Shown here: piece by piece, positions 1 to 64,000 of the stretch
Layout of the letters: every line of letters begins with the position of its first letter
How positions within the stretch are numbered: the stretch's first letter is position 1
Assembly: GCA_000165425.1 (NCBI GenBank)
Contig: CT867995.1
Location: 147,173 to 211,172 of the forward strand
DNA length: 64,000 nt
Reading direction: 5' to 3'
DNA from: Paramecium tetraurelia
Lineage: Eukaryota
The notes under the pieces: model-generated
Database searches by the model: none
Told to the model about the DNA's origin: nothing
The model's input: only the letters and a program-made list of their open reading frames with translations
Program-made: the position numbers and the translations under genes

Positions 1-1168
1 AAGATATGGCAATGTCCTTCCCCACATGAAAGAACAATGTCCAGCATCATAGAACTTAAGTTCCCTTATTGGGAGCATTTACTAATGCTGAGAACAAATG
101 ATTCACATCTTTAGGAGCAGCCAACAAATCATCATATCCTGCAATGTAGAATATTCTAACTTATAAAACTGAAGAATTACTTGACATCAATATTTGATAA
201 ATCATACAAGGGAGCTTTCTTGGAACCGTATTTCTTCAAGTTCTCCTTGTCTCCATAATCGTACCTCTTGAATTCCCCAGTTCTAGTAAATTATTACCAA
301 TGCTTAAGATTCTTTACACTAGTACCAGCAGGAGAATGTCCAGCTAGAACATCATAACGATCGTAGTTATCTAATACTGGATCTGCTGAAACAAATGATC
401 CAATTAAATCTCCACAAAGGTTCTCCATTAGTCCACAAACTACTCTACCTATTTCAGATGTGAGGAAGGAATCTCCAGGCATAAATTCATGTAATCCAAA
501 TGTTGCCAAGACTTCTAAGAAATTGGTGTCCAGTAGACGAACCAAAGGAGAATACTTGGTAGTCACCCAAGCTACCGGTCCCATTCCAATAAATTATATT
601 AGATTGTCTCTGACAATACTTTATTTGAAGAGAGATAAATGAATGTGCATTTAAGCGGTTCCTTAGGAATGTCCAATGTATTGAATTTTTTGACCAGTCT
701 TATTGACTATGTATTTAAATCCTGCAGGAAGATCATAGATAGCGAAATCTTCTAAAGTGAAATCCCAGAATGACCAAAAGAAGGGATTCTTTTTAACGTG
801 AGCTCTGCCGTGTTTGTTTCCTCTGTTGTTTCCTAAGATAAATGATAAATCTAAAAAGTACCAAGCCAAACATCATAACCTTTATTGGCGATCAAAAAGG
901 CAGGTGCTTTGTCTTCATCATTAATAATGAATGTATCACTACTATCCAAGAGTCCGTGTTGGAGAAGAACGACTTTTTTGCCAGATACCATTTTTGTTCC
1001 TTTTGCTTAGACTCTGAAATAGGTAAGAAGATAGCCATCCTCTGTTTAGATAACATGTTCTTCTACAGGGTAATTGAAGTATTTGCAATACTTAACAAAG
1101 TTCAAGTTACCCTCAGGATGGATTGTGCTTAATGCAAGATACGGTAGCAATAATAAAATAATCTTCAT
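1..1168 (-). CDS. Secreted/lysosomal acid lipase family alpha/beta hydrolase (3' end runs off the window)
   Basis: Signal peptide MKIILLLLPYLALS, motif YPVEEHVIQTEDGYLL, nucleophile motif GHS(TAA=Q)G, PAGTSVKNLKHW, C-terminal GHCSFMWG; small introns. Confidence 0.9.
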
Positions 1169-1180
1169 TAATAATATTAT

Positions 1181-2014
1181 TCAATTGCGTTCCCTCACTA
1201 AGTAATCTTTAATAAGTTCATTCATTTTCAAGAAAAGCAAGATCACATCCCAATAGATAATTACACTTCCTGACACTTCATCTGCTTAATTGACATCGTA
1301 TTGATCTCCTGAACTAGAAAATTCAAATGATATTTATACTTAACATTAGTGTAGGTGTCATAAATCAATAGAAATGCCAATAGGAAAGCAAAGAGTGAAA
1401 CACTACTTAACCAAAAGAGGGAAACCTCAGTGAAGATTGTGAAGATTTCAAAAATGAGGAGGATACTAGCTGATATAAATAGTATTGATCCCTAATAGGT
1501 GAGTCTTCTTTTGACTGTCAATGAATACATAAACAAGAAAAACACCATGCCTATATAGTAATTCAGAATTGAATACTTGCAAGACTGCTGAAAACTAAAA
1601 GACCGATAACTGAGTCTCCCAAAGCCACCAATGTACCGCAAACGACTGAAACTGAGAGAGTGAAGGTGACGAACACAACCCAATTCCAGGGGAATACTGC
1701 AACATCCTTTCTGAATATCAATGCCAATGTAGCAGTGCCTATTGAAATGAAGAGACAGAGCCAAAATAGCCATGGCTTACCCTCTAAGTAGGAATCCAGA
1801 GAAGGCGAAGCATATACCCAATATATGAATAATGCTAGCAATTTAATTCAAATAGTGTACATATAACGATCATTTGGATTAAGAGGTATTAGTATAATTT
1901 CCTTGAATACACCACTCTTGAATTGAATTGGTTTTCAAAATTACATACTTCCCCCACCACATTCTATTATATTTGTGATGTCTTCCCAGCATACTCCAAT
2001 TGACTTTGGAACAT
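1181..2014 (-). CDS. TMBIM / Bax inhibitor-1 (LFG-like) multipass membrane protein
   Basis: Several hydrophobic helices, FPWNWVVFVTFT, LLIYDT, C-terminal IIYWDVILLFLKM; ends in TGA; ~25-nt introns. Confidence 0.75.
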
Positions 2015-2042
2015 AATAAATTATATATATTTATGTAATATA

Positions 2043-3436
2043 TCAATTTTTTTTGTAAACAATGTAACTACTCCTAAATATGAACAGTATCTCTTCATCA
2101 TTGATGCGCAGCACTTTATTAGGAGTATCGCAATTGAACACTCTTCTCTTCTTGTTTATCAAATCGTACAGCACAACCTTTTCACCAATCAACACCACTT
2201 AGGGAGTATCATTCAAGAGATCCATAGAAACCATCTTAGCAACATTGAAGTCGATTTCATAAGTAGATTTGATCTATCCGAATTCAACATCCCATATATT
2301 GAGAGTCTAAGATGTTAGTGTGATTAAATAATTGGCATTTTGTGAAGAGCACCAACAAAATTACAAAATTTTCTGATCGTCTGTAATTTCGAACACATAC
2401 TCATCATTTTACAATGTCCATATCTTTATGACATTTAAGGTGCTTGAGAAGGAAGCTAATAAGGTCTTCCTTTTGTTGAATTCGATCAAGGTGGTTTCTA
2501 ATTCGGCTTTTAATTATAATTGTGGTTTGTCAATATCAATCTGCATTAAATTTATGTAATAATTAAGATCCATCACGATGAAGTGATCAAAATGTCTCCA
2601 CTCAAAATGAATCACATTTTCTAAGTACTTCAAAGTTTGGCATTTATATATGTCCACTATCTAAGCATATCTATTTATATACATACTTCGACATCCTTCT
2701 CAAAAATGAGAGCAACCACATTAGGCCAATTGAGGTTCCAATGGAAGTCCAATAATTTGCTTGCATTTTTGATGTTGAACATTTTAATGATTTGAATTGT
2801 AGTGTCTATCACTTTTGCAGCGCCATTTTCATATACTATTAACATATTGTTGCCGCTCGATCTATCAAACTTCATTAATTTGACTCTAGAAAAGCACTCA
2901 CCTACAACTGTTGGCATTATTTGTAGTATTTAATTGTTTTGGATCAATTTAATGCAATTGAGTTGATATATTGCCAAAATGTTTTTTTGTGCATTCCAAT
3001 CACTCAACAAGATCTCGTCCTGTAATTGTATTATGTCCTATTATAATTCAACATTCAAATCCATTGTTTGTCCATTGCGAGACACAAATTCCTGACTCCT
3101 CATCAATGCATTCTGAATCATTATTTCACGATCTCTTCTTTCCTACTTCTCAGCCAATTGCTTTTTCTCTGTAAATTAACAAACATGCTTTTGTATTAGT
3201 AATTGGGGCACTTTGCATTCATAATATTAATTGATCTGAATATGGTCTTGCAATTGCTAAAATAACAAAGCCTTCTCTAATAAATTGATCAGTTGGCCTG
3301 GTTTAACATCATCTCGATAAAGTTGCTAATCTAATTTCACTTCGTTGATCAAAGCAAATGCACTGTGCGAATATCCTTATTCTAAAAAGTAGGTATAAAT
3401 TAGATAATTAAGTTCTTCTGTCTTAATTACAATCAT
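2043..3436 (-). CDS. LisH + WD40-like protein, TBL1/Sif2-like
   Basis: N-terminus EELNYLIYTYFLEQGYSHSAFAL...PGQLINLLEKAL resembles the TBL1 LisH region; beta-propeller-like repeats follow (IKIW, NIWD). Confidence 0.7.
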
Positions 3437-3454
3437 TAATAAATAAAATAAAAT

Positions 3455-5749
3455 TCATTTTTTCTTTGCAATCTCATGTAATATCTCTCTTCTCGTTACT
3501 GGATTCTCTCTATCATAATCAGTATTAAAGTGTTCCTCAGCTTCATAATAAGTTTAGACTTCATCCTTCTATTCGAGTGGAAATAACACACTAGAAATGT
3601 CCTCCATTGGCAGTAAAATGTACACAATTCCAATTATGATTATAATAAAGTCTTACCATTTGACTTCCCCAAACAATATACTCGATACTACAGTATTGCC
3701 AATCCCTGTAAATATTATGATCAACTCCAACATCTCTATCATTTCTATACTCAAATGCTTTGATAATGATTCCTTTGATTGTTCTCCTCCTTAGTACATT
3801 ATACTTATCAACAAAATAGTACAATGTTAAACCCATAATACTGAACAATATGCCTAAAGGTATTATATCTCCATAAAAAAATGTGAACCACATTGTCTTC
3901 ATTATGTCACCATATCTTTTGGCCTAAGAATAATCAGGCATTTCCATAATTTCATTTGCCTCTTGTTGAGTCAACACACAATTCTTTACATTCTTCTATT
4001 ATTTCTACCTTTGATAATCCTTCTAGATACTCCAAGGGTCCACAAACCAAACAATAGGTGGAATAAATGCATTAAGTAAGAACACATTAGATTCATTATA
4101 AATAAAACCACCTTTACCAATTACATTCCCTGTCAAATAGAAATCTATCACCAATGATATTAAAGCAGTATTAATAAACAAAGCAACTGGACTGTTTTCT
4201 AGCAAAACTGATATTGAATTTAGTCTTATTTGATATTTTCTCCAAATCAACTATCTAAATGATACACCTTTCCAATTACAAACTTATTAAAAAATACGAC
4301 AGTCCAAGAAATAGACTAACTTGTTAAAAATGCTATTGTCTAAGTCAATGAGTCCTTAATACCCTTTTTCTCTTATTCTTCCACTTACTCATTCATTCTC
4401 TCTGCCAACTCACTCAAAAACCAAATTAAAAAGAAACAACCAGCCATAAAACTTATAGATATTGACCATGCAATAACACGTGCCTTCACTTTCTATCCGG
4501 TTTAGATATGAATGAATTCCCAATCTACATCATTAGGTTCTGGTGCTTCTTCTACATATAATTTATGTCCCTCAAAAATCAAACCCTTTTCTTTTACATC
4601 CCCTGTCAATCCATTATTAAAAAATGCCTTGATTCTCTCCCATGATGTATGAGGATTATGTTACAATACCAACTACTTCATTTCTTCAGTCAAAAAACTT
4701 ATAAATGCTATTCCTGCAAACTTATCTTTATTAATAAAAAGTTCATGTTCTTTCTAATGAATCTTCTATTCCAAAGACTCTAGCTTCTCATCCAACTACT
4801 TAACTTTGAAATCTGCAAAATTCATCCCATTCTCCAATAAATACTCCTATTTCTCCCTTATCATTTCTTTTAATGATTCCTCCAATTCGATTACTTCGTC
4901 TAAATTATACACCAATACAATCTTAGTCACAGTTAATTCCCTTCCATCAGCAGCATAATTCTAAAATATATTCTTCAACACTTCCTTGTAATCCTGATTT
5001 AAATTTGGAATATTCTTAACGCAAATAGTATAATCTGATGGAGTTAGCTATGATTCATCGACTTCAATATCTATGCTTCTTTGAGCCTTCCTGAAGAACA
5101 GAAATGAAACCATATTGGCAAATACAACAACAAGAGATAAGTTAGATTATAAATTTCTAATATCCTCTCTATCATATACATTTGCCAAACTCACAAAATG
5201 CCACAAAGACCCACCACATATTTAATTATCTGATTTATGCTTATGATGATGTTACTAGTTCAAATGATCATGAATAGAGTGGTGTGCATGCTCCTATACT
5301 TTTACTTTTTCTAAATTATAACAATAATCCCCCATCAAATCTGTAGCCAAACAAAACATCCCTTTCAATAACCAAAATTCTACTAAGATGAATATACAGT
5401 ATTTTATAAACATATAAAACAATGGAAATCCAGATCCCAAGAATTTCATCTCTAATGGATCGCAATCATATTCTAAATCAGTTCTCTCTATAGAATACCC
5501 ACAACAAGGGCATGTTGATTAATACTCAACTTCCAATTCTCTTGCCACCCTTCTTGCTTTAGCGTGATTCTCTGCCAAGACCCAATCACAAGGTATAACC
5601 AAAGGATTATAGTGATGAGATGCATGACTCTTATGATGTACTTTTTGACCACCTTTTTCACTTTTACTTTTTTAGTGTTCTGACATAGCTCTACTTGGCC
5701 TTTGAGATTCTTGTTAGTTAAATGAATTTTGAATAAAACGACTTGCCAT
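3455..5749 (-). CDS. OSCA/TMEM63 (CSC1)-like multipass ion channel
   Basis: Long ORF under table 6 with FAGIAFISF, EEAPEPNDVDWEF and YYFVDKYNVLRR plus several TM segments. Confidence 0.75.
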
Positions 5750-6471
5750 TTCAAAAATTAACTTATTATATAATATAAAATATACTAATCCATTTAATTC
5801 TAATTATTCCAACAATTTTCATTTTATCAAAGTTCTAATGAAATATGCAAATTCTAATCGTAAAAAACACAAGCATATTATAAAATTACAACAGAACAAA
5901 TAAATTTAATTTATTTAATTTTTGAAGTTTTTAATTTCTCATTAATGAATAATTGTTATCAAATTTACAAATAATTTATTATAACCTTATTATAAACATT
6001 CAATATAATAATTTTTACAAAGGATATTTCCTTTGAATACATTTTTATATATAAGATTTTGTTTTTTCTATTTTTTAACATCTCTTAATTGCATTACTTA
6101 GGAGTTATTTCATTTAATATGCAGTCTTTTCATCTTCCAATCCCATTACTGATTTTGAGTTAAAATACAATCAATTTGATTTCAATATTATTAGAGAAAA
6201 ATTTATATTGTTGTTTAACTTTTAGAAATACAATAGCAATTATAAACTATTATTCATATTTTTATGCTTTAAAAATTGCATTAAAGGTTTAAACATTTGT
6301 TAACAACAAACTTCATAAATTTATAAAAAGGAACTGACGTTATGAAGGAAATATACTTAATTTATGGGAACCTCTTATCATTAATTTATTAAGCTTCAAA
6401 TAAGGAAATAATATAAATTATAAAATGTATTTGAAATCAAAAATATCTATAATTTCTATTCATATATTGAA

Positions 6472-8297
6472 TCATTTAATTTTTTGTTGATTTTCCTTTA
6501 TAAGTTCTAGTCCATCCTCTATATAATCATTTAAGTCTTGATCATTTTCAAAAAAATCAAAAATGTCCGATATTGTAAATGAAGAAGGCTCAATAAGCAT
6601 TCCTAATTTATAAAATAAGATATTTACCTACGATATGGTTTGCAACACCTTTATCCTGAACCTTTTTTTAAACTTTATTAAATAATAAGTTCCCCAATAT
6701 CATTCTTTAATCAGAAGTAGTTAGTTTTGAGAAATCGCTCATCTAATTCTTTATTATTTCAATTGTACCATATTTTTTTATTAACGGGAAGAAATTATTT
6801 ATTGGTTCCTAATTAAAAGGATGGTTTTAAATCAAAGGTTTTTAGAGTTACAAAAATGGTGGTTGAGGTAATTAAATCATCATAGGCTTATAAATCAATC
6901 GTTTTCTTTTTTTTTTCATTTATTGATATTCCTATCTCAAATTCTTTCCTAAGAATACACTTATTTTTATTATTCCATTTTTAAAAATATGTTTTACACT
7001 TTAAGAGTATTTTCTATCATATATTTGAGATAACGCCAATTTGGCATCATAAATTGTTTAATACAAAACAATACAGTCTTAAAGTTGTGTATAAGGTTTT
7101 GTACTTTACCTCATCGTAACAGATATAACATTTCCGAATGATGATAAAAATGCTTAAATATCATCTTTATGTAAACTACCATTGATATTTTATATATAGA
7201 GTTATCTTTCATCAATAGTTTACGATTTGTCTTGCTTCAAATTATAAAAGAAGTTATCACTCACTCCACTGAAAATATCAAATTTATGATTGGCAAGATT
7301 TTCATATATAGAGACTATTTCTTATAAGGAGAGTTTCAATTCAGAAAAATTAGCTTATTTAATATCGCTTTGTTGAATAAGTTGAAGTGCATAAAGGATA
7401 TTTGATTGTACACATGGATGAGTTCTTTAAGATTCACAAATTATACACTAAGCTTTTGCCTAGTCAGAGTGTTCAAACTTTATCATCGCCCAAGGTTATC
7501 TTGTGTTCTTATCAAATTTTACAAAACAACTTTAGATTTGAATATTTTGTTATTTTTGAAAGTAATCTTTTATAACCATTTACCAACCATACTCAATTGC
7601 AGCAATAGTTTTATCTTGTTAAATAATATTTTAAGATAGAGGATTTGAAAATCCTCTTAGGAACAATTCATTTGATTACTAAGCTCTCTCTGATTACGAT
7701 TTGAATAATTCAAAGTGTATTTCATTACCTTAATAAATAAAGGGATTTTAATTTATTTATTCTAGGAATAGTTTAGCATCATCCTTCTTTTCAAATTAAA
7801 CATATCCGTAACTAGAGAATACTTAAATTAGTTTTACTTCAACTAATTTCCTTTTGCATCTCTGCGAATTTCAATTGAAAGGATGCTACCATATTTAGAT
7901 AACTCTTATTCTAGATCTTCTATCTTTACTTACTTTGGAAGATTCTTCATGTATATATTAGCATCCTTCTCAGTATCATTAAAGTTTATATACGGTTTGA
8001 CTTTGATAATATTATTGATTAGTTTTTAATTGTCTAAAGTTTGTCTTGCTTTTTCAGCTGATGCTGCATCTGAATATGTGATTGTGGCCTATCCACATGA
8101 AATATTTTTATGTTTATCCTTCATCAATTTTATAATGCTTATGTCCCCGAATCGCTTGAATTGGTGAAATAAAAAGTCCTCTGTAATAGCCTTATTAAAT
8201 TAAAATGATTTACCTTATCCAAATTCTCTATAAAAATGATGTTTTTTTATTATTCAGTCGTTTTATTTTTAGGTAAATCTTGTTGACCGATTTGCAT
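6472..8297 (-). CDS. Divergent poly(A)-binding protein (multiple RRMs + MLLE/PABC)
   Basis: RRM motifs IFIENLD, NIYMKNLP...YGYVQF and LYIQNI; C-terminal QRMILGNLLF...HIVGMLIE; three tiny introns. Confidence 0.7.
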
Positions 8298-8890
8298 ATA
8301 ATTCTTCAAATCTTTTGATATTATATTATTTATTCATAATAAATTATGTAATTTCAGTTGATCGAATATGAAAATAAAATAATGTATTGTGAAAAAGGAG
8401 AATATTATTTATCATAGATTAAATAAATCTTATAATCAATCAAATTCCTTTATAAGATTACTTTCCTCAATTCAAATAAGATAACTATATGATGAAATCA
8501 AAGAAAAATAACTTCATAAGCCAGTTTAGCATTCTTAAACTAGGCAAAATCACTCAGAGAATTAAACAGAGCTTATGTTAAGTATTTTTTTATAACAGAA
8601 CAATCATATGATTATAAAAATTTATGCTTTATACTTAACTGTTATACTCAAAAAGAAAATAAATATTTTATGGATTTATATTAAAGAAATTATCAATGCA
8701 TTGTTTCTGAACTTAAATGAAATACTATAAAAAAGACAAGGGAAGTAAACAAATTGAAACATAAAATTCAAAGAATAAGTTATCAAACCTCTGAATCATA
8801 AATTGAATTATTTGTGCATAAAAGAATTAAGAGATTGAATTATTAAGCAAATAAAAAATTCTTTGAATATATTATTAAATATTATGGGAT

Positions 8891-9296
8891 TCAACCTTTT
8901 TTATCTAAATTTTCAAATTTACACCAGGATGATCCTGTTTCAATCGATTCTAACTAAACGTTCAATAAATTAAATACTTCATCAGATATTTCTTCTTCAG
9001 TATGTCCACTTCTTAATACTGAGGTCCAAAAATTTAACCATTCTTCTTCAGAGATAGTACCACTATTATCTGTGTCAACTGATTTGAATAGCTCCTCAGT
9101 ATTAAGCTTTGCAAAATTGCTCTTCCTGAAGGTATAGTTTAATGATGTTACCAATATTTGATTGTTTCTGTCTTCTCTATCGATTTTGAACCATCAACAT
9201 CAAATTTGGCAAATAGCTTAAGGACTCTCTCTCTCATTTATGGAGATAACTAATATATTAATTGCCTTGTACTTCTTTTCCTTAGGTGTTACCCAT
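8891..9296 (-). CDS. Small two-EF-hand Ca2+-binding protein, possibly N-myristoylated
   Basis: MGNT start; loops DVDGSKSIEKTE and DTDNSGTISEEE; three GT-AG introns of 23-26 nt. Confidence 0.85.
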
Positions 9297-11200
9297 TTTA
9301 TATGTACGATATTTTTATTATTAATAATATTTTAGTCCTAATCAAAACTGGATAAATTTTCCTGATCTCCTATATAATTGAGCAATAATATACATAAAAA
9401 ATAAATAATTGTCAAAGTTATGAATTATGCATCTTTAAGTTAATCTATATATGGGATTAACTAAATAATCATCTATTCCATATGGTATTACTTTTAGTTC
9501 TTCCTCCAATTTGAGTATGTTATATAACTTCTTTTTTGTGAATTTTGTACTTCTTATTTATTAATTTTATAGATTTCATCATATCCATAGATGAAATGTC
9601 AATAAAGATTAGATTTCATCTATCACACTTTTTTATCTATTCCTTTTAATCATCTGAATTAATTGATATAAATTAGGAAATCAATCATATTTGATATAAA
9701 GAGCTGTTTTCAAGAGTTTAAATATTATTTAATTTTTCAATTTTACAACTCTTATAATTATTATCAATTCATATAACTACAATTTTAATTAAAGTTAAGA
9801 GGAATTCTTTTAAGATTTAAAAGTGTCCCTTAATTGGTTGAATATCGTTTTAATCACTTTAGGTATATTAGGGACATTATTTTAGAATCTTTTATTTATT
9901 TTTTATTTAAGGATAATGTAATATCTGTCAAATGTATCTGAAAATACTTCGTAGTACACTTAGGAAATTTAAATGATGTTGAAAATACGAAAGCATTCTT
10001 AAAAAGGATGAGTGGAACAATAAAAAATTATTATCGACATTTTATGACGTTGGAGCTATATTTTAAATTGATTTCGACAGATTATATTATTTTGAATGAT
10101 TATTAATCTTCAACTAATAAATATAGAGATTGAAATTAAAAGATTAGTCGATCACCAAAAAGTAATTGAGCTTCATCAGCCTTTTCTTAATTGATCATTA
10201 CTATACATAATTAGTATCATTATAATTTTAATTCCATTTACAATCTAAAATACTTATATCACCAGTTTGAATGTATGGACATACAATTATTGATAAAAAT
10301 TGCAATTGAAATCTTAACATCTATGTTTAGATTGAAAAAATAAGTACATTCAGAAGGGAATTAGAAAAAACCTATAATAACTTACTTTAAGATAAATATA
10401 GTTTCTTCTAATTCCAATAAATAAGATGAATGAAAGATCCTACATAATTATCATTACACTTAGTAGGATAATCATCAGTAGTAAATGAAAATCAGATTAG
10501 AAATACGATTTATGTAGCAATCTTAAAATAGAAGGTCTATAAATTTATAATAAATTTAATAATAATTTGAGATATTTCAACATTTTGACATCCTACTCTA
10601 TAAAATGATCAAATTTAATATCTATTTAGGTATCAAATATATTTATTTAACTTAAATAATTAATTTAAAAACCATATAAATTTTTATTAAGATTTTAAGA
10701 TACTTATGTTTATATTTATTGATTCTTTATATCAATTGGTTAAATTTGGTCATGTCAGAAGAATTAAATAAAAATTGAGTAGAGTAAAAGAATTTCGATG
10801 ACTAAAATATGATTATTTTTGAGGTACTTATTGTGAATATACTATTAGGATAAGAATATCGATGTGATTCAATTTAAATAACTTACGTATTTCAAAGCAG
10901 GATGTATTACATTTTATCATACTACCATTATATTTTAATTAATTCATCAATTTACTGAATTCAGTTATTTTATGGGAATCGAGAATTTTGGATTACTAAA
11001 AGACTAGATTAATAGAACTTGATTTATATTTGGAAAGTAGTATTGCATCTCTAAAACATTTACTTCAATATTTGAGTAAGATAATTGTTATCATATCGGT
11101 TATTTTGGTGCTATATAAGATTAATTCAGATTGATGGAATTGTATAATCTCTAAGAGTTCTTATTAGAATAATATAAATAAAAAATAAAATCTAACGTAT

Positions 11201-12657
11201 ATGAGTTAGACAGAACAATACGTATTGAATTATGATAGCTAATATCTGGATGTGTTTGGTTGCATGCATAACACAAAGATCGCATATTCTGGGAAGTTGA
11301 TTTGTTAACAATGTGGCATATTTATTAGCAATGTAAATTATTCGATTAAAGAATCAAGTCATAGACAAGAGTGTACAAGACTATCAAAATGAGATACAAT
11401 GCATTTTTCAATCCGATGAACATATTGAATAATGCTTTGGCTCCTCAGATAATTTAAAAGCATCAAATAAATCGTTCACCAGTTATTGATTTCATTGAAT
11501 AAGCATCAGAGAGATTGAATCTGAGTGCTACTACATAATTTTTGGCCATAGCATACTTAGATCACTATTTCAATAAGCAGGGAGTAAATGAAGAACAAAT
11601 ATATTTATATGCTGCAACTGCTTTGATGTTAGCAGCCAAAGCCTAGGAACTAGATGAGAAGATTCCTTTCATAAGTAAATTGAAGAGATACTCATCAATG
11701 ACATCCCATCCAGAAATAAACAACTATACAACTCAAGATTTCAGAAATGCAGAAAAGAGTATTATACAATCACTTGATTGGAAATTGCAAAGAATCACAT
11801 TGTTAGATCGCATAGAGACCTTGCTCTCTTTTGGAGTAATTGATGATGATGACAGTCTTGCATAACAGTAGTCATCCCAATAGAAGGAGAATAAAGAATA
11901 GTAACAAGTCCATGTAAAGTTAAAAGATCTAAATGAGACTTAGATTTGTAATTATGTAAGGGAAGTAGAAAATAAATATGTAGAGATTGCTTTCACTGTT
12001 CTTAGGGGTATGTTTAAAATGTTCTATTTAGATGATTCAATTTATTTCTCAAATGACTAATCTATTTTGGCCTTATCCTGCGTGGCTTATTTAAGAAAGA
12101 AGGCTGGATTATTGAATATCTGGTCTTAATAGCTATATGCTTTAACTGGAGAATCAACCTAGAAAATATCGTCAACTGTTTCATAAATACTGACTCTTAC
12201 TCCCAAGAGCAAGGTTTCCAATTTATCTAAACCTTTGGTCGCCACTTAGTCGAGTTCGTATTTATAAAACTTCTAGAATCCTTCTTCTTAAACGAAGAGC
12301 TCGTAAGCCAATAATAGGCAATATCTTCTAGAGACCAACAAGTAATCAACTGGAGACATTTTCCAATAATACAATACAACTAAAGCTTCAGTGAAGGTTC
12401 CTCTATTTTAATCTCAATCGACTATGTAATTGTCCAAGAATGATATCGTGAAACCACATCAATTAAATTAAAGCAAATACACAAGTAGGAATACAAATTT
12501 TCCCACAAATACTACTACTACTACCAATTATACTTATTTAAATGATCAAATTTTCCATCCGAATTCCTACATTAAACATGTAGAAATGGATAAAAAGTAT
12601 GAATAGGTTCATAAAGTGAGTGAAACGAAATTTAGAACCAAATTGTTCAATCAATGA
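11201..12657 (+). CDS. Cyclin family protein
   Basis: Cyclin box RSPVIDFIEQASERLNLSATTQFLAIAYLDHYF...LMLAAKAQE...AEKSIIQSLDWKL; low-complexity C-terminal tail. Confidence 0.85.
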
Positions 12658-12717
12658 AATCTAATACATTTATTAAAATACTATTTGGTTAATTAAATAA
12701 TAACTTTATTTTTCATT

Positions 12718-13875
12718 TCATATGTTAAACATAGATCTAATAGCCTCATCAATAAATTTATATAGATATATGTATTGCTCTGAAGTATGGACCATTCCCC
12801 ATCTTTGTTCTCTCAATCGGCGAACAATTCCAAAGATAGAGATTCTGTAAAGTTCAGAATTCTCTTCAAGTTCTAGTCCATATTAACCAAATAAATACTT
12901 GACTTGTCCTCTCCGATATGCGATTTGTAGGCTCTTAATAGGATCATCAAATTAGCCAAAGCTATTAATGTACCTGTACGACCTACTCCAGCACTATAAA
13001 ATCAAAGATAGAATAACCTGCAATGGAAAACTACTTTTTAATCTGATAGCAGTTTCTCATTAATCATATTCAAGAGTTCTCTCATGACTTCAAAATCACT
13101 TGGAGAAGGGACTCCTTGATCTGGCCACCCACACCATTAAATTTGGATAACTGTCTTCTCTTCCAATTCTTGGGTGACTTTAACAACTCTCTTGATGATG
13201 TTGTTTCCCAAATCATCCTAACTAAGTAAGTTAACTTGAACGTTTCCGCATTGCATGGACTCTCCAACATTCTTTGGCCAATATTACTCGCATTAAGCCT
13301 AAATGATAATAAGGGAAATTACTCTTTGGTTCTCCCTTAGATTACAGAGCATCATAATCATGGTCATGTCTTCTTAAATCACCATTCTCCAGAAATGTGA
13401 AAAGGTTTGAGTCAAGGGACCCTGGGTGGCGATAATCATTTTCTCTTTACCATTAATAAGCTAATCGACATATGAATATGAGTGGATACATTGATAAAAT
13501 TGGCATTTATATAGGTGTCCTTGAGATTCTCTTCGTCTTCTGCCTCTTATTTGAGTTTGACAATAGAATGTTTGACTATTGATTAAATTTTATTTACATG
13601 GTATGATATTGTTATACCTATTCAATTTCTAGATGTCGGGATTAAAATCATGCAAGTTTTCATTGTGATATTAGGTTTCTGTCAATCTGCGTAACAACTT
13701 CTTAGAAACTTAAACATACTCTGAATTCCATTTCTAAATCTCTTTTTTGTATTTCAGAATTGAAATGTACTATTGGTATTCCCTTCTCAATTGCCACCAA
13801 ATCTGGATTGCCCTTTAACCATTCATAAGAATAATCATTGTTGGTTTCTTTGCCCTCAACTAAGTAACCTTGCAT
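12718..13875 (-). CDS. Classical protein tyrosine phosphatase
   Basis: NRYNNIIPF, YINANF, IIATQGP, WPDQGVP, VFHCSAGVGRTG (split by an intron), QRWGMVHTSEQY. Confidence 0.92.
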
Positions 13876-13901
13876 TATTTTTATTTATTAAATTTCTTCC
13901 A

Positions 13902-14665
13902 ATGAGACCAGGGGAAATTTTTGAAAAGTACATCAGTCAAGCCCCAGATTTTGTGCCACAGAAGAATTAATCGTACACTCTATAGGAGGATCTCAAAATC
14001 ATGCTGGCCCTCAAAGACATCAGCATAGTTCAGTCTAAGAATTTTAGGGACATTGAGGAAAGCCAAGTAGTCAAAAGAACTTACAATTCAATCAAGAATA
14101 GGTTGTTTAAATCACTTATCATAGATATATGGATTATCTCCAATATCTAACCCAAGAGAATATGGATCAAATTGCTTAACATTTAAATGAACATGGATTG
14201 GTGGGATATTTGTTATTTAGCAATACGCAACCCAGAGAATTGTTGAAGGTGGTCAATTTGGATCCCAAAATCATGGACAAGGAAAAAAAGAAGTTGGAGG
14301 AAGAACTCGATATCAATAAGTAGCAAAAGGTGAAAGTTGAACACAAAAAACAATTGGATCCTACCTTCCCCAGGAACGATTTCGATAAATTCTCCATCGA
14401 GGACATGGATCAAGTTCTGAACCTGTTGTCTAATTACAAGGGAGTTCCCAAAGCCTATTTGGTGGAAAGACTGCATTAGTTGAGTGGGAATCTGGAAGAC
14501 CTGGATGGGTTTTTGAAGACCAATGATGACACCTATTGCTTTTTGGAGGAGGAGGATCACCTATTGAGGGAGGATCAGAACAAGGAGAGTCCAGCAATCA
14601 GGGTTTTGATTAGGAAGAAGGGCATTTCAAGAGTTTAGAGGAGATTAAAATACTTGGGGAATTGA
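13902..14665 (+). CDS. Candidate RAP1/TERF2IP-like protein (Myb-like domain + Rap1 C-terminal domain)
   Basis: YTLQEDLKIMLAL...RTYNSIKNRYMDYL and LHQLSGNLEDLDGFL...FLEEEDHLL...LIRKKGISRVQRRLKYL; 23-nt intron 14102-14124. Confidence 0.65.
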
Positions 14666-14803
14666 TTATTAAAATTATAAAGATAAAATATTATCATTTA
14701 AATTTTAAATTTATTAATAAGGTGGCATTTTATTTAATGCATATTTTTTCTATTAATTATCAACAATAATTGATAACCAATTATAATTTATATAAATTAA
14801 AAT

Positions 14804-16234
14804 ATGCAATAAAAGCGAAATCAGGAATAATTGAGAAATGCCTTATAATAACAACTGTTCCCAAAGATGCAGAAGAAAATCGAATACTCGAAAGTGAAAC
14901 CAAAAAGGTATTCGTCTATTTCTAAATAAACAAGGGCAATTAGAATTGAGGATGCCAACAATAGACTTCCTTAGACATTTCCTCAAATCGAACCAATGGA
15001 GATTGACTTCCAAGCAAAATATAGGTTGGGAGAGAGGATAGGTTAGGGAGCACACGGAGTGGTGAAATAGGCGATTAAGGAAGATACGGGGGAGATTGTG
15101 GCAGTCAAGATTTCTAGTAGTGGAGATCCTGAGTTGGTGAAGACTTTTACTGAAGCCTACAAAAATGCAAGAATGCTCAACCATCAATACATTATTAAAG
15201 TTTATGAATGCTACATCGACGAACAAACAGAAGCACTATTTTTAGTGATGGAGTACTCAAATCTACGCTCATTGGAAGAAGTAATGCGTCATACCAAATT
15301 AACGTATTTGTATAAACGTCAATTAGCGAAGAATAGATCAAGATTCTCATCAGACACATACTTCTAGCATTGTAACATATCCACGAAAGAGGAGTTGCTC
15401 ATAGAGATCTCAAACCAGATAACATTTTGATCGATCAAAATTCATTAGATATTAAAATTATCGATTTTGGAGTTAGTAGAAGATTTAAGAAATATAATGG
15501 CAGAGAATTCATAGATGTAGACATGTGGACCAGAACTGGAAATGTATATTATACAGCTCCTGAAATTCTCATAGGGGGCGGCTACAATGAGAAAGTTGAT
15601 CTATGGTCCTTGGGAGTATGTTTATTTCGTATCCTCTCTGGCAATCTTCCCTTCTTTAAGGATAGTGTCTTGGGCACAACTAAGATGATTTTAAAAGGGA
15701 AATTTGAGTTGAATCATAGCATTTCACACTTGGCACGAGATTTCATAAGGAGACTTTTAAACCCTAATCCCCTATAGAGATTATCTGCCTAATGTATATT
15801 TAGAGATTCACATCTTAGTGGCCTTGCAGCATCCTTGGTTGTATTGTCAAGTATCTGATCGATTATCTCTCGAGAGTTCTTAACATCCTAAATCTAGTTA
15901 CAGAACTAATGATGATATTAAGGACTTTAATTAATTTGAAAAGAAGAATTCATATTACAGTAGAAATTTGCATATGAGAAGTAATACAATGTCTAAGAGT
16001 CCTATTGTGTAACATGATCGCCAAATTTCACCTAAATCTCCTCTTGAAATCTTGCAAAATGATATTGATGGAGAGATTCAATAATCCCCCTTGATTAAAT
16101 TGAAAAAAATTTAACATTAAATGAGCAAAGAAATCAATATTATAAGGAGAAATAAGCAAAATGAGTAGGGGTTTTTTAGATTCAGAATGCCTAACCAATT
16201 TGGAAATCGAAATCTTCTACAAGATTATTAATGA
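14804..16234 (+). CDS. Ser/Thr protein kinase (CAMK-like)
   Basis: GQGAHGVV, VAVK, HRDLKPDN, DFG, YTAPE, DLWSLG. Confidence 0.93.
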
Positions 16235-16263
16235 TTTTGTAACTCTTCAAAATTAATATATAT

Positions 16264-18938
16264 ATGAAAATATATTCTGCCAACTTTATAAAATATTTAT
16301 CCAAACCAAATTTCTAACATATTTATACATTGAATTGATGATAATTCCAGAAAAACATGAGAAAGCTCTAATCTAAGAAATTTTGACACTTTTACCATAA
16401 AGTATTGGTGTTACTTAAATTAAGCAGCACAAAATAAATAATGTTAAAAATTAGTACATTTAATTTATCATTTGTAGATTCTAAGTTTCATATCTCTACC
16501 AAAGTTCCCAAAGAATACCAATCAGTCAAGCCTTTTTATTTGAAGAAGTCTCCAACAAATTAAAAAAGTTTCCCTTAGATAAATATGTCTCCAATTATTT
16601 GATAGAATCCCTACATCCATACTATGACAAAGATGAAAGCTTCATAGGTTTTCCTAATCTAACACTTTATGAAGATGGAGAATTTAAGTCAAACCAAAAG
16701 CTAGAAGTGACTAATGATATTCTTAATGTCATGATTTTTTGGGTATTAGTTTGATAAAATAGTAGTCTATAAATAATTGGGAAAGCGTGCAATTGATGAA
16801 AGATTTGAACACTTAAATCATGAACGAATTGAGGGAAGCTAGAATACTGTCAATCAATATAGACTCCGATTAAGAAGCTTGGTCGCAATATATTTTAGAA
16901 TTAGAAAACTATAATAGTTATCATTTCAACCCTACTCACATTGCTTTTAATTTACAAATGAAGGCATTGCGATTTACCAGATTTCCCCATGTGGTTGTTC
17001 TGGATAAGGAATAAAAAGTTATTGTATTGGAGAACACTAGTCTTCAACAAATTAAAGACACTTTATAAAAATACGCCAAGTCTACAAATAACCTTTAGAC
17101 TATTGATCAATAATTACAAAAACTAGAATTATAAAATTCAATTACTTTATAGTATTCCAAGGAAGATTATAAAGCTATAAAAGAGAAAATACAAACTTAA
17201 GTTATGGATATGGTAAATGCTTTTTTTGCAGAGTAAGATATTGTAGAACTTAGAGTAATACAGAAAAAAAATTACTTTAAAGATGGCTCAAAGGTTGTGA
17301 TAGATAGAAGCAAAATATTAATTTGTATTGAACAAAACATAAAAAATGATTCAAAAGAACTGCATGAGGAATTTTAGAATTATCTAACACAGGTGCTTGG
17401 AGAATAAAATTATTTAGTTGTTAGATAATCATTTCGGAAATATGAAACAGAAGAGCAAATTGTAATCAGGGAGATATTAAATGATTTTGTCTCATAATTT
17501 GAAGTGCAAATTGTTCCATATTAGTCTGAAAAACATAAAATTGCTTGGTATCATATTAAAGAAACATTTATTTGTTAATCAAATTATGAACAAAAAGTGA
17601 AGTTTAATAAGGAGTTATCAATAAAAGAGTACAAGGAAATAATAGATGGTATAGCCCCACTTTTAGATGCATAGGAGGAAGAAAATTCAAAATAATATTT
17701 AAATACTTTGATTGAATAATTAAAATCCAAACGATCTATGGGGGATAAGTTTTACCCTATTGATGGTTTCTATAATAAAGATGGCAAAGAAATTTTAATC
17801 GAACATTAGCCTTAATAAATGCTTGTTTTAATTTGGTTAGTTCCTTGTGTGTTCATCATCATGAAATTGGAGAATTTTTATAAGAAATTGAAAGATCAAT
17901 ATGGAGATAAACTAAGATTTGTATATTTAGGAATAGAATATAATCAGGAGGATATTGATTTGATTTATAAGTTTAAACCAACAAGTGAATTTTACTATTC
18001 AAAAGAAACACCTATTTTGGCAAGGGAAAAATATGAAGTCAAATACTTTCCTGTTCAAATGATTATAGATCAAAATGGAATAATCAGATAGAATGGTTTA
18101 TTTCACAAATTGGAGAATAAAATTGCATTTGAATTTGCCACGCATCCGTACAAAAAATAATAAATTAATCAATAAATATATTTTGATTAATTGGAAGAAT
18201 TCCTTTTTAATCAAAAAATAATAACAAAAGAAATGGGAACTGAGTAATTATAGATTTATAAATTTTAGCAAATAATTTATTTATGAATTAGATGTACACA
18301 CTAATGAGTGCCAAGAACTTATAGCAAATTGTGAGTATACAATCAGATAAAAATCCTTGTTTACTTTAGGATAATTTCATTAATCCCTTTAATTTCACAT
18401 TCCAGTTGATAAATTATCAATTGAACAGCGTTTAATTTTGTCTATCGATATTCGATATCCTGCTATTATATGCGATTATTGTGGAGTTAGATTGAGCAGA
18501 AATGATCCATAATATTTTAATTTCTTCAAAAATCAATTTTACTGTTGTCGATGTGCTGAAAGAAAAGATAGACTGAATAAAAATTATGAAATAAAAGATA
18601 ATCTTGCCTTCATCAATACCCCAATCACTGATGTGAATGAATTAAAAGATATAGACATTTTTAGATTTGGAAAGAACATTCAACCAGTAGATGATCATAA
18701 AACTGTTTAATAATATAATTGTAATGGTTGCAAGAAATCGACCAATCTTGGCCAAGATAGATACATAGTTCTAAATGATCAACGAGGTGTTTACGCTCCT
18801 GGCGGATATAGTGATTTTTGTACGAATTGTTTTGCCAAGATAAAAAGCAAAGCTCCAGAGTGGAAAAAATTCACTGACGTTAATGATAATTCAGTCTTCC
18901 TTAGAATTACCTGCTTCTTTGGATATAATAATTTTTGA
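16264..18938 (+). CDS. Multidomain protein with thioredoxin-like folds and C-terminal Cys-rich (ZZ/C1-like) motifs
   Basis: FPHVVVLDKE and YEVKYFPVQMIIDQNGII resemble redoxin cis-Pro regions; C-terminal CDYC..CCRC and CNGC..CTNC. Confidence 0.5.
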
Positions 18939-19202
18939 TAATTGTAATGTGTAAGGAGAATTTAAATTAAATAATTATATATAATATTATAGAGCCTTCA
19001 ATCAGTGAAATAGAATAAATTATTGTACACGAATTAAAAAATACTCCTTATAAATAAATGTTTCTCCCTCTCTTGATGCAAAAGTATCTTCATATTTTTT
19101 AATTGGTAATTGACTCATCTTGTTATATATTCTACAAACACTTATAGAATATATTAATTTTTAAGGCTTTATGCATTCATAACAAAATATTTATTAAATA
19201 AA

Positions 19203-19897
19203 ATGGGCAACGAATAACCTAAACCCCAAGAACCTAAACCTACAATTGATGATGCAATTTTGGATATGAGGATGGCTTCTAAACGATTCGCCAACGAGTC
19301 AAAGAAATGCGAGAAGGAAAAGGAGAAATTAATGAACCAGGCAAAAGTAGCTTTGAAGAAAAACAACGAGGAAGGTATGAATTGAGTCAAATACCCCTAG
19401 GTGCTAAGCTGTTCTTGACTTCAGCCATGAATAAACAAAAGGAAGCTGAGAATTTGCAGAAGATGGCTCACAAAATGGATTATATGCAAGGTGTCATTAA
19501 ATCAAATACTAACAGTACAAAATTGGTGGATGCTCTTGCGAAGATCAGTCCAATCATGAACTAACAAGTATGAACAGTAGTAATAGTAGATTTAAAATAT
19601 GCCATTGGAGATGGTTTATCAAAACATAAATTAATTTGAAAAGGCTATGGACGAAATATAGGTGCAAGGAAATATCATGACAGGAATGATGAATCAAAAT
19701 AACAGTATTGGATAGGATTTGGCTATTGATTAAATGATGGGTCAATTGAAACAAGAAATACACAGTGAGGTATGCTCAAATATTAAATTTAGGTGTCTAA
19801 TGATTTAAATGCAAATCCTAATGTTCTTTTTAAGGAGTTGAACCAATAGAATCCACAATAAAATGTACAAGCGATTAGTAATAACTAAATTAAATGA
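19203..19897 (+). CDS. ESCRT-III Snf7 family protein, CHMP1/Did2-like
   Basis: MRMASKRFANESKKCEKE...AKVALKKNNEEGAKLFLTSAMNKQKEAENLQKMAHKMD. Confidence 0.8.
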
Positions 19898-19938
19898 TTT
19901 TATGAAGATTTCTATATTGAATATATTGGACTTCATAA

Positions 19939-21108
19939 TCAAAAGACCTCTTCTCTGATTTGGAGGAATTCTGATGCAGCGCTCAACTTTTGAGTGAGAA
20001 CTTCTTATAATCTTTCAACAACTTCCAATTATTGTTCTCTTTCGAAGGTTTAGGCTTCATATTGGGATTCTTATTCAGCAGCCCATCTCTCTTAAATAGC
20101 CAATGAGTCTTCAGCATCTTCAAGGAATAACTATTGACATTAATTTTAAATTTACAGTTTAATCTTCTAAGTCCTCAACAGCCTCTTGGATGGTCACTTT
20201 GAATTGAACAATTGAGTTTTCTAAGAAGGCCTTTCTTTCGACTAATCTCTTGTGTTCTTCTTACAAATGGGAACTTTGAACTTCCCAATTGGCAGCTTGT
20301 CTTTCTTCTGTGGCAAGTAAGGATGCTCTGCTGGCAACCAATTGTTATCTGATTTGAGCCAAGAGTTCTAAGATCTTGATGATGCTCTTGTTATCGACCT
20401 TTGAGGCTAATTAAGTCAAAGGCGTTGATGAGTGGCTAGAATTTGAGATAAAAGAGAGTACCTTGAAGAGTGCGTGTTTGGATTCCATCAATTTGGCTTA
20501 GACCTTTTCGAATCTACTTTTGAGTTGAGCAAAGGCGACACCAGCTTATAAATGTTAAACGATCTTGGAGGCTTCATCAATGGCATCCATTTAATCAACG
20601 TGTTCTGCATCCTTTCTAACCCAGGTATCGTGTTATGATTGTCTTGTAGCAGATTCATCAGCAAAACTTTTCTCGTTATTGGCAATGTCTGAGGTCACAA
20701 CTCTGACTTCAGCTTCAGCTTCACCCAAGGCTTCGGTTGTTGAATCTCTCAAATTTGAAAGAGCAACGATTTGGGTTTAGTGATAAGCAATTTCTTGTTC
20801 TAAGTCAGCAATAATCTAAACAAGATTAATTGAATTATACTAACCTTTTCGAAAGCAACTGTATCACTTTCATGAACTTTGTCAGCTTTCTTTTAATCTC
20901 CATTGAGTTGGGAAGCAATATTGTTTAAGAGAATTTGAATTTCACCTACAGGTCCACCTGTTGCCAATTAGAGTTAAAGGACTGACAACACTGAATTTCC
21001 AAATGAATCCTTGTTAATTTAAGCCAACACTTCCTTAGGGCTCTCTGTCTTTGTCACTCTAGCAGTTGCGACTGCCAAGATAAGAGTCAATACAGGGACG
21101 ATTCTCAT
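19939..21108 (-). CDS. Trichocyst matrix protein T4 precursor (apparent +1 frameshift near 20419)
   Basis: Signal peptide followed by GGPVGEIQILLNNIASQLNGDQKKADKVHESDTVAFEK, which I recognise as the Paramecium T4 family; higher GC and biased codons; tiny introns. Confidence 0.88.
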
Positions 21109-21855
21109 GTTATTAATAATAATGAAATGAAATCACAATCACTCTCCAAGACATTAAAAAATACCCGTTTTTAAATTTATTTCCACATCCTCATTAATAC
21201 GTTTTTGTTTTAATTAAATACACATTCCTTATATTATCTCTAATCAAATTCACCTCTTGAAGATAATCTCAACAATTCCCATCACTATTCCCTTGCTATC
21301 AACTATTCTGAATCATTACTTATACTCAAAAAAAGAACCATCTATTTAATCATCCCCCAAATTTCCATCCTCCAAACCCAAACTCTTTCATCAACTCCTC
21401 TTTAGCAATGTGTTTTTCCATCTCACTCTAAGTAACATAACTTGATTTCTGAAATTGTTAAAAATCGATAATTTTGTTACAAATGACTTTGATACTTAAA
21501 TGGCTAATTGGTTCAGTGTTGAAATCAATAAATCTTTGTGTATCTTATACGTTACAATAAATAAAAAGATTTATCAAGATATGGAGACTTCAATATCAAT
21601 TATACAATTGATTAACATCTTCATAAATATAAGATTAATCAATTTATTAAACTTATGATGATAGACTCACAGTTCTTAATAATTTTATCAGAATTCCAGA
21701 CATTTTATACATATTTTCTATATTATATAACATCAAGCTGTCTATTAAATTTAAGTCTAATTTTCTATCAATCCACAAAAGCATTCATAAATTAATCAAA
21801 ATTCAAAGTAATTGTTAAGTGATTGGTATTTTATTATTTATTATTTATAATTTAA

Positions 21856-22979
21856 ATGTTGCAATTTGATATTCAAGTTATAAATGGAAAAATGCTATAA
21901 TAATATCAAGATAATCAAGGAATATGGTATAGCTCAGAAAATCACAGGTCGTAGTTAAGAGATACTTATTTCTAACAAAACAACGACTAAAATATACCCA
22001 AATATAGAAGGGCTAACTCTGACTATTATTAATTCGCAAAATTCCATTAAACTAAAAATAATGACATTACCCATTATCAATTGAGAAAATGTTTAGTCTA
22101 CAATCAATATTCTAATTAGCTTATACATTCTGAATACAATAAATTAAGTTTTTATAATCCATGTAGCTACAAATAATATATTTAAACAATTCCAGAGCAT
22201 TTTAATAGCGTAAGCATTAGTCAATGCGAGGATCAAATTTTATTGTATGTATCTATATATAAACAAAAGAGCAGGCTTAAACTCAAATATACTTTTTTTT
22301 TCATTGAAAAATGGCTAAACATCAGAGTACAAACTGGGGCAGAATAATGAATGTATCATTAATTAAGCTGATTTTATAAATAATCAAGAGATCTTAGTTA
22401 GTGATAATGATAATCAAATTCGAATTTTCGATGCTGAAAATTTGAATAAGGAAAAATACTTAAGAAATTGTAATTAATCTAAATAACAAAGGTTCTCATT
22501 GTGTAAACCATTGCGCAATTTCAAACCACGTTATTATTGCTTGTTTAGACTAACCCTTGATACTTGGTTTTGATAGAAGAGACTCGAGACCTTTCCTTAC
22601 TTTAAAAGGCCATGTTTGTAATAATTTTGTTGCTCAATTCGATCCGATGGACTCAATGAAAGTGGCTACTTCTGGTGAGGATAAGAAATGTTTAATATGG
22701 GATTTGAGAAAGCATCAAGTACCTTTCGATTAGGTAGAAGCAATCTCAAAACCCTTCTATAACATTTTATATAATAATCAGGGTCAATTGATATGCATCG
22801 AAAGCGATGACTTTGTCTAGATTTTTAACTTGGAGAATTCAAAGCTATATTAAGTCATTGATTTCTTTGGGAAATGTGGTGGATGCGCCATCTACAAAGA
22901 TAAAATGTACTTCAATTTGTAGTCTCATCGGAAAACGGGCTTATTTGAGTATAATTTAATTAATAATATTAAATTTTGA
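21856..22979 (+). CDS. WD40-repeat protein
   Basis: ITHYQLRKCL, NDNQIRIFD, LKGH...VATSGEDKKCLIWDLR. Confidence 0.8.
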
Positions 22980-22990
22980 CAAATTTTACA

Positions 22991-23380
22991 ATGTATTAAA
23001 ACGATGAGGACAGGCTTCCAGAATTGCAAAGGGAGATTTAAGAATGTTTGGATGCACTTGAACATATCGGCAAGACTCCCTATCCATACCCACATTCTAT
23101 CCTATAACTTTATCAGGATCTCAATAAATCACTAAAAAAGTTATTCATAAAATCAGCAAAATTGAAAGAGCAAAGCATAGTTCCAAATAGTTAAGCGACA
23201 TTAAAATATTGTGATGGTTCATTGGAACTCTAATCAATCATTTACAACAATGAAGTGCAATAAGTTTGCAAACTTAGTCACAAGGATATTGAGAAGAAAC
23301 AATTAAATTTGAAATCTATGTACTCTTTTGCTAAAGAACACCCCTATTTGGATGATAAAAAGAAAAAAAGAAGAAGATGA
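22991..23380 (+). CDS. Small helical protein with a basic C-terminal tail (NLS-like)
   Basis: Intact ATG-TGA ORF of about 129 aa under table 6, ending KKKKRRR. Confidence 0.65.
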
Positions 23381-23426
23381 TCGTGAAATTCATATAGCAG
23401 TTTATAAATTATTAATATAATTTCAA

Positions 23427-25428
23427 ATGCAAATTATTTAGGTTGTAAAATAGAAACCTTCCAATAATCAAAAAAATAATCCTTAACTATTAGAACATAA
23501 GATAAATAGGTTTCGATAATTCTTTTATCTACATTAAAACTCTATGCTTGTCTTACAATTGCATCTAACATTTGGATGGAATAGAATAATTTGTGTAATT
23601 AAGTACACTCTCACTGCATCACAATCTCATTTAAAGTGTTAATGAACTTAATAAATTAAACAACCTCATCTACTTAAATTACTCTATGTTCAGCACAATC
23701 CATTTACTATTAATCAGACTTATTCAACTGTTATATTGTAAAAGTTTGCTATTTGGAACAACTTGATAATTAGAGATTAAATTAATAGCACTACTAGTAA
23801 TACTTTCATTGGATCAGATGTATTGGTTAATTATACTTAATCCATATTTGAACGAAAATTGTATATCAGAATAATTTGTAAATAATTGTCTATAGAATTA
23901 AAAAAGTATGATGTCTGTAATTTCAAGCTTAATTCTATCATTTATACACATCTGATTAATTTTCAATATTCAAATTAATAAACTTACTAATCTTTTTAAA
24001 ACCTTGGGGAGTAAATATTCTAAAAAGATCTTTTAAATGATAACCTAAAAAACAATGATCATTAAATTGTTTGATTAATTAAGCACTTTAAGGTTAAGAG
24101 ATAAATCTATTTGAATTTTAATCAAATAACTAATACAGATAACAATGTTTATATTAAAATTTTATGAAATTGAATGATTTATTTTAAACAAGAATAATTT
24201 AGTTTTCCTTATTTCCCTTTATGTATGGATTATGTTACATCGATTATAGAATTAATTAAATCACAATACAAAAGAGAAAATAAATATGTAAATACAAAAT
24301 ATCAATAGACTTCGCAATAAAACTTATCGTTAATAAAGTGTGGGTTATTAAGAAAATATTCAATAATCAATCAATAAAACTAAATCAAGTCAATCTATTT
24401 CGAGGATGAAGTATAATGCTAATAAATCGGTATTGACTTCTTAAAGCTAACTAAGTTAAAGTGTTAATTTTAATTCGGTTTCAATGTTTGTAAGAGTGTT
24501 AAATAATTCCACCAAGAAGCACATTTTGCTTCAAAAATAATAACTATTTGACTAAATTAGAAAACAAATACATTATAAAATCTTATTGAAGCAATTGTAA
24601 TTAGAAAATAAACAATATCTCTTTAATTAAGATTCCAAAAATTGAAATAATTCCTAGTAATAAATAAGATTATGTAAATTGCTTCATAAAATCATTATGA
24701 AATAAAGGATGAAATATTTAACAAAATAATGTTGCTTAAAAAAAAATATGAACCAAAATAACTCGAGAAAGCCTCCAACATTTTTAAATGCAAAGGTATT
24801 GATTATTCTTTTCGTAGTTATTAATAAATTAATAATAAAGGGTGATGTAAAATTAGCATTAGCAAAATTAATTACAAAATAAAGAAAAGAACCTTTAAGA
24901 GAGTATTTGTAAAAATGGAAGATATTTACAATTAGTGAACCATTTTATGATTAAAATTTTTCAATAAACAATTATGAAATAAAATTACTTGCTTCAATTT
25001 CGACAAAAGATTAAGTTATCAGGAAGTGTCCCAATAAATCAATTTTAGTTTTAGAAAGCAACTCAACTCTCTTAAGCAAGGGGGAAATAAAAGATAAATA
25101 AAGAACAGATACATCAATCAATTAACATTTGGCAAGCAATGCTAACAACATATATTTTGATTATCTGGTTATAAATAAATTAAAGAGAAAAAGAAAAAAA
25201 AAGTCTTCGAAAAATTCTAAATCTTAAAATGGAAATAAAGTAAAGTAAGACAAGAAAAAGTTAGGTAAAGTTAATATATTCTTAATTTACTTTATTGACA
25301 AATAAATGTGTTGAGTCATATCTGTAGAGATTATTTAGACAAAAACGGAAATCTTATCGATAAGAAGGATAAATGATGATATGTTAAATTTTAGAATAAA
25401 ATAAAATCTTAATAGAAAGTTAATTTGA
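23427..25428 (+). pseudogene. LRR (SDS22-like) plus low-complexity gene, apparently disrupted
   Basis: LCLSYNCIQHLDGIEQFVQLSTLSLHHNLI; the continuations LYVQHNPF and LEQLDN lie in shifted frames; the 3' extent is uncertain. Confidence 0.4.
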
Positions 25429-25691
25429 TTCTATTTTTCATAATTTAGCCACTGCATCCTATATTTAAGGGTATAATTATATATTATATTTTTTCAACTT
25501 TTCTTTGAAGTATTAATATCAATCTAATTTTTGATGGCATGTATAAATTCAGAATTACAAAAAGATTAAAATTTGATATTATATAATTCAATTATTTTGG
25601 ATACTTTTAAAAAATATTGAGTTATTTTCAATTCTTGTAGATGAATGTTAAATAGTTATACTCTAGTTAATTAACAATAAAATTATTAAAG

Positions 25692-26072
25692 ATGAAATAA
25701 AGAAAAGTGCAGACACCTTAAGAGATTATTGCTTTTCTTAGATCCTTTAAGAATTATATAAAACAACCGCATTCAATGAGTCCTCAGAGTCGATGCTAAA
25801 CGAATGTTTAGACAGCCAAGAAGATGATGAATGATGATCATCTACTGAAATCTCCGACTGAACGAAAGCAGAATAATGAGTTTCTTTGTGAGGGGATTGA
25901 GAAGAAGATTGAGAGTTTGGCTACTTAGATCAAAGATTTACAGACAAAGTAGGAACAATTAGAAAGTTAGCATTATTAATTGAGCAAGAGTGTCAAGAAA
26001 TTAAATTTAGATAAAAAGCACTAATTACAAGTAAGAGGGAGCAAACTTAATTTTAGGAGCGAAGTTAGATGA
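25692..26072 (+). CDS. Small coiled-coil hypothetical protein
   Basis: Intact ATG-TGA ORF with heptad-like IEKKIESLATQIKDLQTKQEQLE. Confidence 0.65.
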
Positions 26073-26317
26073 TCAAGAAATTAGATCAAATGATTGATAT
26101 CTAACTAAAATAGGAAGAAAACTTAAATTAATTTAAGTAATTATTTGCTTCTCGAAAATTAATTAATTGACTTTGGTTTTTCATTTTTATATCACATAAA
26201 TTGTCATTGTATTTCAAACTCAATTGTTGAAATAAGTATATGTATATTTTAATAAATGATTATATATTGAAGAATTTGATAATTTCATCATTTATTATTC
26301 TCAACAAACAAATTACA

Positions 26318-28008
26318 ATGAAAAAATAAAGTGAGAATGAGAAGATTGCTATTTATGCATCATAGATGATGAAATTACATGGAAAGATCCTAGAGAAGAA
26401 ATTGACTAAAGTGTCTTCAAAACAGTAATTTGAAAGTCAATCCCAAAATATCTCGAATAATAATAGTCCTGCAGTTGGAAGACAAAAGTCATATGAAAAT
26501 CTATTGAAAGTGAACAGAACGTTCATAAACCCACCAATTTAGGTGTCCTAACAAAAATTAAGCAGCATTTTAAATGTGATGGCAGGCTAACAGACGAAAC
26601 CTAAAAATTAAAGTTTATTTAACAATGAATTAATTGACACAGTCAAGATATCTCATAAATTACGAAAGAATCAATCCATGATATAAATAGAGCAATAATC
26701 CCCTTAACTTACTAAAAACTCTTCTTTTCATAGACCCAATTCTAGTGTGAAAATAAAGAATGGTAATAGTGTGTCAGGAGATTAGCCTCAAATCTAAAAG
26801 ATAAAGGAAAAGATCAAATCCCTTTTACAAGACAGAGAGAATTATTTGTAATAGGATTAAAAAGAAACAGCGTTTATGATCAATTTTAATTAAGCTCTAA
26901 ATCAACTATTGGCGATCATATTTCGAGATTAGCAAAATATTTAGCCTAATTCAAATTAGGATGGGACTCATGCACTTTAAATAGACCATTTCTTTAAAAG
27001 ATAAATATAGATTCTATAACAATCCTTATAATAATAAATGGAAAAGAAGAAAGTTGAGAGCATTCTTATTTCAATCAAAAAGAAACATGAGAGTCTTTTA
27101 TCGGAGCAAAAATAGTTATTAGAAATTAAAAAGTCTCAAGATCAAATAATTGTTAATTTATAATAATAAATTAATGGGCTATCAGCTTAGATCAGAGAGC
27201 ATGATCACGTAGATTAAAATGATACAGGTAGAGATTTCTAATACATATAGAAATTTAAGAGTTGAAAAATTTAGTACAAGAATAATTTGAAGCAATATAA
27301 AAGTTACTCCAAAGAGAACAATTAACCAAGATATTCTTAAAAAGAGTGGGTGATAGTTCCATAATTGAGTAAATATTTCAAATCTAATGTTAGAATGTTC
27401 GAATAGTTTATATCTAATGCAGAATAAGTGGATCAAAATGACACAGAAGGAAACTTAAACATTGATATAAATCCTATCAATTAACCTAACTCTCTTAATA
27501 AACTACAAACTCCAAAACAAAAAATGAATTCTTAAGATTAAATTAAATATCCTCTATAAATCTTGTCAAAATATGAGGATAATTATAAATAATAGCTAAA
27601 CTTATGTGATTCTGTATTAGCAGATGATTCAAGTATTAATCCTTATATTTGATGTAGGAGTAAATGATTCTGAAGAAAGTAGTTTTGATTTTAAAGGGAA
27701 AGAATAAGCAACTGAAATAAGTTGTTATTTTAACCCGGCATCCCAATTTGTTTAGCCTTAGATGAAGAAGACAAGCAGTTAGATGATTTCCAAAGAGAAA
27801 CTAAGAATAAATATGATGGGTGTGTTATTAGCTTAAGTTGAGTATTTAAATTTTATTAAATTTTTATATAGACAAAACTAGCAAGAAATTTTAGAACAGT
27901 AATAATAGTAATAGTAGAAGATTTTGCCTGACGATCTATTGGATGAAGATTAAATGGATGCCTACTAATCTAATGAGGAGGTATTTAAATCTAAAAAATT
28001 AGTATTGA
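26318..28008 (+). CDS. Q/N/K-rich coiled-coil hypothetical protein
   Basis: Long open frame under table 6, acidic C-terminus, terminal tiny intron before TAT TGA. Confidence 0.5.
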
Positions 28009-28090
28009 AAATTTGAATAAGATCTATTTTTCCTCGTTCTATTTTTATATTATTAATACTTATTATATTATTATTAGAAGAGATTGAAAA

Positions 28091-29190
28091 TCAAAATTCG
28101 TTTTTAACTCAGATCCACTTTTTTAATTTACCTTTAACCCAAAATCCTTTTTTTGCAATCCCTTCTTTGTCTAAAAATTAGCCTATACCATCCTAAACGC
28201 CTTGTTTCCATTATCCTTTGTAAACACGACCATCAGTATAATACATCTCTCCATAGCCATGTTTAATGTCGTCTAAATATTGACCACTATATATACGACC
28301 TAATTTATAGATATCAATTTTAATAATACCATCTCCCCATTTCATGGTTCCATTGCCATTCTTTAAGCCATTCCTCCAGTAACCTTCAAAAACCTTGAGT
28401 TTATCAGGCCAAGTCTACTTAATAAATAGTATTTACAAATGAACCATATCCATGAAACAAATCATTTTCGAACTCTCCTTAATATACTGAGCCATCAGAC
28501 AATTGGAAAATGCCCAAACCACATTTCATGCCATTCTAAAATTTTCCTTCATAAACAGACTTATCCTTATAGATCTCCTTGCCTATTCCATGCTACAGTC
28601 CTTGTTTCCATTAGCCTAAATATAAGAATTCGGATACCTGTATAAATTCGACCATCATAATACCTAAATTCCCCTTGGCCGTGAAACATATTATCTCTCC
28701 ATTATCCTCGATAGGATTCATTGGAGTTCACATAGACTCCTTCGCCTTGAAGTTCATTGGCAATCCACTAAAATATATTGAATAAATTACAGTTCCTTCG
28801 ATGTAACTAGAAAATAACAAATAGTAACTACCTATCATGGAATTAGTATTTTCCTTTTCCATTAGCCTTGCCATCTTTCCAGGTCCCAGTATAGATAGCA
28901 CCATTTTTCATAAATATAGATTAATCATTCTCTTAGAGGAGAGTAGGATCGAAACAAAGTTTTGGATTGTCTGGTTAAGTTGGAGCAGAGGGTTCCGGAG
29001 ATGAGATAGTGGGCATAAGGGATTTGCGAACTTTGTGCCCTCTATAATGAGCCTGTATTATAATGATTTTGTTCTCATCATATTGAGGAAGGATTTCTTC
29101 CTTGATGGGGTTATCCGTTTATTTGCAAGCACTTGAATCCATCGTCAGTAAATCATCTGCTACACAAGGAGCACTTTAACAACTGCCCAT
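28091..29190 (-). CDS. MORN-repeat protein with IQ motif and possible N-terminal acylation
   Basis: MGSC start, IQAHYRGHKVRK, repeated YxGxWxxxxxxGxG units. Confidence 0.9.
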
Positions 29191-29282
29191 AAATTAGAAT
29201 AGTTTTATCAAATTATTTTATATTTATGCATACCAATTAGTTAGTTATTCTAAAAAATTATCAGTATAAATAATAATAATTA

Positions 29283-30275
29283 ATGAATCAATAATATGAT
29301 GATTGGCCATAATGGTGGAATGAAGTCAGAAGATAAAAGTTCGGGTATAAATTAAGAATTCATAATTTTTAGAAGTGAAACACCACCAAGAAGATGTAAG
29401 AAAGTTCAAATAATTTAGATGAAATTACGGTTCCTTCCATTACTGCGCATACTTGGGTCATCCTGGATGCCTAGACTGGTAGATTGATTTGGGGGAAGAA
29501 TGAACACTCTAATAGGGAAATAGCATCCATCACCAAGTCTATGACAGCTTATGTTACTATTAAAATTTGTGAATAACTCAAAATAGATCCAACCCAAGTT
29601 ACAGTTTCTGTCTCAGAATATGCAACTCAAATAGGTGGAACATCCTCCAATTTACAAGAAGGAGATAGTCTCACCTTATTGGATCTCCTGCATGGATTAA
29701 TGTTACCATCAGGAAATGATTCTGCCTAAGCCATCGCTGAGAATTTTGGAGTCTATCTTTATTTTCAATCCAAATATTTCCAACAAAAAATCGATTCTAT
29801 TGATAACGACAACAATACCATACATGTCAATAATCCTGCATAGTATTTTGTAGCTGAAATGAACGCAACTGCTCAAAAACTAGGACTCTCTAATACTTAC
29901 TTTACTAATCCCCACGGTCTTGCAAATAGATTAAATAGATCCACTGCTTACGATGTCGCTAAATTATGTTATTATGCTATGAAATTACCATTATTCGCTT
30001 AAATCGTCAGAACCAAAGAATACTCCTGTACTGTTACTAATCTAGGATAAACTCGTGTCTTGAAATGGGAAAACACCAACAAACTTCTAGAACAAGGCTT
30101 CTCAGGGATTAAAACTGGAGTAACCAATGATGCTGGTCCATGTTTGGCCAGTCATTTTATTAGTAGAAAACACAGCTACATACTTGTAGTTCTTAATTGC
30201 AACTCAAAAGAATAAAGATGGGTTGATAGTTGTCGTCTTATTGATTGGGTAACTGACATATATGAAAAATAATGA
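29283..30275 (+). CDS. Serine-type D-Ala-D-Ala carboxypeptidase (peptidase S11, DacA/PBP5-like)
   Basis: EIASITKSMT (SxxK), LMLPSGND (SxN), FTNPHGL, STAYDVAKL, NTNKLL, GIKTGVTNDAGPCL (KTG); two tiny 5' introns. Confidence 0.92.
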
Positions 30276-30709
30276 TTTATATATAACTTTCAACAATAAT
30301 TGTTCTTGGAGTGTTAAGTCATATTACATTTAGAGAATAGTTAATCAACCTAATCTCACCATATCTAATCTAATATTCTTTTTAATTTAACTATCCTATT
30401 TATTCAAAGCTATTGGAGTGAACTTTAAGTATTCTAAAGAGTCTTTCTGAAATAATAATCTAGTACATTAATCAAATTTAATTAATAACTTTGTGTGGTG
30501 ATCATCCACAATCATAATTTTTTAACTATTATTTTAAATTGAATCTACAAAATTTGTAATCCTTCAATTATATTAGTTTATTTGAGTGTTAGAATTTATT
30601 TTCAAGTGTTATTTTATAAATAATAATTATATAATTTACTCTAATAAATAAAAAAGTAGAATGAACTAATATTGCTTAAATATCAATTAATATGATTTGA
30701 TAAATAGTG

Positions 30710-31856
30710 TATAAAATTACAATAACCATTAAATCAATAGAGGATCCACTGATTCATCTTCCATATAATCAAGTGCTTCCTCTGTGAAGTAAGCAAAGCA
30801 ATTTTTCCATGAGTTTTTAAGTAATTTAAACATATTTTTCAAAAGATTCCAAACTTACAATGTTGGTTGATATTATCAACATTATCTTCAAGCATCAATC
30901 AACAATTCACTACATTCACAAATTCATTTACATTATAATCTCATTTGAGATTTCTTTAAATATATTATAAGTTCCTTTATTTTATGATTATAGGTTATTC
31001 TCTTAGGCCTGTCAATAACTAACACATCTCTTTCCTCTAACAAGACTTGGTTATATTATAAATGGGTTATGATAGAGGTTTAAGAGGCTTGCTTGTTGAT
31101 ATTCTATTTGTATGTGTGAATCATAATGTTCTAGTAACGAGTCATCAGAAGTGAGAACTTGGTTTGTCACTTTATAAGCTTTAATGGAGAATTGATTGGA
31201 TTCATAAGAACCCTTTCATAATAAAGCCATTCTTTCTTATAATTTGGCCATTAACAGATTTACTTTCCTATTTAATTTTGGTTCCAAAGATTTAATGGTA
31301 AGTTATTATAGTTTCTGAATTGCTTATAATGCATACTATTTATTCTGATTATCTAGACTACGCAAGTGGTAAAGAGTTTAGGTAGATTCATAAATTTAAG
31401 AGACGGTCCCTCAAAATTCTAATACTATTCATCATCAATTACATTATGTTTGTAGAATATTTAAATGATTTATCATTTTATTTAAACAACTAAGTTTCTA
31501 CAATAAAAGATTAATTTGTAAGTGTAAAACTAGCAGACGAGAGTTAGCTTGTGTCACGCGATTGATCTTAATTTGATAGGCTATTTCTAAATTCTATTAA
31601 ACCCATAAATTTGGAGAAGATATGAAGTTCTTGATTCCAGAGTTGAAGATATTTAATGATTATTTGAGTGTTCGACAACTAATTGTTAATCGTAAATTCA
31701 TATCCCATATTTGCTGATTCTATAAAAAATTGTTTGGTATCATTATTACAGGAATCAGATACAGAGATGGATTGAAGATGGTTAGTGATATCTTGGAGTT
31801 ACTCTTCTGAGAAGACATCAACTTCAAGTGAGTTGAGTATTTAAGCATACCACATA
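30710..31856 (-). CDS. Hypothetical protein, reading frame ambiguous
   Basis: Coding-like stretches on the minus strand that I could not join into one clean frame. Confidence 0.3.
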
Positions 31857-31869
31857 TTTTAAATAATAT

Positions 31870-33403
31870 CATATTTTAGAAGTACTTTTGGGGATTTTCT
31901 TTGGATGAAGACTGCTTGCCTACAATTAATGATATTTTTTGGATAGCTTTTAAGAGTCCTCATCTCCACTGAATTCATTCATGCACTATTAAAATCCCCA
32001 AGTTGAATCAATAGTTTTATGTCTCTAGAATATAATTAATATTTGGGTTACTCTAAGTTAATCTTTAGGTTCAATAATCTAGACTCCACTATGAAAGATG
32101 ACTGATTAACGTTTAGAGGACTTGGCACTCTTTCTACTTCGTTTGCTCTTTTTGCTTTTGGAACGTTTATCATCTTGATTGCACATGCTTGTGTTTTCGA
32201 CTTAAGATGGGATATATTTAATCATCATGGAAGACAAAGAGCCTTGAATTGAGGTACTTGTGAGATGTTTCGACTCCATCCGAATAGGAGATCCTCCTGT
32301 GGCTCTCATTGCTTCAGGAGGTTTGAGGAGATTATTGGAACCCATGATTTATTACGAACTATTCATTTGTGGTTATTTCTATTTTTCTTCTGACAAAGCC
32401 CAAATCATTTGATCTTTAATTTTGGTTTGACGATCAGTCCATTCGAATAACTTATCTAGAATTATATGATTATTAGTGGATGCCTTGAGCAAGAGAGATA
32501 ACATGTATTTATAATCTGGTTCAGATTTGAATTCTAATTTTTTTAAATAACTAATTGATAAAGAGAAGATACTTAAATATTTCAGCAAATTCAGGTGGAA
32601 CATCTTTGCATAATTCTGAGACTTCAGTCTTCTATTTGACTTCGCCTACAACATCAGTTCGATCTCTATCGCCAATATTTTGTAAATTTTACCAAGGCAA
32701 TTTACTAATATAAAGAAAGTTCTCTCTACCCTTTTAAGAGATATATCATAACATAAAACATTGATTCCACATCATCTTTTCTTCCTAATTCGTAACCTCG
32801 ATGTGCTGCTATCGATGCATATCTTGTTGTCCCGATAAAGGATTTCTTGTCTTTGAGTGGGCTTTGCCTTAGGTAAATTCAGTACATGTGCTTGCCATGA
32901 TTATCTAAATAGACTTTTGACACTCCATAATCCACCAGATAAATAGTGCCATTCTCTTGTTGATAACCTGTCAAAATATTTTCTGGTTTGAAATCTCTAT
33001 GGATTACTCCCCTCTCATGCACTTATTGCAATGTAGACAGCAATTGATATGAAATCTGCAATACGCTTTTCAAACTAAACTTCTTAAATTGCTTGATATG
33101 TTGACTCAGGTCCTTGCCCAAAATTTGGATTACAATCACATTGTAGTCTTACTCGAATCCACTCCAATAGAGTTTGGGTGTTCCAGGCACTCCATTCAAA
33201 CGATTAAGGATGGATATTTCTCTATCCAGAGAACTGACATCTTCGTTTTCCTCCTTCTCTATTTTCACAGCCACTTCCTCTCTTGTGTGCTTGTCAAATG
33301 CCAAATACACTATACCGAATGAACCTGACGAGATCTATTATTTGATAATATATTTGTTGTTGAAAATCTTCGGATCCCTGTAACTAGGAGGAAGCTTCAT
33401 CAT
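31870..33403 (-). CDS. Casein kinase 1 family kinase with S-rich tail (3' end uncertain)
   Basis: SSGSFGIVY, VAVKIEK, HRDFKPEN, DYGVSK, FIGTTRYASIAAH...RKDDVES. Confidence 0.92.
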
Positions 33404-33582
33404 TTTTATTTATTATAATTTTATATTTCTCTCATGTTCATTTTGTATATTATAATTACTCCTATCGCATTTATTAATTTAATATTTTGTAATTAATATC
33501 CACATTACATTCGAAATTACAGGTCTCCACTCTCCACCCAAGAATACTTAATATTAAAATAATCAATTATCAAATAATTTCA

Positions 33583-35358
33583 TCAAATGTTCACAATGAA
33601 TCCCAACTTCTTAAGCTCCTCAACCTTTTTCTTAGATTTCGTAGCATTTATTAGAGTTTACGACAAATAGATGCTCTTCGGAAGCTAAGCCGATTTACTT
33701 AGTTATAGGATCTAATCCAGAGTTCGTTCAGTAATCATATTCGACGATAAATGCAATGAAATTACATTCCCACTTTAACCCAAAGCCTACAATATGATTG
33801 CAGCACCATCGTCACTAATCTTGTTCCTAGCCAATTTCAGCTGTTTCACCTTTTTTGCAAATCTTCAATTAATCAGCAATTATCTAACATCCCTCATCCC
33901 CCAATTCTTAAAATATTTAAGAACAAATTCATACCAGCATTGGAGAAGTCCACAATCTCTAAATTGTCGTTCTTGAAGGCCTACCAAACTTAATCAAACT
34001 TTTCGTTCATTTTAAATGTTTTCTTTCTACGTTCTTGCAATTTTGGAGTTGGAGATATGCCTTAACGTAAAATCGACACAGGAGCAGGAGGTTAAAGAGA
34101 GTTGTTTGGTTATTCCTTACTCGGACTTTTTTATTTAATGCATTTGAGAGGAGTGATTGAATGATGAGATTGAGTAAGATTTTCAGTTCTTAAAGGACTC
34201 TTAGCCTATATGACTGAAATATGACTTTAATTCTAAGCGACTTAGGTGATCAAACTCTCGTCATTATCAGTCCAATCAGCTATTGAATTATCCCTTAGTA
34301 GAAGAGGGTCTTCTTAATCTATTTTTGTAAAACTAGTATCAACGTGACTATTTTCAGTATGATTTAACTATAAGTGTCTAATGATACACATTGTATCAAA
34401 ACACTTTTCTATTTCAGCCTTTTTGAAGTCTACTCTTATTTTTCTGATTCTGATATTATTGATTCTCTACTCCAATATTTTTATGGTTCTATCCATTTCT
34501 TCAATTATGGCATTGCCTTTAAATTCTTAATTGTAAAGTAAATCCAAAGGCAACTCGCCATTATCTGTTTTAGTTGAGAAATAAAGTAGACGATCTTTAG
34601 CTCCGATCTTCCATAATTCAGCTTATTATATACACTATTAAATTTGATCTTTGATCTATTTCTTAGTCTATTATTCAAGAGTCGAAGTAAGACCACTCAA
34701 TTATTCCAATAGTTTATTCTCCTTTAACTCTAATTATTGGTGTAATTCTTTAAATTTCTCTTTAACTGCCATCTAACTATCTAATAGCATTGTTTAAAAT
34801 TTATCTGTAAGAGGTTCATAAAACTTAGACTCACTCATTTCTTACTACTTATCCAATATTTTTTAATAAGTCTACATGATATTTTCAGCCTTATGAGTAA
34901 CTTCTCTAACTACATCATCGACAGATTTCACTTCATGATGTCTGTGATTTCCAAATAATGCACATTTAGTACAAATTCGAATTTTATCTGTTAAGCATAC
35001 AATCTCTAACTTTTCTAGATGTTCAGCACATAATTCGAATCGTTCCTTAGCAAAATTGTTTAGATTTAACTAATATTCAGGTTATTCAATGGATGATCTC
35101 TATTTTAAAATCATTTTCAAAAGCTGGCAATTTTTAGGAAATTCAGAGATGTTTAACTTGCCCCTAGCCAAAATACTAATGTTAGAGTGTAATATAATAC
35201 TTGTCTTCAGGACAAGAGATCTACTAGCCATCAGAATTGGACAACATGAATTGGATGCATTGCTGACAGATGGTATGGCCACAATCAGGGAGCATGAGAG
35301 GAGTATTCTCGAATTCATTGAATATATTATGACATTATGGACATATAAGTTCTTCCAT
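33583..35358 (-). CDS. RING + B-box + coiled-coil protein with C-terminal LRRs
   Basis: CPQC...LPDCGHTICQQC...CPED; CAEHLEKLEIVCLTDKIRICTKCALFGNH; LKLARNKISDDGA. Confidence 0.85.
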
Positions 35359-35379
35359 TTTAATTAAAATAACGATATA

Positions 35380-38017
35380 TCACTGTTAAAGGTATTGTAC
35401 TAATTTGTTACATCCTTCTTTTTCAGACAATTCTTGAATAAAGGACTTGCACTCTTCCAAAGCAAACAACTCCTCCATCTTGGTTTAACCCTTCTTCAAC
35501 AACAATTGTTTTGCATAGTAAAGTAATTTACCAATCCAAACATACAATTTCATTCTATCTTTTGATTGCAAAGCCAATTCAATAATCTTGACAAACGATT
35601 CACAAGAGTACATCTGTTGTCTGATTTCAAACAAAAAGGGGAACGAATCTGGAGCATACATTAACTACCTATTAAAATGGGAATATTACTTCATCAAATG
35701 GATCTGAAGCCTTGCTCAAGAAGTACTTGACTGATTCCATGTCCTTTTACAGGTTCAAGTATGGCCAATTTTGAGAGTATTGATATTTCAATTTCACCTT
35801 GCCATCCTACGTATCTTCCAATAGTTCCTTAATATATTGAGGCAGTTCTTAAATATGAATGAATAATTGTAATGTGTCCAACAATTGGAGCAATGTCATC
35901 TAATCATTTAATTTCAATATTGATATCGCTGCATATTGGTACAATTAAGTCATGATCTCTTGTTTCTAAGGGAATTCGGATCCTGTTTGCATCAGAATAT
36001 TCATACAATAATATGGGTTTTCTAATAAGTCTACCAATAATATGATCTATGTTAATTCAAATTAAATAATACGTCTCTCGTAAGAAAATCTTCATATCTC
36101 TCAAAATTAGTAAAATCGTTCTTCATTCTATTACTAATTTCCCCTATTAATGTTTCAGGTCTTCCAAATAACAATGACAACTGGATTGAGAACATATAGG
36201 AGTCAAATGAAACTGTTTGTGCAGTCAAAATATGAGAGTAATATCCATTGTAACTCAATATTGATTCTTTTGATATTTTCTCGCATTTATCTAACACAAA
36301 CTTTAGAAAATGGAAGTTAATAGTGGGAAGATCAAATACAATGCGGAGTATGTTCGAAAATATATTTGATTGTTCATTCTGATCTTGGAATGGAATCAAA
36401 CTGATTAACTTAGTAAAAGACTCTTTTGATGGCAATTCTGACACCTGAATAGCTGTTAGGTAGCCAATCATTTATTAGAGAATTGCATTAACATCGAATT
36501 GCTTCTTCTGAGCCATTTTTTATTGAATTCTCTTATTATGAGTTACTCGTAGACATTGCAAATATTGTTTCATTAACAATGGTATATCGCTGGCCTTATT
36601 CCTAAATATTTTCAAAATGAATTATTTTTGTAAATAAGACAACACTTCAACTGCAAGCATGAAATCCATATTCTATGCTAACCAATCCAACATCTAAACA
36701 TTGGGATTTTCTTTAACATCTACTGTGTCTTTAGTTTCCAATATCAATAGCATTCCTAGAAAGTGAACAACAATTAAAGTTTGTTGTTTTTCATTATTAA
36801 GAAGTTAGGATAGTATGTCTTCGTCTCCAAAGAGAGGATAAGTCATTACATGAGATGCTATAAGACTAGTTAATATCTTTGCTATGAATTTCGGGTTGTT
36901 CTACGCAACAACTCTTTCTGTATATAAAAAATATAGATCTAGCAAATCTGGTTTGACTAGTTCTTATCTCACTTCCTTATAAGCAGTTGCTTGTATCAAC
37001 ATGTGATTAAAGACACTCACATCAGTAGCATAATACATTTCTACCTTACTTATCTGACTATTCAAGAAGAATTGGTTTTTCAATAGGATTTATCCCAACT
37101 TAACCAAATGATCTTTAGTGGATAATATTTGATGATCAATTAATATGGTGATGAATTTCTTCTATAAGATTGGAGTAATTAATGAAATGTAACGGATTAG
37201 TGCGTCAAATATCAAGCATTTACAATTTTGATTAGAATTTGTGTCTTCTATCTTAGCATTGAAGAAATTATCCTCGCATTAATGTCCAAAGCCAACTTAG
37301 GGATCATTTAATTATAATTAACCTAAGAGTGCTATTCCAAAGAGGTTTGCCAACAATGGATATTACTTTAATATTAATTCTATTTAATCTAGCAAGCCTG
37401 CTAACAAAAAATTCATTTAGATCAAAGCATAGTTATCATCCAAATCCAAAAGAGTCTCCTCAATTAATCTTACCAAATAAATAAGTAGCAGGTAAAAGAA
37501 ATTAATAAACTTTGAAGCGTTCTCCGACAATTAGGGTTGTTCCTAATTAATGAGTCTGTGTTTGCTAACAATGAAATTGACACTATTTTAGACTGCATCA
37601 AGTGAGTTTCTAGAGTGATAATTGGCAATAGATACTTTCTCAAATAGAAGGAGGTGTATTCCTGATTGAATAGATGAGCTTATTGGTTGACTCCTGCAAA
37701 TTTCTTGAAATATGGATGTCGACTAATTTCATCGTTTACTCTGTCAAGGTCAAAAAAATTGCTAGCAACTTCCCCTAAGAGATTGACGAAATCCTTTCTG
37801 TCTTCTAACTTTTGGGATAACTATAATTGATTATGAAATATCTAACATTTTCTTTGGAGCATTCATAGAAATGATTTTCGATGTAGTTCTTCAGTTTATT
37901 GATCTAGTCTAACATCTTCTAGTTTAGAGATTTGTTGTTTTCCCTGAAAAATAAATATATGGCTGATGCTGCAAATGTCGCTGCAAGACCTCCAAAAAGC
38001 TTTACTTTCATATCCAT
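35380..38017 (-). CDS. Large hypothetical protein with N-terminal hydrophobic anchor
   Basis: MDMKVKLFGGLAATFAASAIYLFF then long coding frames; exon structure not fully resolved. Confidence 0.5.
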
Positions 38018-38028
38018 AATTTAATTAA

Positions 38029-40977
38029 ATGAAGACACCAATTAATTAAGACCTATTAGACCAATATGTTGGAATGGGATTTTCCAAATAATTGATCACC
38101 ATGGCATGGGAAGAGAGCAACACTGAAGCTGATGTCATCAATACTCTACTCACTTTGTCAGACAAGAACAATGCACTATCCAATACACCCACAGTATTCA
38201 AATATTTGAATAAATCTATTAGAAACAAGACGAGGATATTCAACTCAATCAAGCATTGATAGACTCTTACAAAACCAATCCTTAAGCAGCCACAACTACT
38301 TTTGAAATTGTATCGCCTGAATAAAGAAAGAGAAATAATGGTGTCCCATGTGGTCTTAAGAATGTGGGAAATACTTGTTACTTCAATGGATTACTCTAAA
38401 CATACTTCTTCAATAGTGATTTTGTTAAAATCATTATCAAATTTCAACCACCTGCTTAGATTGACCAAGGAAAATAGGGGAAATCCATTTAATTGGTGCT
38501 TAATCTTTAACAATTATTCCTTAGCATGATAGGAAGTGATAAAAAATATGTAGATCCTTCTGATGTGGTCAAGAGTATTTGTGATGATTTTGGGAATGTT
38601 CTTCCCATTGGCGATTAAAAGGATGTTGGAGAATTCAATCATTATTTTTTGAGCAGAATTGGAGAAGGCCTGGCTTAAAATGAACATTAACCTAGCAAAA
38701 TTGAAGATCAACCTCATGAAGGATCTTCATCTATTTTGAGATTGAAATCATCCACTATCCATGACGAGGATGTTGTTTCCAAATTATTCTTTTGCAAAGT
38801 GCATCATCACTTGCAATTCGACCAAGCTGGTGTACCCTAAAGCAGAGACAGCAACGTACTTTATAATTTCATCCCCATTAATTTGAAAGATGCCAATCTC
38901 TATGATGGTCTTGAAAATTTCGTTATCAATTCTGTTGAGGATTTCAAAAATGATTTAAGTGAAATTGTTTGTGCTACCAACTACAACTGGATTCAAGGTG
39001 CTCCTCAGACTTTGTCGTTTTAAATTCAAAGAGTTGATTATTGTAAAGAGAAACGTAATTCACACATTTAATTTAGATGATCTCATAAAGCAAAATGATG
39101 AGTTCTATTTTGAGGAGGAAATATATTTGGATCGTTTCCTTAATGAAAACAGTAAGAGATATTTGGAAATTAGAACTCAAATCAAAGAGTTGATTGATAA
39201 ACAAAAAAAAATCAAATAAGAATAATAATCATTTTCTAAATTTGATGATAAATACGACCTTTAAGATATCCTCTAAACAGTAGTTAAGTTCTTAGAAATC
39301 TAAAACAATAGCAATACTGACAATCCTGCCAATTTTGGTTACTCTGATTAGAAACACACTATAGAATAACTCTAAAAATACTCTTAACACGTTCAAAAAA
39401 GAAAAGAAGTCTTGTAATGTTTATACAATGACCTTGAAGGGAAGATCTAGGAGTCTTATAACAATTTCAAAAAGTATAAATATCATTTACAATCCATTTT
39501 GATTCATGAAGGAATGGCAAGTATGAAAATGTATGATAATTCTTAGATTCTGGACATTATTACACCTACATCAAAGATTTCAGATTAAATAAATGGTTTA
39601 AGTTTAATGATATTCATGTAACAGAAGAAACTAGAGAAAAAGTGTTTCAAGATGCTATTGGTGTCAAACCAGGAATCAATGCTTACTTACTTGTATATGT
39701 CAAAAGCGAATTTGTATAAGATGAATTGAAATATCCAAAGAGGTTGTATCAAACTAGCACTGAAAAGGACTATTTAAAGGATGGTTATGGGGATTTCCTT
39801 AATCCACAATAGAGGGATAGCATTATCAGAGAAAACCAATTGTTTTAGAATGAAGTTGAAGATTACAAATAGGCTAGAATAATCGATAGGATTGTGGAGT
39901 CCTATCAAAGTAGGTTTGAGTTTGTGAACGAACACACTCGTACTCTTACAAATAAGTATTAAAGTATCAAATTTAAACCTCTATTTACCTTAAACTTCCC
40001 AATTTACATAAAATGCAAGGCCACCTAATTATCAAATCAAAATACACAACATGACAACTTAATAAAATGGATAATCTTAGATTCTGCTTTGAGGGAAGTA
40101 CCTGAACACAAAGAAGGAATTTTCGGTGGATAATTAAGTGAGAATGTATAATCTACATATAAATATGTTTTAGTTTAAGAACAAGATATTAAACAAATTT
40201 AAAGCATAATTCAATGAATTCAAAAGGCCATCAGATAGTTTGACTCCGTCTGAGTAGAATGATTTGAATAAATTTGAATAGGAATATTTGAATTATGTGA
40301 ACTTCGGAGCTTGGGCTACACTAGTGTTAGACTATTTATCGAAGGCTGAATTTATCAAGGCTCTTTAGGTTTTACAGTGTCTGACTAAGAAAGTGAAGCC
40401 TTTGGAGTAGTAGAATTACTTTTTTAAGTTCACTAAGAATTTGAAGACTTTGCTACCCATAATAATAATTGGCAGGATGATTCCCAAGGAGTCTGAGGTC
40501 ATTCTGAAGGAGTTATAGTTGTTGCAAGCATATTTGGTGCACAATCACTTTTAGTACGATGATCCGAAGTTTTGGTAAGCAGAGATATCGATTATGTTGA
40601 ATGCCATAATAGAAAATCATGATGAGTAACAGGGCATCAAGGAGATCATCGTGAATTTTGAGGCTGGGAATAAGATCAAAGAGCAAATGGAATTATTGGA
40701 ATTCGTCTCGGAGGTACTATCTTTTTTGAAAAACCTTAGGAAATTCATAATCAATAAATTATTATATCTACTTCTTATGAGGTCTATTTTTGGAGTGCCT
40801 ATCCGAAACAGGATATAATCTTTGATAAGTTGATTGAGGGAATGAATACGCTCAAATAATTATTCGATGTAAAGATTGATAGTGTATATGTAGCCGTATA
40901 TAAAAATTCAATTGGCCTTGATAAAGGAGGTTAATTAACCCCTTATGAAAGAAGAATTAGAAAAAATGATAAAATGA
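38029..40977 (+). CDS. Ubiquitin-specific protease (C19) with N-terminal UBA-like domain
   Basis: VGMGF; Cys box GLKNVGNTCYFNGLLQ; QKDVGEF; His box HEGMANSGHYYTYI...WFKFND. Confidence 0.93.
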
Positions 40978-40992
40978 TATATTATATATATT

Positions 40993-42647
40993 ATGATCCT
41001 TATTGCTGCGTCGATGCATATCAGAGAGCATCGTTCATTTTCACTTAGAACTTCATCAGTGCACATACGTGATGAGGATCCCAAAGACGTTGTCAAGAGC
41101 AGCATCTGCGGAGTTATGATGGGAGTGTTATTTATGATAATATTTGCAATAATAGGCATAGTGGGAATCTTCACAAACATAGAAAAAGAGAGTGAGTACA
41201 TATGGATGCTCGTCGCATTGTCGCTTACCTACATTCTATTCATTCCTTACTTCATTCTCATTCTGAAAGACCTGAAGAGAATCTCGGCTGAGTTGGAGAA
41301 GCATCAAGATGAATCCATAGTAATGAATCCCTTTGCGTTTGCTTCAGGCATGAATACGATCAATGCAATCACAAGCAATGAAAAATATAACCCGTTTAGA
41401 CTGTTAAATATTTAGTTCTCCATAATATCTCTTATACTTAGTGCATACTTAATAAATTCGAAGATTGTAATAGGATCCTTATTAGCAATTGTGAATTACA
41501 TAGTTGCAGCAACGATATTGATCTACGCTTGTCGAAAGTGTTGGTTGGGCTGTTGCAACATTAGAGTGGTTACAAAAAAGCCTAAACGATACATTTATTA
41601 GCGCTATCCTTGTAATCAAATTTATTCTACCTTTTAGCTCCAAGAGAGGTCCAGAAGACAGCATTTGCCTTTGGGATACTACTACTGGCATTCTATGTAT
41701 TCAAGGGAATTCTGTACATCATATTTTTATTCATACAGTAAGAGGATTACAAATTTACGCAACTCACCAGTCTCTTTTATTCATTTATCATTTGCACTCA
41801 GATCGTTTACGTTCTCTATTTGATCAAAAAGATCAACATCACCTTGCATTCCAAGAAGTACTTCAGATGCTATATGACATTGTTCCAATCAGTGTATCTC
41901 TCATACACTACATAGAATTGTGTATTAAAGGGTCTTTACTTCTTTTCCCTCTTATGCACTTACATCGCCTTCTTTCTTGAAAAACCATATAAAACGATCG
42001 CCAAAGATTCATTATTTGGAATTTAGTAATTTTGTTCTTATGAACACTTTATCTACCTCTTTACTATCATGTAACTAATCTACTTCTTCCTTTTTCGAAG
42101 TTATTGTGTCAACAAGGAAGAAGAACAGATCTAAATATTTGATTTTAATCTGGCTTAACCCTAAGAGTAGAGATTGCAATGGGTTCAAAATTATCAAGAC
42201 TACCCTCTTTACAAATAGAAATCATTGTCCAACATCTACCAAATCCATGACTTGGAAGCTCTGTAGGAAATCTATGACAATATAGTGTTTCAGAATTCTT
42301 AGTTAGAATTAAAAGTCAAGCCCAGAAGTGGACAATTAATCTCCTTATTATAATGGATAGAAGACAAGAAGTTTTAATTTCAATTGGAAGGAAAAAAGGT
42401 TGATGAAGATTATTTCAACAACCTCAAACAATTCATAGAATAAAATGTTGGTCAGAGACAAGACAATCCAGAGAAACAAAAACTAGATTAGGATAGAATG
42501 GAGTGTGCCATTTGCTTGTAAAACCTTGATTACAAAGAAAACATCACTTAACTCGAGTGTCATTTCACCCATAGATTCCATACTGAATGCATTGAAAGAT
42601 GGATTCTTGCAGTTCATAAATGCCCCTTATGCAATTAGCCCACTTGA
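40993..42647 (+). CDS. Multipass membrane RING-H2 E3 ligase
   Basis: Many hydrophobic segments, then CAICLQN...LECHFTHRFHTECIERWI...CPLC before TGA; internal exon structure not fully resolved. Confidence 0.7.
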
Positions 42648-42947
42648 ATATTCTATTCGCTGACTATAATGATATAAATAACTATTCATCCTTAATGTGA
42701 TATTTACTAATTCTTCACATGATCCATATGCTATATATATATAGAATCATGTATTATTTATCAAGAATTTAAATTTATGTCCAATATTTCATATCAACTT
42801 CACCCCTGAAACGATTGCCATCAAGTTTTGATTAGATCACTGATTATCAATCACAGAATACTTCTAGAAAATATGTAGTCATTAAGATGTCATAATACTA
42901 TTGGATTTGATTAAAATTTTGATAAAATTGCAAAATAAGAATAAAAG

Positions 42948-44547
42948 ATGCAAAAATAAGAGAAATAATAAACAAAAGAATCTACTTTTCTAGGAAAGAT
43001 TGTGTGGATACTTATAGGAATTCTTGTTGCATATGGGATTAGATTATACCTAAGTGAATTCTAAAATATTAATTGCATAATAAATGGAGATCGTAAGTAA
43101 TTCTTCTTTTACTAGAAATTATCATGGAAAATAGTGGAATGTTTATTAGAGACGCTGGTGTTGCCCATCTATCATCTTAATTAAATCAGAATGTTTAAGC
43201 TACTAAATTGATAGCAGATTTAGGGATCAATTAAATTTCTGATCTAACAATCTTCTTTGAGTCTTTGGGCTATTTAACCAAGTTAAAAGAATGTAAAATC
43301 TATGTAAAATACTTTAGTGAAGTTATCTTTTGGAAATAATCCCATAATCAATTAAGAATCCTAAGTTATGAAGTTGGTTGACACCCTCTCTAAACTCAAG
43401 GAATTAGAGCATCTAAACCTTGGTATGGACTCAATTCTTAATAATTAAAGCAGACTCAAGATTATTTAATAGGTATCTAAGATTCCGGAATTAACAACTC
43501 TTCGTATTTCTCTCATCAGTTGTGATTTGTCAGAAGAAGGCATTAAATCACTTGCCCCTCTTGCAGAAATGAAAAACCTTAAAGCTCTAGATCTTATACT
43601 TGTTGGAAGTAAATTAAAAGAGAAAGAGATGGAATCTCTGTAATTAATACTATCAAAGCTTCCTAAACTAGAGAAACTCAATCTAAATTTATATGCAAAT
43701 AAAATCTAACATGATGGAGTGAAGACTCTCAGCGTTGGATTATAATAATAGATCTAAGTAAGAGAATTTGGAATTGATTTGTATTTCAACAACATTACAT
43801 ATAATGGAACAGAAAGTTTAATGAAAGTAGTAGAGTAGATGAATAATGTAACCAAATTAAATTTGGGTTTGGAATTCAATTATATAAAAGATGAAGGAGG
43901 AATATATGTTGGAAATACATTAACCTAATTAAAATAGCTTAAAGAATTATCAATTAATGCAGCTACAAAGAATTTTGGATGGGTTGGCTTTGAGGCTATC
44001 TTGGTAGCCATTGAGAAGTTACCTCCTTTGGATAAACTAGAATTGGTTATAGGTGTTAATAAATGTGGTCCAAAAGGTGCAGAATTATTAAAGAATGTTC
44101 TCTACAAACATAATAAATTAAAATCATTGAGAATCAATTATTTAGAAAACTACATCGGTGATGCTGGAGCTACATTTATTGCTGATGGAATTCAATATTA
44201 GAGTTAATTGGAGGAATTACATGTCAATATGAATTTCAACTCCTTTTCAGACAGAGGAGCATTAGAATTGGCTAGAGCTGTTAAGAATGCTAAATCTCCA
44301 AAGGTATTATTATAATTAATACAAGGTTGTATAATTAAAAGTTAGTTAAAATTAATTGACCGATAAAGGAATCAAAGACATGTTGTAACTTTTAGAATAA
44401 TCACTCTCTAAACTAGATTCTTTAAATGTAGAAATTTTGAACACTGCATTAACAAATGCAACTAGAGATGATATTGAAACCAAATATGGAAATGTAGAGA
44501 AGCTAAGCCTAAAATTAAACACTATTCCACCAAGTAATTGGGATTGA
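42948..44547 (+). CDS. Membrane-anchored ribonuclease-inhibitor-type LRR protein
   Basis: N-terminal TM IVWILIGILVAYGI; ~28-aa repeats such as LEKLNLNLYANKIQHDG and LKSLRINYLENYIGDAGA. Confidence 0.8.
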
Positions 44548-44890
44548 TAGATTAAATTTTATCATTGTTAAAACATTTAATCAAATAATCATTTTATATA
44601 ACTTAGTAATTTATTGATTAGAATACAATTTAACTATGATACAATAATTCTAATACATATGTGTGTAAAATTAGTTTTAAAATCCTTAAATTATTTCTAT
44701 TAGATTATTATTTTCGAAATAATAAATTTTATTTATAAATAACTCTTTTAAAGTGTTATGATACTTTCATTATTGTGATTTTAAACCTATTTTTAAATAC
44801 TTATTCAAGTGAATTAAAGTGATAATTAAAATCTAAAATCAACCGAATATATTTAATACTTCTCATTCAAATACAGATTATAATATTATA

Positions 44891-45884
44891 ATGGGAAATA
44901 ATTTTTGTTTGGGAAAACGCTCTTTTAAGAAAAAAAATGAATTAGAGCATCAAATGTTTATATAAGAGATTGATTATTAACTTGACAAATTAAAGGAAAT
45001 ACCTTATAGATAATTTAAACCACCCGAATATGAGAAAAAAACGATTATTGATTTACTATAAGTAATTGACATAAAGAGCACTCGTTAATCAATTGTTGAG
45101 CCAGAATAAGAAAACGAGGTAGTGAAGAATGATGAAATAAAACCAGATGAATTTAACTAATACTAGGAACTTGGAAAGGAGATTATAACATAAATCTAAT
45201 AGAAAATTTAAGAGTTTCCATAAGATGAGAAAAATTGGAGTTTATTGTTAGACGATATCAAAAGCCCTCATTTTTTGAAGTTATACATTAGACAAGTGCA
45301 ATTACCAGATGGGAATAAAATCAATGTTACTTATAGCTAGTTCATAGTACCCTGTAAGAGCGAAAGGTTCATATAATTTATGGGAGATTTTAAAGATTAA
45401 ATAAAACTTGATAATAGGATCGATTAGTTCAAGTGTATAAAAAAGCATCCAGAGAAGCAAGAACAACTGATATATTTAAGTTATAAGAGTGTCTCGATTG
45501 TATCGGCAAGGGATTTTGTTTACTTTAAAAAAACGGAATAAATTGATAAGGATAATGATATCTGGTGTGATGCCAGCAGATCTATTATTGATAATTCAAT
45601 TTGTCCAATCCAAAATAAAATTGTGAGAGGAAACATCCAGTTAAGTGGATATGTAATCCAACCTCTAAAAAATGTAATGAAATAGGAGTATTTTTCTTAG
45701 AGGTTATATTAAACATAAGTTTTTAAGGTTCTCAACAATAGTCTTCAAAGTTGAAAGCTATTCACTGGTGTAATTGTGGTCAGAATGTGATTTTAAGTTA
45801 TCTGTGCCCCTGTATCTAGCGAAGGGACAAGTGAAATAAGAAATGGCAAATTATATAAATCTAGTTTATCGTAGTTTATTATGA
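44891..45884 (+). CDS. START-domain lipid-transfer protein, possibly N-acylated
   Basis: MGNNFC start; IYLSYKSVSIVSARDFVYFKK; KIVRGNIQLSGYVIQP. Confidence 0.8.
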
Positions 45885-45894
45885 TAATAATTAT

Positions 45895-48800
45895 TCAAAA
45901 ATCTTAAAATGATTCTCTTCTATCTATTGAGAACTCAGCCAATTTAGTTATTCTGAGCAACCTCAAATAATCTCTGTGAACATAAAACATCATGATTTTT
46001 TTATATGTGGCTATGGTGTCATTGGAAATCCCATTTTTTTACTCAAAAATATAAGTATAATATTAAATAACATTTGAAGTTTCCTTGCTGCTGATGATCT
46101 TCCTATTTTATTGCAAAGCCAGCAAGTTCAAGAAATTATGAAATTATTATAAAGTAAGTCCTTCATCTTCGATTTAGCTATAATAAAAATAATACCTAAT
46201 GGTTGCTTTGGTAATTTTCGATGGACATAATTTGATTTTCATAAAAACCTTAACCACATCATCGAAATTAATAAATTATGATTATTCATTCTTGGAATTC
46301 TCAAAAAACTCTGCAATTAAAGGATTAAAGGCTTCTAGAAAGTCCGAATAATATTAACAATTTTATAATTAGAGATCAATAGGTTCATAAAAGAATGTTT
46401 TGTTTGGAAATATATAAATCTATAGGAATCTAACACATAGAAATATGCTTACTTGTTGATTTTCTATTGAGGATCCGAGTTCTACTCGATTTCCTTTTTG
46501 CTAAACTTGAATCTCACTTAATTGGCTTCCCTTTGAAATTCTGGATTATTTGTATCAATCTCACTTGTAATTGAAGCTAAGTTTCGAATAGCATCAAGAA
46601 AAAATGAGTATGTCAACCCTTTATCTAGAAAAAACGATTGATCCTCAAGACATTTGTGGAATATTCTCAGTCCCTCGTCGCTCGTGATTTATGTTTTCAA
46701 GTCTTTACATAGAGTAATGAAATTTTGTGCATTGATAAATTAAAATGTTTAGCTTGAATCCTCTTCATACTTGTTAGAGTACTTGAAGAATAATTTATGC
46801 AATAAATCTGATGACAGATCCTTCTCCTCATTTGAATTCTAATGAATTATAAAGTTTTATAATGTTTTAGGCACCTTCTTATAATTATAATTGACTAAGA
46901 AATCAATGACTTCTTTGTTCTCTTGTCTTTTAATTTCTGGATCGTTTTTGAAGAATTATTGAATAGTATTAATTCTCCTTTTATTTATCTTGTCTGTAAC
47001 TTCGATTATTCTAGATTTGTTATTTTCACTTTTAATTCTTTATTCTCTGGTTTAGTAGTATCGGTTTGAATAGTCTGTTTTATTTAGTTCACCTATATGT
47101 TTTTTAGTCATTCTCAGTTAATTCACTTTGTAATTACTGATAAAATGTTCTAAATCCTACTTACTATATTTTTATGATTACACTTTGAACTTTCTCTATT
47201 TTTAATGATTATGATAGGATTGATTAGTCAATAATTTATCACAATAAAAGGAATCAAATAGTAGTGCCTCTTCGAGTACTTTTCCATATTACTCATCGTT
47301 ACTAAGTGCACAAAACACATTGATTTCCTTATTTTCATATCCCAATTCGTGATTGTTAGGTTCTGGCAGTTGTTATTTGAGTTTTTAAGTAATCAGTGAA
47401 TTTTAATCTTTAGTATTATTATTTAATATTTTTTTTTTCTATTCTTATATTTTCATTGTATAATCCTCAGTTTATTATTTCAGAATGTATTCCTCATAAA
47501 AGAGTTCCAGAATAGCTTCTTATATTTAATTCACATAGTATTCAAGGGTTCGTTGTTAATTCACTATTTTCCTTAAATAATCAATATTTAATGATTTAAA
47601 GTATTTGATTGTTATTTCAAATAAATATTTTCTAGTATCGATTTCTTGTTCTTAGTATTTTGAATCTGAGTCTTGTACATACTGGAATTTATCTAAAAGG
47701 GATTATAAGTAATCATCTCCTGACTTACAATTGATTAGATAATCTTGAAACTTATTGTTTAGCATAATGTTCGTAATTTATTTGAGTAATTGTTTTGCAA
47801 GTAATAAACTAAATTCATATTACATTTATTTTGTGGAGTCAGTATAAAAAAACTCATCAGATTTTTGTTTCCCATCATCTAATCTTGCAATTCTTTATAA
47901 ACAATCCTCAAGTCTTTTTTGTCCATTAACCCATCTTTATTGTTAATCTAAGAAACCATTAAAGTTGTTGAGTTTGAGATTATTATCTGCTTTATCTTCT
48001 GAAAAGTTACGTTTTAATTGTAGAATTTCTTTAATTTATTTTATCAACATTAATAATAATATTTATATCACATTATAACATATTCAAAATGAGTCAGACT
48101 AATTTAATAACTTGTGGAACTTGTCAAAATCTGACTATATGTTATTTACCTTTTGACTAGTTTCTTCGATATTTTCTGATTGGTCCTTTTTTAAACTCAC
48201 TTAAAATCTGTAAGCGTTGGAGGACACTTTTAAGAGTTCCTAAAGAAAATACGCATTCTTTGGTTTCTTTTGAGAGAAATTCAAACTTGATTATTGTGGA
48301 GAGACATGCAAACTTCTGTGTTTCTTATGAGTTTATTTTTCAGAACTCTGTAAGGTTTATCTATCATCTTGATTGAGATTAAATTTATTAGGCTCCTTAA
48401 CTTGCAACCCAATTTTTTAATAAAATTTCTTAAATTTGGCATAGAAGGGATCTTGCAGTATTTTTGGAGCTGGTTTAGGTTGTGATGGAGGTGGAGTAGT
48501 GATATCCCCTAAACGAAGTTCGATAGAATGCCTTTTAGAAAGAAACTTAATTTTAGGATTTGATGCTGGTTTCGAAGCTTATGGTGTTGGTGAAATAAAC
48601 TTAAATTCACTCAGTTTATCAAGAGCAACCCTACTTAATTCCAACAAGTTCTGGCAATTTTTCGATAATACACGCCATCTTAATTCCTTAACTTCATCTA
48701 TCCTAACTTCAGGTTCGACTTAAACTTTCTGGAGAGTGCGATAAAGTACCATTTTCGGTTTGTCTTTATTACTATAGTATTGAACATTATGAACGGGAGA

Positions 48801-48975
48801 CTGCAGTTAATCCGAACTTTTGTGTTTCATGAAATACTTAACGACGCCATTTTGTTGATCATCTTTAACATTTTGCATCTTCATGTCAAGTTTCTCCCTT
48901 CTTATCTGATAAATAAACTATAAATACTTATTCTGGACTCTTATGAAAATATCTCTCCTTATCAAATTTCTACAT
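45895..48975 (-). CDS. Large coiled-coil hypothetical protein
   Basis: About 3-kb coding frame under table 6: S/P-rich N-terminus, coiled-coil middle, helical C-terminus. Confidence 0.55.
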
Positions 48976-48992
48976 AATATTAATTAAAAATA

Positions 48993-50330
48993 ATGAGTAC
49001 TAAGACAAACAAAATAGTTGAACCCAAATTCCCAACCTTTTAATATTGAAGATACATGAAAATAACCAACACACACCTCAAGATCAAATTGTAACTAAAG
49101 CAAAATTAAGAAACTAAAAGATGTAATTTATTAAAGTCTCCTTCTATTTGATGTTTCGGCCCTGAATTTTTTTTATTCTACCTCTGAACACTTCTCATTG
49201 ATAACTGCTACTCAAACTCATTTCCATTCTTCAAGAACCCAAAGAAAAAAACTCAAAACCATATGAGAGTAAAGTTGACAGAAATTAGCAGAAAAAGTAT
49301 AATTTTAGACAAACTTTAAGATTAATTAAAAAAAGCAAGAGAGAGAAGGAATTGTTGAAATTGAATGAATTTAAACAAAATAAAGTGGGAAAATTAAGAT
49401 AGGAACTTAAAAGAAAAGTAAAGGAAATTTAACTTGAAGAACTTAGAAATAGAAGATGAGGAGGACTTTATTATCACTCCATAGATAAATTAGCAAAAAG
49501 AAACCATGTTTAAAAATATGAATCATTGAAATCATCTAATAGAAATACTATTCTTCTATTCTAATTATTAATAGTTACGATTACCTATACTTTGCAGGAG
49601 GAAAAAAATAGAAATGGTTTAGATTGATATTTAATATAGAAGCTTATAGATGAATTTATTAACTTTGCTTATTCCTCTACCCATTTTAAATTGAAAATTA
49701 AAGACAAAAATGGGTAGACTAGGAAATATCTAAATTCTAAAGCATCCTTATTGTATGGAGTTTAAAGATGGGCAGTAATACAATAACTATGGATTAAGAC
49801 ATATCTAAATTGAAACAAGAACATAAGATATAATTTAATATTATAAATAAGAAAAAGATTATGTGAGGGTAAAAAACTATAAAAATTATCATATAAGAAA
49901 TGAGTCATTTTTGATTATCTTAAATTACCTTACTACTACTAAAAGCATTGTTAAGTATGTTGTCAGAATTAATATGATAGTATCCTTTTTGTCTATTTTC
50001 CTAAAGGAGAACCTGCTTATGGGTCTTTCGAAAGATTGATTGAATTTATTGATCTAAGTAATCCTTTGAATAAATAAATTAGTCAATCAAATTGATTAGA
50101 GAATAACATTTACAACTAAAATTAGATAACTTAGAATCACTAGAAATTATCAATAGTTAAAATTGAAGCTTTATAGGAAGATTTAAAATAAACTGTGTTA
50201 GATATAATGCAAAAGGTCTTTGAGTAACTAATGTAAAAATTATCATTTTTTTAAAGAATTCAATTACTCATTCGACTCTTAAATTTAAACTGCAAGCCTG
50301 ATGTGGAGGATGATTATATAATTCAATCGA
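48993..50330 (+). pseudogene. Coding-like region with interrupted frames
   Basis: Protein-like segments (DYLKLPYYYQKHCQVCCQ, FPKGEPAYGSFERLIEF) but in-frame TGA and frame changes. Confidence 0.3.
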
Positions 50331-50371
50331 TTAGGCTTATTTTAATGTCAATATTATTATTATATTTATAA

Positions 50372-50722
50372 ATGTTTGAAGAACCAATCATGGAATCTAT
50401 GCTTGATTATAATCAGCAACTAACTCTAGATCAGAAGTTGCAAACCATGAACCTACCCCTTAAAACTCTCTCAGAAGTCAAAGAGAGATACAAATACCAA
50501 ATTGATTATTCAACATTGCAAGAGAGAAAATTCAATCTAAGAAAAACTAGACAGCCTCTCATTATTTTTTCATCTGCTGAAATTGACATACCTCCCACAA
50601 GAACTGAAGTTAGGATTAAATCAGTGATATCTCCTAAAATCAATTAAAGTCTCTTACATGTTTCTGCTTAACCAAAAAATCCTAAAAGCAGAAGTCTAGG
50701 TTTCAGAAAAAAGCGCTAATGA
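50372..50722 (+). CDS. Small hypothetical protein
   Basis: ATG-TGA ORF of about 116 aa under table 6. Confidence 0.6.
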
Positions 50723-51756
50723 ATTTAATAACTTAAGAAGTAGCATCAACAATACTTCATTGTTGTGATTATACCTCTTTATTATAATTAATTAATAAGT
50801 ATTTACAATTTGTCCAGTATTACTTAATGTTCACAACTCATTTCTATCTATAAATGAATAATCATTTATAGCATTCTGAATAAAAACTCACTGTAATTCA
50901 TAAGAATCTCCTTTATACGTTTAAAAAAATGCTATATAACTATATAAATATTAAAATCAAATTTAGAACAAAAATTGAATGCATAGAGATTGAGTAACTT
51001 ATTTAATTAAATTAAAGAATTATAGAACCGGAATAATATTGTAATCTTCGTTTGATGATTGATAATTGATGATTACAAAATAAAATTTCTTAAATTGTCT
51101 GAGTTTATTTTTTTGTAACTATTTATTTGCGAGATATTTTGTAGAATATATTGGTGCCAAATTGAGATGAATCTTTGAAAACTAGTATTTATAATTTTTT
51201 GGACTTAAACTCTTATCGTAGGAGAAAACAGAGAAAATCATATAAAAGGTTAGAGTTATTGATTTTTTGTGACAATCATTAGAGCAGGGTTTATATGGCA
51301 TTGTAATTTTATATTGGTTAAGATATTAAATTTTGAGATCATGAAGTAGACTTAATTATCATTTGATTTATAATAATGAAATACTATATAGAATCAAACA
51401 TTAAATTTTGATATAGAATGAAATATGAGTGTTCATTGTTAATAAAGTTATGAATCTGTTTCAAATTATAGCAATGAAATTATTAAAAAGCATTCCAATA
51501 ACAATTTTTGGTATTTAGTTGGAATAATACTTATATGATTTTAGGATAAAACCCATATTACTTCATTAGACGAAGTGATGGAAGAGTCAGGGATGAACAA
51601 AATGATTATTTTAATAACACATTATCTACGATTTTTAAGTACTTATTATTCAACTATTTAAGTAAGATATTAGGATAGCCAATATGAGAATAAATAAATT
51701 AAATGTCATCATAACAAATGATTATTTAAATTAACACTCTAATAAATTGCATAAAA

Positions 51757-52650
51757 TCATTGTATATTTTCCCCTGAAATAATTCCAATTGTTTCTTCTA
51801 TAGGGATAGATTGTTTTTCCAAAATCACATACTTCACTCTTTTTAAGACCCTTATTGATATCAAAATTAGGAGTATGAGTAGTACTATAAAAATAAAAAA
51901 GAGGATTTAATCATCTAATTTTATTGTTGTGTTTTTTTCAAGACGTGAAAATATATTGCAATATTCAGGCGGATCAGTTTTTAATTTATAACATATTTAG
52001 CCAATCATTTCAGGAAATGACGAATCCTAAATTTCTTTATTATCTAAGTATACACTTAGTGAACTCTCATTATATTACTTTTTCATTTCTTAAGCAAGTA
52101 GGTGATTTTCTAACAATGCCTTATCACCCTCTCCTACAAAGCTAGCATTAACACATTCATCAATTTCAGTTGTATTTAAACTAAGCAAATTTTTCAATAT
52201 ATTTTCTGAACAAAATGTATAATGTGGACTTTCAAAACAATCTTACTAAAAGAAATTGATATAGCTTAAAAATATGTTAATATCCTTTGCAAATAAGCAT
52301 TGCTATCTGATAATCTCTGTAAGTAACTATTGACCATTGGCATAAGTTGAAAATTCTAAGGTTGAAGACAAAATTGCTTACAACAATATCTTCCACCTCC
52401 GAAGCAATGTAATTCAGGTTATGTGTAATTATGTCTCTATTTGCATGTGTAGCATGGCAGAATGTGATTCCGAATGTTCAAGGTCACTTAATTGAATGAG
52501 AAGAGAATTACATCCTTTTTCTTCAAATTATTCATAATGTTATTCCAATCTTCCCAAATAGGCTAAGGATTCCTTATTATTTATGTCAATTCCAATGGTT
52601 AGATTGAGAGAGGCCAAACACCTTCCTATCAATATGGATAAGAATAACAT
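51757..52650 (-). CDS. Type I membrane protein resembling part of a vacuolar sorting receptor luminal domain
   Basis: Signal peptide MLFLSILIGSVWP, Cys motif CYTC...HCFGGGRYC, C-terminal TM ILFFIIVLLILLILISI. Confidence 0.55.
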
Positions 52651-52675
52651 AATTGAATACTAAAATAATTATATT

Positions 52676-53272
52676 TCATTAATTGGTAAATTATTGGCCC
52701 AATGCAAAAAACCAAAGAAGTCCACTGATTTCGTAATCCTTTTCCTGAGCCAACTACAATATTTCATCAGCCAAAGTCTTTCCCATATTCATTTTGTAAA
52801 CAATAATGTTCTCATCTGATTCCAATTCTTATTTTGGATTGAGATTAACTTCCGAATCCCCATCGATGTCAACAATAATGCTTACTTCATTCTCTGTAGA
52901 TTTCCAGGGGTCGTTTCTTATGCGTACTCCATTATATTGAAAATGCCTGATCTGTGCTGTATATCCTGTTTCCTCTTTAATTTCCCTTAGACCATTCTCT
53001 TCTATGGTACCTTCTTAATCTACTAAGCCTGATGGGAATTCCAGACAAAACTTTCTAATGGGAGGTCTAAAATTGGCAATGAGAATCAGCTGAGATGGTT
53101 TTTCTTTGTAATTGATGATGGGTATGATTTCTACACCACCTCTATGACCTGGAGGTCTTTCAACAAACTCCCATATTTTTTTGTGTCCATTAACTTCAAA
53201 ATGGAGGAATTTGTAATGCAGCCACTTGCCTTCATAGATTAGTTATTCATCAACCTTAGTATTGAAATCCAT
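52676..53272 (-). CDS. Nudix hydrolase, ADP-sugar pyrophosphatase (NUDT5-like)
   Basis: YEGKWL, WEFVER, FRPPI...LEFPSGLVDQEGTIEENGLREIKEETGY. Confidence 0.88.
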
Positions 53273-53351
53273 AGTTATAAAATATTACGTATTATGTATT
53301 GAAAATAAATGTAGTGATGTAGCAAATCCAGAAATAAATTAAATATCTAAA

Positions 53352-54482
<1,131 letters not shown>

Positions 54483-54585
54483 TATATTATTGAAATTATT
54501 TAGTAAAATAAAAAAATAATTACCTTTTTCTTAATTATCATTTTTTAAATTATAGATAAAGTTTACAGAATATAAAGATATAAAA

Positions 54586-55268
54586 TCATTGTTGAATTTA
54601 TTTAAACATCTTCAACTTGGAATCTTCCTCATCTACTTTTATTGATTTAATTGTGTTAGGGAATCTTGAGAGTAGATTAGAGCTTTTTGTTCCTAAAAAA
54701 ACGATTGAAGCTTTGGAAATGTTGATCATCTTGAATGTTATATGGCTGAGAATAATCATTGTCATCCTCAAAAACTATTTATTTTTTTGGAAAATATTTT
54801 TTGAATAACTTTTTACTCGATGATGCATGACTTATAGCTGCTTTAATGACTTCCTCATTTTATATTGGCTATCGATATCCTGGGAATCCTCTTATGTATT
54901 ATCTAATTATACCCATATCTAGCCTTGTATAGTTACAAAAATTATCCAACAGAGGGCTTTCTCTCTTCTATCACAAGTTTCTTCAATCTCAGGTCCTAGT
55001 TATTATCCCATATTTCAAACTCCTCATCAACACTTACCTAACTTTCAGTGACAGAAACAAGTGACTGTCTACAATTGATACTGCTCTATTTTTGTAAAAC
55101 TTGTCTTGGTTAAATTTAGATAACACTTTTTTAAAATTAGCCCAACTGCTTAACCACTCTATTTGTCAACGACTTGCAAGTCAAACTCACTTATAAAGAT
55201 CTGTATTGATTCGAATTTTATTAGTTTGATTTTATTGATTTGATACGGAAGTTTTATGAACTTTTCAT
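54586..55268 (-). CDS. Hypothetical protein
   Basis: Coding-like frame ending in TGA; start and exon structure uncertain. Confidence 0.35.
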
Positions 55269-55306
55269 TAATTTATATATTTTAATATTAGTATATATAA
55301 AAGTGC

Positions 55307-55570
55307 TCACATTTTAAGCCAATACAATTGAACCCTCAATCTCTCTATAAATGCTGCATCTAGCTTTTTCTCATATTGTTCCAACAATTTTATTTCCTTG
55401 TCAAATGATTGCAATTCTTTCAATGGATCCCTCTTGCACAATCTTTGTTTAATTGGCTCTCGAGATATTTGTCCCAAAAAGGAGTTGCTCCTTGGATATC
55501 TGCATGTCCCTTCAGTCTTTAATCTATGCGAAGACCTATTCTCCTTGTAACTCTTTATGCTCGGTAACAT
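55307..55570 (-). CDS. Small basic hypothetical protein (87 aa)
   Basis: Complete ATG-TGA ORF flanked by AT-rich spacers. Confidence 0.6.
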   Translation of the reverse strand: MLPSIKSYKENRSSHRLKTEGTCRYPRSNSFLGQISREPIKQRLCKRDPLKELQSFDKEIKLLEQYEKKLDAAFIERLRVQLYWLKM

Positions 55571-56157
55571 TTACTGTTAATTAAATATTATATATGCCTA
55601 ATTTTAAACACAGACGAAAATTAAAATCTATGTTTTATCTTCCCTTCAGTAAGGAAAACTGACTTAGACCTTAAATAACCTCGTCTTCCTTATCCTACAA
55701 CTGTTGGAACTTCCAAACAAATATCTAGTATCCTTTTGATTTCAGTCAAAACCTAAATTAAGTATTTCTTATCGAGTCGTTTTATCAATGAGAAATTTTC
55801 ATATAATTATATACATTTTACTTACTTTTTAATACACTTTACAAACTCAATTAAAAATTTAACAACTATTTTAGAAACATTTCACTAAAAGTTGTAATTT
55901 TATAAATGGGCATATTACAATAAACTAAAATTTTAGATTACCATATGATTCTTTTGTTAAATTGAGCAGTTTAGCCATAAGCCCCTTTTCTCTATCGCAA
56001 CTGAAGATGATTTAATAAAAACCTTTTTTTAAGTATGTTTATTCACAAAAGAAATGTTTTTTTTCAATCACTCATTAACATAAGAAATAAGGATAGATAA
56101 ATCAAAAATTATTGATTGTTACTTAGAATTTTAGATTATCAATCATATATAAGAAAA

Positions 56158-56457
56158 TCAAAGTCCATATTGTTCTGAATCGAATTTCTGCATGACATCC
56201 CTTATTAGTTTAGGCTCTAGTTTAGTTGGAATTTAGGCTTTTGGAGTTGATGGTGTATGATTATCAAGATTTGACTCAGAATCCAATTTTTATTATGGGA
56301 TCTTTTAATTTGTTAGCCACCTTTCATAGTATTCATTTTTTTTCTTTCCTTTCTACATCTGCTGAATAGTATTTGTATCTGCTGACGTTTATCTCTTTCG
56401 ATTTTACACCGCTTTCTTGTGAAATCTGTTATTCTAAATCCCCAGATTATCATTCAT
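56158..56457 (-). CDS. Small hypothetical protein (~99 aa)
   Basis: Complete ATG-TGA ORF under table 6. Confidence 0.55.
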
Positions 56458-57264
56458 AATTGATTATTATTTTTAATAAACTAAATATATTAAGAATTAC
56501 AAATCTTTGAAAATTATTTGAAAATAGAGAATGCAAAGTATTATCTAAAATTTGTAATTTAAGTCTTGTAATACATAATTATAGTTTAAGATATTAAAAA
56601 AAATAACATTATATTCATATTCTCATAAAAAAAAGACAAAATCCCCTTTCAAAGAATATATACTTTGTATTTTAATTATTATTTTTTTTGATTTTTAATA
56701 ATATTTGTTTAAGCTATTACAAAAACAAATTTACATTTTATTATCTTTAAATTATTAAGTTATGTTATATCTTAGATTAATAAGTTAAATGATTGTATCT
56801 AAAGAATAAACAGCTTACATAAATGTTTTTAATTCAAAATTATTTTCAGATTTTGATTTTGAGCTTTTAAGAATCCTATCTGAATAGCAGTTGTTATTTG
56901 TGATACAACGCAAGATACATTAATTGTTTCTTGGACTCTAGATGATTATATTTAATGGCTTTGTTTTTTATCAATATGAATACTACTAAATTTGATTCCT
57001 ATTCTAATTATTCATGCATATGTAAATGATTATTTGAATTTTACCTATCCTCATCCCATTTCAAATATGAAGTTGTAAATAATTTACCAATACTTTTAGG
57101 ATTAATTTTGTGTTGGTAAACTAATCATACTTTAATTCTCTAGAATATTCAACTATCCTAAATAGTATCATAAACAATTCATTCTTATTTGATTAGGAAT
57201 TTTAATTATTTCTGATAAAAATTGATATAAAATTTAGTTTAAATGCAAAATAATATTAATAAAA

Positions 57265-58789
57265 ATGGAATAGGAGGTAGGAAAAGTTTGTTTGGTAGAA
57301 GTGCCAATTGAAAAGACATTTCTATTTTAGGATTAGATTACAATAGACAAAAGTCTTTCCACTTTGAGAGAAGGATTATCTTATAGATTTATTCAATCTT
57401 TTATGAATCCCCAATAAAAGTTGTTGATTGTGTGTCCACCAACATATGCTCTAAAAGAATTAGATACTAAAGCAAATAATAAAAACCTTTTTGATGGGAA
57501 AGGATATATCAAAGCGCTTCCAAAGGCTGAGTACCCACATGTTGTTGGATAATAATCAGGCATGAGAAGTGCCATCATTAAATAGAATGGAAAAAATTAT
57601 AGATTAAAAGGTTGTGGAAATGGGACTGACGGTTTTACACTGAGAAAATTTGAAGGGGACATAGAAAATGCAGTTGAAATAAGAGGATGTTGTTTTGATC
57701 ATACAGTCAAAAGAGAACTTTTTATGAATAGAAAGGTTGAATAAATATTAAAGAAATATAACATAGAAACTGGTAATATTAGTATTGGTTATTGGTAATA
57801 TGGAGATGTTGAATCTATAAATGAAAATTTAGAGAAGAACTTGTAAAATGAAATGTCTTTAGTTCCAAAATATTGTGGAATCTATGAGACAATTGGTGAT
57901 TTCAGACTTGGAACACATTTACTTCAAGGTCTTAGAATTATTGTAAGTTCCAGTGTTACTGATTGGAGTGTCGATGATATTAGACGATTGGTTACAGTTT
58001 AATCAAGGATTGTAGAGAATAGAAAGTCACCAAATGGAAATCCATGGGATCTTAATAATACATAATTCAGAGAGAGACCATAAGGCACAATATTTTAGGA
58101 GGATGATTATCAAAATAATCGAGTATTTGATTGGGAAAAAGAAAAGGATAATGTTAGTATCACAGAAAATTTAAATGTAAACTCAAAGCTATAAAATATA
58201 AGTATTCTTTATTAAAGGATTGGATATGAAATAGGAAAAGTAAAAAGAATATTTATTGACAATGACATCAGTTGGGGATATTTCAGGGATCATAGCAAAT
58301 TTTATTATCATAGCAATGCTCATTTAGATAATTTTGTTTTAATTTAAAATGGATCTAGCTTACTAGCTCCAGTAGATTTTGATCTTGCTTTCTGGTATTT
58401 ATTGTTATTTATTTATTAGTAAAGAAGAGTTCATTAACATTGACATTGATTTTGATGCACAACTTAATAAATCTTCAGAGATTTAAGAAAATAAAAATTA
58501 TGGTAAATTTGATTTGGAATAATGGTTATTTTATCAGGATCAAGAAAGAATTGGTTTAGAATTAGCAATAGGAGGGATGGATATGATTTTAGCAAGTCAT
58601 ATGTTTTTATAAAAATAAAAAACAGATGTTGAAGAATATATTGAGATACTTTTAAGAGATTAAATGAGGATTGGATATTTAGAGGGAATGCAATTAAAAG
58701 ACGATTCTAGTTTATTTTATTAAAGAATGGATAAAATACAAGATATAATTAAAGAAGCTTTAAATTTGACTCAAGACATAATTTCTTGA
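57265..58789 (+). CDS. Atypical kinase-fold protein, candidate SelO-like pseudokinase
   Basis: GQQSGMRSAII...YRLKGCG...RG......RE...GDFRLG...SWG...HSNAHLDNF...PVDFD; one 25-nt intron 58395-58419; about 500 aa. Confidence 0.7.
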
Positions 58790-59009
58790 ATCATAATATA
58801 ATTTATTATTATTGATTTTTAACACACTTTATTTAATTACTATCTTTAATTAATTTAGATTTTGTATATTTATGTAATGAAATCCTCCCTTTAGTGATTC
58901 AAAATAATTACATATTTCGTTAAATATTAATACATTGAAATTTTATTTTTTAACCTGTTTAATTGGAAAATAGTAAAAAACAAATTTGATTATTGCTAAG
59001 AATATTATT

Positions 59010-59665
59010 CTATTCATGAATCCATGTTCATATTTATGGATATTATATGTAAGTAAAAATTATTCTTTTCCCTTTAAACAACTCAAATCTTCTCTAAAAA
59101 TTTTCATAAGCATATTTGAACTTAATCTCCTTATTCTTCGCTTGTGTTTCCTATATTTCTAATTTATTACAGTGTATAATAATTCAAATAGCAGTGAGAT
59201 CATTCCTGAAGCTATGTACATAGGTTACATTTAAATGAGGAAATCATTTCCTTTAGCTAACTTTTTTAATAAACTAAAATTTAAATAAGTTGTAAAATAC
59301 CTGCATTGTAAATTTTAGTAGCAAGTAGAAAGTAGAGAAAAAGAAAGTTATTATATTTGGCAATACTTGTTAATTGTTTATCCTTTTCAATTAAAGAACA
59401 AAAAAATATTTACCAAGCTCTTGTCAATTCATCAGATTTAAATGCCTGAGTCAAGTATCTTAAAATTACTGATAATTTCCTCAGCAATGTTAGATGCTTA
59501 CTGTAATTTTCTAAATAATTGGAAATTATAAAAAGAGTAATCATTCTGTCCATCTAATTCTGAAAGGAAACTTCTTAACCCCAATTCCAACATCATCCCC
59601 AAATGTTTTTGCACTCCATATTTTTTATACAGCCTTATTCCTTATTCATCTGTATTAATTGCCAT
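59010..59665 (-). CDS. Hypothetical helical protein
   Basis: Open frame MAINTDEQGIRLYKKYGVQKHLG...; 3' end uncertain. Confidence 0.35.
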
Positions 59666-60249
59666 TTGTTCACATTAATTTTTGAGTCAAAACTTGTAAT
59701 CGATAAATATTTGAATTAAAATACATTTATTGTGTTTAAAACAAAAATAATTAAATAGAGTAAATATTTTATAAATATATGTAAAATAAGAATGGTGAAA
59801 TTATGATATATATTTCAAGTAAATGTTACTACCTCAAATCTGAAATCTTACATATTCATTAAATTTATTTCAATTAATTACTACGATAATGTTAAAAACC
59901 CTGAAAACTTTAAATATTCAACTTGAGATACCAAATAATAAATTTACAAAATTTGAAGATCTCATTAAATGATTTAACAATTGATAGACCACTATTGATA
60001 AGAAGGATCAAAAAGTCAACAGAAAAATTAGAAATCATTTTAAATATATTTATTCATTCTAAATACATTCACAACCCCATAATAAATTGATTTAAGCTTC
60101 TTTAAAATAGTATTCTTAGTGAAAACCATTTGTGTGCTATGAAATAATTATTTAAAATTAAAAGTTCTTTTATTTATTATAACAATAAAATAAGCATTTG
60201 ATAAGTTATGATAATCTTTAGAAACTATAAAATATAAAACATTAGGTAA

Positions 60250-60971
60250 TCATATTTATTGCTTATTTCTTTGAGCAGATATTTACTTTTAAGTCTCTGC
60301 AAAATTCTTAATTTTCTTAACTTTTTAGACAGCTTTTTCCTTTTTGATTTTCTTTTTTTGAATTTCTTGATATTCTTAATTATATTTGTTTTATTATTCG
60401 ACTTGTTTTGGTTGGTATCTATATCCTGCTTTAGGTCTTTTGACATCGAAATCAACTTAGACTTGCCTTCCGTGAACCTTTTTTCCATTCATTTATAAGG
60501 CCTTAATCACTGATTAATGATCTTCGAAATCTATATATGCAAAGCCTTTAAAATTCTTTGATACAGTGTTGTACACCATTCTAACGTTTGCTACTTTACC
60601 ACAAGGTCTAAAGGAGTCTCCGATTTGATCGGCATTAAGATCATAGGAGAGATTTTTGACAAAGATTGTGAGACAATCAGGAGGGGGAACATTTGGTTTT
60701 TAAGGTTGAGTTCCTTTTGCCTCCTTGACATCTATATATCTGCCGCCTAATTGAGTGCCATTAAGTGCTAAGGCTTTTTAGATAGCTTCGGAATCACTAA
60801 ATGTGATGTGACCATATCCTAGTAGTCTGTTTGAATCCTAATATCTGGGCAATTTAATGGAACTAGTTTAAATGGTATGAATTACAGGATCTCTCCGCAA
60901 TCTTCAAAAAGAGATTAAACATCATTTTCTGAAGCAGTATATGGCAAACCACTAATAAAGACTTAATACAT
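60250..60971 (-). CDS. Two-RRM RNA-binding protein with Lys-rich tail
   Basis: VFISGLPY...LGYGHITF and IFVKNLSY...KGFAYIDF; one tiny intron. Confidence 0.92.
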
Positions 60972-60985
60972 TAATATTAATATTG

Positions 60986-61294
60986 ATGTTATTCAACATA
61001 GTTTCTGGAGAGTCAGAGAAGTTATATGAAAAAGAGAACCCCACTTATGATGAGGTAGTTCGTTTCATCAGAGAGCAAATGAACATAATCAGCCCTTTAT
61101 TAACGTATATTGATGATGATGGGAAATCCTATTATGTGAACTGTACGAATGACATAAATGAGATAAAAAAGAAGTTGTCAATAATTAAGAAAGTGAATTT
61201 GTACATAACATTGTAATCATGGACTTGTGCATTTTGTACATACGAAGAGAATACAGAGGAGAAATGTGAAGTTTGTGGTCAAATGAAAAAATGA
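60986..61294 (+). CDS. PB1 domain + RanBP2/NZF zinc-finger protein (~102 aa)
   Basis: Acidic OPCA-like LTYIDDDGKSYYVNCTNDI; WTCAFCTYEENTEEKCEVCG. Confidence 0.75.
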
Positions 61295-61300
61295 ATTAAC

Positions 61301-62035
61301 TCAATTACACATAAACTAATTTAATCTCTTCTTCTTGAACCATTCATCGAAAAACTATTCCTTACGAATATCATTTTCAAATCCATAATGATAATTTTTG
61401 AAGGTGAAATCAACAACATCTTAATGCAATTTCAATTTCTGTAACACATCACAAAGTACAAGCCAACTCAATCCATAAAACACTTGTTTTTCTAATTTAT
61501 AATAGGGGAACTATTAATATTAAAATCCCTTCATCACAATATCAGATAAGTATTGTTATCTCTCAACAGTACGAACAAATAAATGGACTGATTTGTTTTT
61601 GTACTTTTTAATACTCATGTTCTATAAACTTATCGAGTTCAAAGGCAATCTCATTACTCTATCAACTTCATTCTCATTCGGGATAAAATCCACATGTCCA
61701 TCCAATTAAAAGATGTGAGCTGCTATCATTAGATGCTTGTTCTTTGTATAGTATGCTTGATAATTCTTATCCATTCTTCCCAAATGATGGCTTTCGTTTA
61801 GATTCACTCCGATTTCCTCTTGAGTCTCTCTTATTGCTGCCTACAATGTATTTTCATCCTTTTCCACTTTGCCACCAGGAAATGCAATCTAACCAGAATG
61901 AGGATCTCTGGCATTTACTTTACGCTTGATCAGCAGTATTTCATTGTTATTCATAATGACGGCCACTGCAGTTTGAATTATTTGAGGATTGTACAGAATG
62001 GTTGAATTTGAAAGAGTTTAGCGCAAAATCTACAT
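61301..62035 (-). CDS. Nudix hydrolase, CoA-pyrophosphatase-like (NUDT7/8 type)
   Basis: AVAVI...LLIKRKVNARDPHSGQIAFPGGKVEKDENTLQAAIRETQEEIG. Confidence 0.88.
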
Positions 62036-62047
62036 TAATTATTAACG

Positions 62048-62806
62048 ATGAAACAAATTATGATCAATTTCTCAGAACTCACTGATGATGCCAAAAAAAA
62101 ATATATTACTTTTCTAGCTGAAAGCAATATAAGTATAGAAAAGCAATCAATTAAGAAACCTACTATGCCACAATAGCATCGAGCCAGACAATACAGTGCT
62201 AATTCTGACATTGCAAGTTTTAAGTCATATACTCCAACAAGTAAATTGCAATTGAATCTCTAAATTAGAGTCTAAAACATACATTTAATCTCATGTCAAG
62301 ACAGAGCATTCAATTACTACTAAATTCGATGATCTGATCGATGCATATCCCACCATCATGAATTAAATATCCAATTAGGATCTACTCTCAAGGCCACTCA
62401 AATTAAATTTGAATGAGCTCTGTCTCATCATTGAAGAAATATACTAAAGAAAATTCATTGATGATACAAATTAATTAACTAAATACTAAACTGTGTGCGA
62501 TATATCCTTTGCAGATTATGTCTATAATTTTTTATTACAGAAATTCAAGCATTCCAGAAATCAAGTATTAGACCAACATATAAATTAGCAAATCATCAAT
62601 TTCCTTGCATCTGTCGATCTGCATTCACTTAGAAAAAAAGACATAAGCCTCTTTCAATCATTCTTAAGGTATTAGAGATAAGAAGTTTTGACCTTCTATT
62701 TATATACAAGAGCCGTGATCTAGAAAGAACTTAAACTATCTTTTTATCATCGTATTATTTACATTTTAATTTATAATAGCACTCCGCAAATAATGTATTG
62801 ATAATG
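62048..62806 (+). CDS. Hypothetical helical protein
   Basis: Coding frames LCLIIEEIYQRKFIDD...FADYVYNFLLQKF; introns likely; 3' end uncertain. Confidence 0.45.
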
Positions 62807-62950
62807 AGTAGTTGTAATTAAATTAAAAATAAGTGTAACAAATCTCACAACTTCTGTATAATAGTGAAGATAGGTACTAGGAATTCAAAAAGTATTTTAA
62901 GGGGAATAATATATCAGTCAGTGATTTTTTTTCTGCTGCTCTGCATATTT

Positions 62951-63652
62951 ATGAAATACAGCATTAAACACATAAATAAAAGCCATTCTAATCATAAATC
63001 AAATACATACCTCCACTGCAATTCACAAATACTACTAATAATTTTGATGAGTATTAAGTGGATTCTCCATTATTTGCTTAATCTGAAGTAGCCACAGATT
63101 AGAACCAATAACAAGAGAAGTATTTTGCATCCACTGGTCCAAGTCAATAGAATAGCAATTAGAAAGAGTAAGAGTAAGAACTAGAAGTCTAATTCAAGTT
63201 TAAGAAAAAGAATGACAACTTTAATTTAGTTTAATAAAACATAAATGAGAAGTTGGAAGTCAAATTAACAAGATTTATCTAAGATTTACTTGAGGAAATG
63301 GGGGAGTTAGATTTTGAATAGAAAACATAAAAGTTAGAGGAACTGTAGAACTGTATAGATGGAATTATGAATACTCTTTTGGATGCTATATACAAATATG
63401 ATAAGCTATTATGGTACTCTTAATGATTGTTATGAAGGTTCAAAAGATTGAACAAACAACCAGATGATATAGGGTTAGAATATATTGAAAATCTTTAAAA
63501 AGTGTACAGGAGTTTAAGCAAAACTAAATAACCTTAAAATGAAGATCTTGAAAAATTCAGTTGCTCATTAATGCAAGTATGTAATGTAATAAACAAAGAC
63601 ACCAGAGTTGGCTAAGTAGATAGAAAGTGAATTGCCTTGGTTGGGAGAATGA
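62951..63652 (+). CDS. Hypothetical protein (boundaries uncertain)
   Basis: Purine-rich coding-like sequence ending in TGA just before the V-ATPase gene. Confidence 0.3.
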
Positions 63653-63681
63653 TACTAAATAATTAAATATAATATAAAAAT

Positions 63682-64000
63682 ATGAGTATTATGAATTGGG
63701 GCAATCCATATGATTGGACAGCTGTAGAGTGGTAAAGTGCCACATGGGGAGAAAGATTTATGTATATCGATCCTTACTTTTGGAGGTAGATGTGAATGAT
63801 TATATATCTAGTTATTTTGGAGTGGCATTGGCATTAGCAACATCAATTATAGGAGCATCATGGGGTATATTTGTGACAGGCGTATCCTTGTTGGGATCGA
63901 CTGTGAAAGCACCACGAATTAGATCGAAGAATTTGATTTCAGTCATTTTTTGTGAGGCTGTGGCCATCTATGGGGTGATTATGGCAATCATCATGATTGG
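63682..64000 (+). CDS. VMA16: V-type ATPase proteolipid subunit c'' (partial, runs off the window)
   Basis: [29 protein letters not shown]...[24 protein letters not shown]. Confidence 0.93.

Follow-up and report, generated by a model that had tools for sequence, protein, structure and literature searches.

An expressed Paramecium gene encodes a stand-alone member of an unnamed kinase-fold family linked elsewhere to ubiquitin-like machinery

Introduction

Kinase-fold proteins without the catalytic Asp are a source of unexpected chemistry, as in AMPylation by SelO, glutamylation by SidJ and NMPylation by NiRAN, a kinase-like nucleotidyltransferase of nidoviruses whose active site is said to be of the SelO type. 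The 64-kb stretch of Paramecium tetraurelia DNA analysed here (the window) raises the question of whether a further protein of this kind is encoded at 57265-58789 on the + strand, where a sequence-only reading had proposed an open reading frame of ~500 codons whose product would be a distant branch of SelO with altered motifs. We asked whether this reading frame is a gene, to which family its product belongs and what such a protein might do. In our judgement, there is about an even chance that it is an expressed, stand-alone kinase-fold protein that uses ATP in a non-canonical (AMP-transferring) reaction and is connected with ubiquitin-like conjugation.

Results

A spliced, transcribed gene in the ciliate code

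Translated with table 6, the + strand holds an ATG-initiated reading frame (57265..58443) and a second frame that is open as far as 58789, and these form a two-exon gene at 57265-58789 whose coding sequence, once the intron is removed, comprises 1500 nt, or 499 codons and a TGA stop (58787-58789, the end of exon 2). Gln is encoded by 18 TAA and 5 TAG codons, and there is no in-frame TGA. The coding part of exon 1 (57265..58394, +) supplies residues 1-376 and the TG of Cys377, and contains all of the motifs from the Gly-rich loop to DFD; the 25-nt phase 2 intron (58395..58419, +; GTA at its 5' end and TAG at its 3' end) splits the codon of Cys377 (TG/T), a residue that matches ‘AFCKEEF’ in the orthologues; and the coding part of exon 2 (58420..58789, +) supplies the third base of Cys377 and residues 378-499, matching the C-terminal third of the orthologues. 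The proposed reading frame of ~500 amino acids (AA) therefore stands as a product of 499 AA, with a splice that can be seen in a transcript contig.

We found that this intron-less contig (X5, 1540 nt) skips exactly 25 letters after 58394, the same 25 letters as the intron, and that together with two stranded oligo-dT RNA-seq runs (X21 and X22) it places the mRNA at 57259..58823 on the + strand. Coverage in the two runs extends over ~57222-58746, and the RNA comes from the + strand because first mates fall only on the minus strand. The intron is retained in a second contig (X3), the kind of which is only guessed.

The window holds 61 ATG-initiated reading frames of at least 170 codons under table 6, several of them overlapping on opposite strands, as would suit a pseudogene or a chance reading frame, since long frames stay open easily in AT-rich DNA with TGA as the only stop codon. 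However, the strand-specific RNA coverage and the precisely spliced contig argue against this explanation, as do a P. primaurelia protein of 499 AA that is 88.6% identical to the product over its full length and the motifs conserved among the family's 493 representatives. We consider it refuted by the RNA and splice data, the size of the family and the conservation of its motifs, with a residual probability that is negligible: 57265-58789 is a real, expressed Paramecium gene.

A widespread, mostly protist family without a name

The Paramecium protein is a stand-alone member of a widespread, unnamed and mostly protist family; a cut-off of E≤1e-3 gives 493 representatives and one of E≤1e-10 gives 277. 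The named sources are all eukaryotes (Paramecium species, Geodia, Pterocystis, Colponema, Anaeramoeba, Diplonema, Lacrimia and Diacronema). None of the 26 relatives in the first set carried a precomputed Pfam domain, and no family model was found in Pfam, NCBIfam or PADLOC (the orthologue was searched against the last two); with both exons as queries, the best Pfam match was DUF7698 (E 0.012), below its own cut-off. Searches of PDB sequences with phmmer and with profiles gave no usable match. A search for longer, named fused forms returned solely a 689-AA P. pentaurelia model.

Beyond eukaryotes, the family profile found no relative in 401 Pseudomonadota genomes and nothing in five SelO-bearing genomes, and none of 31 pattern matches among IMG/VR viruses was confirmed as a relative. 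Three weak matches in the Pseudomonadota were rejected, all being TetR-type regulators in which one helix was matched.

The predicted fold is protein-kinase-like

The kinase-like fold claimed from the letters was borne out in the AF2 model of the 88.6%-identical orthologue (pLDDT 78.1, pTM 0.84), which is bilobal, with a beta-rich N-lobe that includes helix C and a helical C-lobe. The predicted fold is thus protein-kinase-like. The model also shows a beta extension at the N-terminus, a hairpin that follows beta-3 and precedes helix C, and a disordered insert (residues 244-298). The chain beyond DFD is short; the acidic N-terminus contains confidently predicted beta-strands (residues 11-20, pLDDT 93). 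The Paramecium protein is probably cytosolic.

Among the Foldseek matches listed, nearly all are kinase-fold chains, none of them at E≤1e-3, and in their order WaaP, a ROP kinase and Bud32 come ahead of YdiU (ranks 25 and 35); NiRAN or nsp12 chains are absent from the structure matches listed. In the structure comparison, the likeness to SelO is tied with those to PRPK/Bud32 and Bub1: PRPK has the best Z and the lowest rmsd (6wqx_D; Z 12.6, 3.0 Å over 186 residues) and in sequence yeast Bud32 is the closest of the top rows (17% identity), while SelO/YdiU accounts for seven entries in the top 22 rows. The SelO/YdiU alignments cover 233-245 residues from model residue 1 or 5, vs. 183-198 residues for Bud32/PRPK, most of which begin around model residue 79.

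These scores and ranks, with WaaP, the ROP kinase and Bud32 as the best Foldseek matches, would be consistent with an atypical enzyme like Bud32, PRPK or RIO, a phosphotransferase or ATPase that holds ATP in the usual orientation and moves or hydrolyses its gamma-phosphate, with His353 or Asp373 in place of the missing Asp. The H-x-N-x-H-x-x-N spacing of the catalytic loop likewise fits a canonical HxDxxxxN loop, and the segment past DFD is short, as in Bud32. However, the Bud32-type alignments are the shorter ones, the extra N-terminal beta extension, hairpin and insert set the model apart, the nearest named clusters in the ESM-Atlas are SelO-like rather than Bud32 or RIO, and the Pfam kinase, RIO, Kdo and APH models, as well as PF02696 (SelO), were all without a match in 25 relatives at E≤1. 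Bud32 and RIO retain the catalytic Asp, whereas the family has Asn at this site in 149/158 relatives and Ser in 8, and we know of no counterpart in Bud32 or RIO to the many invariant Arg of the family's N-lobe. We therefore regard a Bud32-type enzyme as unlikely.

Active-site residues are retained, except for the catalytic Asp

All six motifs that had been pointed out are present in the order given: GQQSGMRSA (residue 95), YRLKGCG (112), RG-x7-KRE (140-151), DFRLG (212), HSNAHLDNF (349) and PVDFD (369). In an alignment of 158 relatives (denominators of 146-158 by position), the motif residues are unchanged or almost so. The equivalent of the Gly-rich loop, S98-G-M-R101-S102-A103 (57556..57573, +; family motif SGxRSA; S 145/146, G 146/146, R 143/146, S 146/146), sits between model strands 92-98 and 102-107. 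It is followed by R113-L-K115-G-C117-G118 (57601..57618, +; K 150/150, G 150/150, C 144/150, G 149/150), which forms the end of model strand 110-115, that is, strand beta-3 with its predicted ATP-binding Lys. R140-G141 lies ahead of helix C (residues 145-163 in the model) and R150-E151 within it (57682..57717, +; R140 144/153, G141 152/153, R150 126/152, E151 147/153). Past strand beta-5 comes D212-F-R214-L-G216 (57898..57912, +), with an invariant Arg (R214, 158/158) next to position 213, which is R or K in 143/158 relatives and Phe in the Paramecium protein.

An invariant pair, W337-G338 (58273..58278, +; 158/158 each), precedes the catalytic loop, H349-S-N351-A-H353-L-D355-N356 (58309..58332, +; H349 148/158, N351 149/158, H353 157/158, N356 158/158), and the DFG-equivalent D371-F-D373 (58375..58383, +; D371 156/157, F 130/157, D373 156/157) is predicted to bind metal. 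N356 and D371 fall in loops after model strands 357-359 and 367-369. Residues that are invariant or nearly so also include Ser98-Gly99, Arg101-Ser102, Arg113, Cys117, Arg140-Gly141, Cys204, Arg214, Trp337-Gly338, His353, Asp373 and Glu419. Going by model position and motif spacing, the ATP/Mg2+ residue set is retained, with Lys115, Glu151, Asn356 and Asp371 as its assigned members. The HRD catalytic Asp of canonical kinases, five residues ahead of the Asn, is absent and replaced by Asn351; across the family, this position is Asn in 149/158 relatives, Ser in 8 and Ala in 1. The protein would accordingly be expected to bind ATP and Mg2+ and to carry out a catalysis other than ordinary gamma-phosphate transfer.

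A change of the HRD Asp to Asn is also a classic sign of inactive pseudokinases, and the Asn at this position, which also occurs in weakly active ones, would suit a non-catalytic, ATP-binding pseudokinase, serving as a sensor or scaffold whose nucleotide state controls partners in a ubiquitin-like pathway. Against this, ~20 positions around the predicted active site are invariant or nearly so across relatives that are 25-35% identical, which is more than nucleotide binding usually needs, and they include His353, Asp373, Cys117, Cys204 and Arg214. We give this explanation a low probability.

SelO-like motifs without a sequence link to SelO

The motifs are co-linear with those of E. coli SelO (GDGR, LKGAG, DGRA..IRE, RFG, HGVMNTDN and DYG), and the short elements in common are a G.R.A loop, LKG[AC]G, R[GA] ahead of helix C with RE within it, R[FL]G, H......N and D[FY]. 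Both also lack the HRD Asp and have an exactly conserved C-terminus. A review describes SelO as using Lys113, Glu136, Arg176, Arg183 and Asp262, with Lys113/Glu136 and the two Arg holding a buried gamma-phosphate and Asp262 belonging to DFG (PMC8097203). Candidate equivalents occur in the family in the same order (K115, E151, K/R202 or R/K213, R214 and D371), with different spacing.

There are also differences. The family has DFD and not DYG, a His at -3 from the Asn and two invariant Cys; it is without the large C-terminal helical domain, as the Paramecium protein runs for 126 residues past DFD to its end, ...LTQDIIS, whereas ~220 residues separate DYG from the ...VSCSS end of the E. coli protein; and family members are fused or linked to E1, E2-like and JAB proteins. 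The view that this is not a canonical SelO orthologue is upheld by the lack of a PF02696 match (none at E≤10 with the window exons) and by the lack of a C-terminal CxxU/CSS. Regarding the motifs said to be altered, the two Asp of DFD are kept across the family, as the counts for D371 and D373 indicate, but the Asp of a SelO-type ‘DN’ is not family-wide: position 355 is Asn in 116/158 relatives and Asp in 41/158, among them the Paramecium protein (Asp355), so this Asp cannot be the family's essential base.

Whether the family is a distant branch of SelO received a divided answer. In its favour are the kinase-like fold and the ESM-Atlas, where PF02696 occurs in 22 of the 30 nearest named clusters, on just 14-35% of the cluster members. 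However, profile-profile comparison went against it, as the profile of 158 members aligned with 80 diverse bacterial SelO proteins at an hhalign probability of 0.2% (local) or 0.05% (global); these 80 were taken from GTDB loci, an earlier SelO set (≥79% identical) having been too uniform. All scores of the family HMM for 121 enterobacterial SelO proteins were negative, and family profile A1, aligned by hhalign with the E. coli protein, gave nothing usable. None of the sequence methods links this family with SelO or with a kinase family of any kind, an observation that counts against the view we favour.

The nearest named Atlas cluster is ‘MchC protein’ (score 0.95; 187/256 features shared; PF02696 on 35% of its members). 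By eye, MchC of microcin H47 maturation (E. coli CFT073, L086:27322-28869) has similar G.R and VKGxG motifs, but hhalign against family profile A1 finds nothing, and no relatives of it were found in the 401 Pseudomonadota genomes. MchC was rejected as a bridge to SelO, the CFT073 copy having no PF02696 match itself and no match to the family profile.

The co-linear motifs, the structural tie with YdiU/SelO and the Atlas neighbours could all be accommodated by a plain or distant SelO, a lone redox-linked protein AMPylase with no ubiquitin-like link. Against this stand the unmatched PF02696, the profile-profile result, the missing long C-terminal helical domain and the lack of a C-terminal Cys or Sec, as well as the family's own recurrent partners, E1 and JAB; we consider it very improbable. 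As for the enzyme that we favour, analogy with SelO suggests nucleotide monophosphate transfer of the AMPylation type, with ATP bound the SelO way, as a candidate chemistry to which we assign a little less than an even chance.

Relatives are recurrently linked to E1, E2-like and JAB proteins

Recurrent linkage to E1/ThiF, E2-like and JAB proteins, by fusion or in operons, holds for the family and not for the window gene. ThiF (E1) is fused in 9/44 relatives in a Pfam scan and in 9/168, plus one marginal case, by phmmer; JAB is fused in 4/168 (motif HTHPx4FLSxxD); and among relatives of at least 640 AA, 13/28 carry ThiF or JAB. Among the protist relatives are proteins with E1/ThiF at the N-terminus, in some cases together with a Cys-protease-like domain, while the prokaryote-type relatives are fusions of JAB to the family's kinase-like domain (JAB-PKL). 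At the full JAB-PKL loci (L087-L091), which represent two lineages that are ~31% identical, genes for E1 and an E2-like protein lie directly upstream in 5/5 cases. The E1 proteins of these loci match the PADLOC E1-E2 and BilD models. The other upstream gene encodes 141-144 AA, and we read its product as E2-like from a motif and a weak model (pLDDT 64.6), for which nearly all Foldseek matches listed are UBC/E2 chains (best E 1.4e-2).

The ubiquitin-like link comes from 13/168 relatives and five loci in two lineages, and this counts against the favoured view. The Paramecium protein itself has no E1, JAB or Cys-protease-like domain, and neither ThiF nor UBC nor JAB was found among the 59 ORFs scanned in the window; any partner is therefore encoded elsewhere. 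In a sister operon (L103), the JAB protein carries a non-PKL tail in place of the PKL domain, and PKL as a variable C-terminal module of the JAB protein speaks for the pseudokinase explanation considered above.

The E1/ThiF and JAB links of the family are new here: the literature searched contained no published description of a kinase-fold family with a JAB, E1/ThiF or SelO link, and no kinase-fold partner is mentioned for E1/E2/JAB operons in the passages of Iyer et al., 2006 (PMC1779556) examined. CapK, a kinase adjoining Bub and CBASS operons, was rejected as a relative, being an unrelated GHKL kinase.

A fixed C-terminus recalls the CD-NTases of type II CBASS

The family ends in a fixed register, A-L-[ILM]-x-T-x-[DNE]-x-[IVL]-[AGS], which in the Paramecium protein reads L-T-Q-D-I-I-S-COOH (58766..58786, +). 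The last residue is Ala in 78, Ser in 21 and Gly in 15 relatives, i.e., one of the three in 114/158 vs. ~20% expected from composition. The final residue of the JAB-PKL proteins is F, S, D or V, and that of the Paramecium protein is Ser.

In type II CBASS, where a CD-NTase is accompanied by Cap2 (E2-E1) and Cap3 (JAB), the portion of Jenson et al., 2023 (PMC10097602) on the cGAS C-terminus reports that Cap2 conjugates it to targets, that it is Gly/Ala solely where the operon also encodes Cap2 and Cap3, and that a C-terminal Ser abolished conjugation. The likeness is one of a possible mode and not of family membership, and it consists of a non-beta-grasp enzyme whose gene travels with those for E1, E2 and JAB and whose last residue is small and conserved. 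The folds differ, Pol-beta nucleotidyltransferase in the CD-NTase vs. kinase-like in the family, and so does the packaging, since in the family the E1 and E2-like proteins are separate and JAB is fused to the PKL domain.

By this analogy, the family might be the kinase-fold counterpart of the type II CBASS CD-NTase, with SelO-like nucleotide transfer and conjugation of its own C-terminus, a tentative proposal that we rate as rather doubtful. On this view, a dedicated E1 would adenylate the C-terminal carboxylate (...T-x-D-x-I-Ala/Gly/Ser), the E2-like protein would take it over for attachment to targets, and a JAB or Cys-protease domain would undo the conjugation. The E1, E2-like and JAB-PKL operons and the protist chains of Cys-protease-like, E1 and PKL domains would then be two packagings of one system, and stand-alone proteins of the Paramecium type would be eukaryotic remnants, served by an E1 encoded elsewhere.

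Discussion

To judge by its relatives, the family that includes the Paramecium protein would work with ubiquitin-like conjugation machinery. It is large, extends over many protist lineages and has had no model in the family databases searched, and its fusions and operons suggest the hypothesis of a coupling to E1, E2 and JAB. If the protein turned out to be inert, as a pseudokinase, or to be an atypical kinase of the ordinary sort, the result would come down to the annotation of a new family. The AMPylation field gains a candidate that is probably cytosolic and non-mitochondrial. If the coupling is real, this would be the second enzyme, after bacterial cGAS, to act as a ubiquitin-like modifier via its own C-terminus, and the case would exist in eukaryotes too.

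Gene structure, transcription and surroundings

Read with genetic code table 6, an ATG frame runs from 57265 to 58443 on the plus strand and a second frame stays open to 58789, with a 25-nt intron between them (58395-58419, plus strand) that starts with GTA and finishes with TAG. Once it is removed, the two frames meet in a split codon (TG/T, Cys377) and yield a spliced coding sequence of 1500 nt, that is, 499 codons plus TGA, with 18 TAA and 5 TAG among its glutamine codons and no internal TGA. Two stranded oligo-dT RNA-seq runs covered ~57222-58746 with first mates on the minus strand only, so the RNA derives from the plus strand, and a 1540-nt contig spanned 57259..58823 with exactly the 25 intron letters absent. 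These data confirm the two-exon gene model with its 25-nt intron, as proposed in the sequence-only reading, whose six listed motifs were all found in the product (at residues 95, 112, 140-151, 212, 349 and 369). Another contig, of high depth (word depth 463) and from a run whose kind is uncertain, retains the intron over 57319-58486 of the window and has an adapter-like loose end at its start; it may represent genomic DNA or unspliced RNA.

The Paramecium copy is stand-alone and its neighbours in the window are ordinary, unrelated genes. A Pfam scan of the 59 window ORFs of at least 170 codons found lipase, cyclin, tyrosine phosphatase, two protein kinase, MORN, B-box, UCH, RING, START and two NUDIX domains, and no ThiF, UBC or JAB domain. 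NUDIX enzymes hydrolyse nucleotide-X compounds, and the two NUDIX ORFs lie on both sides of the gene, ~4 kb upstream (52679-53272, minus strand, E 3.7e-8) and ~2.5 kb downstream (61304-62035, minus strand, E 1.4e-20); in a eukaryote this flanking is probably coincidence. Elsewhere, the plus-strand ORF at 29394-30272 strongly matches Peptidase_S11 (E 3.5e-52), the D-alanyl-D-alanine carboxypeptidase family of bacterial cell-wall enzymes. Such a gene is unusual for a ciliate nucleus and may have been acquired horizontally.

A kinase-like fold with a probably non-canonical active site

We modelled the 499-aa P. primaurelia orthologue, which is 88.6% identical to the product over its full length, with AlphaFold2 from a 25-sequence alignment (pLDDT 78.1, pTM 0.84; one disordered insert at 244-298). 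Foldseek returned no match to this model at E<=1e-3, and the matches listed were nearly all protein-kinase-like chains, such as WaaP, ROP kinases, Bud32, maltokinase and YdiU; model and matches together uphold the kinase-like fold that had been anticipated.

Across the alignment columns of 158 relatives, the nucleotide- and metal-binding set is intact (K115 in 150/150, E151 in 147/153, N356 in 158/158 and D371 in 156/157), and where kinases have their catalytic Asp, 149 of the 158 have Asn. Further invariant or nearly invariant positions are S98-G99-x-R101-S102, R113, C117, R140-G141, N171, Y179, C204, R214, W337-G338, H349, H353, D373 and E419. Such a pattern of invariance argues against a decayed kinase and for an enzyme whose active site is non-canonical, without proving it. 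We consider it unlikely that the protein is an atypical kinase or ATPase, and rate a non-catalytic ATP sensor just as improbable.

An unnamed family

Identity of the product falls from 84% with the P. sonneborni relative to 41% with that of P. bursaria. Together with the 88.6% match in P. primaurelia, these values place the window in the macronuclear DNA of a species of the P. aurelia group. A word-indexed search gave 26 relatives, all lacking a precomputed Pfam domain. Run exhaustively over 1.84 billion representatives, phmmer gave 493 at E<=1e-3, of which 277 reached E<=1e-10 and 37 reached E<=1e-30. All named sources are eukaryotic (Paramecium species, the sponge Geodia, Pterocystis, Colponema, Anaeramoeba, Diplonema, Lacrimia and Diacronema), most of the family's ESM Atlas clusters bear the labels Rotifera and Ciliophora, and stand-alone copies on two metagenome contigs have plainly eukaryotic neighbours (SDE2, a DHX37-type helicase, cwf21 and EF-hand proteins). 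Pfam matched neither the window exons nor 25 relatives, NCBIfam and PADLOC gave nothing for the orthologue, and a profile search of PDB sequences found no match; the family is unnamed and has no model in Pfam, NCBIfam or PADLOC. We found no description of it in the open-access papers searched, and the available portion of Iyer et al., 2006 (PMC1779556) does not mention it.

Two public gene models deviate. A second P. primaurelia protein (P0005, 484 aa) lacks nine residues between IRG and QLF (columns ~235-245 of family alignment A1), including the helix-C Arg-Glu pair, and reflects either a mis-called intron or a degenerating whole-genome-duplication duplicate. The P. pentaurelia protein (P0305, 689 aa) is ~190 residues longer than other aurelia-group orthologues, with a different end and only 67% global identity; the model seems to have missed an intron or taken in a neighbouring gene.

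Relationship to SelO

In a second-look structural alignment, YdiU (6lna_B, 12.4) tied at the top of the matches listed with PRPK (12.6) and Bub1 (12.4), and six further SelO/YdiU entries scored from 12.2 down to 10.7. The SelO/YdiU entries align over 233-245 residues from model residue 1 or 5 onwards, and the match therefore includes the N-terminal extension. Among the best 30 ESM Atlas clusters, 26 are unnamed and eukaryotic and the other four carry PF02696; among the best 30 named clusters PF02696 occurs in 22, on just 14-35% of members. The family's short motifs are co-linear with those of E. coli SelO. According to the excerpted part of a review (PMC8097203), SelO is likewise without the HRD Asp and relies on Lys113, Glu136, Arg176, Arg183 and Asp262.

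Every sequence test, however, failed: the family HMM scored below 0 against all 121 SelO proteins, and hhalign of the 158-sequence profile against 80 diverse bacterial SelO (from GTDB genomes, 46-93% identical to E. coli SelO) gave a probability of 0.2% locally and 0.05% globally. Unlike in SelO, the 'DN' pair has Asn in place of its Asp in 116 of 158 relatives (Paramecium keeps Asp), and the C-terminal helical domain and Cys/Sec tail are absent. The best named Atlas cluster, 'MchC protein' (0.95; 187/256 features common), was tried as a bridge and rejected: MchC of E. coli CFT073 matches neither PF02696 nor the family, and 401 Pseudomonadota genomes held no MchC relatives for profile building.

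The sequence-only reading was hence partly right. The protein is kinase-like and non-canonical; its placement on a SelO-superfamily branch is favoured by shape and language-model features but not demonstrable by sequence, and we judge membership of a SelO-like clade slightly better than an even bet. That it is no canonical SelO orthologue was correctly called, the chance of such orthology being close to nil.

Fusion and linkage to E1, E2-like and JAB proteins

An N-terminal ThiF/E1 domain was present in nine of 44 relatives scanned with Pfam, and phmmer across all 168 relatives gave a count of nine plus one marginal case; three such fusions come from transcriptomes of protists (Pterocystis, Diplonema and Lacrimia). 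In four other relatives the N-terminal domain is a JAB domain whose JAMM motif (HTHPx4FLSxxD) is intact. Of the 28 relatives of at least 640 aa, 13 have either ThiF or JAB, with the kinase-like domain downstream in 13/13. The longest protist fusions (P0100, P0127, P0128 and P0342, and P0072 in variant form) have a further conserved ~400 N-terminal residues ahead of E1 and the kinase-like domain; Pfam did not match this region, and its Gln...Cys...His pattern (QWHPNACGxHA ... THW) can be read as a putative Cys-protease-like (deubiquitinase-like) domain. Three relatives (P0126, P0155 and P0143) have a rhomboid, zinc-dependent dehydrogenase or acylphosphatase domain ahead of the kinase-like domain; because each was seen just once, the fusions may stem from gene calls that were merged.

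Scanning metagenomes with the alignment of JAB-kinase-like fusions found 29 loci, five with the full gene (L087-L091, two lineages ~31% identical), and all five share one compact same-strand order. First comes an E1 gene (~600 aa; ThiF matches 1e-35 and 1e-30), which matches PADLOC E1-E2 (Cap2-type) and BilD models, then one or two copies of an E2-like gene (141-144 aa; motif PP-x4-I-x-H-x-N...C), and last the JAB fusion gene. A weak AlphaFold2 model of the E2-like protein (pLDDT 64.6) had almost exclusively UBC/E2 chains, including CBASS E2, among the Foldseek matches listed (best E 1.4e-2). Nearby genes include FtsK/SpoIIIE-like and PLD-like ones, and an unsystematic look saw no separate beta-grasp gene. 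A sister operon (L103:7265-11075) encodes an E2-like protein (135 aa), an E1 (603 aa) and a JAB protein (554 aa) with a long, apparently coiled-coil tail in place of the kinase-like domain, so that the C-terminal module of the JAB protein seems exchangeable. Eukaryotic fusions and prokaryote-type operon linkage together tie the kinase-like domain to ubiquitin-like conjugation machinery.

A fixed C-terminus and the predicted mechanism

The last residue is Ala (78), Ser (21) or Gly (15) in 114 of 158 relatives, against ~20% expected from composition, within a conserved register (A-L-[ILM]-x-T-x-[DNE]-x-[IVL]-[AGS]-COOH), and Ala or Gly is last in 6/9 ThiF fusions. This mostly small, conserved residue recalls bacterial cGAS, which, in the portion available of Jenson et al., 2023 (PMC10097602), ends in Gly/Ala only in operons with Cap2 and Cap3 and is conjugated to targets by Cap2, as the introduction of a preprint (10.1101/2024.11.21.623966) says too. 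By analogy, the boldest reading of the fixed C-terminus is that the kinase-like protein may itself be a client of E1. Unlike conjugated cGAS, however, the last residue of the JAB fusions is F, S, D or V and that of the Paramecium protein is Ser, a residue that abolished conjugation of cGAS in the same portion of that study (PMC10097602). The C-terminus of SelO is conserved too, but for different reasons.

An ATP/Mg2+-dependent non-canonical transfer is the most likely mechanism predicted, and AMP transfer is the chemistry that we tentatively favour, at somewhat less than even confidence. Whether it transfers AMP, acts as an atypical kinase or ATPase or only senses ATP, the protein would work within, or under the control of, a ubiquitin-like E1/E2/JAB pathway.
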